A stretch of 64,000 nt of DNA, taken from the NCBI RefSeq assembly GCF_031769215.1, contig NW_026781915.1, positions 1,984,001-2,048,000 of the forward strand, written 5' to 3'. Shown here one piece after another: positions 1-64,000 of the stretch. The DNA comes from Ylistrum balloti (Eukaryota). The position numbers and the translations under genes are program-made. A model generated the notes under the pieces. It worked only from the letters and a program-made list of their open reading frames with translations, ran no database searches and was not told the origin of the DNA. The stretch's first letter is position 1; every line of letters begins with the position of its first letter.

Positions 1-589
1 ATCAAAACTACAAACTCCATTGCCACACACTAGAACATGTAAAATCAAGCAAAGATGTAGGAATAACACTACAAACCAACTTAAAACTAATACAAATAAA
101 TCTTCAGGCTTCCTTAAACATAACCTCAAAACTTACGCTCCTCAAATTAGAGAGCAAGCATACAAAGCACTACCAAAACTTGAATGCTGCTTTTTTTTGC
201 ATGCGACTCCAACAACACAAACCAATGCAATGAAGAGCAGCATGTTACATCAACAACAAATATCACATTATGAGCTTGGTCACAGATATTACACCAACCT
301 CAGTGGCTGACACCAAAAACATGCACACTGCAATACAGACTGATCTTGTTTTACAAAATCACATACCAAAAAGTTACAATCAACCATACTTCCATCCTCA
401 TCCCAGCTGATCCTAAATTTGCTATGCCTACCCCATCTTATAAAGACATCACAGTTTATATGCAAATACTATAAAAACTATTAAAACGGTGCAGGTTGAG
501 ATAACATGAAAGTTACTTTCAGGGATGTTTTCAATTTTTTAGCCCATCACCTGCTTTTGTTCTTATTCATGTGTTGTGTTTCATTTCAG

Positions 590-3500
590 GATTAAGTGCT
601 TGCCTCATGAGATGCTATCTTGGGCCAGCTGAGGGTACCAGAGTAGCACTTACTGCTCTTCCAAGTCTGGGATTATTTGGCTCTGTAGTTGGACCTAGCA
701 GTAAGTTCTGTATACAAATCTGTTATGAAACTTTATCAACACTCGATTCTTTTTCTTTATCAGGACCTGCAGGTCTCTGTCAATATTTCTACTGGATAAT
801 CCCTACCTAAATTCAGACCCAAGTAACATTCAATATGACAAGCCTGACAGTCATATTAAAATCTTATCCTTATCTTTTGAATGAAAGATGACACAGATAA
901 AGAATTAGTGAATGAGGCATGGTCCATACTTTATTTCACACTACCATGATACAATGCTACATATTCCCTTCATAGATTGACAAAGAACACATTCAGTCAC
1001 TGGTGGTCATCTTTGATTTAAGTACTTGAATGTCGTTATCATAAGAACTTTATTACTTGTATGTTCCTTTTGTTTTTTTTTTCATTCATATTTAATTTTG
1101 AAGCTGACATCTGTAATGATAGACACCAAGTGACAATCTTGAATTTTGATAGTAAAAATTTTTTTTTTTTTGTTAAACAATTTTTATATTTTTCAGAGTT
1201 TACTATATAGAAAAACTTTACACCTGAAATTAAGTTTGATAATGATTTTACCATTCAGTTTTCTATACATGCTTATTGTTACAAAAAAATAGTTCAAAAT
1301 GTAGCAAGTATAAAAACATTTGGATACATAATAGGTCTAAGTGGATGCTCCATGGCACAGGACCAGAATATATTGTTCCCCTCTTAATAAGTTTTTATAA
1401 TTGCTTATTTCAGTTGTATCAGCAGCAACCTATGTGTATGTTACAAGTTATGCTGCTGAGGTAAGAGGAAAATCTGAGCCCATGAACCATTTCTATGGAG
1501 GTGCAGCTGCTGGCGCTGTTTACGGACTCAGGCGTAAGTCCAACACGCAATGTCTACACGAGCTTATACCAGTGAATTAAAATATTAGTAAAAATATGTT
1601 TTTCATTTCGTACTTACTTTGGGTAATTAAACAATTTTTTGTTTAAAAAACAAATATATTTTTCATCTGAATTTTGTGAAACATTTCTGACGAACCTTAG
1701 ACTAGAAAAGGATATTACCACTTCTGTATTTGTATCCCTTTACAAAACAGGTGTCAAACTGAAGCTCTGGTAGTGTCTTTTGCTGTACTGGTACCAGTAG
1801 TTTAAAATCAACATTGTAATCTAATGATACCTTTTACTGGAGTAGAATTTGTATTTGTTGCTATTTTCCTTAAAATAATTGTATGTGAAAGACCACCTCC
1901 TGTTGTCATAATCTATAATAGGTCAGGTTTAATTAAAAGCTGGATTGTAAAATCTCTACTCTCTGTACTCAAATGATATACAATGTAGATGTACAATGTT
2001 ATATCAAGTAGATGAAACAGTCTCAGCTTCTGAATCATGCAATACTGGCAATGGAAATCCATTATTCATTATATGTTTTTAATTCTGAACAGAGCAACAC
2101 AAGGAATATTTTGAAGTAATTGCCAGGGACTTGTCACTCTACCCACTATTATGCTTTTGGAAAACTTAGGGGTTGGGAGGGGGGCATAGTTGCCACTTTA
2201 TCCATCCATCTTTTCTTGTCTGAAACATCTTACTGTGACTATGTTTAGTGTACAAAATTAAGGGCCCACAACCCTTTAATACAGAATCATTGCCTGTGGT
2301 TAAAATTTCATATCCTATAACTTTGTATCCATTTAAATTGGGATAATGAAACATACATTTGTGTATACATTCGTCATAGTAAAACAACATGCAGTGTACC
2401 AAATCCAGGGCATACAACCCTTTAATTACAAAGTTTTTACCCTTTATTAAAATCTGATATCTGGAGCATTACTTTTGATAAAGATAAGTCATGCTCAGAT
2501 GATGTGCAGTGTATCAAATTCATGGCCTGCAACCCCTTAATTACAAAGTTATTGTCCTGCGATAAAATTTTGTTGCCAATAATGTTGTTTAAGGGAAGCA
2601 TTCATCAGCTTCACTGATACTCTCGTATGGTTTCAATTCTGAAGCAAGAATTTAAGAAACAATTGAAATAACGAAAGACAAGTTTAAACTAACAAAAATA
2701 ATTATGATTAATACATAAAGCTTGTACAAAACTTCAGTGACCCTTCACCAACCAAACTTGCAATAAGATTTGGTTATGATTTAGTGAGAGTCAACAAAAC
2801 TTTCTTTCACAAGGCAAGTAGATATTCAGCTTGTTTCTTCATCTGACATTACAGATATGATTTTTACCATTTCTGTTCATGCCAAAATGCATTTTAAACT
2901 TGTCAAGAGTCAACAACAGGGACCTGGTTGTTAGATGATTGATGTGTACTGAGTGTTAAAACAACATGTATTGAAATTTTCTGTATTATTACCAGTAGCA
3001 TTTGGCTGAAAATTTGAAGGAATATCCTGGGATGACTAACCTTGCATGAATACAATGTTATTTCTTTTCAAAATCCATCATCTTGAAAAACATATTTTGG
3101 TCTTCATCTCACGTTACACCTATTAGGTTTAGCAAAAACCTCACATGATTCCCACCAATGATAACCAATTAACCACATCATCCAGTTGTGTTATATACGA
3201 TCATGCATCCTGTTGTTGTACAGACAATGGTGAGATCCTTAAACTGTACAACTGCTTCTACTGTAAAGATCGTTATACCTGTTAAGACTTTTTGATTTTC
3301 ATGCTCCCTGAAATGTTTGGGGGAGATAGAGGGGGGGCAGCATATAGTCACAGCTTTGTCCATCCCTCTGTCCTTCTTTCCGTCCATCCTTTCCTGTCCA
3401 GAGCCCAAAGTTAAGCAAAGATCATAAAAAGTGGTGTATACATTGATTGTACAAAGACGATGTACAATGTACCAAATTCAGGGCCCACAACCCCTTAATT

Positions 3501-3837
3501 GCATAACTGGTGCCCTTTGTTAAAAAGTTTGTGTCAAATGAAGTCATTTTAGGGGAGCATTTTATTAATTTCACTCATACTCTTGTTTGATTGTTATTTT
3601 AATTATCTGCTGACAATCCCTTAAAACTGATTCCATTCACTTTTCTTTGTTTGCAAAACAGACCTGAACTTCAAGAAGGTAGCAGTAAGGAGTATAGGTT
3701 TTGCAGTAGTGGGAATGCTGGCATCTGAGTTGTCAACTCTACCAGGTTTTTCACGTTTTAGAGGAACCTCTAAAATAAGACAACATTACCTTAGTGGCAA
3801 TCGATGGAGGACACCTTCAAACATCAACCATGATTGA
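590..3837 (+). CDS. NDUFA11: NADH dehydrogenase 1 alpha subcomplex subunit 11-like (Tim17-family fold), 5'-partial; exons 590-700, 1414-1533, 3662-3837
   Basis: Three AG/GT-bounded exons join in phase 1 into one frame: GLSACLMRC...GPS-I-VSAATYVYVTSYAAEVRGKSEPMNHFYGGAAAGAVYGLR-H-LNFKKVAVRSIGFAVVGMLA...NHD*. The R-x-K-x-x-x-x-N-x-F-x-GG-x-x-x-G-x-x-x-G-x-R pattern fits NDUFA11/Tim17-family proteins. AATAAA near 3930. The start exon was not found in the window. Confidence 0.6.
2150..2640 (+). mobile_element. Non-autonomous Helentron-like (HINE-type) element in an NDUFA11 intron
   Basis: Starts with ttatgc...ggggcatagtt and a (catc)n microsatellite, has about 120-bp internal repeats (caaccctttaattacaaag x3), and ends in ggaagcattcatcagcttcactgatactc. 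The same layout recurs at 3290-3600. Confidence 0.5.
3290..3600 (+). mobile_element. Second copy of the same Helentron-like family
   Basis: Shares the (gtcc/atcc)n tract, the gggcccacaacccc-taatt core and the ggggagcatt...ttcactcatactcttgttt end with 2150-2640. Confidence 0.5.
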
Positions 3838-4065
3838 AAGAAAGAACTAAGCAAACCACCTGACATTGTGACATGGATTTTTAAACTTTAACACTTTGAA
3901 AGAACGTTCTCTAGTGCTTTTTTTAATTTAATAAAGCTTTACTGGAGATTTGTGTCAGTTGTAGATTATATCAGTATATGTGAAGTAATTGATTTGAATG
4001 AAGTTTCAAAAAAATTAATTGTGTTTCAAAATAAAACTATAAAAATAAGTTCTTGATTTTGTTTC

Positions 4066-5445
4066 TTTTTAGCAAACCTGGTCCTAAGGACCAAGGTGAA
4101 CTTGTGATGTACCCTGGCATCCGTCTGTCATTGTCTGTCAACAATTTTTAAAGGATGAATTCCTTTGTCGTTTGACAGGAAATAAGACATAAATCAATAT
4201 AAAATGGTTTCAAACATAATATCATGTGCTTTTCTATACTTATACACTTTGTTATCTGTAGGAGTATTAATAAACTTAAAAATGGTAATTTGAAAACTTC
4301 TTAATGAAATTTCACCAGTGGACTACCTTTTTTGATGGCATGATTTGCTTAATTTTGTCAACAATTTCAGTTTTGTTGTTAATTTCAATTTCATTTTGTA
4401 TGAATCATCACCACAAATTAGCTTTCACATTCATAAATTCAGACTTGGTGGACCACTTAACCAGATTTTTAGGACCCAAAATCAAATGTTTCAGCTTGTT
4501 TCTTTATCTTTGAAAAACTGGCTATTTGGAAGAAATTTTCAAAATTAAAGCATGCTGGTCCCAATTTTTGGGTCATCTGAGACAAAGTCTTCATCTGGTG
4601 TCATGCGTCGTTCATCCATAAGCAATTTAACACTTTCGACTTCTCAAAGACCCATGATCCAATTTCAATGAAATTTTGCAAAAACCTTCCCTGGTCAAAG
4701 ATTAATCAAAATTGGGAATAATACAGTTCCAAACCCCAAGGGGCCGTAGGGGCAGGGCCAAAAGAGGTCAAATTGACTTGGATTTCTAAAATCTTCTTCT
4801 CAAGACTAGATATGGTAGAAACAAATACTTTTCATGAATTGAAGCATGTTAAGGTGCTTTACCAAAATTGTGAATTTCATGGCCCCGGGGTCTCACATTT
4901 TCCTGTTTGGAGGGGGTAAAATTTATTATAGTTTATTTAGGAAAACTAGATTTTTGAGCATGATTTGTTTAATTTCCTTTGGAAATATTTTAAACTTGGT
5001 TATAATTATGAGTGAAGGATGATGGCTTGATGGTATGCCCATTTAGATCTTGACTGATCCCCGGGGGCTGATGGGCGGGGCCACAAAGGGTCAAATTGAC
5101 TTAAATTTCAAACATCTTCGCAACACCTAAATATGTTATAATTAAATGCTATTCAAAAATGGAACTATCTTAAGGTGCTTTAATTATGAAAATGAATCTC
5201 ACATTTTTTCTTGGAGAGAAATTTTTTTTTTCAGACTTTTCTGTAATTGCATTTCCCACTGGAAATAACTTTATAAGAATTATCAATATACGATGACAGT
5301 TTTAATGGTATGCATGTATTGACACTGGCATATTTTATTCAGTGTCAGAATTTCTGTTTCATGAGACTTGATAACTATCCTTTAACCTTTATGTTCAATA
5401 TTGCTTATCTCAGGTGACCGTTAAGGCCAATAGGCTTCTTGTTTT
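4066..5445 (+). mobile_element. Non-autonomous Helentron-like element with a nested copy near 4556
   Basis: 5' ttttagcaaacctggtcc-taa-ggaccaaggt (subterminal IR), then a gtctgtc microsatellite, degenerate core repeats, and a 3' caggtgaccgttaaggccaataggcttcttgtttt hairpin end. Confidence 0.55.
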
Positions 5446-5567
5446 AACATTAAAAGTATCTACGAAAATTTCTTAAACCAAACGTATTGTTTTTTTGCTT
5501 TTAATCTGCTTTACAAAATCAAGCCTTTCATAAAATCCTCCTCAGAAAAATTGTTTAATACTGTATT

Positions 5568-6190
5568 ATTTGGTCATCTGGGTCAGGATGACATATAGCT
5601 ATCATGTTTTGTCCTTGTCATGCACCATGCATAAACTTTCCATTCAAATGACATCTAAATAATCAAAAGGACCAGGACTCTGGTATTGGGCTTGTAGCAT
5701 GATGGGATGAAGGGCTACCAAGTTTGTTGATATGACTGACCTTGACCAAATTTCTAGGTCCCAGGGGTAACGTATGTTAAAATCTTTAAACAACTTCTTC
5801 TCAATAACAAAGAGGCTCAAAGTGCTGATATTTGGTCTGTAGCATGCTAGAAATTAGGGCTACCAAGTTTATTAAAATTAATAACATTGACTCACTTTTT
5901 AAGGTCGCATAGGTAAACCGTGTTGAAATGTTTAAACGACTTCTCAATTATCAAAAGTTCATGGTGCTGTTATTGGGTCAGTAGGATACTGGGATGAAGG
6001 GCTAACAAGTTTGTTAAAAAAATTACCTTGACTTACTTTTCAAGGTCAGAGGGGTAAAATGTGTTGAAATATTTAAAGGACTTCTACTCAATTACTGGTG
6101 CTGTTACTGGGTCAGTAGCATGCTGGGGTATAGGGCTGCCAAGTTTATAAAACTCACTGATTACTTGTAGCCAACATCCACTTTTGGAAA
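5568..6190 (+). mobile_element. Helentron-like element with about 145-bp core repeats
   Basis: 5' IR gtcatc-tgggtcag-gatgac. The motif (g)atgaagggctaccaagtttgtt recurs about 4 times (near 5706, 5857, 5993, 6128). Confidence 0.45.
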
Positions 6191-8871
6191 TTTTACCTTT
6201 TAAAAAGCCAGTAACGATATAAGTTACGAGACGATACAGGGGAAATGTAATGGGTATATGTAGCTTATATCTTGTAAATACCGAGAAGGCGACTGAAGAA
6301 AATCCAAAGAGATCGGAAGAAATGTTAAAAACTGTATTTTGAGGTGTACTAACCCTTAAAGCAGATTTCATAATCTTCAGTATTGTATAACATCAAACAT
6401 TCCGAAATAAAAGCAAGTACGTGTGTTTATTCTGGACTTTGTTCGAATGAATTGAAACATGGCATACAGGTTATGGCAAGTCTCGGGACTTGCCTGCATT
6501 CTCAATGACTGAACGGAAAAGCTATAAATGATTACCATGGTGACATACTGCTGCCATCGAGTTGCCGACATACGATTTAATGATATCACTTAACGAGCAC
6601 TTTGCTCTACATATTTAGAATTAGATACAACAAACTCAAAAACAATCTCTGCTAAAGGGAAAAAATAATTAAACTGCATCATAAAGCTGTTTCATTCTCT
6701 TGAAGCAGCATGGCGAAACTATCTGAACATCTCAAATTGTCCTTTAATATCATTACACGAGTCTGTCTCAAACAATATAAATTAGTATAGAAATATCATT
6801 TATATTAGTAACTTAAACTAGGAAGCAGGGTTCCATTTATAGTGTGTGTGTGTGTTTTTTTTTTTTTTTAGATGAATTAACACTGTTTCCATTTTGGTCA
6901 AAATCTGGTGAGTCAGATAATGGTTGAGTACCTAATAGATTTACGTCACCCACTTAGTCAGACGGCGTATACCATGATACGGCCAATTACAGGACATCAT
7001 ACACCCTCTACATCCTTACGGTCAATATGGAATGTAAACACGAGAACATGTACAATCAAATGGCGTGCTTTGGAGAAAATTTTACGAAAAGAATGTGCAC
7101 ATGTATATGAACAATATTCTGAAATTCTATTAAATAAAATATATTAACATAAGTCAGAAAGGGGTTTTAAAGGAATTACCACAGAAATGGATCAAACGTG
7201 TTCTGTATAACGCGTTATATATTTCAGTCATAATATACTACAATGAAACTGGATAGTTAGCGTTACAAAAATCCTTGTTTTGTTTGTTTCTTTATTTTGA
7301 AATGTTGAAAACAGCGGCGAAATTGCCTATTGTCTTGCAATATAATCTGCTTATTTCCAGGCAAAACGATGACAAGAACGTGTCATCAACTATAAATTGC
7401 AGTTCAATTTGGAGACCCAGATTTGTTTTCATCGAAATCACTTGACACGATAGTCAGTAAGTTCTCAATATAACTAGTTTATGTCGTTTTAGGAAGCAAT
7501 CTTTTGAAGTAGAGAACTAATTTCATTTTTTATACGATAAGTACAGCATAGATGGTACCTAAGTAGAATTATGAATTAAAACAATTAACGATAGATCGAT
7601 AAAGGTTTCAGGCTTTGGCATATGCAGTGTTGAAGCTGTCATTTCTCATTTTAGACATAAAACCCAAATGTTAAACAGAAATGCTAATCGCTACATGGGT
7701 CACCAACTGCATATATATATTTATAAGAGAACGTTTTGTATTTAATACCTACAATATGTAGATAAAAACCAATAGTATATATGATGATATAGACGGTACA
7801 TTATCACATTTCTCTCTCTTGCCTCAAACCACTTATATGGCGACACAGATTGAATATCCAGTGAGAAATCCTGGATGAACCCTTTTTTAATATCTGAAGA
7901 TATCTAAATATTTAAGAAATTTGATAAACTTTGGTTTTTTGATAAATAAAAAAAGTTTGCGCCTTAATCTAACACGGTAGTATTAAATGAGCAATTGTTT
8001 CGGTACTATGGAATTAGTCATATGAAGTCTGGAGGTATATTGGTAGTAAGAATGAACATATATAATTGGATATGTGGTTTTTTCTCCCTTCTATGAGCTA
8101 GTGTATTACTTCGTTATGCAAGGTTTTTGTAAATATATTGAGCAAAAATTGCGACATAAAAAGCAAACGATTATTGTGTAGGTCGCAATAACGTTACAAT
8201 AAAACATAAGCCGCCATCTTTGCTAAAATAATCGTTCTTCTCTATGAAATACCGTTTATATAAATAACATCTATTGGATATTTATTATTTTACTTCATGG
8301 TTATATGACATAATAACAATTTAAACGTCACATTTCATCGATCACCGTGTTTTACATCTATATCAGAGAACCAGCCATTATGAAATATATCTAGGTCGCT
8401 GTAACTATTTGAAAGTTGTTTGAGAAAAATCCAGTGAATGCAAGTCGTCCTGTTTGAACGACACCATTTCAGAATCGACATCTCGGCACTATTCGTCACA
8501 TTCTTGAGAGGTGATATTTAATTGTTGTGTTGACGACCAAGTTTTGTATATTTCACAAATAGGCGTAACTATATATGTTACAAGATGTGTCGTTTGATAC
8601 GTAAAATGTCGGTATACACACGATACTTAATTACCCGGCGTATGTGACTACGGGGCTAATCAGTGATATACTTGGCAAATCTATAGCCAAAATACTGCTA
8701 ATTTATTCAATCCGTTTTGATCCAATTGTACTCGTCCAATTCGGTGATGTATCCTGCGTGGTCAAGCAATATTCTCCTCCAAACAATCGGCTGGTATAAA
8801 ACTGCTGTCCCTGACGAGGCGTTCTCATACAGCGCAGACCATCCTTCACAAACGCACCATTCGTTGGCATC

Positions 8872-11308
8872 ATGTTTGGAATCGTAGCATTTTTCGCCGC
8901 TCTTGTCGGAGGTAAGTTTTTCTATCACTATACATATATAACACGCTGATCTGTTAACGGTTTTATTGTATCTTTACAACTTTACTACCGTTATGTACAA
9001 AGAATAGAACTTCTTTTTTGTTCTTTTTTTTTTTTATAATTTTTTGTTTTGTTTTAATTTACGCACAATTTTAAGTCCCGTTGTAATATGATACTGACTA
9101 TAAAACCAGTAAGATATTAAATATCTGTTCAAGGTTTTTTTTATCTGTTCTTTTCATCTAGTAACACTCAAAATAATTTTTGCAAGCGTTTATGTATTTT
9201 GCCTTCTATTTTCCCAGCCTGCCAGGGCGTCAACTTTGACATCGCGCCCTATAACACTTCTGTGGAGATCGGGAGCACAGCCACTATGGCATGTATCGTC
9301 AGCAACCTCGGATCCGACAGTGTCACGTGGAAAAAGGTCAGTGCCTTATTTGGTCATGTATCAATCTAATATTGTTTGTTCCTTTTTAGCACTATGAACC
9401 GAATTGATTGTCATAATTAGACCATGTATAGCATGAAGAACATTAATATATCTTTCAAAAAATTGGATGTTATTTCTTCTTTTGGTAAACCAGAAATACA
9501 TTTCAATAGGCCATAGTTGAATTGTCACGTTCTGGTGTTGTAACGGGCATGGGTGCAAAAGGGGAGGGAAATTGAGAACTCAATACACTTAGAAACAAAG
9601 ATATGATGGAAATATAAACTGTATATCACTTACCCGATTTACCAGTCTTTTATATAAACCTGTCTATAGTTCCTACGGTCTTCATCTACCATCTGTCTAA
9701 ATCTACCACGTGTCTATAGATATACCTGTCGTTCATTACAACCTGTCTTTAACAACATCTGTCCATAACAACCTCTTTTCTATAACAGCCAACTTAAGAT
9801 ATTAGAAACAGCCCCCTTTCTATAACCCCATGTCAATACCTACCTCCAAGTCTACAACTATCGTCCATAATTAACATCTCTGTATAATTGTCACCTGTCT
9901 ATGACTGTAGGTGTCTGGTTCCTCAACGACCACCATCTCCCTGGGTACCCAAATTCTAGCCAGTTCCACCAAGTACTCCATTGTGGGAACGTACAACTTG
10001 ACTATATCCAATGTGGCGTCAGATGATATTGCATTATACCAGTGTACTGTCGGCTCCACTACCCAGGAAGCCTATCTTCTGTCAGTCGGTGAGTACGCCC
10101 AATATAGTCTAACTTGTCTACTAACATTTCTTTCTCAATGACACTAAAAATCATCAGTATTTGTGATAACTTTGTCAGATAACTGAAAATACAATTAGAA
10201 TAAAATTTGCAGGGTTTTGATTTTCTTGAAACTACCAAAAAAGCAAGGCCTGTGTCTGAAGTATATGTGTTTAGTTTGGAAGTGAAACAATTTGTTTCAG
10301 TACCTCACAGCCATAGTTACTAATTGTGAATTCTTCTGTTGTAGTTCTACCTACAAATGTATCTGTCTACTGGGAAAGCTCTCCATCTGCTGGGTCCACT
10401 GTAAACCTTACATGTAAGGCTACATATGGAAACCCACCTCCCTACCTTCGCTGGTACAAAAACGATGTGGATTTCACACAAGATGCTTATTACTACACTG
10501 AAAATACACTCTCCAGTGGTGAGTCTGTGGATATAACTGTTCTTATACAAACTGCTGATTTCCAAAGATACTTTGGGTTTAAACAATTTTGTTTTTAATA
10601 TGAAAAATAAGATTTCGTTTTTTTTGTGCACAACTTCCCTCACTACATATACCCATAACATTTTCTGATAATAGTTGTAATTTAGAATGGTAAAACGTAA
10701 ATCACATGCCAGGTAGTACTTTTCTGTTTCTAGTAACATGCCATGACTATCATTAGAATTATAAGTTCTATCTCATTAACTGCAAGAATTTTGGCAAGAA
10801 ATAAATATCTAAGGTTCTTTTCAGTAATCTTTCTGACTTGTAAAGTTTTCTCCCCTTTAACTGAATGTGATTTCCTTTATCAGGGTATGGTGACGCCAAG
10901 AGCTCTGTAGCCATTGACCTGGTGTCTACTGACCAGGACAAGCTGTTCCGTTGTGAAGTTCACTTTGAAGGCTGGTATCGGGCTATGGAGTATACTCTAC
11001 AGACACAGCTCAGTAAGTACATCCCATAAAGCTTAACTGCGGAATTTTATCTGTGTACAAAATAACAATAAAGTTATAAATGAGAAAACCCAAAACTTCA
11101 TCAGCATCTATACACTGGCTGAAAATGTTGATATTTGTTCGAAATATCTGCTAGTAGGGGAGTTAAGAGCAATAATAGGTAGCTGATAGATATTTAAATC
11201 TCTAATTATAATTTAATCTTTTTTACAGGTGGTAGCAGTGCTCTAAAGAGTCAGGGCATCCTAGCCATCTTAATGATAGCAGCAAGTGTTCTCTTAAGGA
11301 ACATGTAA
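8872..11308 (+). CDS. Predicted GPI-anchored protein with two Ig domains (239 aa); exons 8872-8911, 9218-9336, 9911-10088, 10345-10518, 10884-11012, 11229-11308
   Basis: Six exons with canonical splice sites and consistent phases (720 nt). Signal peptide MFGIVAFFAALVGACQG. Ig1: TMAC...VTWKK...YNLTISNV..DDIALYQC. Ig2: VNLTCKATYGNPPPYLRWYKND...KLFRCEV. The C-terminus SGSSALKSQGILAILMIAASVLLRNM* (small residues, then a hydrophobic tail, no cytoplasmic domain) resembles a GPI signal. Confidence 0.85.
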
Positions 11309-12967
11309 AATTCCTACTTCATGACAAGACATTCTTCATTGATGGCTTCCACGAGACGATAACTTGGTCACATTTGACGAACGACCTGTTCTGATGCGAC
11401 TACCATGGTGCAACGCTCCAGATTTCCACACCTGTTCATCACAATAGATCTTACTCTGTTTCCTGTTTATAATGTGTAGCCTCAGTGTACCTAGTGTAGT
11501 TATCAATATAGAGATTCAGGAAATTATCGTGTAACAGTTATCTGTTCTCAAGTTTACCGAACTGAAATTATGAGTGGCACCTAGTCATTTTTGATGGAAC
11601 TGTAAAATTACCTACTTAGCTGATCAAGAGGTATAAACAGTACACATTACTCTTACCAATGACCTACTTATTGTACATAGATAATATATATACATTATAG
11701 AGACAGTTGTAGTTCATCTTATTTATTGTTAGAAGTTAGACTACAGAAGAGATGTGAACGAGCACTGAGGTTATACTTTGATAAGGGATTGTTAGTGGAC
11801 ATTGTGTGGAAGAGTGTGTCTCTGATCTGTCCTCAGCAATTTCGATTTTCAATCTCCTTCATCCATATATCAAGTGATTTTGAGGCTGGTACAAGTAGCA
11901 GTCCTCAAAGGGAGATAAACCTGTCTGGGGAGACATAAAGTGACTTTCAACCTATGGGCCCATGACTGGAGGACCAACACTGAGAATGACATATTGAACT
12001 GTGATAGAATTTCTAAATGTGTGTGAAAATAAATTATCTGCAACATATCATACAAAATACAAGAATGTCATAAATTATTTAGGAAAGTTTTCTGAGAAAT
12101 AAATATTCATTTTTTTATATAAATCATCAGTTTTAGTCTTTTATTCTGTGTTAACCAAAGGGGCTTGGCACAAATTCTCAGCCCTGGGGTCAGAACAAAT
12201 ATTTGAAGTTTCTTATGATACCCATATACGGGCTATGTTCACTTGTCAAGATCCTATCACAACATTTCATTTACAGGATTATCAATATTTCGATGATTTA
12301 TGCCTTTGATGCTAACAACCAAAAGGAATATACTCTTTATTATTTCCATTCCCGAATGCATTGTGATGAGATACCTCAACATTTACTTAAAAGATTTCAC
12401 TTATGGAACAAATAAGATTATTGAACCTGCATGTTAAGAATAATATATAAATGCTATATATATATTTCATATCATACTTGGTGTACATTATAAGTCTGCA
12501 GCAACCTGAGATTTGTTTAACTCCTACAAGAACACATCAGATTTCAGTTAAGTCACTTTATTTTTTGTTCAGCCTTTATATACAATATATATCTATTATG
12601 TCAAGCACTTAATTTCTACTTCAATTTCTGTTTATTTACAGATTCCATGATCATGAATTTGTCTATAGTACAAAATATATACATATCACTCACTTGTACA
12701 TACACTCTCGTACTGACAATTAAACAAGTTGTACATGCTATTATGAGCAGGTAACACTGTCAAAGATAATCTGATGTAAAAGGAAAAGATAGACTGAATG
12801 AAAATTTTGTTCTGAAGTCTTACTTCACACTATGCAAGATATTCTAGAAGTCATGGCTGCAATTCCTTACAATCAAATTTAATCAAACATGGATATAAGT
12901 TAACACTGACAACATTTTACTATAAATACACACAAATATCACAAAATGCAAAATGTCCTGTTGGAAA

Positions 12968-15900
12968 TCAAGGCTGTATCATATCATCATCACTGTCATC
13001 AAAATCATCTTCATCTACTTCTCCATCTATTGCAGACTTCCTCTTCTTGATAAAAGCGACCAGGAAACCAACAAGTATGATCTGTAAATAATATCAGACA
13101 AATTCAGTGTATTGTAACACAAAGATATCAGACCCTCTGGAGTGTTACTTACCACCTAGATATCAGATCCTATGGAGTGTTACTTAACACCTAGATATCA
13201 GATCCTATGGAGTGTTAATTAACATCTAGATATCAGATCCTAAGGAGTGTTACTTAACACCTAGATATCAGATCCTATGGAGTGTTAATTAACATCTAGA
13301 TATCAGATCCTATGGAGTGTAATGTTACACCTAGATATCAGACCCTTTGGAGTGTAATGTTACACCTAGATATCAGATCCTATGGAGTGTAATGTTACAC
13401 CTAGATATCAGATCATATGGAGTGTAATGTTACACATAGATATCAGATCCTATGGAGTGTAATGTTACACAATGATATCAGATCCTATGGAGTGTTATGT
13501 AACACATAGATATCAGATCCTATGGAGTGTAATGTTACACGTAGATATCAGATCCTATGGAGTGTTATGTAACACCTAGATATCAGATCCTATGAAGTGT
13601 AATGTTACACCTAGATATCAGATCCTATGCAGTGTAATGTAACACCTAGATATCAGATCCTATGGAGTGTAATGTTACACCTAGATATCAGATCCTATGG
13701 AGTGTAATGTTACACCTAGATATCAGATCCAATGGAGTGTAATGTAACACATAGATATCAGATCCTATGCAGTGTAATGTAACACCTAGGTATCAGATCC
13801 TTTGGAGTGTAATGTTACACCTAGATATCAGATCCTATGGAGTGTAATGTTACACCTAGATATCAGATCCAATGGAGTGTAATGTAACACATAGATATCA
13901 GATCATATGGAGTGTAATGTTACACCTAGATATCAGATCATATGGAGTGTAATGTTACACATAGATATCAGATCCTATGGAGTGTAATGTTACACAATGA
14001 TATCAGATCCTATGGAGTGTTATGTAACACATAGATATCAGATCTTATGGAGTGTAATGTTACACATAGATATCAGATCCTATGGAGTGTTAATTAACAC
14101 ATAGATATCAGATCCTATGGAGTGTTAATTAACACGTAGATATCAGATCCTATGGAGTGTTAATTAACACCTAGATATCAGATCCTATGCAGTGTTAATT
14201 AACACGTAGATATTAGATCCCATGGAGTATTAATTAACATCTAGATATCAGATCCTATGGAGTGTTAATTAACACCTAGATATCAGATCCTATGCAGTGT
14301 TAATTAACACGTAGATATCAGATCCAATGGAGTGTAATGTTACACCTAGATATCAGATCCTATGAAGTGTTAATTAACACCTATATATCAGATCCTATGG
14401 AGTGTTAATTAACATCTAGATATCGGATCCTATGGAGTGTTAATTAACATCTAGATATCAGATCCTATGGAGTGTAATGTTACACCTAGATATCAGATCC
14501 TATGGAGTGTTAATTAACACCTAGATATCAGATCCTATGGAGTGTAATGTTACACCTAAATATCAGATCCTATGGAGTGTAATGTTACACCTCGATATCG
14601 GATCCTATGGAGTGTGATGTAATTATACACCATGGAGTGTCAATTAACACCCAAGATATCATAATGATACAAATGAGTACAGAATGATGAATGCATTCAG
14701 TCAAAAGCTGATTTAAAGAAATGAAATAGTCTTCCAAACAACCATGTTCTCTATTAAACTTTTCTACAAAGAACTATGGATGTATTTCACGTAACTGTCA
14801 TGATTTACTCCCAGAAACACCTCTTGTTTTCTACTATATGTTTCCCTACAGAATCATTGAATTAAATGTACTTACTCCCAGGAACACCCAGGTTGTCCAG
14901 TAGTAGGCAGCTCCAAAGAACCACATCTTATAGAAGAATCGGGTAAGTAGAAGAGCCATCCGAGAGATCACACAGCTGGAATTATCTGTAAGAATTCACA
15001 ATCTTTATACATCACAGATTTACGTACAAAATTTGATTTGGACAACACAGTTACAATGTACTATTTAATAAATACTTTGCAAATTAACTTCCATCTCTAA
15101 AATGGCCGCTTTCTGGATTTGCAAAGCCACAGCCTGAAAAACATCATCATTACAATTTTCTTTATTTATTTCATGCAGTAAAGGTAAGTAAACGTTAGTT
15201 CTGATAGCTTTATCTTTATCCATCTTTGCATCATAATACCTGATACCATAGTTAACACATGTACTCTTCAAATAATGAGCCTTTACATTTTATCAGTCTG
15301 TTAAATGTAAACCAATTTTAATTTGTAATGTCATAACAAAATATGAACATAACAAAAAACAAGAGGCCCATGGGTCTTAACAGTTATCTGACATAAAATA
15401 TGAGATTTCAAATTTTGAACTTGAGAAAAAGTCGAAAAAGTGTTTTCAAGATGGCAGCCATGGCGGCCATGTTGGATTTCGGACAAACCCGAATTAACAA
15501 ACTTTGGTCAGGATCATGTCACAATCATTTCAGTTAAGTTTCAGCTCAATGAGACATGTAGACCTTGAGAAGAAGTTGAAAATGTTTACGACGGACAATG
15601 TATGACGGACGACGCAGGACAAAAGGCGATAACAATAAATCATCAGACCCTTCGGTCAGATGACCTAAAAATTCAAAATTCAAATTTAACCTTTGACCCA
15701 ATGATCTCAGGAATATTGAATGGACTCAAAAAGACTCTTTTGCACATCTACATATCAATGTATAAACTTTAAACAAGTGAATCATGAGGGGTTGGTCTTC
15801 TGTATTCAGAGGAAATTTCTGGCAAAGAGCATGCTGATGGACGGACAGACAGGTGGAAAGCTAGATTACTTAAGGTACCATAATGACTGTCATAAATAAA

Positions 15901-18900
15901 TGTTGGTGGATTAATAACTATTAGTAAAAAACAATAACGAATTTCATCCAAAATAGGTTCCTATAAAAACAGTTCAATAGAGCATTCAATACTAACTTAA
16001 TGGCACTGTAACCATACAAATCCTTACTGAACAGTGTTTATACATACGTGCATCAGTGGAGCATATTTCCAATTTGCCATCACTTGTACCGTTGGTTTGC
16101 ACCTACGAAGAATAAATTTCATTTTAATTGAGTTTCATACCATGTAACTTGTTTACATTTCAAAGAAAAAAACAATGACAGTGCATATTGATATACTTGC
16201 CATACTAGGCAAGTAAGATGAAACATTTGCTTTACCCCAATCAAGAATTTTAAAATACACATGTGTACACAGGATGAAAAATTATCTTTTTTCATCAGTT
16301 TTTGTATCATATAGCATGTTTTTACAAAATAAAATCATATACTGCAAAATATATACATAGATAAACTAAAAACCTTTTTAACCTCTTGAAAAATAATTCA
16401 ACATTTTGAGCTCAGGCTTTCTCTGTCATATCATATCTCACCAGCTGACTGAAAATCCAAACACTTTCTAATCTACTGAGTAGAAATTTTGCTGGAAGGG
16501 ATGGTTGAAAGATTTGGAAAGCTAACTGATAATACTTACTGTGTATCTCTGACTACCAAAGCTTGAATATTGGGAAGTGAGTTCAGGACAGAATATAGGT
16601 TATACTTACTGTGTATCTCTGACTACCAAAGTTGGAATATTGGGGAGTGAGGGCATGACTGAGATTAAATAATACTTACTGTGTATCTCTGACTACCAAA
16701 CTTGAATATTGGGAAGTGAGTTCAGGACAGAATGTAGGTTATACTTACTGCATATCTCTGACTACCAAAGCTTGAATATTGGGAAGTGATTAAATAATAC
16801 TTACTGTGTATCTCTGACTACTAAAGCTAGAGTATTGGGGAGTGAGGGCATGACTGAGATTAAATAATACTTACTGTGTATCTCTGACTACTAAAGCTAG
16901 AGTATTGGAGAGTGAGGGCATGACTGAGATTAAATAATACTTACTGTGTATCTCTGACTACTAAAGTTAGAGTATTGGGGAGTGAGGTCATGACTGAGAT
17001 TAAATAATACTTACTGTGTATCTCTGACTACCAAAGCTAGAGTATTGGGGAGTGAGCTCATAAATTATGATGTTGATGGCAGACATGATAAACATGAGAA
17101 TCATGCACAGCATCAGTATCCCCTGGGGACGGGTTCTCCGTGGACGGATCTTATACATCTGTAATTAAGGAAACAGGTTCATAAAGAAAACTTACTATAG
17201 CTGTTACGAGAAAATAACACTCAATAAACTCTTAGCCATAAATTGAAGACTAAAGATTAAAATCTATACTGGTTTTCAAAAAGTACATTTACTATACTGG
17301 TTATCAGAAAGAACAATTACCAGACAAGTTATCAGAGTTCACCTAGAAGTGGTTGTTACCACTAAAATACTTATTTAAGATCAGAAATTGTGAATTTTTC
17401 AGCTTTTACCAAAGCACTTTTATTAGAAATACATTACAGATAATCAACACAGTGATGTCTATAGATTTGATATCTCATCTTGTCCTATTAACAAAAACAT
17501 CATTTATGTTTCTTCTTCCATGGGAAACCGTTAAGTATGTAAAATTACTCTGAGCCAGAAGAACCAGATGCCTATGTTGCGGACACCAGACATGGAGCAG
17601 AACACAAGGTAGACCACCAGCAGAGAGAACATGATATAGTCCAGCGGGAACACCTGACAACAGAACCAAAACATCAAAATCTTCATGAAATAAATCTGTA
17701 GCAGAGGTGGGGAACACTGCTTTTATAAGGCTTATTTCTACAGTTACAATAGTATGTATCGTTGGCTTTATTTACACCTGCATCATATGCAAAGGAATGG
17801 TCCTTGGTGTACATTTTTCAGATAATTTATAGTCTGGAACTTTTGTGTTATATTTGATATCTGCAGGAAACTTTCAATTACAGTACTGATATTACTATTC
17901 ATGATCAATGACGTAAAAACAGTTTTAAGAATCGGTGAGGTATCTCATGAACCATTTATAACTTTCTGTATTGTTTCATTACAAACTTCTTTGTATAGCA
18001 CTTACTTTCTGACAAAACACCAGTACCATATCTACTGGATTAGGAAGAGTTCGATGAGGAAGGGCATACCCAAACTTGTATCCAAGACTATGGAGAGCCT
18101 TGTCTATGCTGCAACATTGTAAAATGTATGTGAACGTCAGATACTGTGCTTAACAGACCAGACTTATTACAAAATCCTATTTCATACTATAAAATTGTAT
18201 ATTTTCATGGGGCTCAATTTCAGTGGTTTTTCAAAAGAAAAAAAATCACTATTTCTTTGACATTTGATTTCATGGATAATTACAGCTGTATGAATGTACT
18301 AATTAATACAGTAGATATATGAATTTGTGGCTAAAAGTACCCAATGATTTCCATTGAACCAATTTGCATTACAGGATTTTATTGTTACATTTTCATTTCG
18401 AATGAAAACTTCTAATGTAATTTCTTATGAAGTAATTCATTTACTCATTTGCAAAGCATTTAGTATCATATTCTTATTTTGACTCATTAAGATTCAGAAA
18501 AATTAGCATTTCAGGCTTAAGACGAGAGTGAACAACCTACTGCATTTCACTGCATGTCTCATTGTTTCAAAAGGTAATATATTATCACAATAGGTGTTAT
18601 GGTGTTTCTTCTATTACCCAACTGAACTTAAATAAAACCAAACCAATAATTTGATAATTGAATACATAATTTGTTAGACCACTGAATGTTGGATAAAACG
18701 GTTGATTAACTGATAGAAGACTAATAAAATAATTGACAAATCAATTCCTTAATACACTTCCAAGAGCATGACAGATTTTTAACAATGATATGGGATTAAT
18801 CTGAAATTAACACCAATCCTCAACTCACTTTGTCAGCAGCAGGGACACAAAGATCAGCAGTGTGACAAGGAAGAAGAGTATCCCAAAAATAACCTCGAAC

Positions 18901-21900
18901 GGGCGGAGAACCACCAGACATCGCTGAAGTATGCTGGTCTCATTAGCAACCAGGTGCTTTTCTCTCCTCTCCATCAGACGTTCCGATTCTTCCATATTAG
19001 AAAGATCATTCCGTCGCCGTGATGACATAGACCTACCGGAATACTGGAGACAGAAAATACAACATGACTGATTAACTAAGTCTAAAAACCAAACAAAGCT
19101 GTAACTAAATCTAAAGGAAATAAGGAATTGTAAAATAATTTTAAAATTAAGCAGACATTCATTATCTACAATTTGTCTTTCCCTGCAAGACTTCGTGATC
19201 TTAAAATTGTTGATGTCACCACGGATGTTCTCATTTTTCCCTTTTCATGTGTTCCTTACAAAGACCTTGACATTTTATAATGACTAAGAAGGTTTTTCCT
19301 GCTAATATATCGTCCTTAGACACAGGGTACCCACCTTGTCTTTGAGCGACTGTATCCTTGATTGAGCAGAAGACCGCTCAGATTGCACAGTCATTCTCTC
19401 TGATTTTGCACCTCTTCTTCCTTTAATCAGACCCATAGGCAAAGCAGACATACCATAAGCCTAATACAGAAAAAAAGACATTCACAATTTTGTTTATGTT
19501 TAATAATGGCTGAGATATCAAACAAATTTAATGACATCACCTCAAATTAAACATTGTTTGAGGTTAGAGCTCAGTGTAAGTCAATACATATAAATGTATC
19601 ATTTGACAAAAAAAATGATGTAAGGTTAAATATGTTGTTAATCACACATTCCCACAGACTGGTTACACTGACTAACTGTGTAGGTGATCACACATTCCCA
19701 CAGACTGGTTATACTGACTTACTGTGTAAGTGACGAGGGCACACATTCCCAACAGGCTAATTATACTGATGACAAAAGACAAGGCATCTTCACCATCTAA
19801 ATGTACAGAAAAAGATACAGGTAGTGAAATATCTGTGATTAGATAAAGTTTCTTTTTCTTAATATATCTATAGGAATCCAACAAGTGTCTATTGCATGAT
19901 ATTATAAAACCATATATGTAATACTGCTGTTTGGAATTGATTTCACATCATAATTTATAATTAAATGAAGTTATAATCTGTCATAGGAGTCAACTGATTA
20001 AAGTCCTTTAATCAACAAGCAGTCAAATCTGAAACAAATTTTATACTGCAAAAATCAAGATTGACCTTATTTTTATCATTTACACTGTAGAACTCTATTT
20101 ATAATGCTGACTAAAGCTCCATCAGGAGAGATGATTAAGGCGGAGGATGAGACTAAAACTCCATCAGGAGTGGTGATTAAGGTGGAGGACGAGACTACAA
20201 CTCCATCAGGAGTGGTTATTAAGGTGGAGGATGAGACTAGAAATCCATCAGCAGAGGTGATTGAGGTGGAGGATGCGACTAGAAATCCATCAGGAGAGGT
20301 GATTAAGGTGGAGGATGAGACTACAACTCCATCAGGAGAGGTGATTAAGGTGGAGGATGAGACTAAAACTCCATCAGGAGTGATGATTAAGGTGGAGGAT
20401 GAGACTACAACTCCATCAGGAGAGGTGATTAAGGTGGAGGATGAGACTACAACTCCATCAGGAGAGGTGATTAAGGTGGAGGATGAGACTAAAACTCCAT
20501 CAGGAGAGGTGATTAAGGTGGAGGATGAGACTACAACTCCATCAGGAGAGGTGATTAAGGTGGAGGATGAGATTAAAGCTCCATCAGGAGAGGTGATTAA
20601 GGTGGAGGATGAGACTAGAAATCCATCAGGAGTGGTGATTAAGGTGGAGGATGAGACTAGAAATCCATCAGGAGTGGTGATTAAGGTGGAGGATGAGACT
20701 ACAACTCCATCAGGAGAGATGATTAAGGTGGAGGATGAGACTACAACTCCATCAGGAGAGGTGATTAAGGTGGAGGATGAGACTAGAAATCCATCAGGAG
20801 AGGTGATTAAGGTGGAGGATGAGACTAGAAATCCATCAGGAGTGGTGATTAAGGTGGAGGATGAGACTAGAAATCCATCAGGAGAGGTGATTAAGGTGGA
20901 GGATGAGACTAGAAATCCATCAGGAGTGGTGATTAAGGTGGAGGATGAGACTAGAAATCCATCAGGAGTGGTGATTAAGGTGGAGGATGAGACTAGAAAT
21001 CCATCAGGAGTGGTGATTAAGGTGGAGGATGACTAGAACTCCATCACTAGAAGACTATCCATCAGGAGTGGTGATTAAGGTGGAGGATGAGACTACAACT
21101 CCATCAGGAGTGGTGATTAAGGTGGAGGATGAGACTACAACTCCATCAGGAGTGGTGATTAAGGTGGAGGATGAGACTACAACTCCATCAGGAGTGGTGA
21201 TTAAGGTGGAGGATGAGACTAGAAATCCATCAGGAGAGGTGATTAAGGTGGAGGATGAGAGATCAGGAGTGGTGATTAAGGTGGAGGATGAGACTAGAAA
21301 TCCATCAGGAGAGGTGATTAAGGTGGAGGATGAGACTAAAGCTCCATCAGGAGTGGTGATTAAGGTGGAGGATGAGACTACAACTCCATCAGGAGTGGTG
21401 ATTAAGGTGGAGGATGAGACTAAAGCTCCATCAGGAGAGGTGATTAAGGTGGAGGATGAGACTAGAAATCCATCAGGAGAGGTGATTAAGGTGGAGGATG
21501 AGACTAGAAATCCATCAGCAGAGGTGATTGAGGTGGAGGATGAGACTACAACTCCATCAGGAGAGGTGATTAAAGTGGAGGATGAGACTAAAGCTCCATC
21601 AGGAGAGGTGATTAAGGTGGAGGATGAGACTAGAAATCCATCAGGAGAGGTGATTAAGGTGGAGGATGAGACTAGAAATCCATCAGGAGAGGTGATTAAG
21701 GTGGAGGATGAGACTACAACTCCATCAGGAGAGATGATTAAGGTGGAGGATGAGACTAGAAATCCATCAGGAGAGGTGATTAAGGTGGAGGATGCGACTA
21801 GAAATCCATCAGGAGAGGTGATTAAGGTGGAGGATGAGACTAGAAATCCATCAGGAGTGGTGATTAAGGTGGAGGATGAGACTAGAAATCCATCAGGAGT

Positions 21901-24900
21901 GGTGATTAAGGTGGAGGATGAGACTAGAAATCCATCAGGAGAGGTGATTAAGGTGGAGGATGAGACTAGAAATCCATCAGGAGTGGTGATTAAGGTGGAG
22001 GATGAGACTAGAAATCCATCAGGAGAGGTGATTAAGGTGGAGGATGAGACTACAACTCCATCAGGAGAGGTGATTAAAGTGGAGGATGAGACTAAAGCTC
22101 CATCAGGAGAGATGATTAAGGTGGACGATGAGACTACAACTCCATCAGGAGAGGTGATTAAGGTGGAGGATGAGACTAAAGCTCCATCAGGAAAGATGAT
22201 TAAGGTGGAGGATGAGACTAGAAATCCATCAGGAGTGATGATTAAGGTGGAGGATAAGGAGAAATCAAACAGGCAATAATACCATACAAGTAACTGATTT
22301 TTCATACTTGATTCATTGGAGTAAGTTCTGTTACTTATCACTTTTAGATTACAACTGATCATCTGGATGTCTCTAAATTGTGCAGGAATTATATATCTAG
22401 TAATTCTGAAGTCTGAACATGACTTATCGAACTTTTACTTCCCAGTATCTTGACAAGAATAAGCTTGAATCAATTGGTAAATCACCATGTACATGAAACA
22501 AAGGGTGTTGATTTGCAGCAATACAGAGAGAGCTAAATATCACGTACAATGTACAAATACTAATTTCATTATCTTTAACTTGAAAACATCTTTGTATATA
22601 GCTTACTGGCAACTTTTGTATATGTGATAAATCTCAGTAAACTGAAATGTGTAAATGATGGTTTTATGGAGGTCATCCAAATAACAAACTGTATTTACCA
22701 TTTGTTGTCAGGTCAGCGAACAGTGCTTCAATCTTCTGGTAGTCAGTAGCATTAGGGTTTGGAGGATTCTTGGTAGGAACAAATGCCCTGAAATTTATGT
22801 GAAAACATTATGAGAAAGTTCTCTTTTCAAGAACTGCATAAGTTCAAAGCTTTTCATGCATGACTCAAATTCTAATGTAAATTGTGTTAAATTTGTAGTC
22901 ACCAATCATACACCAAAGAAGTTCAGGGCTTACACTGTAAACTATATACTACCAACAACATCATTCCATAACATCTTACCCAGAATCACTCTATATTAAC
23001 CTTGACATGTACTATGATTTACCTGAAACCTCTCTATATTTACCTTGACATGTATTACAACTTACCCGGAATCTCTATATTTACCCTGACATGTACTATG
23101 CTTTACCTGAAACCTCTCTATATTTACCTTGATATGTATTACAACATACCCTGACATGTACTATGCTTTACCTGAAACCTCTCTATATTTACCTTGATAT
23201 GTATTACAACATACCCGGAATCTCTATATTTACCCTGGCATGTACTATGCTTTACCTGGAACCTTTCTATATTTACCTTAGCATGTATTTCATCTTACCC
23301 TATCAGTAGAAGGACACCAACAATGATGATGAAAACTACAGTGTACTTCAAAGCTAAACAACATCGCTGAAAAAAACGAAAGATTAAAATTTAAATGAGA
23401 CATTAGTGACAATTCACAATGGACATATACTACTGTATCGTACCAGATATCAAATATTGGCCAATGCTGTAGAATCTATGGTAAAAAAATCCGAAATGAA
23501 ATTGAATCTCTGTCTGCAGATATGTATTTTTCTTATTCTTAAGTAAGTCAAAGTGCCTACAATTTTTGTGCAAATTTTGATAAAAATTCATAAGTAAAAT
23601 TGTCATATTTCTGGAAATACATTACCACAACAAATCATAACTTCAACTTGCAAATTATCACACAAAACTCACACTGTATATCAGTTTTACACTGGTGCCA
23701 TTAAAGACCAAATGACCAGAAATAAATTAATGACAAAATGCAAAATAACAGCCATGGGTAACACTAAATGTCCCAGAACATGATATGGATATAGCCAATA
23801 TAGTCAACCTTGTATGGCAAAGGATCCAGAGTATTAAACGAAAAATGGCCTTCAGGTATAAAGAGATTCAATTACTAAGTAGTTTTCATTAGCATATTTA
23901 ATAGTATTTTTACATTCATTGCAACAATGACTTTTAGTGTAATTTTTTCAAATAAGATGGTACTGTATATTGTATAGATAAATCATTGCACTGAATTCAA
24001 TGTATTATAAGTGAAAATTCCTATAAATGAAAAGTTTTATAACAAACATTTACTACAATGACCGATTACAATTTCAACATAAATTGAATAATTTTACATT
24101 GTATGTAAAACCACATAGTGTCAAGTAAGCCCAAATACTTTACTGGACAGACAGGTGATGGACAAAGCACCACTACATAAATGTAAGGAGAGATAAAACA
24201 TGCTGTACTGGACAGACACATGATGGCTGCACTGGACAGACAGATGATGGACAAAGCACCACGTAGTAAATGTAAGATAAGCCAAATGACACTTAAGAAA
24301 AATACTTACCGACTTGTCACTGGTCTCTTCATCCTTTTCCTCATAAAAGAAGTACATGAATGGAAGCAGTATAAACAGACAGAAAGTCACCAAGCCGTAC
24401 AATGCTGTCAAGAAAGAAATACATTAATCAATATCATCATATTCTTGGGAAGTGAAAATATAGGAATACCCTATATGGCATGAATTCAGAGGGCATTGTT
24501 GTGGTTCAAAGACAATTCTTGAATTTAATGTTGGAATTCACTAGATACAGTTAACATCAAGCCTAATCATCTTCAGAATTCTGGATTAAAGAAATAATAT
24601 TCATTACATATTATTTGTTAACTTTCTTAATTGTACTCAGAATCTTTACAAAAAAACAAAAAAAAACACGACAACTTTTCTGTTTTGTTTTTTGTGTGTT
24701 TTTTTTCTTGGGTTCAGGGCTTCTTCCAGAGGCTCCGTGGAGCCTAATATAGGCCAAATTCCTAATTGGATTATTGGATCTACGTCATACAATGGCCCAT
24801 TTTCCAAAATATATAATTACTTCCTTCCCAGCTGATTAACTCTCTTCTCAAAATGAAATATAATGGTGGTAATCTCACTGAACATCATGTGGGGGGAACA

Positions 24901-26297
24901 TTGCTATCCAGAGCAACTGGAGTATATTGTAATGGCCATTAACACAACCATAAACAGCACAAGAAGGTTTGTGATTTCAACTTATTGAGAATGACACACA
25001 GCCCCTTCTAGGGATCAAATTGCAAAGATTGCCATTTGACATTGGAAAGTCTGTTGCTTTATTGAAATGATACAAATTCATATTTTAAAACTGACGTTGC
25101 TTACTTAAAGAACACTGAATAAAAAACTTACTGTAATAGCCATAAGCCACTGAATTTTCTATTGATTGTCGTGTTTCTGTGTCATTTGCCCAATCCTGAA
25201 AATAAAACAAAAAATATAACTATTACAAGTCACGCTTAAATCAGAATTAAAAAACAAAATGAACTGAATTGTGAAGCATCTAAAAGAAATTCACTTCCAA
25301 CCCTTGATATTTGTGTTGTAGAATTCAGAAAATTATCCGATACTGAACACCTTGTAAATTTGCAGATGAATTCGTACTACATTTTTCATACCACTATTCT
25401 TCAGAAGTCAAAATCACCCAAATATTCATATAATACATGTAACCAACTAGATTAAAATATTGTCTCTATAACAGTAATCATGTGTAAGTCAGTTTTCTTA
25501 AAAGTTTTGACTTAAGCACACAAAATACATACTGAGATTATCATGATCAAAATATAATACCATATAGCTGATAATTTTCACTACTCAAATTTTCACGATT
25601 TTCATATAAAACAATCCAATGATATTTTAACAAATTCAAATTTTTGTGATCTGGTGTAATAGGATATCTTATACATACTTGCCTCATTATTTCACATAAA
25701 ATTTTAAATTATGTTAGTGTAATGTGATATTGGAAAAATTACCTACTATACAGCATTTTGAATAGAAAGTGATCAATGCAAGTTTTACACAACAAATGCT
25801 ACTTATTGTCTTGCAATTTTGGTATACTGTCAAATTGGTCAACTTTTCTCAATAATTTCTATGATCAATATCAGCAAGCTTAAAAGTCATTTTAAAACTG
25901 GGTTTTCATACAATTTATTTCAACTATTGTACAAATTGCTTCAAAAAGACAATAGTTAATAACATAGAAATCAGATGTACATAAAATAATCACAGTATAT
26001 CATGTAATTGTAACCTTGAATATCCTACCTCCTGTACATACTGACCTTGAAGTGACCTTTGCTATCTTTCATGTAGGAGACAAGGAAGACGTCAACTGGG
26101 ATGAGAGCTGTAGTCAACATGATCACACTTAATGCTACAATGGCTGACACCGTACTGGATATGGTGCTGTCCCGTTTACTCATAAAGTACTTTATATATA
26201 TGGTAGAAAATAGCAACACCAACTGCAACAACAAAATCACAACAGCATATATTTTCTTGTCACTAACTTTATTAAGTACATATGTATTTAAAGACAT
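12968..26297 (-). CDS. LMBRD1: Lysosomal cobalamin transport escort protein LMBD1 (537 aa); exons 26297-26046, 25195-25132, 24404-24310, 23366-23299, 22787-22699, 19796-19723, 19460-19335, 19043-18829, 18108-18006, 17653-17549, 17158-17015, 16102-16048, 14985-14876, 13081-12968
   Basis: Fourteen GT-AG exons (1614 nt) join in frame. Recognisable LMBD1 motifs: ALIPVDVFLVSYMK, DWAN, PFMYFFYEEKDEE, ALKYT, AYGMSALPMGLIKG, LRPFEVIFG, IDKALHS, VFPLDY, GVRNIGIWFFWLRMYKIRPRRTRPQG, WFFGAAYYW, and an acidic C-tail. Confidence 0.95.
13120..14640. repeat. 35-bp tandem minisatellite (about 43 units) in the last LMBRD1 intron
   Basis: Unit tagatatcagatcctatggagtgtaatgttacacc. Period 35 (gatatcag at 13159, 13194, and onward). 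Confidence 0.95.
15358..15671 (-). mobile_element. Non-autonomous Helentron-like element, reverse orientation
   Basis: aacaagaggcccatggg at the left end. (gacg)n microsatellite and tcatcagacccttcggtcagatgacctaaaaa at the right end. This is the reverse layout of 4066-5445. Confidence 0.55.
16500..17056 (-). repeat. About 70-bp tandem array made of the last ~42 nt of LMBRD1 exon 11 plus its donor site (8 donor copies)
   Basis: On +, cttactgtgtatctctgactaccaaa recurs with the donor GT at about 16538, 16608, 16678, 16747, 16803, 16873, 16943 and 17013 (the true donor). Confidence 0.9.
20107..22260. repeat. 42-bp tandem array (about 51 units) in LMBRD1 intron 5; open on both strands
   Basis: Unit ccatcaggagaggtgattaaggtggaggatgagactagaaat (ccatcagg at 20119, 20161, and onward). 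One interruption and frame break at about 21030-21060, and one shortened unit near 21259. Confidence 0.95.
22972..23300. repeat. About 21-bp subunit (about 42-bp higher-order) array abutting the LMBRD1 exon 4 donor
   Basis: tacc cores recur about every 21 bp from 22977 to 23297. The array is bounded by two identical catcttaccc copies (22972 and 23291). Confidence 0.8.
24130..24290. repeat. Short degenerate duplication in LMBRD1 intron 3
   Basis: actggacagaca..tgatgg occurs three times and gatggacaaagcaccac twice. Confidence 0.6.
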
Positions 26298-26894
26298 ATA
26301 GTTTTAAGACACTACTCCTGAGTGTAATTCACAATACACAGGTGTATTGCTGACGAGGAAAATTCAACTCCCTCAACCAATTTTTCAAATATCACAATGA
26401 AACTTGCAGGTGTATTCTGGTGATTTTATAAAATATTTTCTGATGTTGCTAGTTATTAAGTATTTTACAGATGTAGCCTGAAGATGCTTCACTATAACCC
26501 ATGCTGTTTGTATAAAATATACAAATGTGAGCCAAGCTGTCAATTTCAGATGTCTTTTCATGTCACTAACTTTACTGGGTATTCTAAAAGATATTTTCTT
26601 TATAAAGATGCTTTACGAAACTTGTTGTCACTTGCTGATTTTTTTTAAAGATCTGTTATTCATCATATAAAACATTACCTGAATGCCTTCTATGAAAACA
26701 TTTGTACTTTATCAGGTCAGAAAAAACACAAATTTGCATATAATATGCAAACTGGCCAAACATACGCCAACTGGGATATGGATTTGTTAATAGATATAAC
26801 CAAAAACTGTTTAAATAGTGACTTTTGTAATATTTGAAATCTGAAAGGCACATTAATTCATGACAAGAAAACAAATTTACTCAAAGATGCTTAC

Positions 26895-27734
26895 TGAAAG
26901 TGCTGGATACTTAAAACATGATGTAACTGTCACTGCCGTAGTAACTGTACTGTTGTTATATAGCCTATATAGGCCATAATTGGTGCATCTTTTTTCGGTA
27001 CTCTCTCATGTTCTAATAAAATTCGCAAATGTATGACGTTTCATGAATAAATCAAAATAAATAAAAGTGACACGGGCAAATAATTTAAAGAAGCTAAATA
27101 AAAAGTTTATTCGCCTATTTTTAGTCAAAAATCCATACCCAAATCGGCGTACAATAGGGTAGTTTGAGGTTTTCCTCGACCTGTTTATGTTCTCGGTTAA
27201 TAATCAAAATTTTTCCGCTAGGCCTAATGGTTGGGGACTTTAGGGTACTGTGCTGAACGCTAAAGAAATATCAGGGTATATTATTGATCCATGCGACCAT
27301 ATATTTTAGTTTATTTCATTACTTCGCATTTACTGTGGTAAATATTGTAACTTCAGTTTACTTTCATATTATTAGCTGGACCTGCAATGGACTGGGAAGA
27401 TGATGTCATGTCACATGATGATAAACAATAGGGTAAATGCATGTAACGTAGTCTCTTGTAATTGTCAGTTTCAATTAAAAATAAAAAGGGAAGTTATTTA
27501 ATGAATTCGTTGTCATATCTAGTAAACTTACAACGATGATGACAACGAATGGAATCCATCCTGCAGCGAGAACCGAACTCGGAATCGCCATTTTTTGTTT
27601 TTATTCGGTGACCATCATCCAGGCTGTTGGGAAGCTTGAAACAGTCGCTTCACAGCTGTCTGAAATCCAAACGTTTCGAAGATAGTGATGTTCTGTGTTC
27701 ATTTTCGTTGGCGGGAAGAAGAAAAAATATTAAC
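26895..27734. promoter_or_regulatory. Probable bidirectional promoter LMBRD1/PRIM2 with E2F and YY1-like motifs
   Basis: Divergent genes. A probable LMBRD1 5'UTR exon donor lies at 26893-26894. CGCCATTTT at 27586-27594. TTGGCGGGAA (E2F consensus) at 27708-27717, just before the PRIM2 ATG. CpG density is raised relative to the flanks. Confidence 0.6.
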
Positions 27735-30700
27735 ATGGATTTCAGCGAAGCAAAAACACGATCGAAACGAACAAGAAAGGGGGTAAAGCTTGAACAGCAA
27801 TACTCCCATCCGCTTCAGTTCTTTCACACACCACCGACAGATACGATATCTTTGCAGGAATTTGAAGAATACGCCGTGGAGAGGTTAAAAGGTTCCCTAT
27901 CTGTACTACCTCATGATCGTTACATTTTGTTTATAGTATATAACTGGTAGCATTATGTAGAAGTTGATAGTACAGGTAGCCTAACCAGCATTGGGTAGTG
28001 GGAACTTCCCTTAGTTGAGCGGTAGAGTGTCCGGCTAGAGATCTTGACCGAAGGGTCGTTAGTTCGAAACAGCAGGGTATTTTTCATTAATCCTATTACA
28101 ATTACAGGGATAAAATCTGTCTAACTGAATGTGTACATGTAACCCTTGTTGTTCTTTGTAGAGGTATGGGCCAATGCGAATCTTGACAGACCAGTTTTCC
28201 CCTTGAAATGCAAGCAATGTTTAACATTTTTATTTAATAGGAATTTAATAGGAAAAATAATGGATGCAGGCTGTAAGCCTCTCTATCCATATCAATGAAT
28301 TGTACATATACAAAAATAATTTTACTTCCGATGTACATTGCATTTTTAACATTTAACCAGTAATCAATCTTATTAATTAATTTATTAGCAGAGTTTCAAA
28401 TAATTGTCCAGTAATATTTCAAATTGTATAACATTATTTGCATCTATTATATATTGTGGTAAACTATTCCATTTATCTACAACTTGAAAACTGAAAAAGT
28501 TTTTTCTGATATCCAAAAGGCATTGTTTTTTTTAAATATTTTTTGTGAATGTCCTCTTGTTTTACTGTTGATATCCATCTTGTAAAAGTTAGTAGTGACT
28601 CGTTTATCGTAAATGTTATTTTAGATTTTGTAGACATTAATCATATCCCCTCTGTTTCTGCGATATTCCAAGGTTGGTAGGTTTAGTTTCCGTAAGCGTT
28701 CCGGGTATGTTAGGTTTTTATATCCTAGTATGAGTTTTGTTGCTCGCCTCTTCCTAACTGTGACAATTTAAATTTTAACTCATCTAATTTATTCGACAGG
28801 TTATCAATATTAGTGTAAAAACATTTGAGGTGATCCTTGAATTCTTGTTGCTTGTTGACTTTTCACTTGTTTTGATCTAATTTCATTTCCTTATTTGCCG
28901 TACTACTTTTCTGTTCCATGGTGGACCTCTGATACGGAATATGTATTTCCCCGACTGTGACTTTTCAAGACTCAACTTTTTTGCTTCCTCCCAGAGTGAT
29001 GCTTCCTTCTCCCTTTCATTTTGTGTTAAATCAATTGCTGATTCGCAACAAATTAAATTGTTCATGACTTTGTAATTTTCTTATGTTCTTGAAGAACACC
29101 TTTTTGTCTTCTGTTGATCCGAAAGTTGCTAAAATTGGCCCTAGATGCTTCTGACTTTGCTTATAATTTTGGATATTCCTTCAAGAGCTCCTGAGTTAAG
29201 CCTACATACAGCCAAGACTTCTCTTATGATTTTGTCGTCTTGTTTCTTTCGCTCACATCTTTCATTGTTGTTTTGCTCCTTAATTTTGCAGGCTAGTATG
29301 TTGGTTTCCCTTTTCTTTCTCTCCTCCAGTACTGTGATAACTTCTTGGGTATTTGTAGATGCTCCTTGTTGTGTTGTTGCTTCATGTGGTGTCCTCCTTT
29401 CTGATTCCACTGCCATTTCCTCCTTTATGATTTCTCTAACTCTATTCTCATTACATTTATTCTTATGTTCCTCCTCTATTCTCTTAACTCTTTCTTCAAA
29501 GGTCTTCATTATCTCCTCACACTTCTGCTCTATCAACTTGTCATTATGGATACTCTTCTCAATAAGTACACAACATTGTGAACAGAACTACATAGCTTCT
29601 GAACTCGTTAATACAGTGTACTCATTATCAGCCATGTCCAAACATTTTGTACAGAAATGCTCCTGACAACGCTGGCATTCAAGCATCTTTGCCTTATCGT
29701 CATCGAATAGTTTGTTACAAACGTTGCACGTCCATTGATCCCTTGACCATGGGGTGGAAAATAATTTGGCTGCTTTGGTTTTCTCCTTGGTTCCCATTGA
29801 TGTTGTTGCTCGTACATTTCTCCATTGTCCGCCGTTGTCAGCATCTTGTTTGTTTACTTTTGGTCTGCTCGGCATGTTTGTAAATTCCGGGTTTCTAGAC
29901 TTGTTCAGGCGTATATCCCCTCGGTGGAAAAGGCTTACAAACAACCTTTCCACACACCAGTTCCCTAATTATCGATATATGTAACTTTAAATTTGAGAAA
30001 TATACCACCGCTCACTTGGAGCTGAAGACGATTGCGTCCGTCGCCATTGACACCGGAAGTCACTTTATCCTTCTGTCACTTTTAGCTTAAGGGATTAGAG
30101 CATGTAACAGCCAAGGGATTTTATTGTATATTTTCTTATTTTGCTTACTACGTATGGAAATCTCGAATGGACAAGATTGCATCATTCATAGTAAATTTAT
30201 TATTTCAGTTATTATGTTACAGCATCCCAGCAGATATGAGACTAGTCTTAATTTTCAAATATCCCCTTATGAAAGCTATAAATGCAAAATGTGCCAGCTG
30301 GTGGAGTAAACATGTAATTAATTGATGTAAAAGATAATATATAATTAACACCTAATGATAGTTATGTAGTAAAAAATAAGATTGAATTGATCAATTTTCA
30401 TCTTCATCCTTACTTTTCCCAATATAATAAATTGTTCAGTCCAGCTTGACAAAGTTTTCCATAAGTGTATCACATACCTACTGAATAATAGAAAACTCAC
30501 CCAGATATGATCCACATGAAGCCAGCTACACAAAAATCTATGGCGGTAATAAAAAATATAGCTGAAAGCAAATTGCATGTTGGACTGACAGTACTAGGGT
30601 AATAATAAGTTATAAAGCTGTATCAGAATTTGATCCTTGTCAGAGACATTGAAAAATAATTGCTCACATTGATGCCAATAAAGTACATCAGTTATATTGT

Positions 30701-33700
30701 TTTCTGGTCTTGGTTTTTTTCAGTATTGAAAGCTCTTGATACAGCAGGTGTTCGGCATATCAGAGGTACTGAAAAGTATACAGAGTTGGTAGAAAAAGAA
30801 ATAAAGAAAACAAAGTTTGGTCCTATTTTGAGGGTAAGATTTAGAACCATATCTATCCACAAATAAGACCGTGCCTACAAATTAAATAAGCCACCTTCAT
30901 TTTTGCAGAATCAATTTTCAAAATAGCAAACTCAGAGTGGTTTACAAACCTTTATACTTTTACAGTAGATGAAGGGGCTTATTTGAAGATAAGATGGTAA
31001 ACAACAGTGTTACAGTTACAAATCAATAACTGTTGATACTCACTACCAGAAGTAAATTGATGTGCTCGCATACAATATTGAGAATAAGTGTTTGAAATTG
31101 GAGAATTTGGTGAAGTTGATTGTCAGTGCACACAAAATGAATGAGACTGCTTGATTCTTTAAAAAAAATCATTCTGTAAATGATTGAAATGCCACAGAAA
31201 TAGGTAATTTTCAAATGTCTGAATGCTTATACATTACATATATTACAATTGTAAAGCAAAGTTCAGTTTATTAAAATTTTATGAGATATTGTTTCGGCTT
31301 TAATAGTATAGTAAGTCAACTGACTTCTGTTAAACAGCTGCCCTAAAACAGTTAGAACTAAAGAAAAATATGTATTTCTATGATATCGAAATTGACCAAA
31401 TCTGGTTGGATTTTTGAGACTGACATGGAAAAGTTAAACACATGGTGACTTGTGGATTTGAAATCAGTTTGCCTTTATTATTTTCAAACATCACTGAAAA
31501 TGGAATATAAGACATCTTTCGTATGATTTGTACTAAAGCTAAATTTCCTGCAAATAGAAGAAAATAACCATTTACCATCCTGTATGAGGTCCATCTGATG
31601 ATTAATTGGTCTGGGCAAAAAATGGCATATGTTAATGATGCTAATAGCATTTTAATGAAGCTGATTATTTGTGTCACAGTGTGACAATTTTAAGTTCTGC
31701 ATTGTAACTTTGATATTCTGATTCAGACTGACAGAAGAGAGGATGAATTCCTTCGACGACTGGACCACATTTCACACTTCATTCTACGACTGGCCTATTG
31801 TAGATCGTAAGTAACCAGACACTGTATTGGCTAAAGTATGAGTCTACAGATTTTTGTTAGTCAGTTTTCTTTTTCATACTTCATTGTTTTCATCAGTCGT
31901 AAATCTTCAGTGAAAAGGAAGTTAACTTTCCACAGATAGATAACAAAGATAGAAAATAGTAGAACTGTTGTAAGTTTGGTAGCCATAATCATCTTGTTAT
32001 TATAAATGTCTTGTTATTTGAGGGAGGAGCTGAGGAGATGGTTTTTGCAGCAAGAGCTGGAGTTATTGAGACTGAGGTTCCAGAGGGAGACACCAGAGAG
32101 CAGACAAGAATTCCTCAGAGAAAATAATCTAAACTACAGTCCAGTATGTTATCTCTGTACTGCTTAATCACAAATCACGTCAAATTTCAATTAACATCAA
32201 AAATTTTTAATCAGTGCTGTACAAAGACTTGTTAGGTTGTAATGGTGTAATAATAGGTTGAGATATCGATGCATTGGTCTTGTCTAGGTTGCATTAGGTC
32301 GATAGCATATTTTCAAGTTGATAACTATTACGAAATATTGATTCTTAACAATAGTTTTATAATTAAACAAAAATGCTATTTGAAAGCAAGATTTTCACCA
32401 AGTAATTGCCAAACAGCTAAAAGCCTTCGTTTATTTATGAAATCATCTTTGGGACCTCAATCAAGGTAGTGCTAAATACAAGAATTGCAATATCACTGAC
32501 TTGACTCTAAATAGAATTTTAAGCACAAGTTGTTACATTAATAAGAGTTTATATCTTCAATAAGTGCTATATCGTTATTGGTTCCAATATGATCTAATTA
32601 AATCTACAAATTATAGTAGGAAAGGTGGTGACTTCTTCAGCTCAACGTCAAAGTTTCAGACCCATCTTTGAGATGACCCATTCCAATAAACAACATGGCG
32701 GAAGGTCGCAGCGTTTTGAAAATCAATCCCATTAAAAAATCAAAGAATTGAATTTACTGTAAAACTAAGGTATATGTGAGAATATTAGTCTTACAGAATA
32801 GCATGTTTATGTATAGAATTAATAATAAGAAAATACGATAAAGTGTAACAAATATCACTGTGGAACCTACTTGATTGTATGAAAATTGTATTTTTGTTTT
32901 TCAATTTTAACATGTGCTTAATTGAGCATTCTCATACATAAATGATTAGTGACTTTGCATTATTTCTGGGTTAAAAAACATGTTAAAGGTAAAAAAGGTA
33001 TCGTGATAGCGTTGCATTAGTAATTTTACTGTCCCATTACTATCGTGATAGCTATTTTGGCCTCAATAGTCACCCCTTCTAGAATGGTATTATCTTCCAG
33101 ATTGAAGGCTCTTTAATGCTTCCATGATCATTAATTCTGGGGAGAGAAGGAATACAGATTGATATATTATTGTTGGTTGTACCAATGTAATGATGGTTGT
33201 CTGCTAATGTGTTTGTCTAGTTAGGTAGCATATTTCCTATCGTCACAAAAATATTAAACGTGTAATATAATGCCAAGAGTTTAGTTTCTAAATTATTGTA
33301 GACTTCTTGATAGAGTATAGCATAATGATAATAATATATTTGTGATGTGCTTTATCATTTCTTAGAGCTTCATATCTTTAGTCATTTTGAAAGTGATTTT
33401 TACCAAATCATAGATAAATTATGCAAACTTTTGTACAAATTTAACAGATTAACTTTTAGACCATTAAGCATGTCTCAATGAAATCTATCACCTGCAAGAG
33501 GTTTACTATGCATTGTAATTCGGTATTAGTGACATTCACCTTTATGACAATAATGTTTGAAATCTGTCCTTGGGTCTAAATCAAAAACATTGAAATCATT
33601 AACTTCCATAATATAAAGGTAGAAGAATTGAAATTATTGTAAAAGAAATGTGCTTTTTGGTTGATAAGGGTAGACATGTTTCTGTATACTAAAGATATTA

Positions 33701-36700
33701 AGTTATAGCTTGTAATTGACAGATTTCTGATGAGGAAAAAAGGGACATAACTCCAGAGTTGATAGCAGCAGCTGGAAGGAACACATCACAAGCACACACA
33801 CAAGAGTATTTCAAGGTGTGTACTATCGAATAAGTTTAAAAATCAGAAACAATCAGGTGTATTTCAAGATTTAGATTCTTAAGGCATGTGTACTGTACAT
33901 GTTGAATAAGTAGTACACCTGTACAAACCAGGTACACACTCCAGTTTATTTTGAGGGTTGTATATTTACCACTTTGCAGAGATGCTGAAAGGAAAGTGTG
34001 AAAGTATTGGGAAATTTCTGTGTTATTGACTATAAATATATCTGTCCAAGCTTGACTGCATGTTAAGATTAGGATAATGACAGATTTTGTATTAAGTATG
34101 TTTTATTTAAATTATTAGAGAGTGAAGTGACAGTCTTTATTCATTTTTTGAAGGTGTCTTTGTTTCGTGTGACTGTAAATCTATACTCTGTAACGATAAT
34201 ATCTACACACTTTCAGATATATGTATCATTTAATTCTTGTCCTCAGGTTCCATTTGTGGAGGTACTAGACCTTATCAGCAAGAGGAAGGTGTTCCTAAAA
34301 GAAGGATTTGCCTATGTGCCACGAGAGGACATGATCTCTATCCTCTTGACCCACTACCGTGCACACCTGTCACATTCATTAGCTGTAAGCGTTGTCCTTA
34401 TACTGTCAATGTTGTCTTAACAGAAATAGTTTTTGAGATTTTAGAAATTTTATTAGATGATGATATTGAGTGTCAGAGCTGTATTTTAATGCTATGATGT
34501 CCTGGATATGATTTAGCTGTAGTTACCCATGTTGTAGATTACAATGTAAATGTATATGTATTCTTGAACAGGTCACCTGTCGAGCCCTCCCTCATCTGGA
34601 GGAGGATGACAGACTACTGCCAATGGTGTGTGGACTAAGTAAGCGCTATGTCGGGCAAGACTATACTTCGAAAAAGACAAATGTTGGGCAAATCACAGCA
34701 GATATGGTTGAGATGGTAAGCTCAAGTCAAGGTTACAGGATCTGGTCACATTTCCTGCAGTAGATGATCTCCATAGAAAAAAGTCAGTGACAGCAAGTAA
34801 TCAAGTTGAATCATTGAACACACTGTATCAGACATATGAGTAACTTTTTTCCCTTTTCTTTTCTTTTTTTTTTCAAACAATCAGCTCTGAAAATTTAGAG
34901 CTGAATACTTTTATACAGTTTATTGTCATTGTGAATTATTCATAATAATGACTAGCAGCAACTGTTGTGATATTCTTGTACATCAGGACAGCAGTGTGGG
35001 GGACAGCTATAATAAGTTTACTGGTAATTCTTGTGTTGAGGTTTTATTTATGACAATTGTTGATATAATTTACATATTTAAAAGAATTTTTTGAAAAAAT
35101 CTTAACCAATTCATCAAAATTTAAACAAGTTTGTATTTTGTGTTTACAGCTCTCCAAACAGTCATTTCCCATGTGTATGCAGCAGTTGCACGAGTCAATG
35201 AGACGAGACCACCATCTACGTCATGGAGGTCGCCAGCAGTATGGGCTGTTCCTAAAAGGCATAGGGCTCTCACTCGAGGAAGCGATGACCTTCTGGAGAA
35301 AAGAGTTCACCAAACTTATAGATGGTGACAAGGTAAAAGTTCCTGTTCCAAAAGTAGGATGTCATGGCTTTTTTATCTGCATCAAAGGATTGAAAGTGAA
35401 ATTGAGCTGTGATTTTTCTGCAAATTTAGGTTAAAAAGTCAAGTAAAGATCAATTCCACAGAATATATATATGAACACTAACATGCAAATTTCATGTTAG
35501 TTTAACCATGCAGGTACCACTCAAATCAAGAGGATAATAAGAATGCTTTGCCTCTAAATTTAGAGAGAAAATGAAATTATGATGGATTCTGAGTTTGTTT
35601 CATCTGCATACAGAACTCTCCATGAACCAGCCAAATGTTGATGTCCCATGTAAGGTTTTTGGAGAAGTTCAATTATATTTTCAAACTTTTAGTGTTTTCA
35701 AGAGATAGAAATCAAGTTTTTTATTTTAATGGACAAAATGTGTTTCAGTTTGACAAGAATTACTCCTACAATATTCGCCATAATTATGGTAAGGAGGGGA
35801 AGAGGGCCAACTATACTCCCTACAGTTGTATGAAGATCATCATGTCCAATGCTCCTGGACAGGGAGACTTCCATGGTAAGGTGTTTATCTTCTCTTGTAG
35901 TTGCTTTCATACTGAAGTAGTTTGTCAGATCAAAGAACTAAAGTGATATTATCACTATCAATACTGCTATACCTATTGAATTGTTGTAAATGTAGTTGAT
36001 GAGAGAAACTTCATAGGTAAGTAAATCTCAACAAGGAGAAGTGCAGTGCATCAGAACCATCACTCTCTTTTGCTTACTTTAGGAGTTATTGCTCTTTGTT
36101 ATTATTAGGTCATCTTATTCGAAGGGTTATTATGACCTAGTCATCGTGCTTTGACAATCGTCGTCAGACATGAGTTAACTTTTGACATTCAAACTTCTTC
36201 TTGAGTTCCACCAGTGGGATTGAGCTCAAACTTGCATGAAATGATCCTGAGATGGTACTGACCAAGTGTTGTTTGAAATTCAAGATGACTGCCATCTTGA
36301 AAAACATACTTGAAAAATAATACTTGGTGGAATTGAGCTCAAACTTGCATGAAATGATCCTGAGATAGTGCTGACCAAGTGTTGATATTTTTCAAGTATG
36401 TTTGAAATCAAAGATGGCCGCCATCTTGAAAAACATATTTTAAACTTCACCACTGCCACTGAGCTAAATATTAGTGGGAATATTAAGGAAAGGTATCCAA
36501 CGAAATGTTGTTCAGGGGTGTTCAATTCCGCTAGCCCGACGCCCAGGGCTAGTGATTTTCAGGTCAGGACTAGCTGTTCCAAGACACTGACTAGCCCATT
36601 GGTGAGAGAAATTTTTCTGTTCTTAATATGCATAAAAAGCCAACCTGTTTCTGTACACATTGGTCAGGGTAGTCAAATTTCACAACCACAGATGGTTTCC

Positions 36701-38609
36701 ATTGGTCCATCAAGATTCTTAAACATGAAGAATACCTTCCTCTAGGTGTATCAAACACTTGGTCATGTCATAGATGGATTTAAGAATTAAAGCTAACTAG
36801 CGACCCAGATGTAAATGCAAGTTTACTGACATTACACTAAAACTATGAGAGGTATCAACATGAAAATTCATACATAGGTAGTTCTCAATGAGGAGGAGGG
36901 GGGACAGTGCATAAGAACTCGCTTATTGCCCTTTTATCATTTTTCACACTTAAATTTTGTCCCATTTGGGGAGCATAACTGTCTCTGATGGCCCGTGTTC
37001 ATACAGAATATTTACAGATATTAATTGAATGAAATGTTGCATGAACTAGCCTTTACTTACCTTTGTTGTTTTTGACATCAAATGAATCTAATACTATGCA
37101 TTATTCCTTGATACTTTTTTCTTCTGCTTAAATCAGTCTACTTAATCTATTTTTTTAACCTCTTCATTGTTGCAGATACATAATTGAAACTATTGAGGTG
37201 GGGGAGGAGTTTTTATATCTGAATAATCCTTAATATTTCTATCAAAAACATTCTTTAATTCACACAGGAGCAATGTCATAAATCTTGTCTTGGTAATGTC
37301 AATGTGTCACTTGTATACTTGTACAGGTTGTCCATTTAAGCATTGTGATGAAGCATTACTGGCACAGAAGTTACGGGCACAAAATTTATCAAAGGATTAT
37401 ATAGACAAGGTATGATTCTTGCTTAGATAGGGTTGAATGTGACTTTGCCAACCAAACCTTCTGAATTTATATTTGTATTGTAAAAAGATGTTTGATAGGC
37501 TGTAAATTCTAAATAATTGTTTATCATCACTAGCCAGTGGATGAGCTACCACTGAACTCTTTCTTGTTTTAAGGTGTATTTTACATGTGTGTAAAAACTA
37601 ATTTCATAATTATTTGAAGTCTGATCAAACAGTTGAAACAGTTTTCTGATTTTCATTTTCATATGTTGCTTTACAATTTTTTACCTAGATTTAGAGTTTT
37701 TAGTAAATACAGGTTTGGATTACTCAATTTTTATGTACAGATCATGAATGAGGTAAAGGGTGGCCACTATGGAGTAGCATGTACGAAACACTTCCTGGCC
37801 AGACACACAGGGGTAGAGGAACAGGATATTAACAGTATAAATCACCCTAACCAGTACTTTGAGGAGAGCCAGAGAATACTTCGTGGGGACAAGAGGGAAG
37901 GTCAGTATAAACAAAGTTGATATTACTAGATTTATTCATCAAGAATACTATTGTTGTTAAGTTAAGTACCAACAAATACAAAAAAAATTAGTCCATTGTC
38001 CTGCAGTAAGCAAAACTACGGACTTTTAAGTTGAATGTCATTTGTCAATCCTCTCAGATTATTGCGACACCATTGGTGATTGTGATTTGAACAAGATACA
38101 CTACATAACATTTTTATGATCAGTTTTTCTATCCATTTTCAAATAATTATCCTATATTCTATAGTATACTTAATACAAAAGTGATTAATCAGAATAGATG
38201 CATTACATAATGACAATAATACAGAAATGTTTACATCTTTATATCTATATCCAGATGACCAAAATGATTTATTTCCCTTTAAAGAAATTATTTGACAATG
38301 TCCAGTTTAGTGACTTTAATGTTTGACATCTATTTAGAAAGGATATGTTTTTCTCAAGTAATGAATTTGCATTTAATGTTTAAATTTTTATACTTTTGGT
38401 TAAAAAGCTTTAAAATGATTATAAATTTAATCTGATTGACAGTCCTGAGACCTGTACCAAACACACCTCGCTCTCAATATTCAAGTCAGTCACAAGGGAC
38501 ACCCAAGTCTGAAAAAATACCTGATAGTCAGGGCACCCCTCGAAGTCAGATGAGTGGTATAGAGGAGATGGAGGAGGATGATGACCTAATGATGTCCTTG
38601 GACTGTTGA
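27735..38609 (+). CDS. PRIM2: DNA primase large subunit (520 aa); exons 27735-27891, 30724-30833, 31727-31806, 32023-32143, 33723-33815, 34247-34384, 34572-34715, 35150-35332, 35749-35875, 37327-37409, 37741-37900, 38443-38609
   Basis: Twelve exons join in frame (1563 nt). Motifs: [104 protein letters not shown]. All four 4Fe-4S cysteines are present. Confidence 0.97.
28005..28105 (+). mobile_element. tRNA-derived SINE head or degenerate tRNA-like sequence
   Basis: A-box-like ttagttgagcggtagag (28011) and B-box-like agttcgaaac (28061). No complete cloverleaf. Confidence 0.4.
28232..30060 (-). mobile_element. CR1-clade LINE, internally deleted: 5'UTR, PHD-finger ORF1, ORF2 ends only, 3' tail
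   Basis: ORF1 WTCNVC...[15 protein letters not shown]...M*FCSQC (PHD), then a coiled coil and RPILATF...[10 protein letters not shown], broken by one stop and about two frameshifts. The ORF2 start [18 protein letters not shown] jumps at about 28755 to the ORF2 end [39 protein letters not shown]...TRGH. The tail is (ttcctattaaat)2. Confidence 0.85.
36103..36450 (+). mobile_element. Helentron-like element remnant with a duplicated core in a PRIM2 intron
   Basis: 5' tattaggtcat...atgacct IR and a tcgtcgtc microsatellite. gagctcaaacttgcatgaaatgatcctgagat...gccatcttgaaaaacata occurs twice. Confidence 0.45.
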
Positions 38610-40067
38610 ATATTTATACATATATGTTGTGGAACTGTGACCTGAGAAAGTACAAACAGGAAAGATATAGATATTTAATACATAGCTGAAATATACTTAT
38701 GAACATACTTTTTTTTTTAAATCTAAAGTTTTTTAGTGACTCATGGTATACCGAGGTTTTTTGATTAATGATTTAATGATGTGTTGTACGCGTTGGTAAA
38801 TAGTTACTTCCCTTTGTGGTTTAATTATATCTCAGTGTTGTCGGAGAGTTGATAACAATGCTACCATCGAAACATTTAGATAATATAAGGTGAAATCTAT
38901 TCTTATCTGGACAGGTTTAGTTCAGTTTCCAAGGAGAAGACATTGACAAAATTAAGCTTTACACTTAAGAGTGCTTAAAATTGAGTTTGTAAAATATAAA
39001 GTATTTATTATATAACATGTTGGTTTGATAGAGCATGTGTTCTGTCACTGGAGAGGTAGACATGGAACATACCAATTGATCTAGTTACCAATGAAAACGC
39101 AGATGTTTTCTTGCTTTTAGGCTTAAGGTAACACAATTACAGTTTTAGCCAGTTGTCATAGCCTTTGGAACTGACTGTTACTACAAATGCTAACTTTCTT
39201 GTTGCTGGAAATATTCCGACAGATTATTATTTTCTTTTCTCTCATGTAGCAGTTACTTACATGTACCAGTATTTTTACCTGGAGGAGCAAATAGTACCTT
39301 AATTAGTGTGGGTGACATTTTTTTAATTTATATCATAATTAATGTTAATATGGTCAGTTTTAATATACCAAACGTAAGTAAAAAATATAAGATATTATCA
39401 GTATTGTTTTATTCAGTTGTCATTTCTGTCACAAGAAAGAAAAAATCCTAGTGAAGTAACACAAAGACGAAATCCTATACTTTTGTTCTCCATCTTCTGT
39501 CAAAATTATAAACTTCATGTATGGTAAGCCAAATTATATCTTACATGATTTGGTTCAGTACAGGGTCACCATTCCTTCATGAATAAATGACACCTTTGCT
39601 GAGCATGTACACATGCATATTTGATATGTATTTTCTTATCTACCTTTTGAAGAATGTATGCAGTATATACAAGGTCAACTGCTGTATGTCTTTGTGCAAT
39701 ACTAAGGGGTTTAAAAGTATGAAATAATGCTAGTTAAAGTATTGGCTAGGATCAATTCCATGCCATCCTTATTTCAAGAGAGATAAAACAGCTAGCTGGT
39801 ACAGGACATATACAATGTGTATCTTATATAACATACAGACTGCCAAACCAGGAATATGGTTGGGGATTTAAAGAAAATAAATGAACTTATTCAAAATTAG
39901 TTTAGTTTTGTTAGTTTCTGATACTGGAACTATTTGATCCTACACAGGGCTCCGAGTATCCTTCAAAATAACAATATTATATGGTCAAAAATGTATATGT
40001 CTGAAATTGTTTTCTCTACACATTTCAAATAAAAAGCATCAATTTAGCATTAAATTATTACAGTAAA

Positions 40068-40430
40068 AACAAGAGGCCCAAAGGGCCTGCAGCACTCACA
40101 TGGTATATATACCTATACCAGCCAAATATCATGCCTCTAGGCCTTTTAGTTCATCAGTAGTTGTTTAAAGGTTTTAACAAATTTGACTCTGGTGACCTTG
40201 AATATAAGTCAAAGTAATTTCTGTTCGTAAACTTTGTCGGGCTTCATCCTGGGAACATAACAGGCAAATGTCATTACTCTAGGCTTTTTAGTTCATGAGA
40301 AGACATTTAAAGGTTTTACTTTAGTATATTTTGTCAATCTTCATCAGAGAAACTTACCAGCTAAATATCATGCCTCTAGGCCCATTCGTTCCTGAAAAAG
40401 TTGTTTAACGGTTTTGACCCCAGTGATAGG
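40068..40430 (-). mobile_element. Helentron-like element (reverse) with core repeats
   Basis: aacaagaggcccaaagggcc end hairpin. aaatatcatgcctctaggcc-like repeat at about 40125, 40267 and 40363. Confidence 0.5.
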
Positions 40431-41130
40431 ACACTGACTGCCAAATTGAAAGCGTGCCTTAGTGTTCAAAACAACTTAACTCAGCTTGAAAAATTAGCCA
40501 GATCTTACCTGAAAGGCCAAGTCACTATTTGTCAAATTAGATGCTACTGCAGATAATTGGAACTTTCCAAAGTTAGACATGGAATACCTTTGGACAAAAG
40601 CATGATGATGACTATGAGATCTGGATCTATCGGCACTCATTGGACATTATATGATGTCAGATCCACTCGAGGCATATGAGCATTATCAAGTACAATGTTG
40701 GATCCAGCATGACAGCTCCGACACCATTAATTCGAGAAAGGATTGTCATAACCACAAAACCTTAGGGGTATGTGTCCTCATAACCAGTATCCTGTATTAT
40801 TTAGAATACTACATTCATTTCCAAACCAGCAAGACTTCACATCCAAAAGGTAAAAGACAAACCTCAAGTAATATTGATTTCGCTACCAACGGTCATCTTC
40901 AAGGCATTAGGTATGGTTGACTTGGACAATTAGAATTGCATTACTGCAAGATGAAGATCAACACTGACATGGCCAATCAGATTCCAGGATTAAGAAGCCA
41001 GATTAGGTGTTTTGATGTGTTAAGCAACTTCAATCTATCATTTAGTATTCTTGTTAGAATATTGATTCAGCAGTTAACAGAACATTTGATTTTTATGCTT
41101 ATCGGGGTACATGACGGCCATTTTAAAACT
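40430..41130 (+). pseudogene. Possible highly decayed DIRS-type RNaseH/MT fragment
   Basis: Higher-complexity block with weak broken resemblances (e.g. KVKDKPQVILISLP versus the DIRS K..VILIAP.W motif). No intact motif. Confidence 0.2.
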
Positions 41131-43015
41131 TGAAATTTCATGTTAGTGGACTATGAGTGTAAATGACAGTCCCTTTGTACTAATAAAACCTAGTGTCTTA
41201 TTTCAGTTTACTTTATAATACTTCAATCCAAAACAGATTTTACCCTTTGTCTGTTTTTTGTTTTAAAAAAATGCACAACAATATTGTCAATCAATTTTAA
41301 ATTAATTTGCACAAAAATCCTAATTACCATTTTTTGGCAATTCATTTCATATTGTTTGAAAATGTTTTTTGCACATAATTACCAATAGACTTCAATAGGA
41401 AGTTGTATTTTTGACCTTCAGAAAATTTCATCTGATGTAAAAACTGACTTCTTGCTTGGCATATACATATCTAACATGTTATTATCAGCATGTTCATGTT
41501 CAATTTTCTTAAAAAAGTGAAATAATATTGTTGCATTTTCCAAAAAATTATACATTTTTGGCACAAAAAGGCACTATCTTCTTGTGTATGTATATGTTTT
41601 GACTTCAATGACTACGGTGGCTACCAACAGCACATACAGCCTGTGGTATTTTTACAGTATTTGCTTCTAAGACTATTAGAAACCTCAACTAAAAAAGACA
41701 AAAAAAAACATAATTTAAGAAGAGATACAGACTAAAAGTAATTTAGAGGCACCTACCACTATCAAATAGAGGATCCATGATCTAATTGGAATGTAACTGG
41801 ATGAAAACAAATGTTGAAATACTATATATATATAGAACAAAGAGTCCATCTAGCAAATTCAGAAATTCTGAAGTTGAAAAAACAAAAGGGGGAACACTTG
41901 ACAAACATTGAACATCAATTCACTTAGTGTTGACTTTCACACCATGGACTATTAGAACAAAAACATGATTATATTTTGACATTTATTTGCTAATTCTGGT
42001 GAATACAATACTATATATTCAAGTTTAACAGCAACATATCTGAACTTAGACATGTGCTTTATCCAGAAATGACTTTGAGATCATAGTCTAAAATCATTGT
42101 TCTTTGTACATATTTTTTTGCTTAATGCTTCAATCATGAAAGTAACAATGTCTGTAGCCTTTTCATACAGTAATATTGAAATCCCAGGAATGTAAGACAT
42201 ACTCTCTAAAATGTTGCAACTCTGCAGTTTGCTTCCATTATCAGTCTGGGGCACTTCTAGTCAATGTTTTGACAAGACAAATTTTTAATCACATCCATCC
42301 AGAGAAAAAAGCACATACGCACCAAGAGGACAAAAACATATTGAATATCCACTACCACTATTGTATGTCAAACCTTTAGCATTTGATCAACAGTTGTGAA
42401 AAATTCCTATTCATTTTTCTTAACTGGTCTAAGCAGCAGGTCAACTATTGCTGTATATAATACCAATAATACAGTATGCTTAGTGTCATAATTTTCTTGA
42501 CACATGTCGGTAAAAAATATATTTATGGATAACTTATTGTTGTTCTCCACACAATAAGTCCTGAACACAAGTTTTAACTTTCAAAATACTGAATAAATTA
42601 ATTCAAGAATAATTAGGAAATATTAATGTCTAAAATTATAATTGATCATTATCTGACATATTGGTTACATCTTCATAAAAGCAACAACACATTTAAGACC
42701 AACACTTTATCACATGACACACGATAAAATACAGTTAATAGCCTATATTTCCTGTGAAATTGAAATGAGATTTCTTGAAGACATAAATGTGTGGTTATCA
42801 ATTTAGTATTCAGACTATACAAATTATCTACCATACAATGATCAAATATCAACAGAATACTAACTCTTCCTTAGTATGGCCCTCTTTTACACTAGTACAT
42901 TATTCTCAATTTATTGACTGCACGGACACTACATGAATTCCAGGAATAATATGATAGCACTAATTTCCTAAATCTACATGATTTTTTAAACAAATGAGGT
43001 TTTACATTTAGTAAT

Positions 43016-46000
43016 TTATTCTGGTTCTTGTTTAATGACAGTACCACCAACTTTCTTGACGACATTTCCTTTCTCGTCCAAATCAAGAAAGATCTCCATG
43101 GTTGTTACCTGAGACCCAGCATGCATGGCTGACATATGTGCTGCTACGGTGTCTGGATTGGCAGTAAACCACTGGCACTTTGCACACTCATATATATGGG
43201 ACTTCTCATGTGCCAGACGGTGCAAAGTATATTCTTTTTGGTCAGTGGTGTTGTAGCCACATGTTAGGTGGGAGCACATAAAGATGCGTGAGGTCTTTCT
43301 CAACTTCCTGGCAACACAGTCACGGAAAATGACCTCCTCTCCACCATGTTCCTCCAGGATATGCCTTCTCATTTTCTCCATGCTGGTCTTGATTGCACCT
43401 GTACCATTACTACTACAATACAGACATTCATATTGAGCATCATGCCGCAGCTGACTTCCTCCTCCTCCTCCCCCTCCTCTGATTACAGGCTGATTTAGTC
43501 GTTGTAGCTCCTGATTTTCTGGAGAAAATCCATGATCATTACATGCATGTTTAATAACAGCCTCTTCAGCAGTGTGCAAGAACACACACCCTTCCTTCGG
43601 ACAGAAGCAGTAATAGGCATATGATCGTGCTATCTTCTTTTTAAGATCCATAGAACGTAACGGTTCAATGCTGTGTTTTGTCTTCATATGTTTCTTGACC
43701 AGATTTACACCAAAACACATATGCGGGCAATGTATACAACGGAACAGCTGAGGAGACTGACCTTGAGCTCGACATCGAACTTGTGCCTTAGCTGCAGCAT
43801 TACGTGTTGGTCTTCCTGGTGATACGCCATGAGAAGCCTCATGAGTAACATACTCATCCATTAATGACTGAATCACATCTTGTGGCACTTCCAAATCATC
43901 AAAGTTATCATCGTATTCACCAGCATCTGAATTGTTTGCAGATTCATCAGGTGTAGTCGTAGGTGGTGACTCATCCATTTCAATACTCACAGTCGGCGAG
44001 TTGGCCACAATGGAGGAGGTTGCTGGCATTTCCATCATCATCGGAGGCTCTTCCTCCTGAAGTGTGGGAGCCGGATTAACAACACTGGAATCATTGTGCT
44101 TGTCTTTTAAGTGGTCTGTAAGTTCTCCATCGTTTCTCGTCTCCCATAGACAGTATTTACAAAAGTACACATACATTTTTTTCTTCATGCGGTGGGCCTG
44201 AAGATCCTTCATTAAGGTGTCGTTGTCTTTGTGGTTAGACAACACATGCTTCTTGACACGGGTATTGTTGTTTGAGGTATAAGAGCAGTGTACACATGCA
44301 TATTCAGCAGTTTTGGATGACTTAAAGTTTTTGGCCATTTGGAAAGCCTTTTGAGATATCTTTGATGAAAATGATCTTGTTAGTTCAAGACACTTCTTTG
44401 CAGCAGCATCCACTTTTTCTGGACATCCAGTTTCAAGCCAAGGAGTGCAGCTCTCTGAGTGGTTTAGATATTCTTCAGTTTTCTTTGTAGTGAAAGAGCA
44501 ATTCTTGCGATGACAAAAGAACACATATCGACGCTGTTTGAGCTTCACAGCACGCATATCCAAACTATACAATACACAACCTATATGTTTGATTTGCAGA
44601 TGCTCTTTGATCTTGAAACAGACAGGAGCATTAAAATTGCAGTGTGCACATTTGTAGGTAAGTGGGTATTTTTTCTTCTGCTCTGCTGGAATGAAATCTT
44701 CATCACTTTCACTATCATAATCTGCATTATCACGGTCAGGAATGCTAGTACTATCATTTCCAGAACCAGAAGTTGTCATGGAGACATGTGGGATGGAAGA
44801 AGAAATGGCAGGATTAAATGTTGAGGATGATTGTGGTGCACCAATGTTTCCATAAACTAGCGTATTTGGATTTTGGTACATTGTGGAATCCTTTTCCTTG
44901 ATGCGGTTCATTTCTTCCTGAGATGACACAAGCATAGCAACATATTTGTGTGCCTTTCCAGTGTGTTGACTGTTAAGATGGGTTTTGAGAAAAGTTTGAC
45001 TCAAAGTGACAAATTCACAGTATCCACAGTTCCAGCACAAGCCAGATGATACGGTTACAGTGTTACCTCCCTTTGTAGATGGAGTGGAAGCAGATTTAGT
45101 TGATAAGGTTGCAGATATATTAGAACTCGAAGATACTGGTGTTGGCGTCTTGACAGGTGACTGTTTCAACAAGTTTGGGACAGAAATTGGCATTGTTTTG
45201 GCAGTTTCTTTTTTGGAGCTTGGTGTTATGATAGTTTCTGTCGCTCTTTCCTCATTGTCTTCTTCCTCATCCTCTTCACTTCCATAGTTGTTATTATTAT
45301 CATCATCAACTTCATCTACCTCCATTTCAAAGCACTCATAGTCATCATCTTTCTTCTGTGTTTTTTTTGTTTTCTCCTTAACTTCCAATGTCTTTTTTGT
45401 ATCTCCCGTTAAATCCTTGTCACTATCGACTTTAGCTCGCTTTACAGGAACTTCCTTTTCTTGGTTCAATTTCCGTTTAGAAGACTTGCTTACAGAATTT
45501 TCTGTTTTTTCTTCGAAATCTGGTAAAAAAGAGCAAAATTTCAATGTCTTTGCTGTTTCATAGAAATCTGAATGTTCTTGGACAGCATGCCTTATAACAT
45601 CTGCTCTTGAAAATGACTGATATTCACATGTCTTACAGTGAAATCTGTGTTCCAAAACATGACCCGACAGATTCTGTTTAGATTCTGTTTTAAACGGACA
45701 GAAATTGCACCAGTAGAATTGTAAATCTGTCTGAATGTTTACTCCTTCCTGTGTCATAATGAAGGCCTTAGAGGCTACACCACACACTACCTCCTGTGTG
45801 ATATTACAAAGAGTTTTTTCTGTGGTACTATCTAACACACCTAGCTCCAACATTGACATTGATGCATTTTCTTTCTTGGGTGCAGGACAGGTAAGTGTGG
45901 GACTACCTGGACGTAGGATTGCCGACATGCCTGCTTTTGACATAGCTGGACCGTTGTTTATGTTATAAACTGAGGCTGAAGACTGTGCATAATACTTTGA

Positions 46001-46393
46001 ACCTGTGTCATCATATTTTTTGTATGACATATTTCTTGGTTGGGGTTTATATAACCCAGCATTGTTCTGTGCAAGAAGATATTCATTTTTCTGTAGGAGG
46101 TCCTCAATTACAGTTTTTACTGAAAGTTCCTTGCTAGTATCACTGAGCATGTTGCTCAATATGCCTCGTAACCTCTTGCTTGAGTCTCCACTTGGAAATG
46201 TGATGTCAGTGGCATTCTTGCTTGCATCTCCTGCCATTCCAGCTGCCATGTCTGATGGTATTGAGGATTCATCATTGGTACTTGTGAGGGCGGCATCATA
46301 TCCATCATCAACTGGTTCTGGTTTGATGGTCATCTGGTCAGGTCTTGCTCCCTCATTTAGACTAACCACATTGTTGATTTGTAGGCCAGCCAT
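43016..46393 (-). CDS. Multi-C2H2 zinc-finger protein (1125 aa, about 12 fingers), whole CDS in one exon
   Basis: Uninterrupted 3378-nt ORF. Acceptor at 46416-46418, with an in-frame TGA just upstream of the ATG, so 46393 is the start. Fingers: CNFC, CKTC, CGYC, CAHC, CHRKNC, CVHC, CKYC, CIHC, CPKEGC, CLYC, CSHLTC, CAKC, each with a downstream H..H/C. Acidic and Ser/Thr-rich linkers. Confidence 0.9.
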   Translation of the reverse strand: MAGLQINNVVSLNEGARPDQMTIKPEPVDDGYDAALTSTNDESSIPSDMAAGMAGDASKNATDITFPSGDSSKRLRGILSNMLSDTSKELSVKTVIEDLLQKNEYLLAQNNAGLYKPQPRNMSYKKYDDTGSKYYAQSSASVYNINNGPAMSKAGMSAILRPGSPTLTCPAPKKENASMSMLELGVLDSTTEKTLCNITQEVVCGVASKAFIMTQEGVNIQTDLQFYWCNFCPFKTESKQNLSGHVLEHRFHCKTCEYQSFSRADVIRHAVQEHSDFYETAKTLKFCSFLPDFEEKTENSVSKSSKRKLNQEKEVPVKRAKVDSDKDLTGDTKKTLEVKEKTKKTQKKDDDYECFEMEVDEVDDDNNNNYGSEEDEEEDNEERATETIITPSSKKETAKTMPISVPNLLKQSPVKTPTPVSSSSNISATLSTKSASTPSTKGGNTVTVSSGLCWNCGYCEFVTLSQTFLKTHLNSQHTGKAHKYVAMLVSSQEEMNRIKEKDSTMYQNPNTLVYGNIGAPQSSSTFNPAISSSIPHVSMTTSGSGNDSTSIPDRDNADYDSESDEDFIPAEQKKKYPLTYKCAHCNFNAPVCFKIKEHLQIKHIGCVLYSLDMRAVKLKQRRYVFFCHRKNCSFTTKKTEEYLNHSESCTPWLETGCPEKVDAAAKKCLELTRSFSSKISQKAFQMAKNFKSSKTAEYACVHCSYTSNNNTRVKKHVLSNHKDNDTLMKDLQAHRMKKKMYVYFCKYCLWETRNDGELTDHLKDKHNDSSVVNPAPTLQEEEPPMMMEMPATSSIVANSPTVSIEMDESPPTTTPDESANNSDAGEYDDNFDDLEVPQDVIQSLMDEYVTHEASHGVSPGRPTRNAAAKAQVRCRAQGQSPQLFRCIHCPHMCFGVNLVKKHMKTKHSIEPLRSMDLKKKIARSYAYYCFCPKEGCVFLHTAEEAVIKHACNDHGFSPENQELQRLNQPVIRGGGGGGGSQLRHDAQYECLYCSSNGTGAIKTSMEKMRRHILEEHGGEEVIFRDCVARKLRKTSRIFMCSHLTCGYNTTDQKEYTLHRLAHEKSHIYECAKCQWFTANPDTVAAHMSAMHAGSQVTTMEIFLDLDEKGNVVKKVGGTVIKQEPE

Positions 46394-47674
46394 GTTGGTT
46401 TCAATGGTTCGTCACCTGGAACTTATGAAAATACATCAGATTAATAATTGGATTCTTTACAAATAATTTCTGTGTAGTTGCAAATGTTATACTTTATCAC
46501 ATATAAAATGAAGAAAAACAGCAAGAATATGTTGTTATCAGAATACTAAAAATATTGATAATAGTAGGCATCTCTCATGACATGACAATCCAATCAGTGA
46601 AGTATCCAATTCTCTTAGGATAAATGACCGATAACAACCTCTCAGCCATCTTGTTTTTCTGATCAGTTCCTAAATAGAGATCACAGCAAACTTACATACA
46701 ATGTAACACTTCTCAAGAAATAGTAATAAGTTTATGCAAGCACCTGAAGCTGCTAACTTATAAAACTAGTTGATAATCAAAAAGTCTTGGGCAAGGGTTA
46801 TCTCCCTTCTTTTGAGTGAAAGTAATCAATAATATTTTTATATAAAGAAATGTTTGATGCTTACAACTTGACAAATGATTACCAGAAATGCTACTTTAAT
46901 TTTGTGTGTATAAATCTGGAATAGAAATCATGTAATTTATGTTAGATAGTTAAAATGTTTATCTAAATCGAGAGACTCAAGTGTCATACGTTCATGGTTG
47001 TAAGCCACAGTTCTTTTCCTTGTGAGCCAGGCATGCAGCTTACATACCGATGCGGCTTATATGTGGACCAAGACAAAAATTTCCTGAATTGGGAAAAAAA
47101 TTTAGTACTAGTATAAGATGTCACAAACTGGTTTTTATGAGTATCACGTTTGTGACTGAAACAAATTGCATAGAACCAATTGCAATTGTATACCAAATGA
47201 TCTGAAGGTTGTAATCAAATAACAACCTATAGATTTAATTAATAATCAATAATATGTTCTTGACTTATGTGGTTTCTTTACAACAGTTTACGCAGGAACA
47301 AACATGTACATAAGACAGCAACAGGTTCATTTAATGCAATGATGTTACATAATACCACATAAGTTTAAGAACACATCAAAAAAGTTAAATATAGGTTTAA
47401 ATCAAATTTTATCTGCAAAATTATCCTAAGTTCTGCAGTGAAAACCCTAAAACAGTTGTAGACAGTTGCTGCAATATATAGCAATACTGAAAATCATATT
47501 GCAATACACTGTCATTAAACCAATATTAATATAATGACTATTGTGACAATATTTCCCACACCTACTTCCAACTTATTCTGTAACTTCAAAATTAACCTGA
47601 TATTAAATAGATATTTACCAATTTTATTTTACAAGAATTGCATAACATTTTTACAACATATTGATCACACTTGT

Positions 47675-47755
47675 CAAACCCGAAGGAAACATGCATAGGA
47701 TCTTTACTGAGGGAGGAAACTTGAGTACCCAAGGAAAACCCATATGGTCAGGCAG
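47675..47755 (-). mobile_element. SINE central-domain fragment
   Basis: The minus strand reads gggttttccttgggtactcaagtttcctccc, close to the ggttttctccgggtactccggtttcctccc core of widespread tRNA-derived SINEs (recalled, not searched). Confidence 0.3.
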
Positions 47756-49346
47756 TAGGCCAAAACTTTTTGTCTCTCAAATGATATTTTAATGTCATTA
47801 TTTCCATTCATTATGCTGTTATTGATATTGGCAAAAAAAATTAGTGTTTTACCTACAGCTGAAACAAATAGCAGATTTTCGCATTAAAATATTGCTTGGT
47901 GTATTCAAATGGTATTTGAATATTCAGGCGTTAATGTTGACAATTATGAAGATGTAATTTTGTTCATTTACTCAACCAGATACACTATTTAAGAGCTGAA
48001 GTAATTAATATAGCTTTATCACTAATGTCTAACTTCTGATATGAACAAAACATAGATCATCAACGTTAAAATATGGTCAAAACATCATTCATAGACTCGA
48101 ACTACTGACAAACCTGTAGGCTGTGCTTTCTGCTTGTGCCTGTCATATTTTTCATAGACAAATTATTGTGTTCCACAAGACTGAACAATAATCCAATTTT
48201 AATGTTCACTACATTATATAATGAATTTTACCAAACCTGATTTCATTTATATATGTCTGATCAGATTGGTATCTAAAAGAAATATCCATGCACTGACATT
48301 TATCAAGTTTGCTTAAAAGTTTAGGTAAATACATTTCTTGCAGTTTATGAATTAAATGAAAAAATGGACAGTTATTTGCGATAAGGTGAATTCCAAATAG
48401 TATCAGAACACAATTAATTAATGCAGACCTATGATCACTGTTTTAATATTTATGCAAAATTCATAACTACTGACGTGAAAATGCAGAAGTTTACCTTTCA
48501 ATTTGTAAATAAAAAAGTGGAGCAACAAAAAATAATTTAAAAAAAACCCAACAATTTCCAATGTTTCTGTCAAAGTTAAGGATAATATGTCTCATTGAAT
48601 TGTGGCTATATCAAAAAGCATCAATCATTCTGATGTGCGACAAATAATACATTTTTTTTACACACATGACCCAGTAATGAAAACCCCTTTAAAAGGCCCC
48701 ACAATGGAACACACTTGTGCTCAATCTATTTATAGTGGCCAAACATAACCATTCGCTCTGTGCAAAAGGCTCGAATCTTGAAATTTGGTTTATATGAAAT
48801 TGAATCAAATCAGTACAAGAAGTCGTATCGTTTACGGAATATCTATAATTCTAAAACATATTTAATAAATTGCTGTCTACAATGTAGTACGAGGTTTGAA
48901 CCCTGTCTGCGCACAACCCCGTCGAGTACCACTTTAGCAATCAATAACTCCACAACAATGTAGATATGGCTGCAGCTCTCATTGCAGTTTGCGTTCGATT
49001 CCTCGACCTTAAACATATTTAATGACAACCAGGGGAAATGTTTCTATTTATTGCATGTTAAATTTACATGTGTGTCAATGACATCGTGTAATTTAACACG
49101 AGTGAAGTTCGACACCCCAAACAAATACAACCAAATACACTGCTGAACAGCACCATCGCCATATTCATTGTCGGTCGCTACTGACGTTATTTCTGCTTAA
49201 TTTGGCGAGAAACCCTGCATAAATACAGTCGGACAAGTGCTCAAAATTCATCCGACGGGTCGCTTATTTGAAATCTGTTATTCGTTTCTCAAACTGAAAT
49301 AGATAATCTCGCGTGAAAAATGATCATACTCGGCCTTTACACTTAC

Positions 49347-49430
49347 CATGTATTCAGTGTGACGCCATTGGCAAGACTAGGTGATGACGTCACCTCAAGG
49401 GAGGCAACACCATTGTAATGTCATTGCGGT
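49347..49430 (-). promoter_or_regulatory. Probable first (non-coding) exon and promoter of the zinc-finger gene, with a CRE and a YY1-like motif
   Basis: Donor ATG|gtaagt at 49345-49346. cgccattg at 49363-49370. TGACGTCA palindrome at 49385-49392. CpG-enriched island at about 49100-49430. Confidence 0.5.
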
Positions 49431-50289
49431 CCTGTAAACTAAACTATTGCTTCCATAGTTTAATTCATGATGAAGAAAAATGTTACAAATTATTTATTTC
49501 ATATGGTAGAAATACAACATTTTACAATTACTTATAAAAAAACTTATAATTGAAAACGACTTTGATTAATCAGAGCAGAACTGAAACTGCATTTGATTAA
49601 TCAGAGCATAATCAAAATACCATTATTTGTGGAGCTCTGTTATCCCTAGGATCTAATGAAAATACTGATGGGTTGGATATCATACAATGCATTTTATTGT
49701 GGAAATAGTGTTGTCTTTTCTTTTTTAATCATCAATATTTGAACAAAACTACCCCCCCCCCCCGAAAAAAAACACAACAAAAAAAATCCAATCAAACAAA
49801 TCTTGCGCAAAAATGTCATTTAACCCGAGCTGGAGGTCAGAGCAATCAAATACATAACCATTGGAAGATTAAAAATGTCAAGTTACATCATATGTGTATT
49901 TTAAACAGATCAAAAACAGACATCAGACAATGGGCCATAATATCAGCTCTGCTGGTTGTCAATCAGATGAGCTGACATGGATAAAGAGGCCAGAAGATGC
50001 ACATGTAGGCATACATGTGTGAAAATATAGCATGCAACACAACAGACGATAAATCATAAAAAAGAGCCCATCGTACGCCTTTCAATATCATCAACGTCCT
50101 AGTTTGCACCAGGAGAAACATTTGAAAGAATACAAGAAGTTAGAAAATATTAACTTAATAAAACCCCTATAATACCTCGACATTTTACCAATTTTACAAT
50201 ATAAAATAACTCTCACTTAACTGAAACAAAAGTTGATTTGAGCCTCATTTTTGCTTGATTGTAACCTAGACTTTGATTACGAAGTTACC

Positions 50290-51960
50290 CAGGATGGAAT
50301 CCAGTATCTAACAACGACTATTAAGAGGCATCATGGATGACTATAGCAACAACATCCCATGTATAAGCCAGATGGGTGTTAAAGGCGCTAGAAAAAAATG
50401 TGTGATGGGATCGACTGAAGTTCAAATCACATAAGTCCAGAAGCCTGGTTTCGAAAAAAAAAGTCGAATTTGTCAGGTGACGCTAAAAGTGCAAAATGAG
50501 ATGGTACCAACATTGGTCGATAACCTAATCAAGAACTTAGGGAAGTGGTTTGATAAATTCCTCTCCGACAACATCTCTGTCAATAACACACTGTCTTAAG
50601 CCAAAACACGAATGGGGGGAGTGGATGGAAGCAGTCTACCAGGGAGGTACATGGCCTGGATTTACCAACACGGAATCCTGTCTGGACAATGTGGCTGTTG
50701 TTGATGTAAGAAATTCCACTAACAAGTGTCGGGGTATTGGAGAAATCAATGACCAGCTGTTTGAGAAGATGACGAAGAGTCCTACCAGGATTTCCTTCAG
50801 TTGGACAGTATGGAAAGTCATCCCAACTACCAACTACCAATTCCACCAGTGAAGAGTTCAAAGTGACCAAGTACCGGCTTTTCATGACGCTAAGGGACTT
50901 GTTAGATTCTAGAGTCAGTAGAGCAGGCATCCAGACAAGATCATGATGGAAATGACCAGCATCAACATCAGTAGACCAAGCTCTGTAAATACGGGATGTG
51001 GCTGGGAACACCTGTACGGAAGACAGGGGTTGGGCATAGTTCACTGTCAGCAGTTGAAGAATACAACAACAGAGTGACGAGGGATGGTTCAGAATGAAGC
51101 AAGGCAGGTAGAAGAAGATCATCGAAGAGCGAAGGCAGTTGAAATGAGGAAGCAAGGAGCGTGGGTTAAGTGGAAACTACAGAGCGGAAACTGTGGTAGT
51201 CAGAGCTATGGAGAAAGGACCAATATAGGATCGTCATTCTGTTGAGAGCAGTCCACGACACTCTGCCGTCTCCTGCTAATCACATGGACGACAGTTGTCA
51301 GCTGTGAGGAAAACGAGGGACACTGTCGCGCATACTGTCAGGATGCCAGGTGTCATTGACACAGGGGGTATAGGTGGCGGCACAAAAATTCCTGCTTGAG
51401 TTGGGAAACATTCTGGTGATAGAGAGGAGAAAGATGCGGCCTAAGGCAAAACAGGAAGAGAAACGTTCTTCGTGACGCAAGATGAATCAGCCGAGGGAAA
51501 AGAGTTGGCCAGAACAACGCTGATGGACAGAGCAAGGGACTGGGAGCTGCAAGGTCCTCAAATCAACACAGTCAAAACCTCCCATTGTAGTGGAGCTTAC
51601 AGTGGGAAAAGGGATGGGGTGTAATGATGTTTCCAGTGCAGTCAGTGAGTAGCTTTTCAATTTGCAACAACTGGGAATGTTGGGACAGCCTTGCGGAATC
51701 TGGGCTTAGAAGCAGAGAGAACATTATGCTTGATATGGTACCGTCGGAATGACATATGCTGGAAGCCGGGATCCATCGAGTTATGGTTTGCCACCACTAT
51801 TGACCCACCAACTGGAGGATGTCGGGGTTCAGGGTTTAAACATCCCAGGAGAGTTGGCAACCACCGGATGATGCAGGAAACCGGCAGTCGATCACCGAGG
51901 GGCAAAGGTAATCAAGCATATGTAGAGGATGCCAAGAATACAAGCAAAATAAGATCGTCT
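50290..51960 (+). mobile_element. Decayed non-LTR retrotransposon with restriction-like endonuclease (Hero/NeSL/R2 superclade), 3' half
   Basis: Broken frames give RT MDD (50333), LKFKSHKSRSL, IKNLGKWFD, WIYQHGIL, GRQGLG, RAVHDTLPSPAN, a damaged CCHC knuckle CQL*GKRGTLSRILSGC (51296-51346), QG.YRWRH, the endonuclease-side IVVELTV, and the end IWYRRND. Many stops and frameshifts. Confidence 0.7.
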
Positions 51961-53460
51961 GTAAGTTAACAAGGTTTTATGATATTGTATTCTGAACAGC
52001 TTTCAAAACACAGGATTGCTCTGAGAAACAAACGACGTCTACAACCTTGACCTATGACCTGATTGGTTTTATTAGTACAAAGGAATTGCCACCTACACTA
52101 ATAACCCACTAAAGTGAAATTTCATCTTCAAAATGTTCCATGATAATCATATTGATTAAATGTTCTGACATATAATGGAAACTCTTCATACATAGAGTGC
52201 ATATTGCATGGGAAGACTGATCATAAAATAGATCCTCTGTGGATAATAGTGGGATGTTTCGCCACGTATCATCATCAACACCGACGCTTTGACCCGTCAG
52301 CTTGTGGGCTTTTTTTCTTTCTGATAATTCTTAAAACACCCAGCACACCAATCTCTTGATCATCAGTAAAGTCATATATTTCTAGCAGATTACTTGGTTA
52401 AATGTCTCTCCTGTAAACAACTTTGCAACCTGTACCTACACATCTACCTCTCTTTGTGAGAACGGTACTGTATTAGGTGTCTAAAGTCACCGCCAAGTAG
52501 AAAATGTAGATAGTAATGTAAAAACAAGAAACAAAGCAATTGATGACATAGGGATATATGGGGTTTATAACATATTGTTGGAAGATTTGTATAGTAGATA
52601 TCGGTCATATGATGTCTTCTCTCCACTTCGTGCCCGAAAAGAAAACTCAAACCCGCAAATACTCATTTGCCGTACTAGCCCGTCACGAATTAGTGCAGTA
52701 GGCGTTTAATAATACATGGTGTAGAAAATACATTGTACGTACGAATCTCACTCCGACAGACGTGACGCAAACGTCCCTAACGCACACACTCCTCACCCAC
52801 GAGAGCGTCCTAGACACTCCATACTCACCTCCCATCACAGAATGTATCGCGCGCCCAGGAAAAACCGGAGATAATCCCCGGAAACCTGTGTCCAACGGGG
52901 CTGGAATCGATTACCTCCAATTGCAATACGTTCTCCGGGCCGACACAAGGACCGGTGTCGAAGAAAAAAAAAAAAAAAAAACAATCGTTCTACCGGAGCG
53001 CCACTAACACAATATCAGCCAATCACACTCCCACTAAGCATACCCAGACTTCCAGATTTCCTCGCCAGGAATGCAAGCATAAAATAGCAAGACTAGAAAA
53101 CGGAGCAAACCAACTACATATAATAATACTGATAGGCACACTAACTAACTAAATTAACTGGACTGCACTGCTAGACGGAGAGCTAGAGAATGACTATTCA
53201 CCCGCGCACCCACCCTTACCTGGGCATACGCACGTGCTCTACGTGCCTGAGAAGACGAACTATTCCCGCTATACTACCGAAACGCGGGAATATTTAAGTC
53301 TTCTCTCCACTTCGTGCCCGAAAAGAAAACTCAAACCCGCAAATACTCATTTGCCGTACTAGCCCGTCACGAATTAGAGAATTAACAAAGAAAGGGCAAG
53401 GGGGTTGTGGTTGGGGAATACCTAACCGCCTTTGAATAATTGATCAAATAACCATATTAA

Positions 53461-54534
53461 TTACAAACCTAACTTCTGTGTTACCAGTAAACGAGACTCC
53501 AAAGAGTCAGCGACATAACCATCCTTGCTAGATTCGCCTTTCCAGCGGCCATGCCTCCTGAAACATCGATCGTTCACTCCGTTGTTGGCGGCCACTGTGG
53601 CGCCCCCTGCTCTGAGCGAGTGTAAACCAAAATTTGTATCATTGGAAACTAGTTTCAACCTTTTCATGACAGCTTGCCTAGCCCCTGTGTAACTAAGTGG
53701 CTTATTTTTGTTAATAAGCTTACAACCCTGACCGGAACGATAAACTTGCTTAAACAAAAAATGATCCGAACTTAAGTCAATTTTTGATAACTCAACATAC
53801 CTTGATAACATGGTGTACGGACAAGCTACAGTCGAACCTTTACTGATGACCACTTGACTACCAAAGCGATATTTGTCTGTTTTACTTTTCCTGATATTGA
53901 GCGTTAAATGCCCCTCGAAAAACTGAACATCAGAGCAACGCAAACTACTGAGCTCGTTAAAACGTAAAAAACCGGAAAACCCTAACAAAATCATGGCAAG
54001 ATCTCTCACTACCAACAAGTCATTCTCATTCAAAAACATTCCACACAAATTGATCAAAATGTCAGTCGTGACCGGTTCCTTTTTGCAAACAGGATTTTTA
54101 GCCTCTCGTTTGGAAAATTCAATTAAGTTCTGTACGAATGAGTTTGTTGTAGGGTCGATGTGTCCGTTAAGATTGTGCACCCATTTGATAGCATATACTG
54201 CAGACGACACCACTGCGTAAGTCCCTCCCTTTTCCAATAAAGAATTTAAATATAATGCCACGTGTATGGGATTTGCCGGGATAGACGAAAAACCATGTCC
54301 GGAAATGAAATGTTCCCATTTCGCGAAAGCTCCATAGTACTTGGTGCCTGTGTTGACACTCCTGCTTAGTAAAAGTCTGCCAGCCATACCCTCGGTCAGA
54401 GCGTGCAGATCGGAACCCTCCGTTACCCCAGAAGCTTTGACGGCATCGCTGATCGACTTCCTCAGTCCTATGCCTGTAACAATAAACACAGTAAAACAAT
54501 GCTCAGTATGGTATGAACATGTGTAAGTTTTCAA
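53461..54534 (-). CDS. Tyrosine recombinase of the element (no ATG until 54387; probably spliced onto Gag)
   Basis: Catalytic set: R (GFLRFNE), K (KSKTD), HxxR (HSLRAGG), HGRW, Y (DGYV). N-terminal core-binding region present. The ORF-track start is TTG overlapping the RT stop. Confidence 0.92.
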   Translation of the reverse strand: MKTYTCSYHTEHCFTVFIVTGIGLRKSISDAVKASGVTEGSDLHALTEGMAGRLLLSRSVNTGTKYYGAFAKWEHFISGHGFSSIPANPIHVALYLNSLLEKGGTYAVVSSAVYAIKWVHNLNGHIDPTTNSFVQNLIEFSKREAKNPVCKKEPVTTDILINLCGMFLNENDLLVVRDLAMILLGFSGFLRFNELSSLRCSDVQFFEGHLTLNIRKSKTDKYRFGSQVVISKGSTVACPYTMLSRYVELSKIDLSSDHFLFKQVYRSGQGCKLINKNKPLSYTGARQAVMKRLKLVSNDTNFGLHSLRAGGATVAANNGVNDRCFRRHGRWKGESSKDGYVADSLESRLLVTQKLGL

Positions 54535-57500
54535 TGTCTAAAGTCTAACCGGAGGGCCAACATGTCGAAACCCAAAACACTGGCTCCGAAACATCCATTG
54601 TTCCCCCTCCCCCTCAGTGTGACTTTTCTACTGGGCAGTATACGATAATCTACTATGAAAGAATCGAAAGCCCCATCCTTAGGACACAATAAGTGCCAGT
54701 ATGCCGCGCTCCTCCAATGGGGGACAATTATGGTCCCATAAGCTCCTTCGTCCCTCATTTTGCTAACCACACCGCAAACGAGTCTAGGGGGAGGTACTAA
54801 CCAGTTGTTGACTCCCTGCCATCTTACCGTGAAAGCATCGACTGCCTCTGTACCCGGGCACCACCACTTGGAATTAAAACGCACACATTTGCTGTTATAA
54901 TCTGTCGCGAACCGGTCGATTTGATGTGGACCCCATAATAACTGACACTCCTCAAAAACCCATGACTGCACCGACCAATCGTCACAGTCTTTACATCTAC
55001 TCAAGTAATCGGCGGTACTGTTACTAATCCTTGGTAGCCACTGTGTACTAACGCCCGTGTTATTATAATCCAACACCTCGTTAATCTCACGTGCGACCCT
55101 CTGTAGGTCTGGCTTCCTGCTACCAGTTTTCACTATGGAACAAACGTTTCTGTTATCTGTTAACAGTTTTACCTGCTTACCTTTGACCATATCGACCTTA
55201 GCCAACAACACCCTTTTGACTGCTTCTAACTCTCTCCAAGTTGAGCTATACCTTTTCTCCCGTTCATCCCATGTTCCCAACGCGACATGTTTATCCATGT
55301 GGTAAAGATCCCTTACTGTAGGAAGAGAGCGATCCAAAACGCTTACCTCGCTGCCCTGCAGACCAATCACGTCACTCACTGGGCCACCTACTAGTCCTCC
55401 CGTGGGACTAATACTGCTACCGTAGCAAAACCCGGGTCTCGGAGACCCCCTAACACCCTGGGTGCTGTTGCATTGACCAAGAAACTCGAACGTTTGACCC
55501 CATTTTGTTCCATCATGATCATGGCCTAAATATATCCGGGGTCGGACCTCACAAGCCCCCTGGGGGTGTTGAAAAACATCTGTACCATGTACCGTTACAA
55601 AGTCCCCCTGGGGGATTACACCTTGGTAACATTTGCTTGCACCTGTCTCGATACTGTTTGTATCGTGTATGTATGTGCACCCGTTGACACCTTGCGTCAC
55701 TCCAACATGCTCACACCTGCCTGATGTGTCCACATATTGAACATAACCCCCGTATCCCTCACCGGATGCATCAGTACGAAGTATGGCGTCACAGACTAGG
55801 TGTTGCTTTAACTGTGAACCCTTATCGTTCAGTGCCTTTACGTTAGACAACCAAAATTGGATCTCGTCTAGAGCTCCCGACGTGAGCAAAACACGCGCAT
55901 TCCAACTGGCTCTAGCCAATACACACCTGTACAACTCCCGTGTACGTAGTCTAGCCACGTGACCGACAACACCTTGCATTGATATGACCTGACCTACTAT
56001 GCCCGCTATGTACCTGGCCGAGAGCAAAGGCAGGTCTTTCTGTTTGACATGTGTCATCGTATTGGTCAGCCAATACAAAAGCCGCTCGACACGACCCGAC
56101 GTGACCCTGACCACGCCTTCTCCCATCGACCACGTGTAACCTAACCACGTGACATGCTGGGAAGCTACCCAATTGGACTTCTCCTCGGCTATGAGAAAAC
56201 CGTAATCGATCAATGCCTGTCTGACATACCTACTGGACTCGTTAGCCCCGCCCTCTGTCTCGTGACCTCCAATACCGTCGTCCAAATACATGACCAATTT
56301 GTGACCTAATAAACGGATAGATTTGACCACCTCCCTTAGAACCTTGGTAAACACGTAACCAGCAGTAGAGATACCAAACGGTAACACATTGAAAACAAAC
56401 TGGCGTGTTTTGCCTTCCACTTCAAACTCAAAACCGAGAAATTGCCTGTGCTCTTCAAAAATTTCGATATGGTGGTAAGCAGACTTCAAATCAAAAGTGA
56501 ACAAAAAATCTCCTGGCTGGAAAACATCCCGTGCTACCCTTGCATCGTCGTATTTAAACTTGAATTTATGCAAAAAAGGGTTTATGTGCCTGCAATCCAA
56601 AACTAGGCGGGGCTTACCTGATTGATTGAAAGCTACAGTGAGCGGATTTATGACCGCGGGCTCTGACGAAACTTCCGACACACAACCTAACCGTAAAAGC
56701 TTAGTTATCTCCCCCACGACAAAATCGGGGTTATCTTTTGCGGTTTTGTTATTTGACAAAGACACCCTTGGTGGAATTTCGTGAAAAGGAATTTTATAAC
56801 CTCTCTCGATGATAGATTGTACTACTTCAATGGTACCTTGGTCTGCCCAATACTGGCTCTTACCCTTCAAGCGCCCCACTGGCGAAGTATCACATGTGAC
56901 ACGTGGAGCGTCCTGTGTCGCCCCTACCTTACCTGCGTCCTGCTTCGCCGATACTTTTTCATGCATATCAAATAAAGAACCACTTATCTTATATCCGGAT
57001 ACAGCCGAGGCGACTCCTTTGATTTCCGGACACTCTTGTCGCCAATGTCCGGCCTTTCCACACCCAAAGCATGTACCGGGCTTGGTCCCGCCCCGTGGGA
57101 AAGGACCTGTTCTGTCGGTCGTAGTAGCGGCGTTTGTCTGGCTCCTGGACACAAAAGTCTCTCTTTGATAAGGGTTGAAACGCTGTCTTCCCCTGCTGGA
57201 CTTTAACTTTTCCGCCTTTGCCTTTTTAACTGCCTTGGAGCTGGCCCTGTCGATTTTCCTTTCATCGTCGGAGTCCGACGCTATAGGATTTGCTACATAC
57301 TCATCGACGGTTTTCCAGCCTGCTTCAGAACTGTCCGCCAACTTAATTAGCTTGTTGCGATAGTCTATAAGCGACATACCCTCCTGTATCTTAAGCCTGG
57401 CGGTGTCCATGTCCGTACTGACGGCCTGCGCGTCGTCCAATAATTTCCCGCGCACTTTGGTATTGAACTTGTACTGTTCCTCGCAACTTCTCTTTTTGAA

Positions 57501-57695
57501 TTTGTAGGTATCCGTACACTGAATTGTTTCTTGTATCTTGTTTAAAGATGCCTCAGAATTTTCACACATTTTTCTCTCAAACGAGCTCAACTTTTGTGAA
57601 ATTAATGTATCCAAATGCCCGAGTATTTCGTTTTGTGACTTTCCAACCGCAGCCTGTATCTGGTCCGACAGTGTGCATAATGAATCGTTCTGCAT
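54531..57695 (-). CDS. Gag(CCHC)-RT-RNaseH-methyltransferase-like polyprotein of the element (1054 aa)
   Basis: Zinc knuckle CFGCGKAGHWRQEC. RT motifs DLKSAYHHI, FNVLPFG, YLDDG. RNaseH motifs TDAS, RELEAV, TDN, ADYLSR. C-terminal IDRFA...NWLVPPP...VPHW, typical of the DIRS MT-like domain. Confidence 0.93.
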   Translation of the reverse strand: MQNDSLCTLSDQIQAAVGKSQNEILGHLDTLISQKLSSFERKMCENSEASLNKIQETIQCTDTYKFKKRSCEEQYKFNTKVRGKLLDDAQAVSTDMDTARLKIQEGMSLIDYRNKLIKLADSSEAGWKTVDEYVANPIASDSDDERKIDRASSKAVKKAKAEKLKSSRGRQRFNPYQRETFVSRSQTNAATTTDRTGPFPRGGTKPGTCFGCGKAGHWRQECPEIKGVASAVSGYKISGSLFDMHEKVSAKQDAGKVGATQDAPRVTCDTSPVGRLKGKSQYWADQGTIEVVQSIIERGYKIPFHEIPPRVSLSNNKTAKDNPDFVVGEITKLLRLGCVSEVSSEPAVINPLTVAFNQSGKPRLVLDCRHINPFLHKFKFKYDDARVARDVFQPGDFLFTFDLKSAYHHIEIFEEHRQFLGFEFEVEGKTRQFVFNVLPFGISTAGYVFTKVLREVVKSIRLLGHKLVMYLDDGIGGHETEGGANESSRYVRQALIDYGFLIAEEKSNWVASQHVTWLGYTWSMGEGVVRVTSGRVERLLYWLTNTMTHVKQKDLPLLSARYIAGIVGQVISMQGVVGHVARLRTRELYRCVLARASWNARVLLTSGALDEIQFWLSNVKALNDKGSQLKQHLVCDAILRTDASGEGYGGYVQYVDTSGRCEHVGVTQGVNGCTYIHDTNSIETGASKCYQGVIPQGDFVTVHGTDVFQHPQGACEVRPRIYLGHDHDGTKWGQTFEFLGQCNSTQGVRGSPRPGFCYGSSISPTGGLVGGPVSDVIGLQGSEVSVLDRSLPTVRDLYHMDKHVALGTWDEREKRYSSTWRELEAVKRVLLAKVDMVKGKQVKLLTDNRNVCSIVKTGSRKPDLQRVAREINEVLDYNNTGVSTQWLPRISNSTADYLSRCKDCDDWSVQSWVFEECQLLWGPHQIDRFATDYNSKCVRFNSKWWCPGTEAVDAFTVRWQGVNNWLVPPPRLVCGVVSKMRDEGAYGTIIVPHWRSAAYWHLLCPKDGAFDSFIVDYRILPSRKVTLRGRGNNGCFGASVLGFDMLALRLDFRH

Positions 57696-58769
57696 GGTAG
57701 AAACTATGATACTATATATATGATAGAGACATTAACTGGACTGCACTGCTAGACGGAGAGCTAGAGAATGACTATTCACCCGCGCACCCACCCTTACCTG
57801 GGCATACGCACGTGCTCTACGTGCCTGAGAAGACGAACTATTCCCGCTATACTACCGAAACGCGGGAATATTTAAATATTGTTTTAAGTCCTAACTATAA
57901 TTCATTGAAGGACATGTCGGCATTAATTGTATGCGTGCTCGGGGTTGCTATATATTAGGAAAGGCATATGTGTGCATGTTGGTTTGGAGTGTAACAGGAT
58001 GGTCTCCTATGTCCACCAGCTGTATCCATAAAGCCAAAATTCAACACTTTGCACAGATAGTAAAGAAGTGATATCGGAATACTTACTGTATTAGAATTTT
58101 GGCATTTAGGTTATGGTTTGAACATTCGTATTTCGTTAAAATAATTATATTTCTTTATCTGTTTTGTGACAATAGATTTTCGTTAAAATATGTTATATGT
58201 TTGATATTTCTCTTCTTTCCTCTTTTTTGCTTATAAGTATTTGAAACTGAATACGTCTCAAGGAATAATCGTAATGATCTTTATCTATCAAATCAACGAG
58301 GTCTGTTTTCAGTAATTTTGTTTGTACCTTTCAGGAAATAGCGATAACAAACTTCTAAATCCAAGTTTTTGTCTCTCTATTATTTTGTTTCTATGATCAG
58401 TAAGAGCACAACTAGAGACCAAGAAGTACCTATTTATATACTGCGATAGCAAACTTTTATACTCAAAATCTAAGATGGCCGCCAGTGAACCATTTTATTT
58501 TTATGATCGTTATTACGCGTCACTGGGACAAAACATAATGCTGCGGACAGTATTCATTATCATTATCTAAGCAACATATCTTATTTGTGAATATTCAAAT
58601 TTGTGTCATTTTTTTTTACAAATATATCTTACAATAAATTTTCGATAAGATTTAGTACACTTCTTTCCTCAGAAATAACGAGGTCTTCTTCTATTGTACT
58701 CGTATTGATCCAATACATTCTACAGTAAAGTATTAGAAGTTCTCTCCCTTCAAATAGCTGAAAAATTGT

Positions 58770-60070
58770 GTCTCTTGCAGATAGATGACACATCTATGAT
58801 GTATGCCTTTTCTTCTTGTGTAAAAATTGAACGTGTAATTAATCATGACCTTCAGTGTTTAGACAATTGGTCAAAACAGCGGATAGTTACATTTAATTCC
58901 AATAAAACTCAAGTATTATGTATTTCCAATATAACAGAATTATTACGAATTTCAACTATTTTAATAAGACAATTCTGCAATTTTCAGAAAGCCACACGCA
59001 TTTGTGCGTGACTCTAAGCTCTCATGCAAAGTGGGGTGACAATTAAAAAAATATATCAGACAACATCGAAAAAAAAGTTAAAAGATTGATAACTACTTTA
59101 AGATTTTATATTTTCAACTTTGGAATATGCTTGTGAACTTTGGACTGATCGTTCCCAATTCTACGCCGCTTTACTAGAAAAGATTCAACTCGAAGCAGCT
59201 AAAATTGTAACTGGACTGCCAAGGTCTACCACTAACTAATAGTGAAACTATACGGGGAACTTTAATAAGTAGAGGAGAAAGGAGAAGTTTTTATTTATTA
59301 CAAAATACATCACAAGCTGTCACTTTCCTACTTGTATACATTACTGCCTGGTTTAGTGCGAGATATAAACCCATACCTATTGGGATATGATAGCAATTAC
59401 CTAATTCAAAATTGTAGTCATATAAATACCATTTATATTAACAACCTTCAGACTCTGAAATAGTCACTCGGAAACTGTTAGGCACCAGCTAACGCTGTGG
59501 ATGCCTTTAATAACTTAAAATACATCAAAATCACTAGAACCCTCTGCTCTAATTTTTAATCACTGACCTCGTCGTCTCAATATTCTACTTACTAAGTTAA
59601 AACATGATTGCAGTACATTCAAAATTATCTTTATAATTTTATAAAATTATAAGGTACATTCAAAATTATCTTTATAATTTTATAAAATTATAAGGTACAT
59701 TCAAAATTATCTTTATAATTTTATAAAATTATAAGGTACATTCAAAATTATCTTTATAATTTTATTAAAATTATAAAGGTTCCCCTTCATTTGTTTGTAG
59801 TTATTCACGTGATTTATTTTTATTTATTTATTTTTTTGCATTTTTTATTTAATCATTTTTTACATTTTTCTATTGTTGAAATGTCCGCTTTAAAATAACA
59901 TAAGTAATGTACCCAACCTTCACTAACTTTACTAGAATATCCTGTCATAAGTGATTATTCTTTAAAGAATTAGGAACTGCTATATAATTCGTTTGAGGTA
60001 CACATATATGTTTATTGTTTCTGTTACATTGTGCCCAAGCCTCTTGCTTGGTTTAGAATATATTTAAACT
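58770..60070 (+). mobile_element. Decayed 3' fragment of a CR1/L2-type LINE
   Basis: Broken frames give DDTS.MY, NHDL..L..WS...FNSNKT, LEYACE.W, LEKIQLEAAKIVTGLP, RR...YKI, and L.PRRLNILLTKLKH. The 3' end has aaact repeats. Confidence 0.7.
59613..59778. repeat. 41-bp tandem repeat (about 4 units) inside the LINE remnant
   Basis: gtacattcaaaattatctttataattttataaaattataag at 59613, 59654, 59695 and 59736. Confidence 0.9.
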
Positions 60071-61369
60071 AAACTAAAATCTCCCTTCATAGGTTAATCC
60101 AACAAATAGATGGAGTTGTGTAGACAGGAAACACGTAAGCCTTGTAAATTGAACTCTTATTTTTAAATTGCGGGTAATAGATTTTTTCTTATTTTCATCT
60201 TCGGTATGTTTAACACCATAATGATATCATGTAATGGAAAGGGTGAAAAATAGGGACAAATCTGCCAAAATATAACAACTTAAGAGAGTGTGTTTATCTT
60301 TTAACTCGGATAGTATGTAGGTATCAGTAGAATTGTTGAAGTAATTATTGACAACAATACTAGGTCATGTTAAATGTAGCATTTGGCTGTGATACACTAA
60401 ATAATTAGATCAATAAAAACAGATAGAAAAATCAGTAAACAGCAGTCGAATATAAAACAGTTCGTTGGTGGTTCTTAAGTTGGCAAATACGAGGCTTGCT
60501 TCACATAGTAACTGAATAATCTTTCCCTGAAGGTTGAGATTCTTAGCCCACCTTCAAAGAGATAAATGATGACAATTCTCTTATCCTACTGACCTTCTTA
60601 TGTATGTACTAGTGTAGTTATCTCAAGGCTTAGCGTTCTTAACATGACCTTGGGAGAGACTTTAATGATCCTCTCCTATCTTGGGGATAGAACAGAGAAC
60701 TATGTACTCTATAGGGAGATTCTTGACTGTTGATCTCAAGGATTTTACCTTTTCCAGAGTGTGGGATTGTCCTGTGATGTATGTGGCAAATCTCGTAGAT
60801 TTACAGGTATGCACGTTAAGGGGGCTTTACACTCTCAGAAATGACGGACGACAGACGACAGAAAGTGTATATAATATCAACTTTATTATTGTATGATAAT
60901 TGTTAAACAAGTTACATCAACTTTTTCCCAATTGATCTCCAATGCTGGTCCGGATGTGCGCGTGTAATGGCACTTATTTGAAAAGAATCTCGGTCCCATG
61001 GGTGAAAGGAAACTGCGTCACCTGACAAACAGAACTATTTTTCCATCTCAACAGAGGCTAGAGTAGAATTACGTTTTCACTTCTTCACTGCTGGTAACAA
61101 AAAAATTGTTAGTTGTGTTTGACCTGGACGCAGGTAAATGCCTCCAAGCAAGATGTAGCCTGACTGTGATTGTCTTTTTCCATTGGAATAACATTTAGGT
61201 TGTGTCCAGTAATTATCCAGTCTGGCTTTGAATTGTTTTTGGTGTTGGTGGCGTGACGATGTGATCATCAAGTAACTGACTGTGACCATTTAGGAATCAT
61301 TCAAGGGTTAGTTTATAGGGTATCGCATCTCCTAACAATTGAATCTGTTCAAACAAACTTTAAAAATGT

Positions 61370-61745
61370 AAGATATGTACATGGTCTGTGATTATGTACA
61401 TGGTATGTAAATATGTACATGGTCTGTAAATATGTACATGGTACGTAAATATGTATATGGTCTGAATATATGTACATGGTATGTAAATATGTATATGGTC
61501 TGTAAATATGTACATGGTCTGTAATTATGTACATGGTATGTAAACATGTATATGGTCTGTAAATATGTACATGGTCTGTAATTATGTACATGGTATGTAA
61601 ATATGTATATGGTCTGTAAATATGTACATGGTCTGTAATTATGTACATGGTCTGTAAATATGTAAATATGTATATGGTCTGTAAATATGTATATGTTCTG
61701 TCATTATGTACATGGTCTGTAAATATGTACATGGTTTGTGAATAT
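61370..61745. repeat. About 19-20-bp minisatellite
   Basis: atatgtacatggtctgtaa and variants, about 19 units. Confidence 0.9.
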
Positions 61746-62255
61746 GTGGGCAGTAAATGCTGTCTGAACGAACTCTTTCCATCGTTGCTTCTTTGTTAAC
61801 ACTTTTCCAACTGACTTTGATATACCGTTCGTCCTTCTACACATCTAATTGATTGATACTTTTCCTGTAGTTTAATGTGTGTGTGTAATACGAGTACTTA
61901 GCATAAATCTAGGTGGAATTTCAACAATCATGCTGACTATATTTGGGGATTGCTCGAGACATCATGTAACTTAAAATTTTCACCGATGTAATGAAACAGT
62001 AGCATCTGTGATATTGTTTCCGGAAAGCCATTTATATGACTTAGAAATATTGGTGGTCCGAAGGCACTGCCATCTGCAACTCCACAAGTCACATCAATCC
62101 ATATTAATACTTTATCAAGTACTGATTAAATTTTTATAACAGAATGTTAACTTTCATTCACACATGATTCGATATGTCTTAAATTCGACAAAGACTTCAA
62201 CGAAATTGTAACAATATTCAATAAACTTTAATTTGATATCCTCACAAGAAAGTTT

Positions 62256-63053
62256 TCATCTCGAATTTCCCGCCAAATTTTCCATGAGAGTTTCCACATC
62301 CTCCATTGTTTGCTTTCTTTCGTCAGGTGACGAGTTTAGAAAACGGTCATTTCGAGCGGTATCTACAGAAACCACAGCTATCGAGTTTCGCCTCTGGCAG
62401 ACAGCGGTAGTCGAAGTTCTGTTGTTTTCGGAAGCACTTGTTTTAGCCACACCTGGGAGGGACGGAAGTACAGAGCTATGTCTGCGGGAGGTAAATTTGT
62501 TCTGGTCACTCGGGTTCTTGTCTTTCACACGAACATCTGATGTTTCTAAGCGTTCCAAGGCTTCCTTCATCTTAAGTTTCCTGTTGAGAAACGAAGAGCG
62601 AGTTTGGTCATCTTCCGGTATAATACTACCACGTCTTGTACTTCCGGTTACCATCTCGCTATTCCTACACCTCTTCTTCGGCATTTTTTCACTTGTATCC
62701 GCTTTCCTGTTTTGTGCAGATATATTCTTCAATTCATCCATCTTTTTATCAAACTCCTCGAGAGACATACTTAGCGGACCAGACTTGCGCATGTGTTTGT
62801 ATTCCGATTTCTCCTGATTTGTCAAGCCGGATGGACAGACAACATTTTTGTTTGTAGAAGAAGGATGGATAACACCCCAGAGATCCAGCACAACATTCTT
62901 GTTCTGTATAATGCGTGATGTGTTACACTCTAGTTTGGAGTGTAATTTCAGTAATTGCGAACCAAGGCGGCGCTGCTGTGTTCTATTTCGGTTCCTTGCA
63001 CTTTCCATTGCCCGAGATTCTTTCACTACCGGCAGTCCAAATATGGGATCCAT
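62256..63053 (-). CDS. Uncharacterised 265-aa protein with an N-terminal coiled coil and a disordered Ser/Arg/Lys-rich tail
   Basis: Non-repetitive 798-nt ORF with clearly higher GC than its flanks and acaATGG start context. A polypyrimidine tract and AG lie just upstream (about 63070-63090). No family recognised with confidence. Confidence 0.6.
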   Translation of the reverse strand: MDPIFGLPVVKESRAMESARNRNRTQQRRLGSQLLKLHSKLECNTSRIIQNKNVVLDLWGVIHPSSTNKNVVCPSGLTNQEKSEYKHMRKSGPLSMSLEEFDKKMDELKNISAQNRKADTSEKMPKKRCRNSEMVTGSTRRGSIIPEDDQTRSSFLNRKLKMKEALERLETSDVRVKDKNPSDQNKFTSRRHSSVLPSLPGVAKTSASENNRTSTTAVCQRRNSIAVVSVDTARNDRFLNSSPDERKQTMEDVETLMENLAGNSR

Positions 63054-63327
63054 TGTTCTTCGAAAACCTTCTCGAGAGAAAAAAAGGGTATTACGAACGT
63101 TATTATGTTAGACACGATATATAAAGTGTCGCTATGGACTTCCAGATTTATAGTCTTAAGTTTCACATGCGTATATGCTTGATGATATTTGTCAAATGAA
63201 TTTCCGTTGTATGTACAAAGCATATATTTTTCATTACGCAGTCGCAGCAAAAGATTTCTTTCGTCAGATGCAATCTTATTAAGAAAAAAATAAGAAAACA
63301 AATGAAATAGTAAAAAAGGTAGGAATG

Positions 63328-64000
63328 ACAGGAAAACGTCCAACAAACCTTTGTACAAACAAACAGGAAAACATCCAACAAACCTCTGTACAAACAAACA
63401 GGAAAACAGCCAACAAACCTTTGTACAAACAAACAGGAAAACATCCAACAAACCTTTGTACAAACAAACAGAAAAACATCCAACAAACCTTTGTACAAAC
63501 AAACAGAAAACAGCCAACAATCCTTTGTACAAACAAACAGAAAAACATCCAACAAACCTTTGTACAAACAAACAGAAAACATCCAACAAACCTTTGTACA
63601 AATAAACAGGAAAACATCCAACAAACCTTTGTACAAACAAACAGAAAACATCCAACAAACCTTTGTACAAATAAACAGGAAAACATTCAACAAACTTTTG
63701 TACAAACAAACAGGAAAACATTCAACAAACCTTTGTACAAACAAACAGGAAAACATCCAACAAACCTTTGTACAAACAAACAGGAAGACATCCAACAAAC
63801 CTCTGTACAAACAAACAGAAAACATCCAACAAACCTCTGTACAAACAAACAGGAAAACAGCCAACAAACCTTTGTACAAACAAACAGGAAAACATCCAAC
63901 AAACCTCTGTACAAACAAACAGGAAGACATCCAACAAACCTCTGTACAAACAAACAGGAAAACATCCAACAAACCTTTGTACAAACAAACAGGAAAACAG
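63328..64000. repeat. 34-35-bp minisatellite running off the window end
   Basis: aacaaacctttgtacaaacaaacaggaaaacatcc, about 19 units. It explains the stack of ORFs at 63026-63988. Confidence 0.95.

What the first reader, a model, noticed from the sequence alone, without database searches (positions are those of the whole stretch)
54474..56932. Predicted alternative splicing switches a retrotransposon between Gag-RT and Gag-recombinase
Seen: (1) Gag and RT are one ORF with no protease evident. (2) The YR frame has no ATG for its first 49 codons. (3) A consensus donor CAG|GTAAGG lies about 35 codons after the zinc knuckle, at the Gag/RT boundary (exon ends 56933, first base of codon 255, phase 1). 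(4) A strong acceptor cattgttttactgtgtttattgttacag|GC, with a 28-nt AG-free pyrimidine-rich tract, sits at 54474-54476, and 54473 is the second base of YR codon 21 (phase 1). Splicing the 2459-nt intron gives ...KQDA-G-IGLRKS..., an in-frame Gag(254 aa)-YR(337 aa) protein of 591 aa, and removes all of RT, RNaseH and MT. Inference: unspliced RNA serves as template and makes Gag-RT, while spliced RNA makes Gag-YR. The shared Gag would co-assemble polymerase and integrase into one particle, and the splice ratio would set their stoichiometry, giving the host a control point. I do not know of this being described for DIRS-order elements, but I could not check the literature.
Basis: partly seen in the sequence, partly recalled or inferred. 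Interest (0 to 1): 0.85.

Follow-up and report, generated by a model that had tools for sequence, protein, structure and literature searches.

The report
Spliced recombinase message in scallop-type retrotransposon

Summary
Only part of the interpretation survives.

- **Acceptor.** The acceptor (…tattgttacag|GC, exon 2 starts at 54473, phase 1) is real. The same Y-tract, AG and phase sit at the homologous spot in 14 diverged bivalve families and in a sea-urchin element. Protein conservation starts exactly there. Four intact families have no in-frame Met for 100-160 codons.
- **RNA evidence.** In probable RNA-seq contigs of a 92-93% relative, contigs break at this AG, and two contigs join upstream sequence to it.
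The donor at 56933 is private to this family.
- **Conserved donor.** The conserved phase-1 donor is CAG|GTAAGC at the Gly codon of RT motif 1 (exon end 56618). NCBI gene models in Mizuhopecten and Mytilus use it. It gives a 696-aa Gag, RT N-terminus and YR protein.
A 5'-splice-site-like motif, MAG|WTRAGT, lies 7-15 codons after the zinc knuckle in all 10 families, in phase 0. A stop codon follows the acceptor in frame 0 in 13 of 15 families. One RNA joint lands exactly on this motif, which points to a Gag-only message.

This scan reached a similar verdict on another copy (s1-234351). I found no paper describing this.

The parts
57731..57880 (-). Repeat A1, the 5' terminal half of the split direct repeats. 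It contains a CAG|GTAAGG (exon end 57798) that other families do not share.
   Evidence: the repeat finder (150 nt, 99% to A2); donor scan.
54531..57695 (-). ORF1: Gag(CCHC)-RT-RNaseH-Dam-like MT, 1054 aa, with no protease.
57024..57077 (-). CCHC zinc knuckle of Gag (residues 207-224).
   Evidence: Pfam zf-CCHC
56982..56990 (-). 5'-splice-site-like motif AAG|ATAAGT, encoding K236-I-S. It is in phase 0 and has A, not G, at intron position +1.
   Evidence: The same nucleotide motif, MAG|WTRAGT, occurs once per element at the homologous spot in 10 of 10 families, including a sea urchin. For the nine families, the joint probability given amino acids and codon usage is 6e-13. The X8 contig joint 54473<->56988 and a contig break at 56988 fall on it.
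56927..56935 (-). A weaker tandem donor lies 5 nt on (AAG|GTAGGG, exon end 56928, phase 0).
   Evidence: No counterpart in other families.
56612..56620 (-). Conserved phase-1 donor CAG|GTAAGC. The exon ends at 56618, the first base of codon 360, which is the Gly of RT motif 1 (S-G-KPRLVLD).
   Evidence: The same donor is in L063, L065, L070 and L074. The junctions of NCBI models P0290 and P0278 map here.
55175..55183 (-). Third phase-1 consensus donor AAG|GTAAGC (exon end 55181, codon 839, in RNase H). L068 has a homologous donor.
54474..54501 (-). 3' splice site: a 26-nt AG-free pyrimidine-rich tract followed by the AG at 54475-54474.
   Evidence: Contig breaks at 54474/54475 and two joints.
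54468..54470 (-). TAG stop in frame 0 of exon 2 (GCA TAG). It ends translation for any phase-0 donor.
   Evidence: A stop sits at the second codon in 13 of 15 families and at the fourth in the other two. About 5.2 of the 14 bivalve families would be expected from codon usage.
53461..54473 (-). YR exon: 336 codons plus stop. The first in-frame ATG is at 54387.
   Evidence: Pfam Phage_integrase.
53298..53384 (-). Repeat B1.
53153..53302 (-). Repeat A2.
52614..52700 (-). Repeat B2, the 3' end of the element.

Best explanation
This is an intact, very young Pat1-like (PAT group, DIRS order) retrotransposon with about 14 identical copies in the genome. The full-length RNA encodes Gag-RT-RNaseH-MT and serves as the replication template. 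The recombinase has no usable start of its own. The sequence in front of it is a true 3' splice site in phase 1. A phase-1 donor inside ORF1 is joined to it, so the recombinase is translated from the Gag AUG as a fusion protein.

The evolutionarily conserved donor is CAG|GTAAGC at the Gly codon of RT motif 1 (56618|56617). It gives a 696-aa product: Gag, then the first ~105 residues after Gag, then YR.

The same acceptor probably has a second output. Phase-0 donors, above all the conserved MAG|WTRAGT motif just after the zinc knuckle, run into a conserved stop two codons after the junction. That would give a Gag-only message (237 aa here).

Shown: the sequence features, their conservation, and use of the acceptor in RNA-like contigs of a close relative. 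Inferred: which donor is used in this element, the proteins made, and any role in stoichiometry.
For: **Acceptor**
- The Y-tract, AG and phase 1 lie at the homologous position in 14 bivalve families with 50-67% YR identity and in Diadema.
- Amino acids upstream of it are unconserved, and the frame closes 4-44 codons upstream.
- Conservation starts at G-[ILV]-x-L, directly after the AG.
- The first in-frame Met is at residue 102-161 in the intact families L063, L068, L070 and L074.
- In L063 the YR frame opens only after the ORF1 stop, so frameshifting cannot reach it.

**RNA-like evidence**
- In X1 and X8 contigs break at 54474/54475.
- In X8 the depth of the YR exon is 22. The three contigs entering it have depths 12.4, 6.3 and 4.
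- Two joint contigs end at 54473/54472.
- All 15 DNA matches in the genome run through the acceptor uninterrupted, so the break is not a DNA variant here.

**Motif-1 donor**
- It is a consensus donor in phase 1 in the window, L063, L065, L070 and L074.
- GGT AAG is kept in 5 of 6 families that have G-K at this site, against about 0.2 expected per family.
- It is the only strong donor in L063.
- NCBI models P0290 (Mizuhopecten, on an intact 1044-aa ORF1) and P0278, P0042, P0279 and P0281 (Mytilus trossulus, at least 4 loci) join this region to the same acceptor with GT-AG.
- Codon shuffles give this many phase-1 donors of score 6.5 or more with P = 0.011 (window), 0.039 (L063) and 0.02 (L068).

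**Gag-only branch**
- The conserved motif, the conserved frame-0 stop, and the X8 joint and contig break at 56988.
Against: - No RNA run of this element itself could be found.
- The runs laid are only guessed to be RNA, and they hold a 92-93% relative.
- No joint from 56618 or 56933 was seen in them. In X1 one contig runs unbroken from 57670 to 54801.
- The joint at 56988 implies a non-G first intron base in the abundant unspliced form, which is non-canonical (AT-AG) unless a subset of copies carries G there.
- The joint at about 54951 lies at an unconserved site.
- The motif-1 donor is missing in L068, L071, L073 and Diadema. Diadema and L071 have no donor of score 5 or more at all.
- I could not check the RNA support for the NCBI models. 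Other models pick other donors.
- No contiguous fused ORF from a transcript-like Logan contig turned up in three protein searches.
- The donor weights I used are approximate and come from memory.
Confidence: 0.6

Rival explanations
1. One reading: the only relevant splice is 56933 to 54473. It gives a clean Gag(254)-YR(337) protein and removes all of RT, RNase H and MT.
For: Both sites are consensus and in phase, and the product is in frame at 591 aa. It cuts at the Gag/RT linker, which is tidier for protein domains. The donor scores slightly above the motif-1 donor (7.4 against 7.2).
Against: The donor is absent at the homologous place in L063, L065, L068, L070, L071, L073, L074, L075 and L076. 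It lies in a hypervariable linker that carries many indels even in the 92-93% relative (table 4). No joint from 56933 was seen. The NCBI models with this acceptor use other donors.
Confidence: 0.2
2. Splicing to this acceptor mainly makes a Gag-only message, from the phase-0 motif after the zinc knuckle to the acceptor and then an immediate stop. This resembles the copia/BARE strategy for making excess Gag. YR would be made some other way, for example by re-initiation at the downstream Met or by rarer phase-1 splices.
For: These are the three most widely conserved features: the MAG|WTRAGT motif in 10 of 10 families, the acceptor in 15 of 15, and the frame-0 stop in 13 of 15 at codon 2. They are present even in Diadema and L071, which lack any strong GT donor. 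The one well-placed RNA joint (56988 to 54473) is of this kind. Gag and RT share one ORF with no frameshift, so some device for excess Gag is expected. Splicing does this in Ty1/copia (PMC5580714) and BARE (PMC3735527).
Against: Intron position +1 is A or T in every family. From general knowledge, that allows 5' cleavage but blocks exon ligation. It does not explain why the Met-less YR N-terminus is conserved as protein in phase 1. The joint was seen in only one run.
Confidence: 0.3
3. There is no splicing. YR is translated from its own ATG (54387), or from a non-AUG codon, on unspliced RNA or on an RNA that starts at an internal promoter near 54474. The joints are template-switch artefacts made at the 5' end of that RNA.
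For: NCBI also annotates 308-aa YR proteins that start at this Met. The two joints have 2-3 nt of microhomology and non-canonical 5' ends on the window sequence. No fused ORF was found in Logan contigs.
Against: The Met is absent in L045, L063, L065, L068, L070 and L074. The 28 residues before it are conserved as protein. A Y-tract plus AG in a fixed phase is conserved from sea urchin to bivalves. One joint lands on a motif conserved in 10 of 10 families.
Confidence: 0.08
4. A retrovirus-like leader splice: the CAG|GTAAGG in repeat A (exon end 57798) is joined to the acceptor and gives a subgenomic YR mRNA.
For: A consensus donor (score 7.4) lies 102 nt upstream of the Gag ATG.
Against: The nearest upstream ATG (gcgtATGcccag) lies directly at the donor and puts the junction in phase 2, which is not the YR frame (read; ORF). 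No leader donor of score 5 or more is present in L071, L074, L075 or L076. No such joint appears.
Confidence: 0.05

Closest known systems
Pat1-like elements, echinoderm form (PAT group of the DIRS order; SpPat1, mollusc and cnidarian PAT elements; PMC4157794)
   Same: Gag with a zinc knuckle; RT-RNaseH-MT followed by YR; split direct repeats A1...B1A2...B2 with the internal repeats downstream of YR.
   Different: Gag and RT are fused in one ORF here. No paper I could search describes splice sites or spliced messages for these elements.
Ty1/copia and BARE spliced subgenomic GAG RNA (PMC5580714, PMC3735527)
   Same: A single gag-pol ORF. Splicing removes pol sequence and yields a Gag-only message, which sets the Gag:Pol ratio. 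The unspliced RNA is the template.
   Different: Those elements carry a DDE integrase inside pol. Here the same acceptor would also, through phase-1 donors, deliver the recombinase as a Gag fusion. The conserved Gag-side site lacks G at position +1.
Retroviral spliced mRNAs: env, and foamy-virus Pol from its own spliced message (my own knowledge, not checked here)
   Same: A downstream enzyme or envelope gene is reached by splicing from an upstream donor to an acceptor just before the gene.
   Different: Retroviral donors lie in the leader, and the downstream ORF uses its own AUG. Here the donor is inside the coding region, and the reading frame is carried over from Gag.
DIRS-1 of Dictyostelium (PMC7192593)
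   Same: A tyrosine-recombinase retrotransposon of the same order. An engineered reporter intron in its RNA is spliced and the spliced copy is reverse-transcribed.
   Different: It has inverted terminal repeats and three overlapping ORFs. That paper reports no native splicing.

Membership tests
DIRS order, PAT group (Pat1-like, echinoderm form) | Reverse transcriptase plus RNase H | tested here: met
   RVT_1 E=6.8e-16; RT_RNaseH E=9.2e-6
DIRS order, PAT group (Pat1-like, echinoderm form) | Tyrosine recombinase instead of a DDE integrase | tested here: met
   Phage_integrase E=1.5e-9 on the 357-aa frame. No integrase or protease family was hit in ORF1.
DIRS order, PAT group (Pat1-like, echinoderm form) | Dam-like methyltransferase domain between RNase H and YR | tested here: inconclusive
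   PF05869 E=0.008, 16 bits, below the 28.1-bit cutoff. Related ORF1 proteins carry PF05869 in precomputed hits.
DIRS order, PAT group (Pat1-like, echinoderm form) | Split direct repeats A1-...-B1A2-...-B2, with the internal pair after YR | tested here: met
   A: 57731-57880 and 53153-53302 (99%). B: 53298-53384 and 52614-52700 (97%).
DIRS order, PAT group (Pat1-like, echinoderm form) | Gag with a CCHC zinc finger | tested here: met
   zf-CCHC at residues 207-224, below Pfam's curated cutoffs (17.0 and 19.9 bits against 20.8 and 27); the C-x2-C-x4-H-x4-C spacing was also found by pattern.
Retroelements that use a spliced subgenomic mRNA | Conserved 3' splice site directly upstream of the downstream gene | tested here: met
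   15 of 15 families, same phase
Retroelements that use a spliced subgenomic mRNA | Conserved 5' splice site whose phase fits the acceptor | tested here: inconclusive
The motif-1 phase-1 donor is present in 5 families at the same codon and 4 codons away in L075. It is absent in 4 families.
Retroelements that use a spliced subgenomic mRNA | Junction reads in RNA | tested here: inconclusive
   Two joints to 54473/54472 in one probable RNA run of a 92-93% relative, and contig breaks at the AG in two runs. No RNA run of this element was listed.
Retroelements that use a spliced subgenomic mRNA | The spliced product is an open reading frame | tested here: met
   591 aa (56933), 696 aa (56618), 614 aa (56864), 237 aa ending at the conserved stop (56988)

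The most novel reading that the evidence does not exclude
One conserved acceptor serves as a reading-phase switch in Pat1-like retrotransposons from echinoderms to molluscs. Phase-0 splicing from a conserved U1-like site that lacks the canonical G at +1 (MAG|WTRAGT, just after the zinc knuckle) hits a conserved stop and gives a Gag-only message. Phase-1 splicing from Gly-codon donors (G|GT) gives Gag-YR fusion proteins. The element would thus make Gag, Gag-RT and Gag-YR from one transcript without protease, frameshift or internal promoter. The crippled +1 base would keep most RNA unspliced as the template.
Probability: 0.3. Interest if true: 0.85.

Novelty: new variant of a known kind. Interest (0 to 1): 0.72.

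Why it matters
How DIRS-order elements express their recombinase, and how they balance Gag against enzymes, is essentially unknown. They have no protease, and in this lineage Gag and RT share one frame. A conserved splice acceptor, with phase-dependent outcomes, would give a concrete and testable expression strategy for a whole order of retrotransposons. It would explain why YR ORFs in many families lack a start codon, and why genome annotators produce odd 'xerD homolog' gene models with CCHC domains. It also flags a conserved near-consensus 5' splice site with A or T at +1. That site is interesting for splicing biology whether it is spliced or only binds U1.

Tried and rejected
**RNA evidence for this element.** The look-up of sequencing runs listed only runs holding 7-8% of the words, and none when the search was restricted to 'RNA-Seq'. 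The single read-laying run therefore tested a 92-93% relative, not this family.

**More copies of diverged families from this genome.** Donor conservation could therefore only be tested on public contigs L062-L076, not on the own-genome families L045-L056. Those loci reach only 1.5 kb upstream of YR.

**Contiguous fused ORFs in transcript-like contigs.** None turned up in three word-index searches and one exhaustive profile search. Every fusion found is a gene model. The look-up of encoding contigs had no record for P0042 or P0171.

**Frameshift or termination-reinitiation between ORF1 and YR.** Rejected. In the window the overlap is two codons with no slippery site. In L063 the frames do not overlap at all.

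**Leader donor in repeat A.** Rejected as a general mechanism, because it is not conserved and is in the wrong phase.

**Conservation at the second RNA joint (about 54951).** There is none.

**Phase bias of strong donors on its own.** This is weak evidence, because GTAAG or GTGAG cannot occur in phase 2 of an open frame, where it would read TAA or TGA.

**The 81% relative on C156.** It has an 8-nt deletion that removes the acceptor, but it is a decayed copy with many stops, so it is uninformative.
Full report
**What is there**

The finding lies on the minus strand, inside a complete retrotransposon.
- ORF1 (57695..54531, 1054 aa) carries a CCHC knuckle, RVT_1, RNase H and a weak Dam-like match. 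It has no protease.
- The next frame (54534..53461) is a tyrosine recombinase (Phage_integrase).
- Split direct repeats frame the element: A1 57731-57880, B1 53298-53384, A2 53153-53302, B2 52614-52700.
- This is the echinoderm-form Pat1-like layout of the PAT group in the DIRS order, as described in PMC4157794.
- The genome holds about 14 essentially identical copies, plus many diverged families.

**The observation**

- The donor GCAG|GTAAGG has its exon end at 56933, in phase 1.
- The acceptor ...tattgttacag|GC has exon 2 starting at 54473, in phase 1.
- The YR frame has no ATG before codon 50.
- The predicted join is an open 591-aa frame.
- The AG-free tract is 26 nt, not 28.

**The acceptor is real**

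I compared the region in front of YR in 14 bivalve families with 50-67% YR identity.
- Six are from this genome (L045-L056).
- Six are public Logan or ENA contigs (L063-L073).
- Two are genomic loci, from Mizuhopecten (L074) and Mytilus trossulus (L075).
- I then added a sea-urchin element (Diadema, L076).

In every one, a pyrimidine-rich tract and an AG sit two bases before the codon for the conserved [ILV] of G-[ILV]-x-L. That is the same position and the same phase.

Upstream of the AG the frame is unconserved, and it closes after 4-44 codons. Protein conservation begins directly after the AG.

In four intact families (L063, L068, L070, L074) the first in-frame Met is at residue 102-161 of the 337-residue frame. 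Starting there would delete the N-terminal domain. In L063 the YR frame opens only after the ORF1 stop, which excludes frameshifting. Splicing is the one mechanism that fits all families.

**RNA-like evidence**

No RNA run holding this family was listed.

Four Logan-contig runs of 'organism A' hold a 92-93% relative. Their size and contig profile look like transcriptomes, but the tool marks RNA as a guess.
- X4 has one contig across the whole unspliced element.
- In X1 and X8 the contigs break at 54474/54475, with the k-1 overlap expected at a graph branch.
- In X8 the YR-exon contig has depth 22. The three contigs entering it have depths 12.4 (intron side), 6.3 and 4.
- The last two are joints, 54473<->56988 and 54472<->54950. 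With 2-3 shared letters, both fit the AG|G acceptor.
- X8 contigs also break at 56988 and 54950.

In this genome all 15 DNA matches run straight through the acceptor. DNA copies that lack the intron are therefore not the explanation here.

**The donor**

It sits in a linker that is full of indels even in the 92-93% relative (table 4).

A second consensus donor in the window is CAG|GTAAGC, with its exon end at 56618. That base is the first of codon 360, the Gly of RT motif 1 (S-G-KPRLVLD), so it is also phase 1.
- The same donor at the same codon is present in L063 (where it is the only strong donor in the ORF), L065, L070 and L074. L075 has one four codons upstream.
- GGT AAG is kept in 5 of 6 families that have G-K there, against roughly 0.2 expected per family from their codon usage.
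- Neighbouring synonymous sites vary freely.

NCBI gene models join this region to the acceptor with GT-AG.
- P0290 in Mizuhopecten (...YNRK-G-LGLEAT...) lies on an element with an intact 1044-aa ORF1.
- P0278, P0042, P0279 and P0281 lie at four Mytilus trossulus loci (...NPLTVA-G-IGLRDK...).
- Other models use other Gly-codon donors with the same acceptor: P0171, P0147, P0202, P0122, P0094, P0289 and P0291.
- I could not see what RNA support any of these models has.

In the window the motif-1 join gives a 696-aa protein...AFNQS-G-IGLRKS.... It keeps about 105 residues between Gag and RT motif 1.

Codon-shuffle controls give modest support for an excess of strong phase-1 donors: window P=0.011, L063 P=0.039, L068 P=0.02, others not significant. 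The donor is not universal. L068 has lost it but has two other phase-1 donors. L071, L073 and Diadema lack it.

**A second conserved pair of features**

First, a post-knuckle motif. Seven to fifteen codons after the zinc knuckle, all ten families with that region encode K/Q-[ILM]-S using the same nucleotides: MAG|WTRAGT.
- In the window it is AAG|ATAAGT at 56990-56982. Diadema has CAG|ATAAGT.
- It occurs once per element on the sense strand, and it is absent from the antisense strand of all but one locus (one match in L076, whose locus includes flanks).
- For the nine families, the joint probability given the amino acids and each family's codon usage is 6e-13, ignoring shared ancestry.
- It matches the metazoan 5' splice-site consensus at every position except +1, which is A or T, never G. 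It is always in phase 0.

Second, a frame-0 stop. Reading exon 2 in frame 0 gives a stop at the second codon in 13 of 15 families (GCA TAG, GTG TGA, GCC TAG, GCT TAA, GGC TAG, GAA TAG, GTC TAG) and at the fourth codon in the other two. Codon usage predicts about 5.2 of the 14 bivalve families.

The X8 joint at 56988 falls exactly on the motif. In the window it would give Gag of 236 residues plus Ala and a stop. This looks like the copia/BARE way of making excess Gag from a single gag-pol frame (PMC5580714, PMC3735527).

The difficulty is the non-G first intron base. The k-mer overlap in X8 shows that the abundant unspliced form does not have G there. Either exon ligation occurs on an AT-AG intron, or a minority of copies carry G and are spliced almost completely. 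The motif may also act only as a U1-binding site. I cannot decide between these.

**Rivals**

- The leader donor in repeat A is not conserved, and it would be out of frame.
- Translation from the Met at 54387 cannot be general.
- Template switching at the 5' end of an internally initiated RNA would explain a fixed 3' end with microhomology. It would not explain the conserved Y-tract, AG and phase, nor a joint that lands on a motif conserved in ten families.
- The joint at about 54951 is at an unconserved site and may be noise.

**Literature and earlier notes**

Full-text searches found no description of native splicing in DIRS, PAT or Ngaro elements.

This scan's notes hold a follow-up on another copy of the same family (s1-234351). 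It also concluded that the recombinase comes from a spliced message, and that relatives point to a different, conserved donor. My tests agree with that.

**Verdict**

- The acceptor is almost certainly functional (about 0.85).
- A Gag-led fusion as the source of YR is likely (about 0.65).
- The conserved near-consensus site plus the frame-0 stop suggest a further Gag-only output, which deserves direct RNA evidence.

Noticed in passing
window 57831-57875 (inside repeat A1; the same letters are in A2): In all four runs laid, this 45-nt piece has word depth of about 170-520, against 10-50 for the rest of the element. The deep contigs diverge from the window at 57831 into other sequence. The piece is shared with something far more abundant, either other families or a small RNA.
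   Followed up: no
proteins P0044, P0112, P0353, P0365, P0367: YR and RT proteins 38-62% identical in their best local alignments to those of bivalve Pat1-like families (YR compared with this window, RT with Mytilus and Mizuhopecten models) are deposited as 'MAG... [Candidatus Thiodiazotropha]'. These are probably host (clam) retrotransposon contigs mis-binned into symbiont genomes.
   Followed up: no
G000:C156:113908-117215 (L015, L030, L031): An older relative (72-85% identity over matched stretches) has many stops and an 8-nt deletion that removes the acceptor AG (…tttatcat--------taggactg).
   Followed up: partly
G000 copies C452, C750, C162: Not all copies of the young family are intact. 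The C452 YR is split into two frames (98% and 93% pieces). ORF1 is open for only 729 aa on C750 and 1052 aa on C162, against 1066 elsewhere.
   Followed up: no
window 55451-55575: The 92-93% relative cannot be aligned here. There is a coverage gap in X8 and X16 and a 102-nt skip with 9 shared letters in X4. This is a hypervariable stretch between RT and RNase H.
   Followed up: no
window 54167-54499 (minus strand): A 110-aa ORF overlaps the start of YR in the frame that a phase-2 join would read, including a join from the repeat-A donor. That frame closes quickly in other families, so it is probably meaningless.
   Followed up: partly
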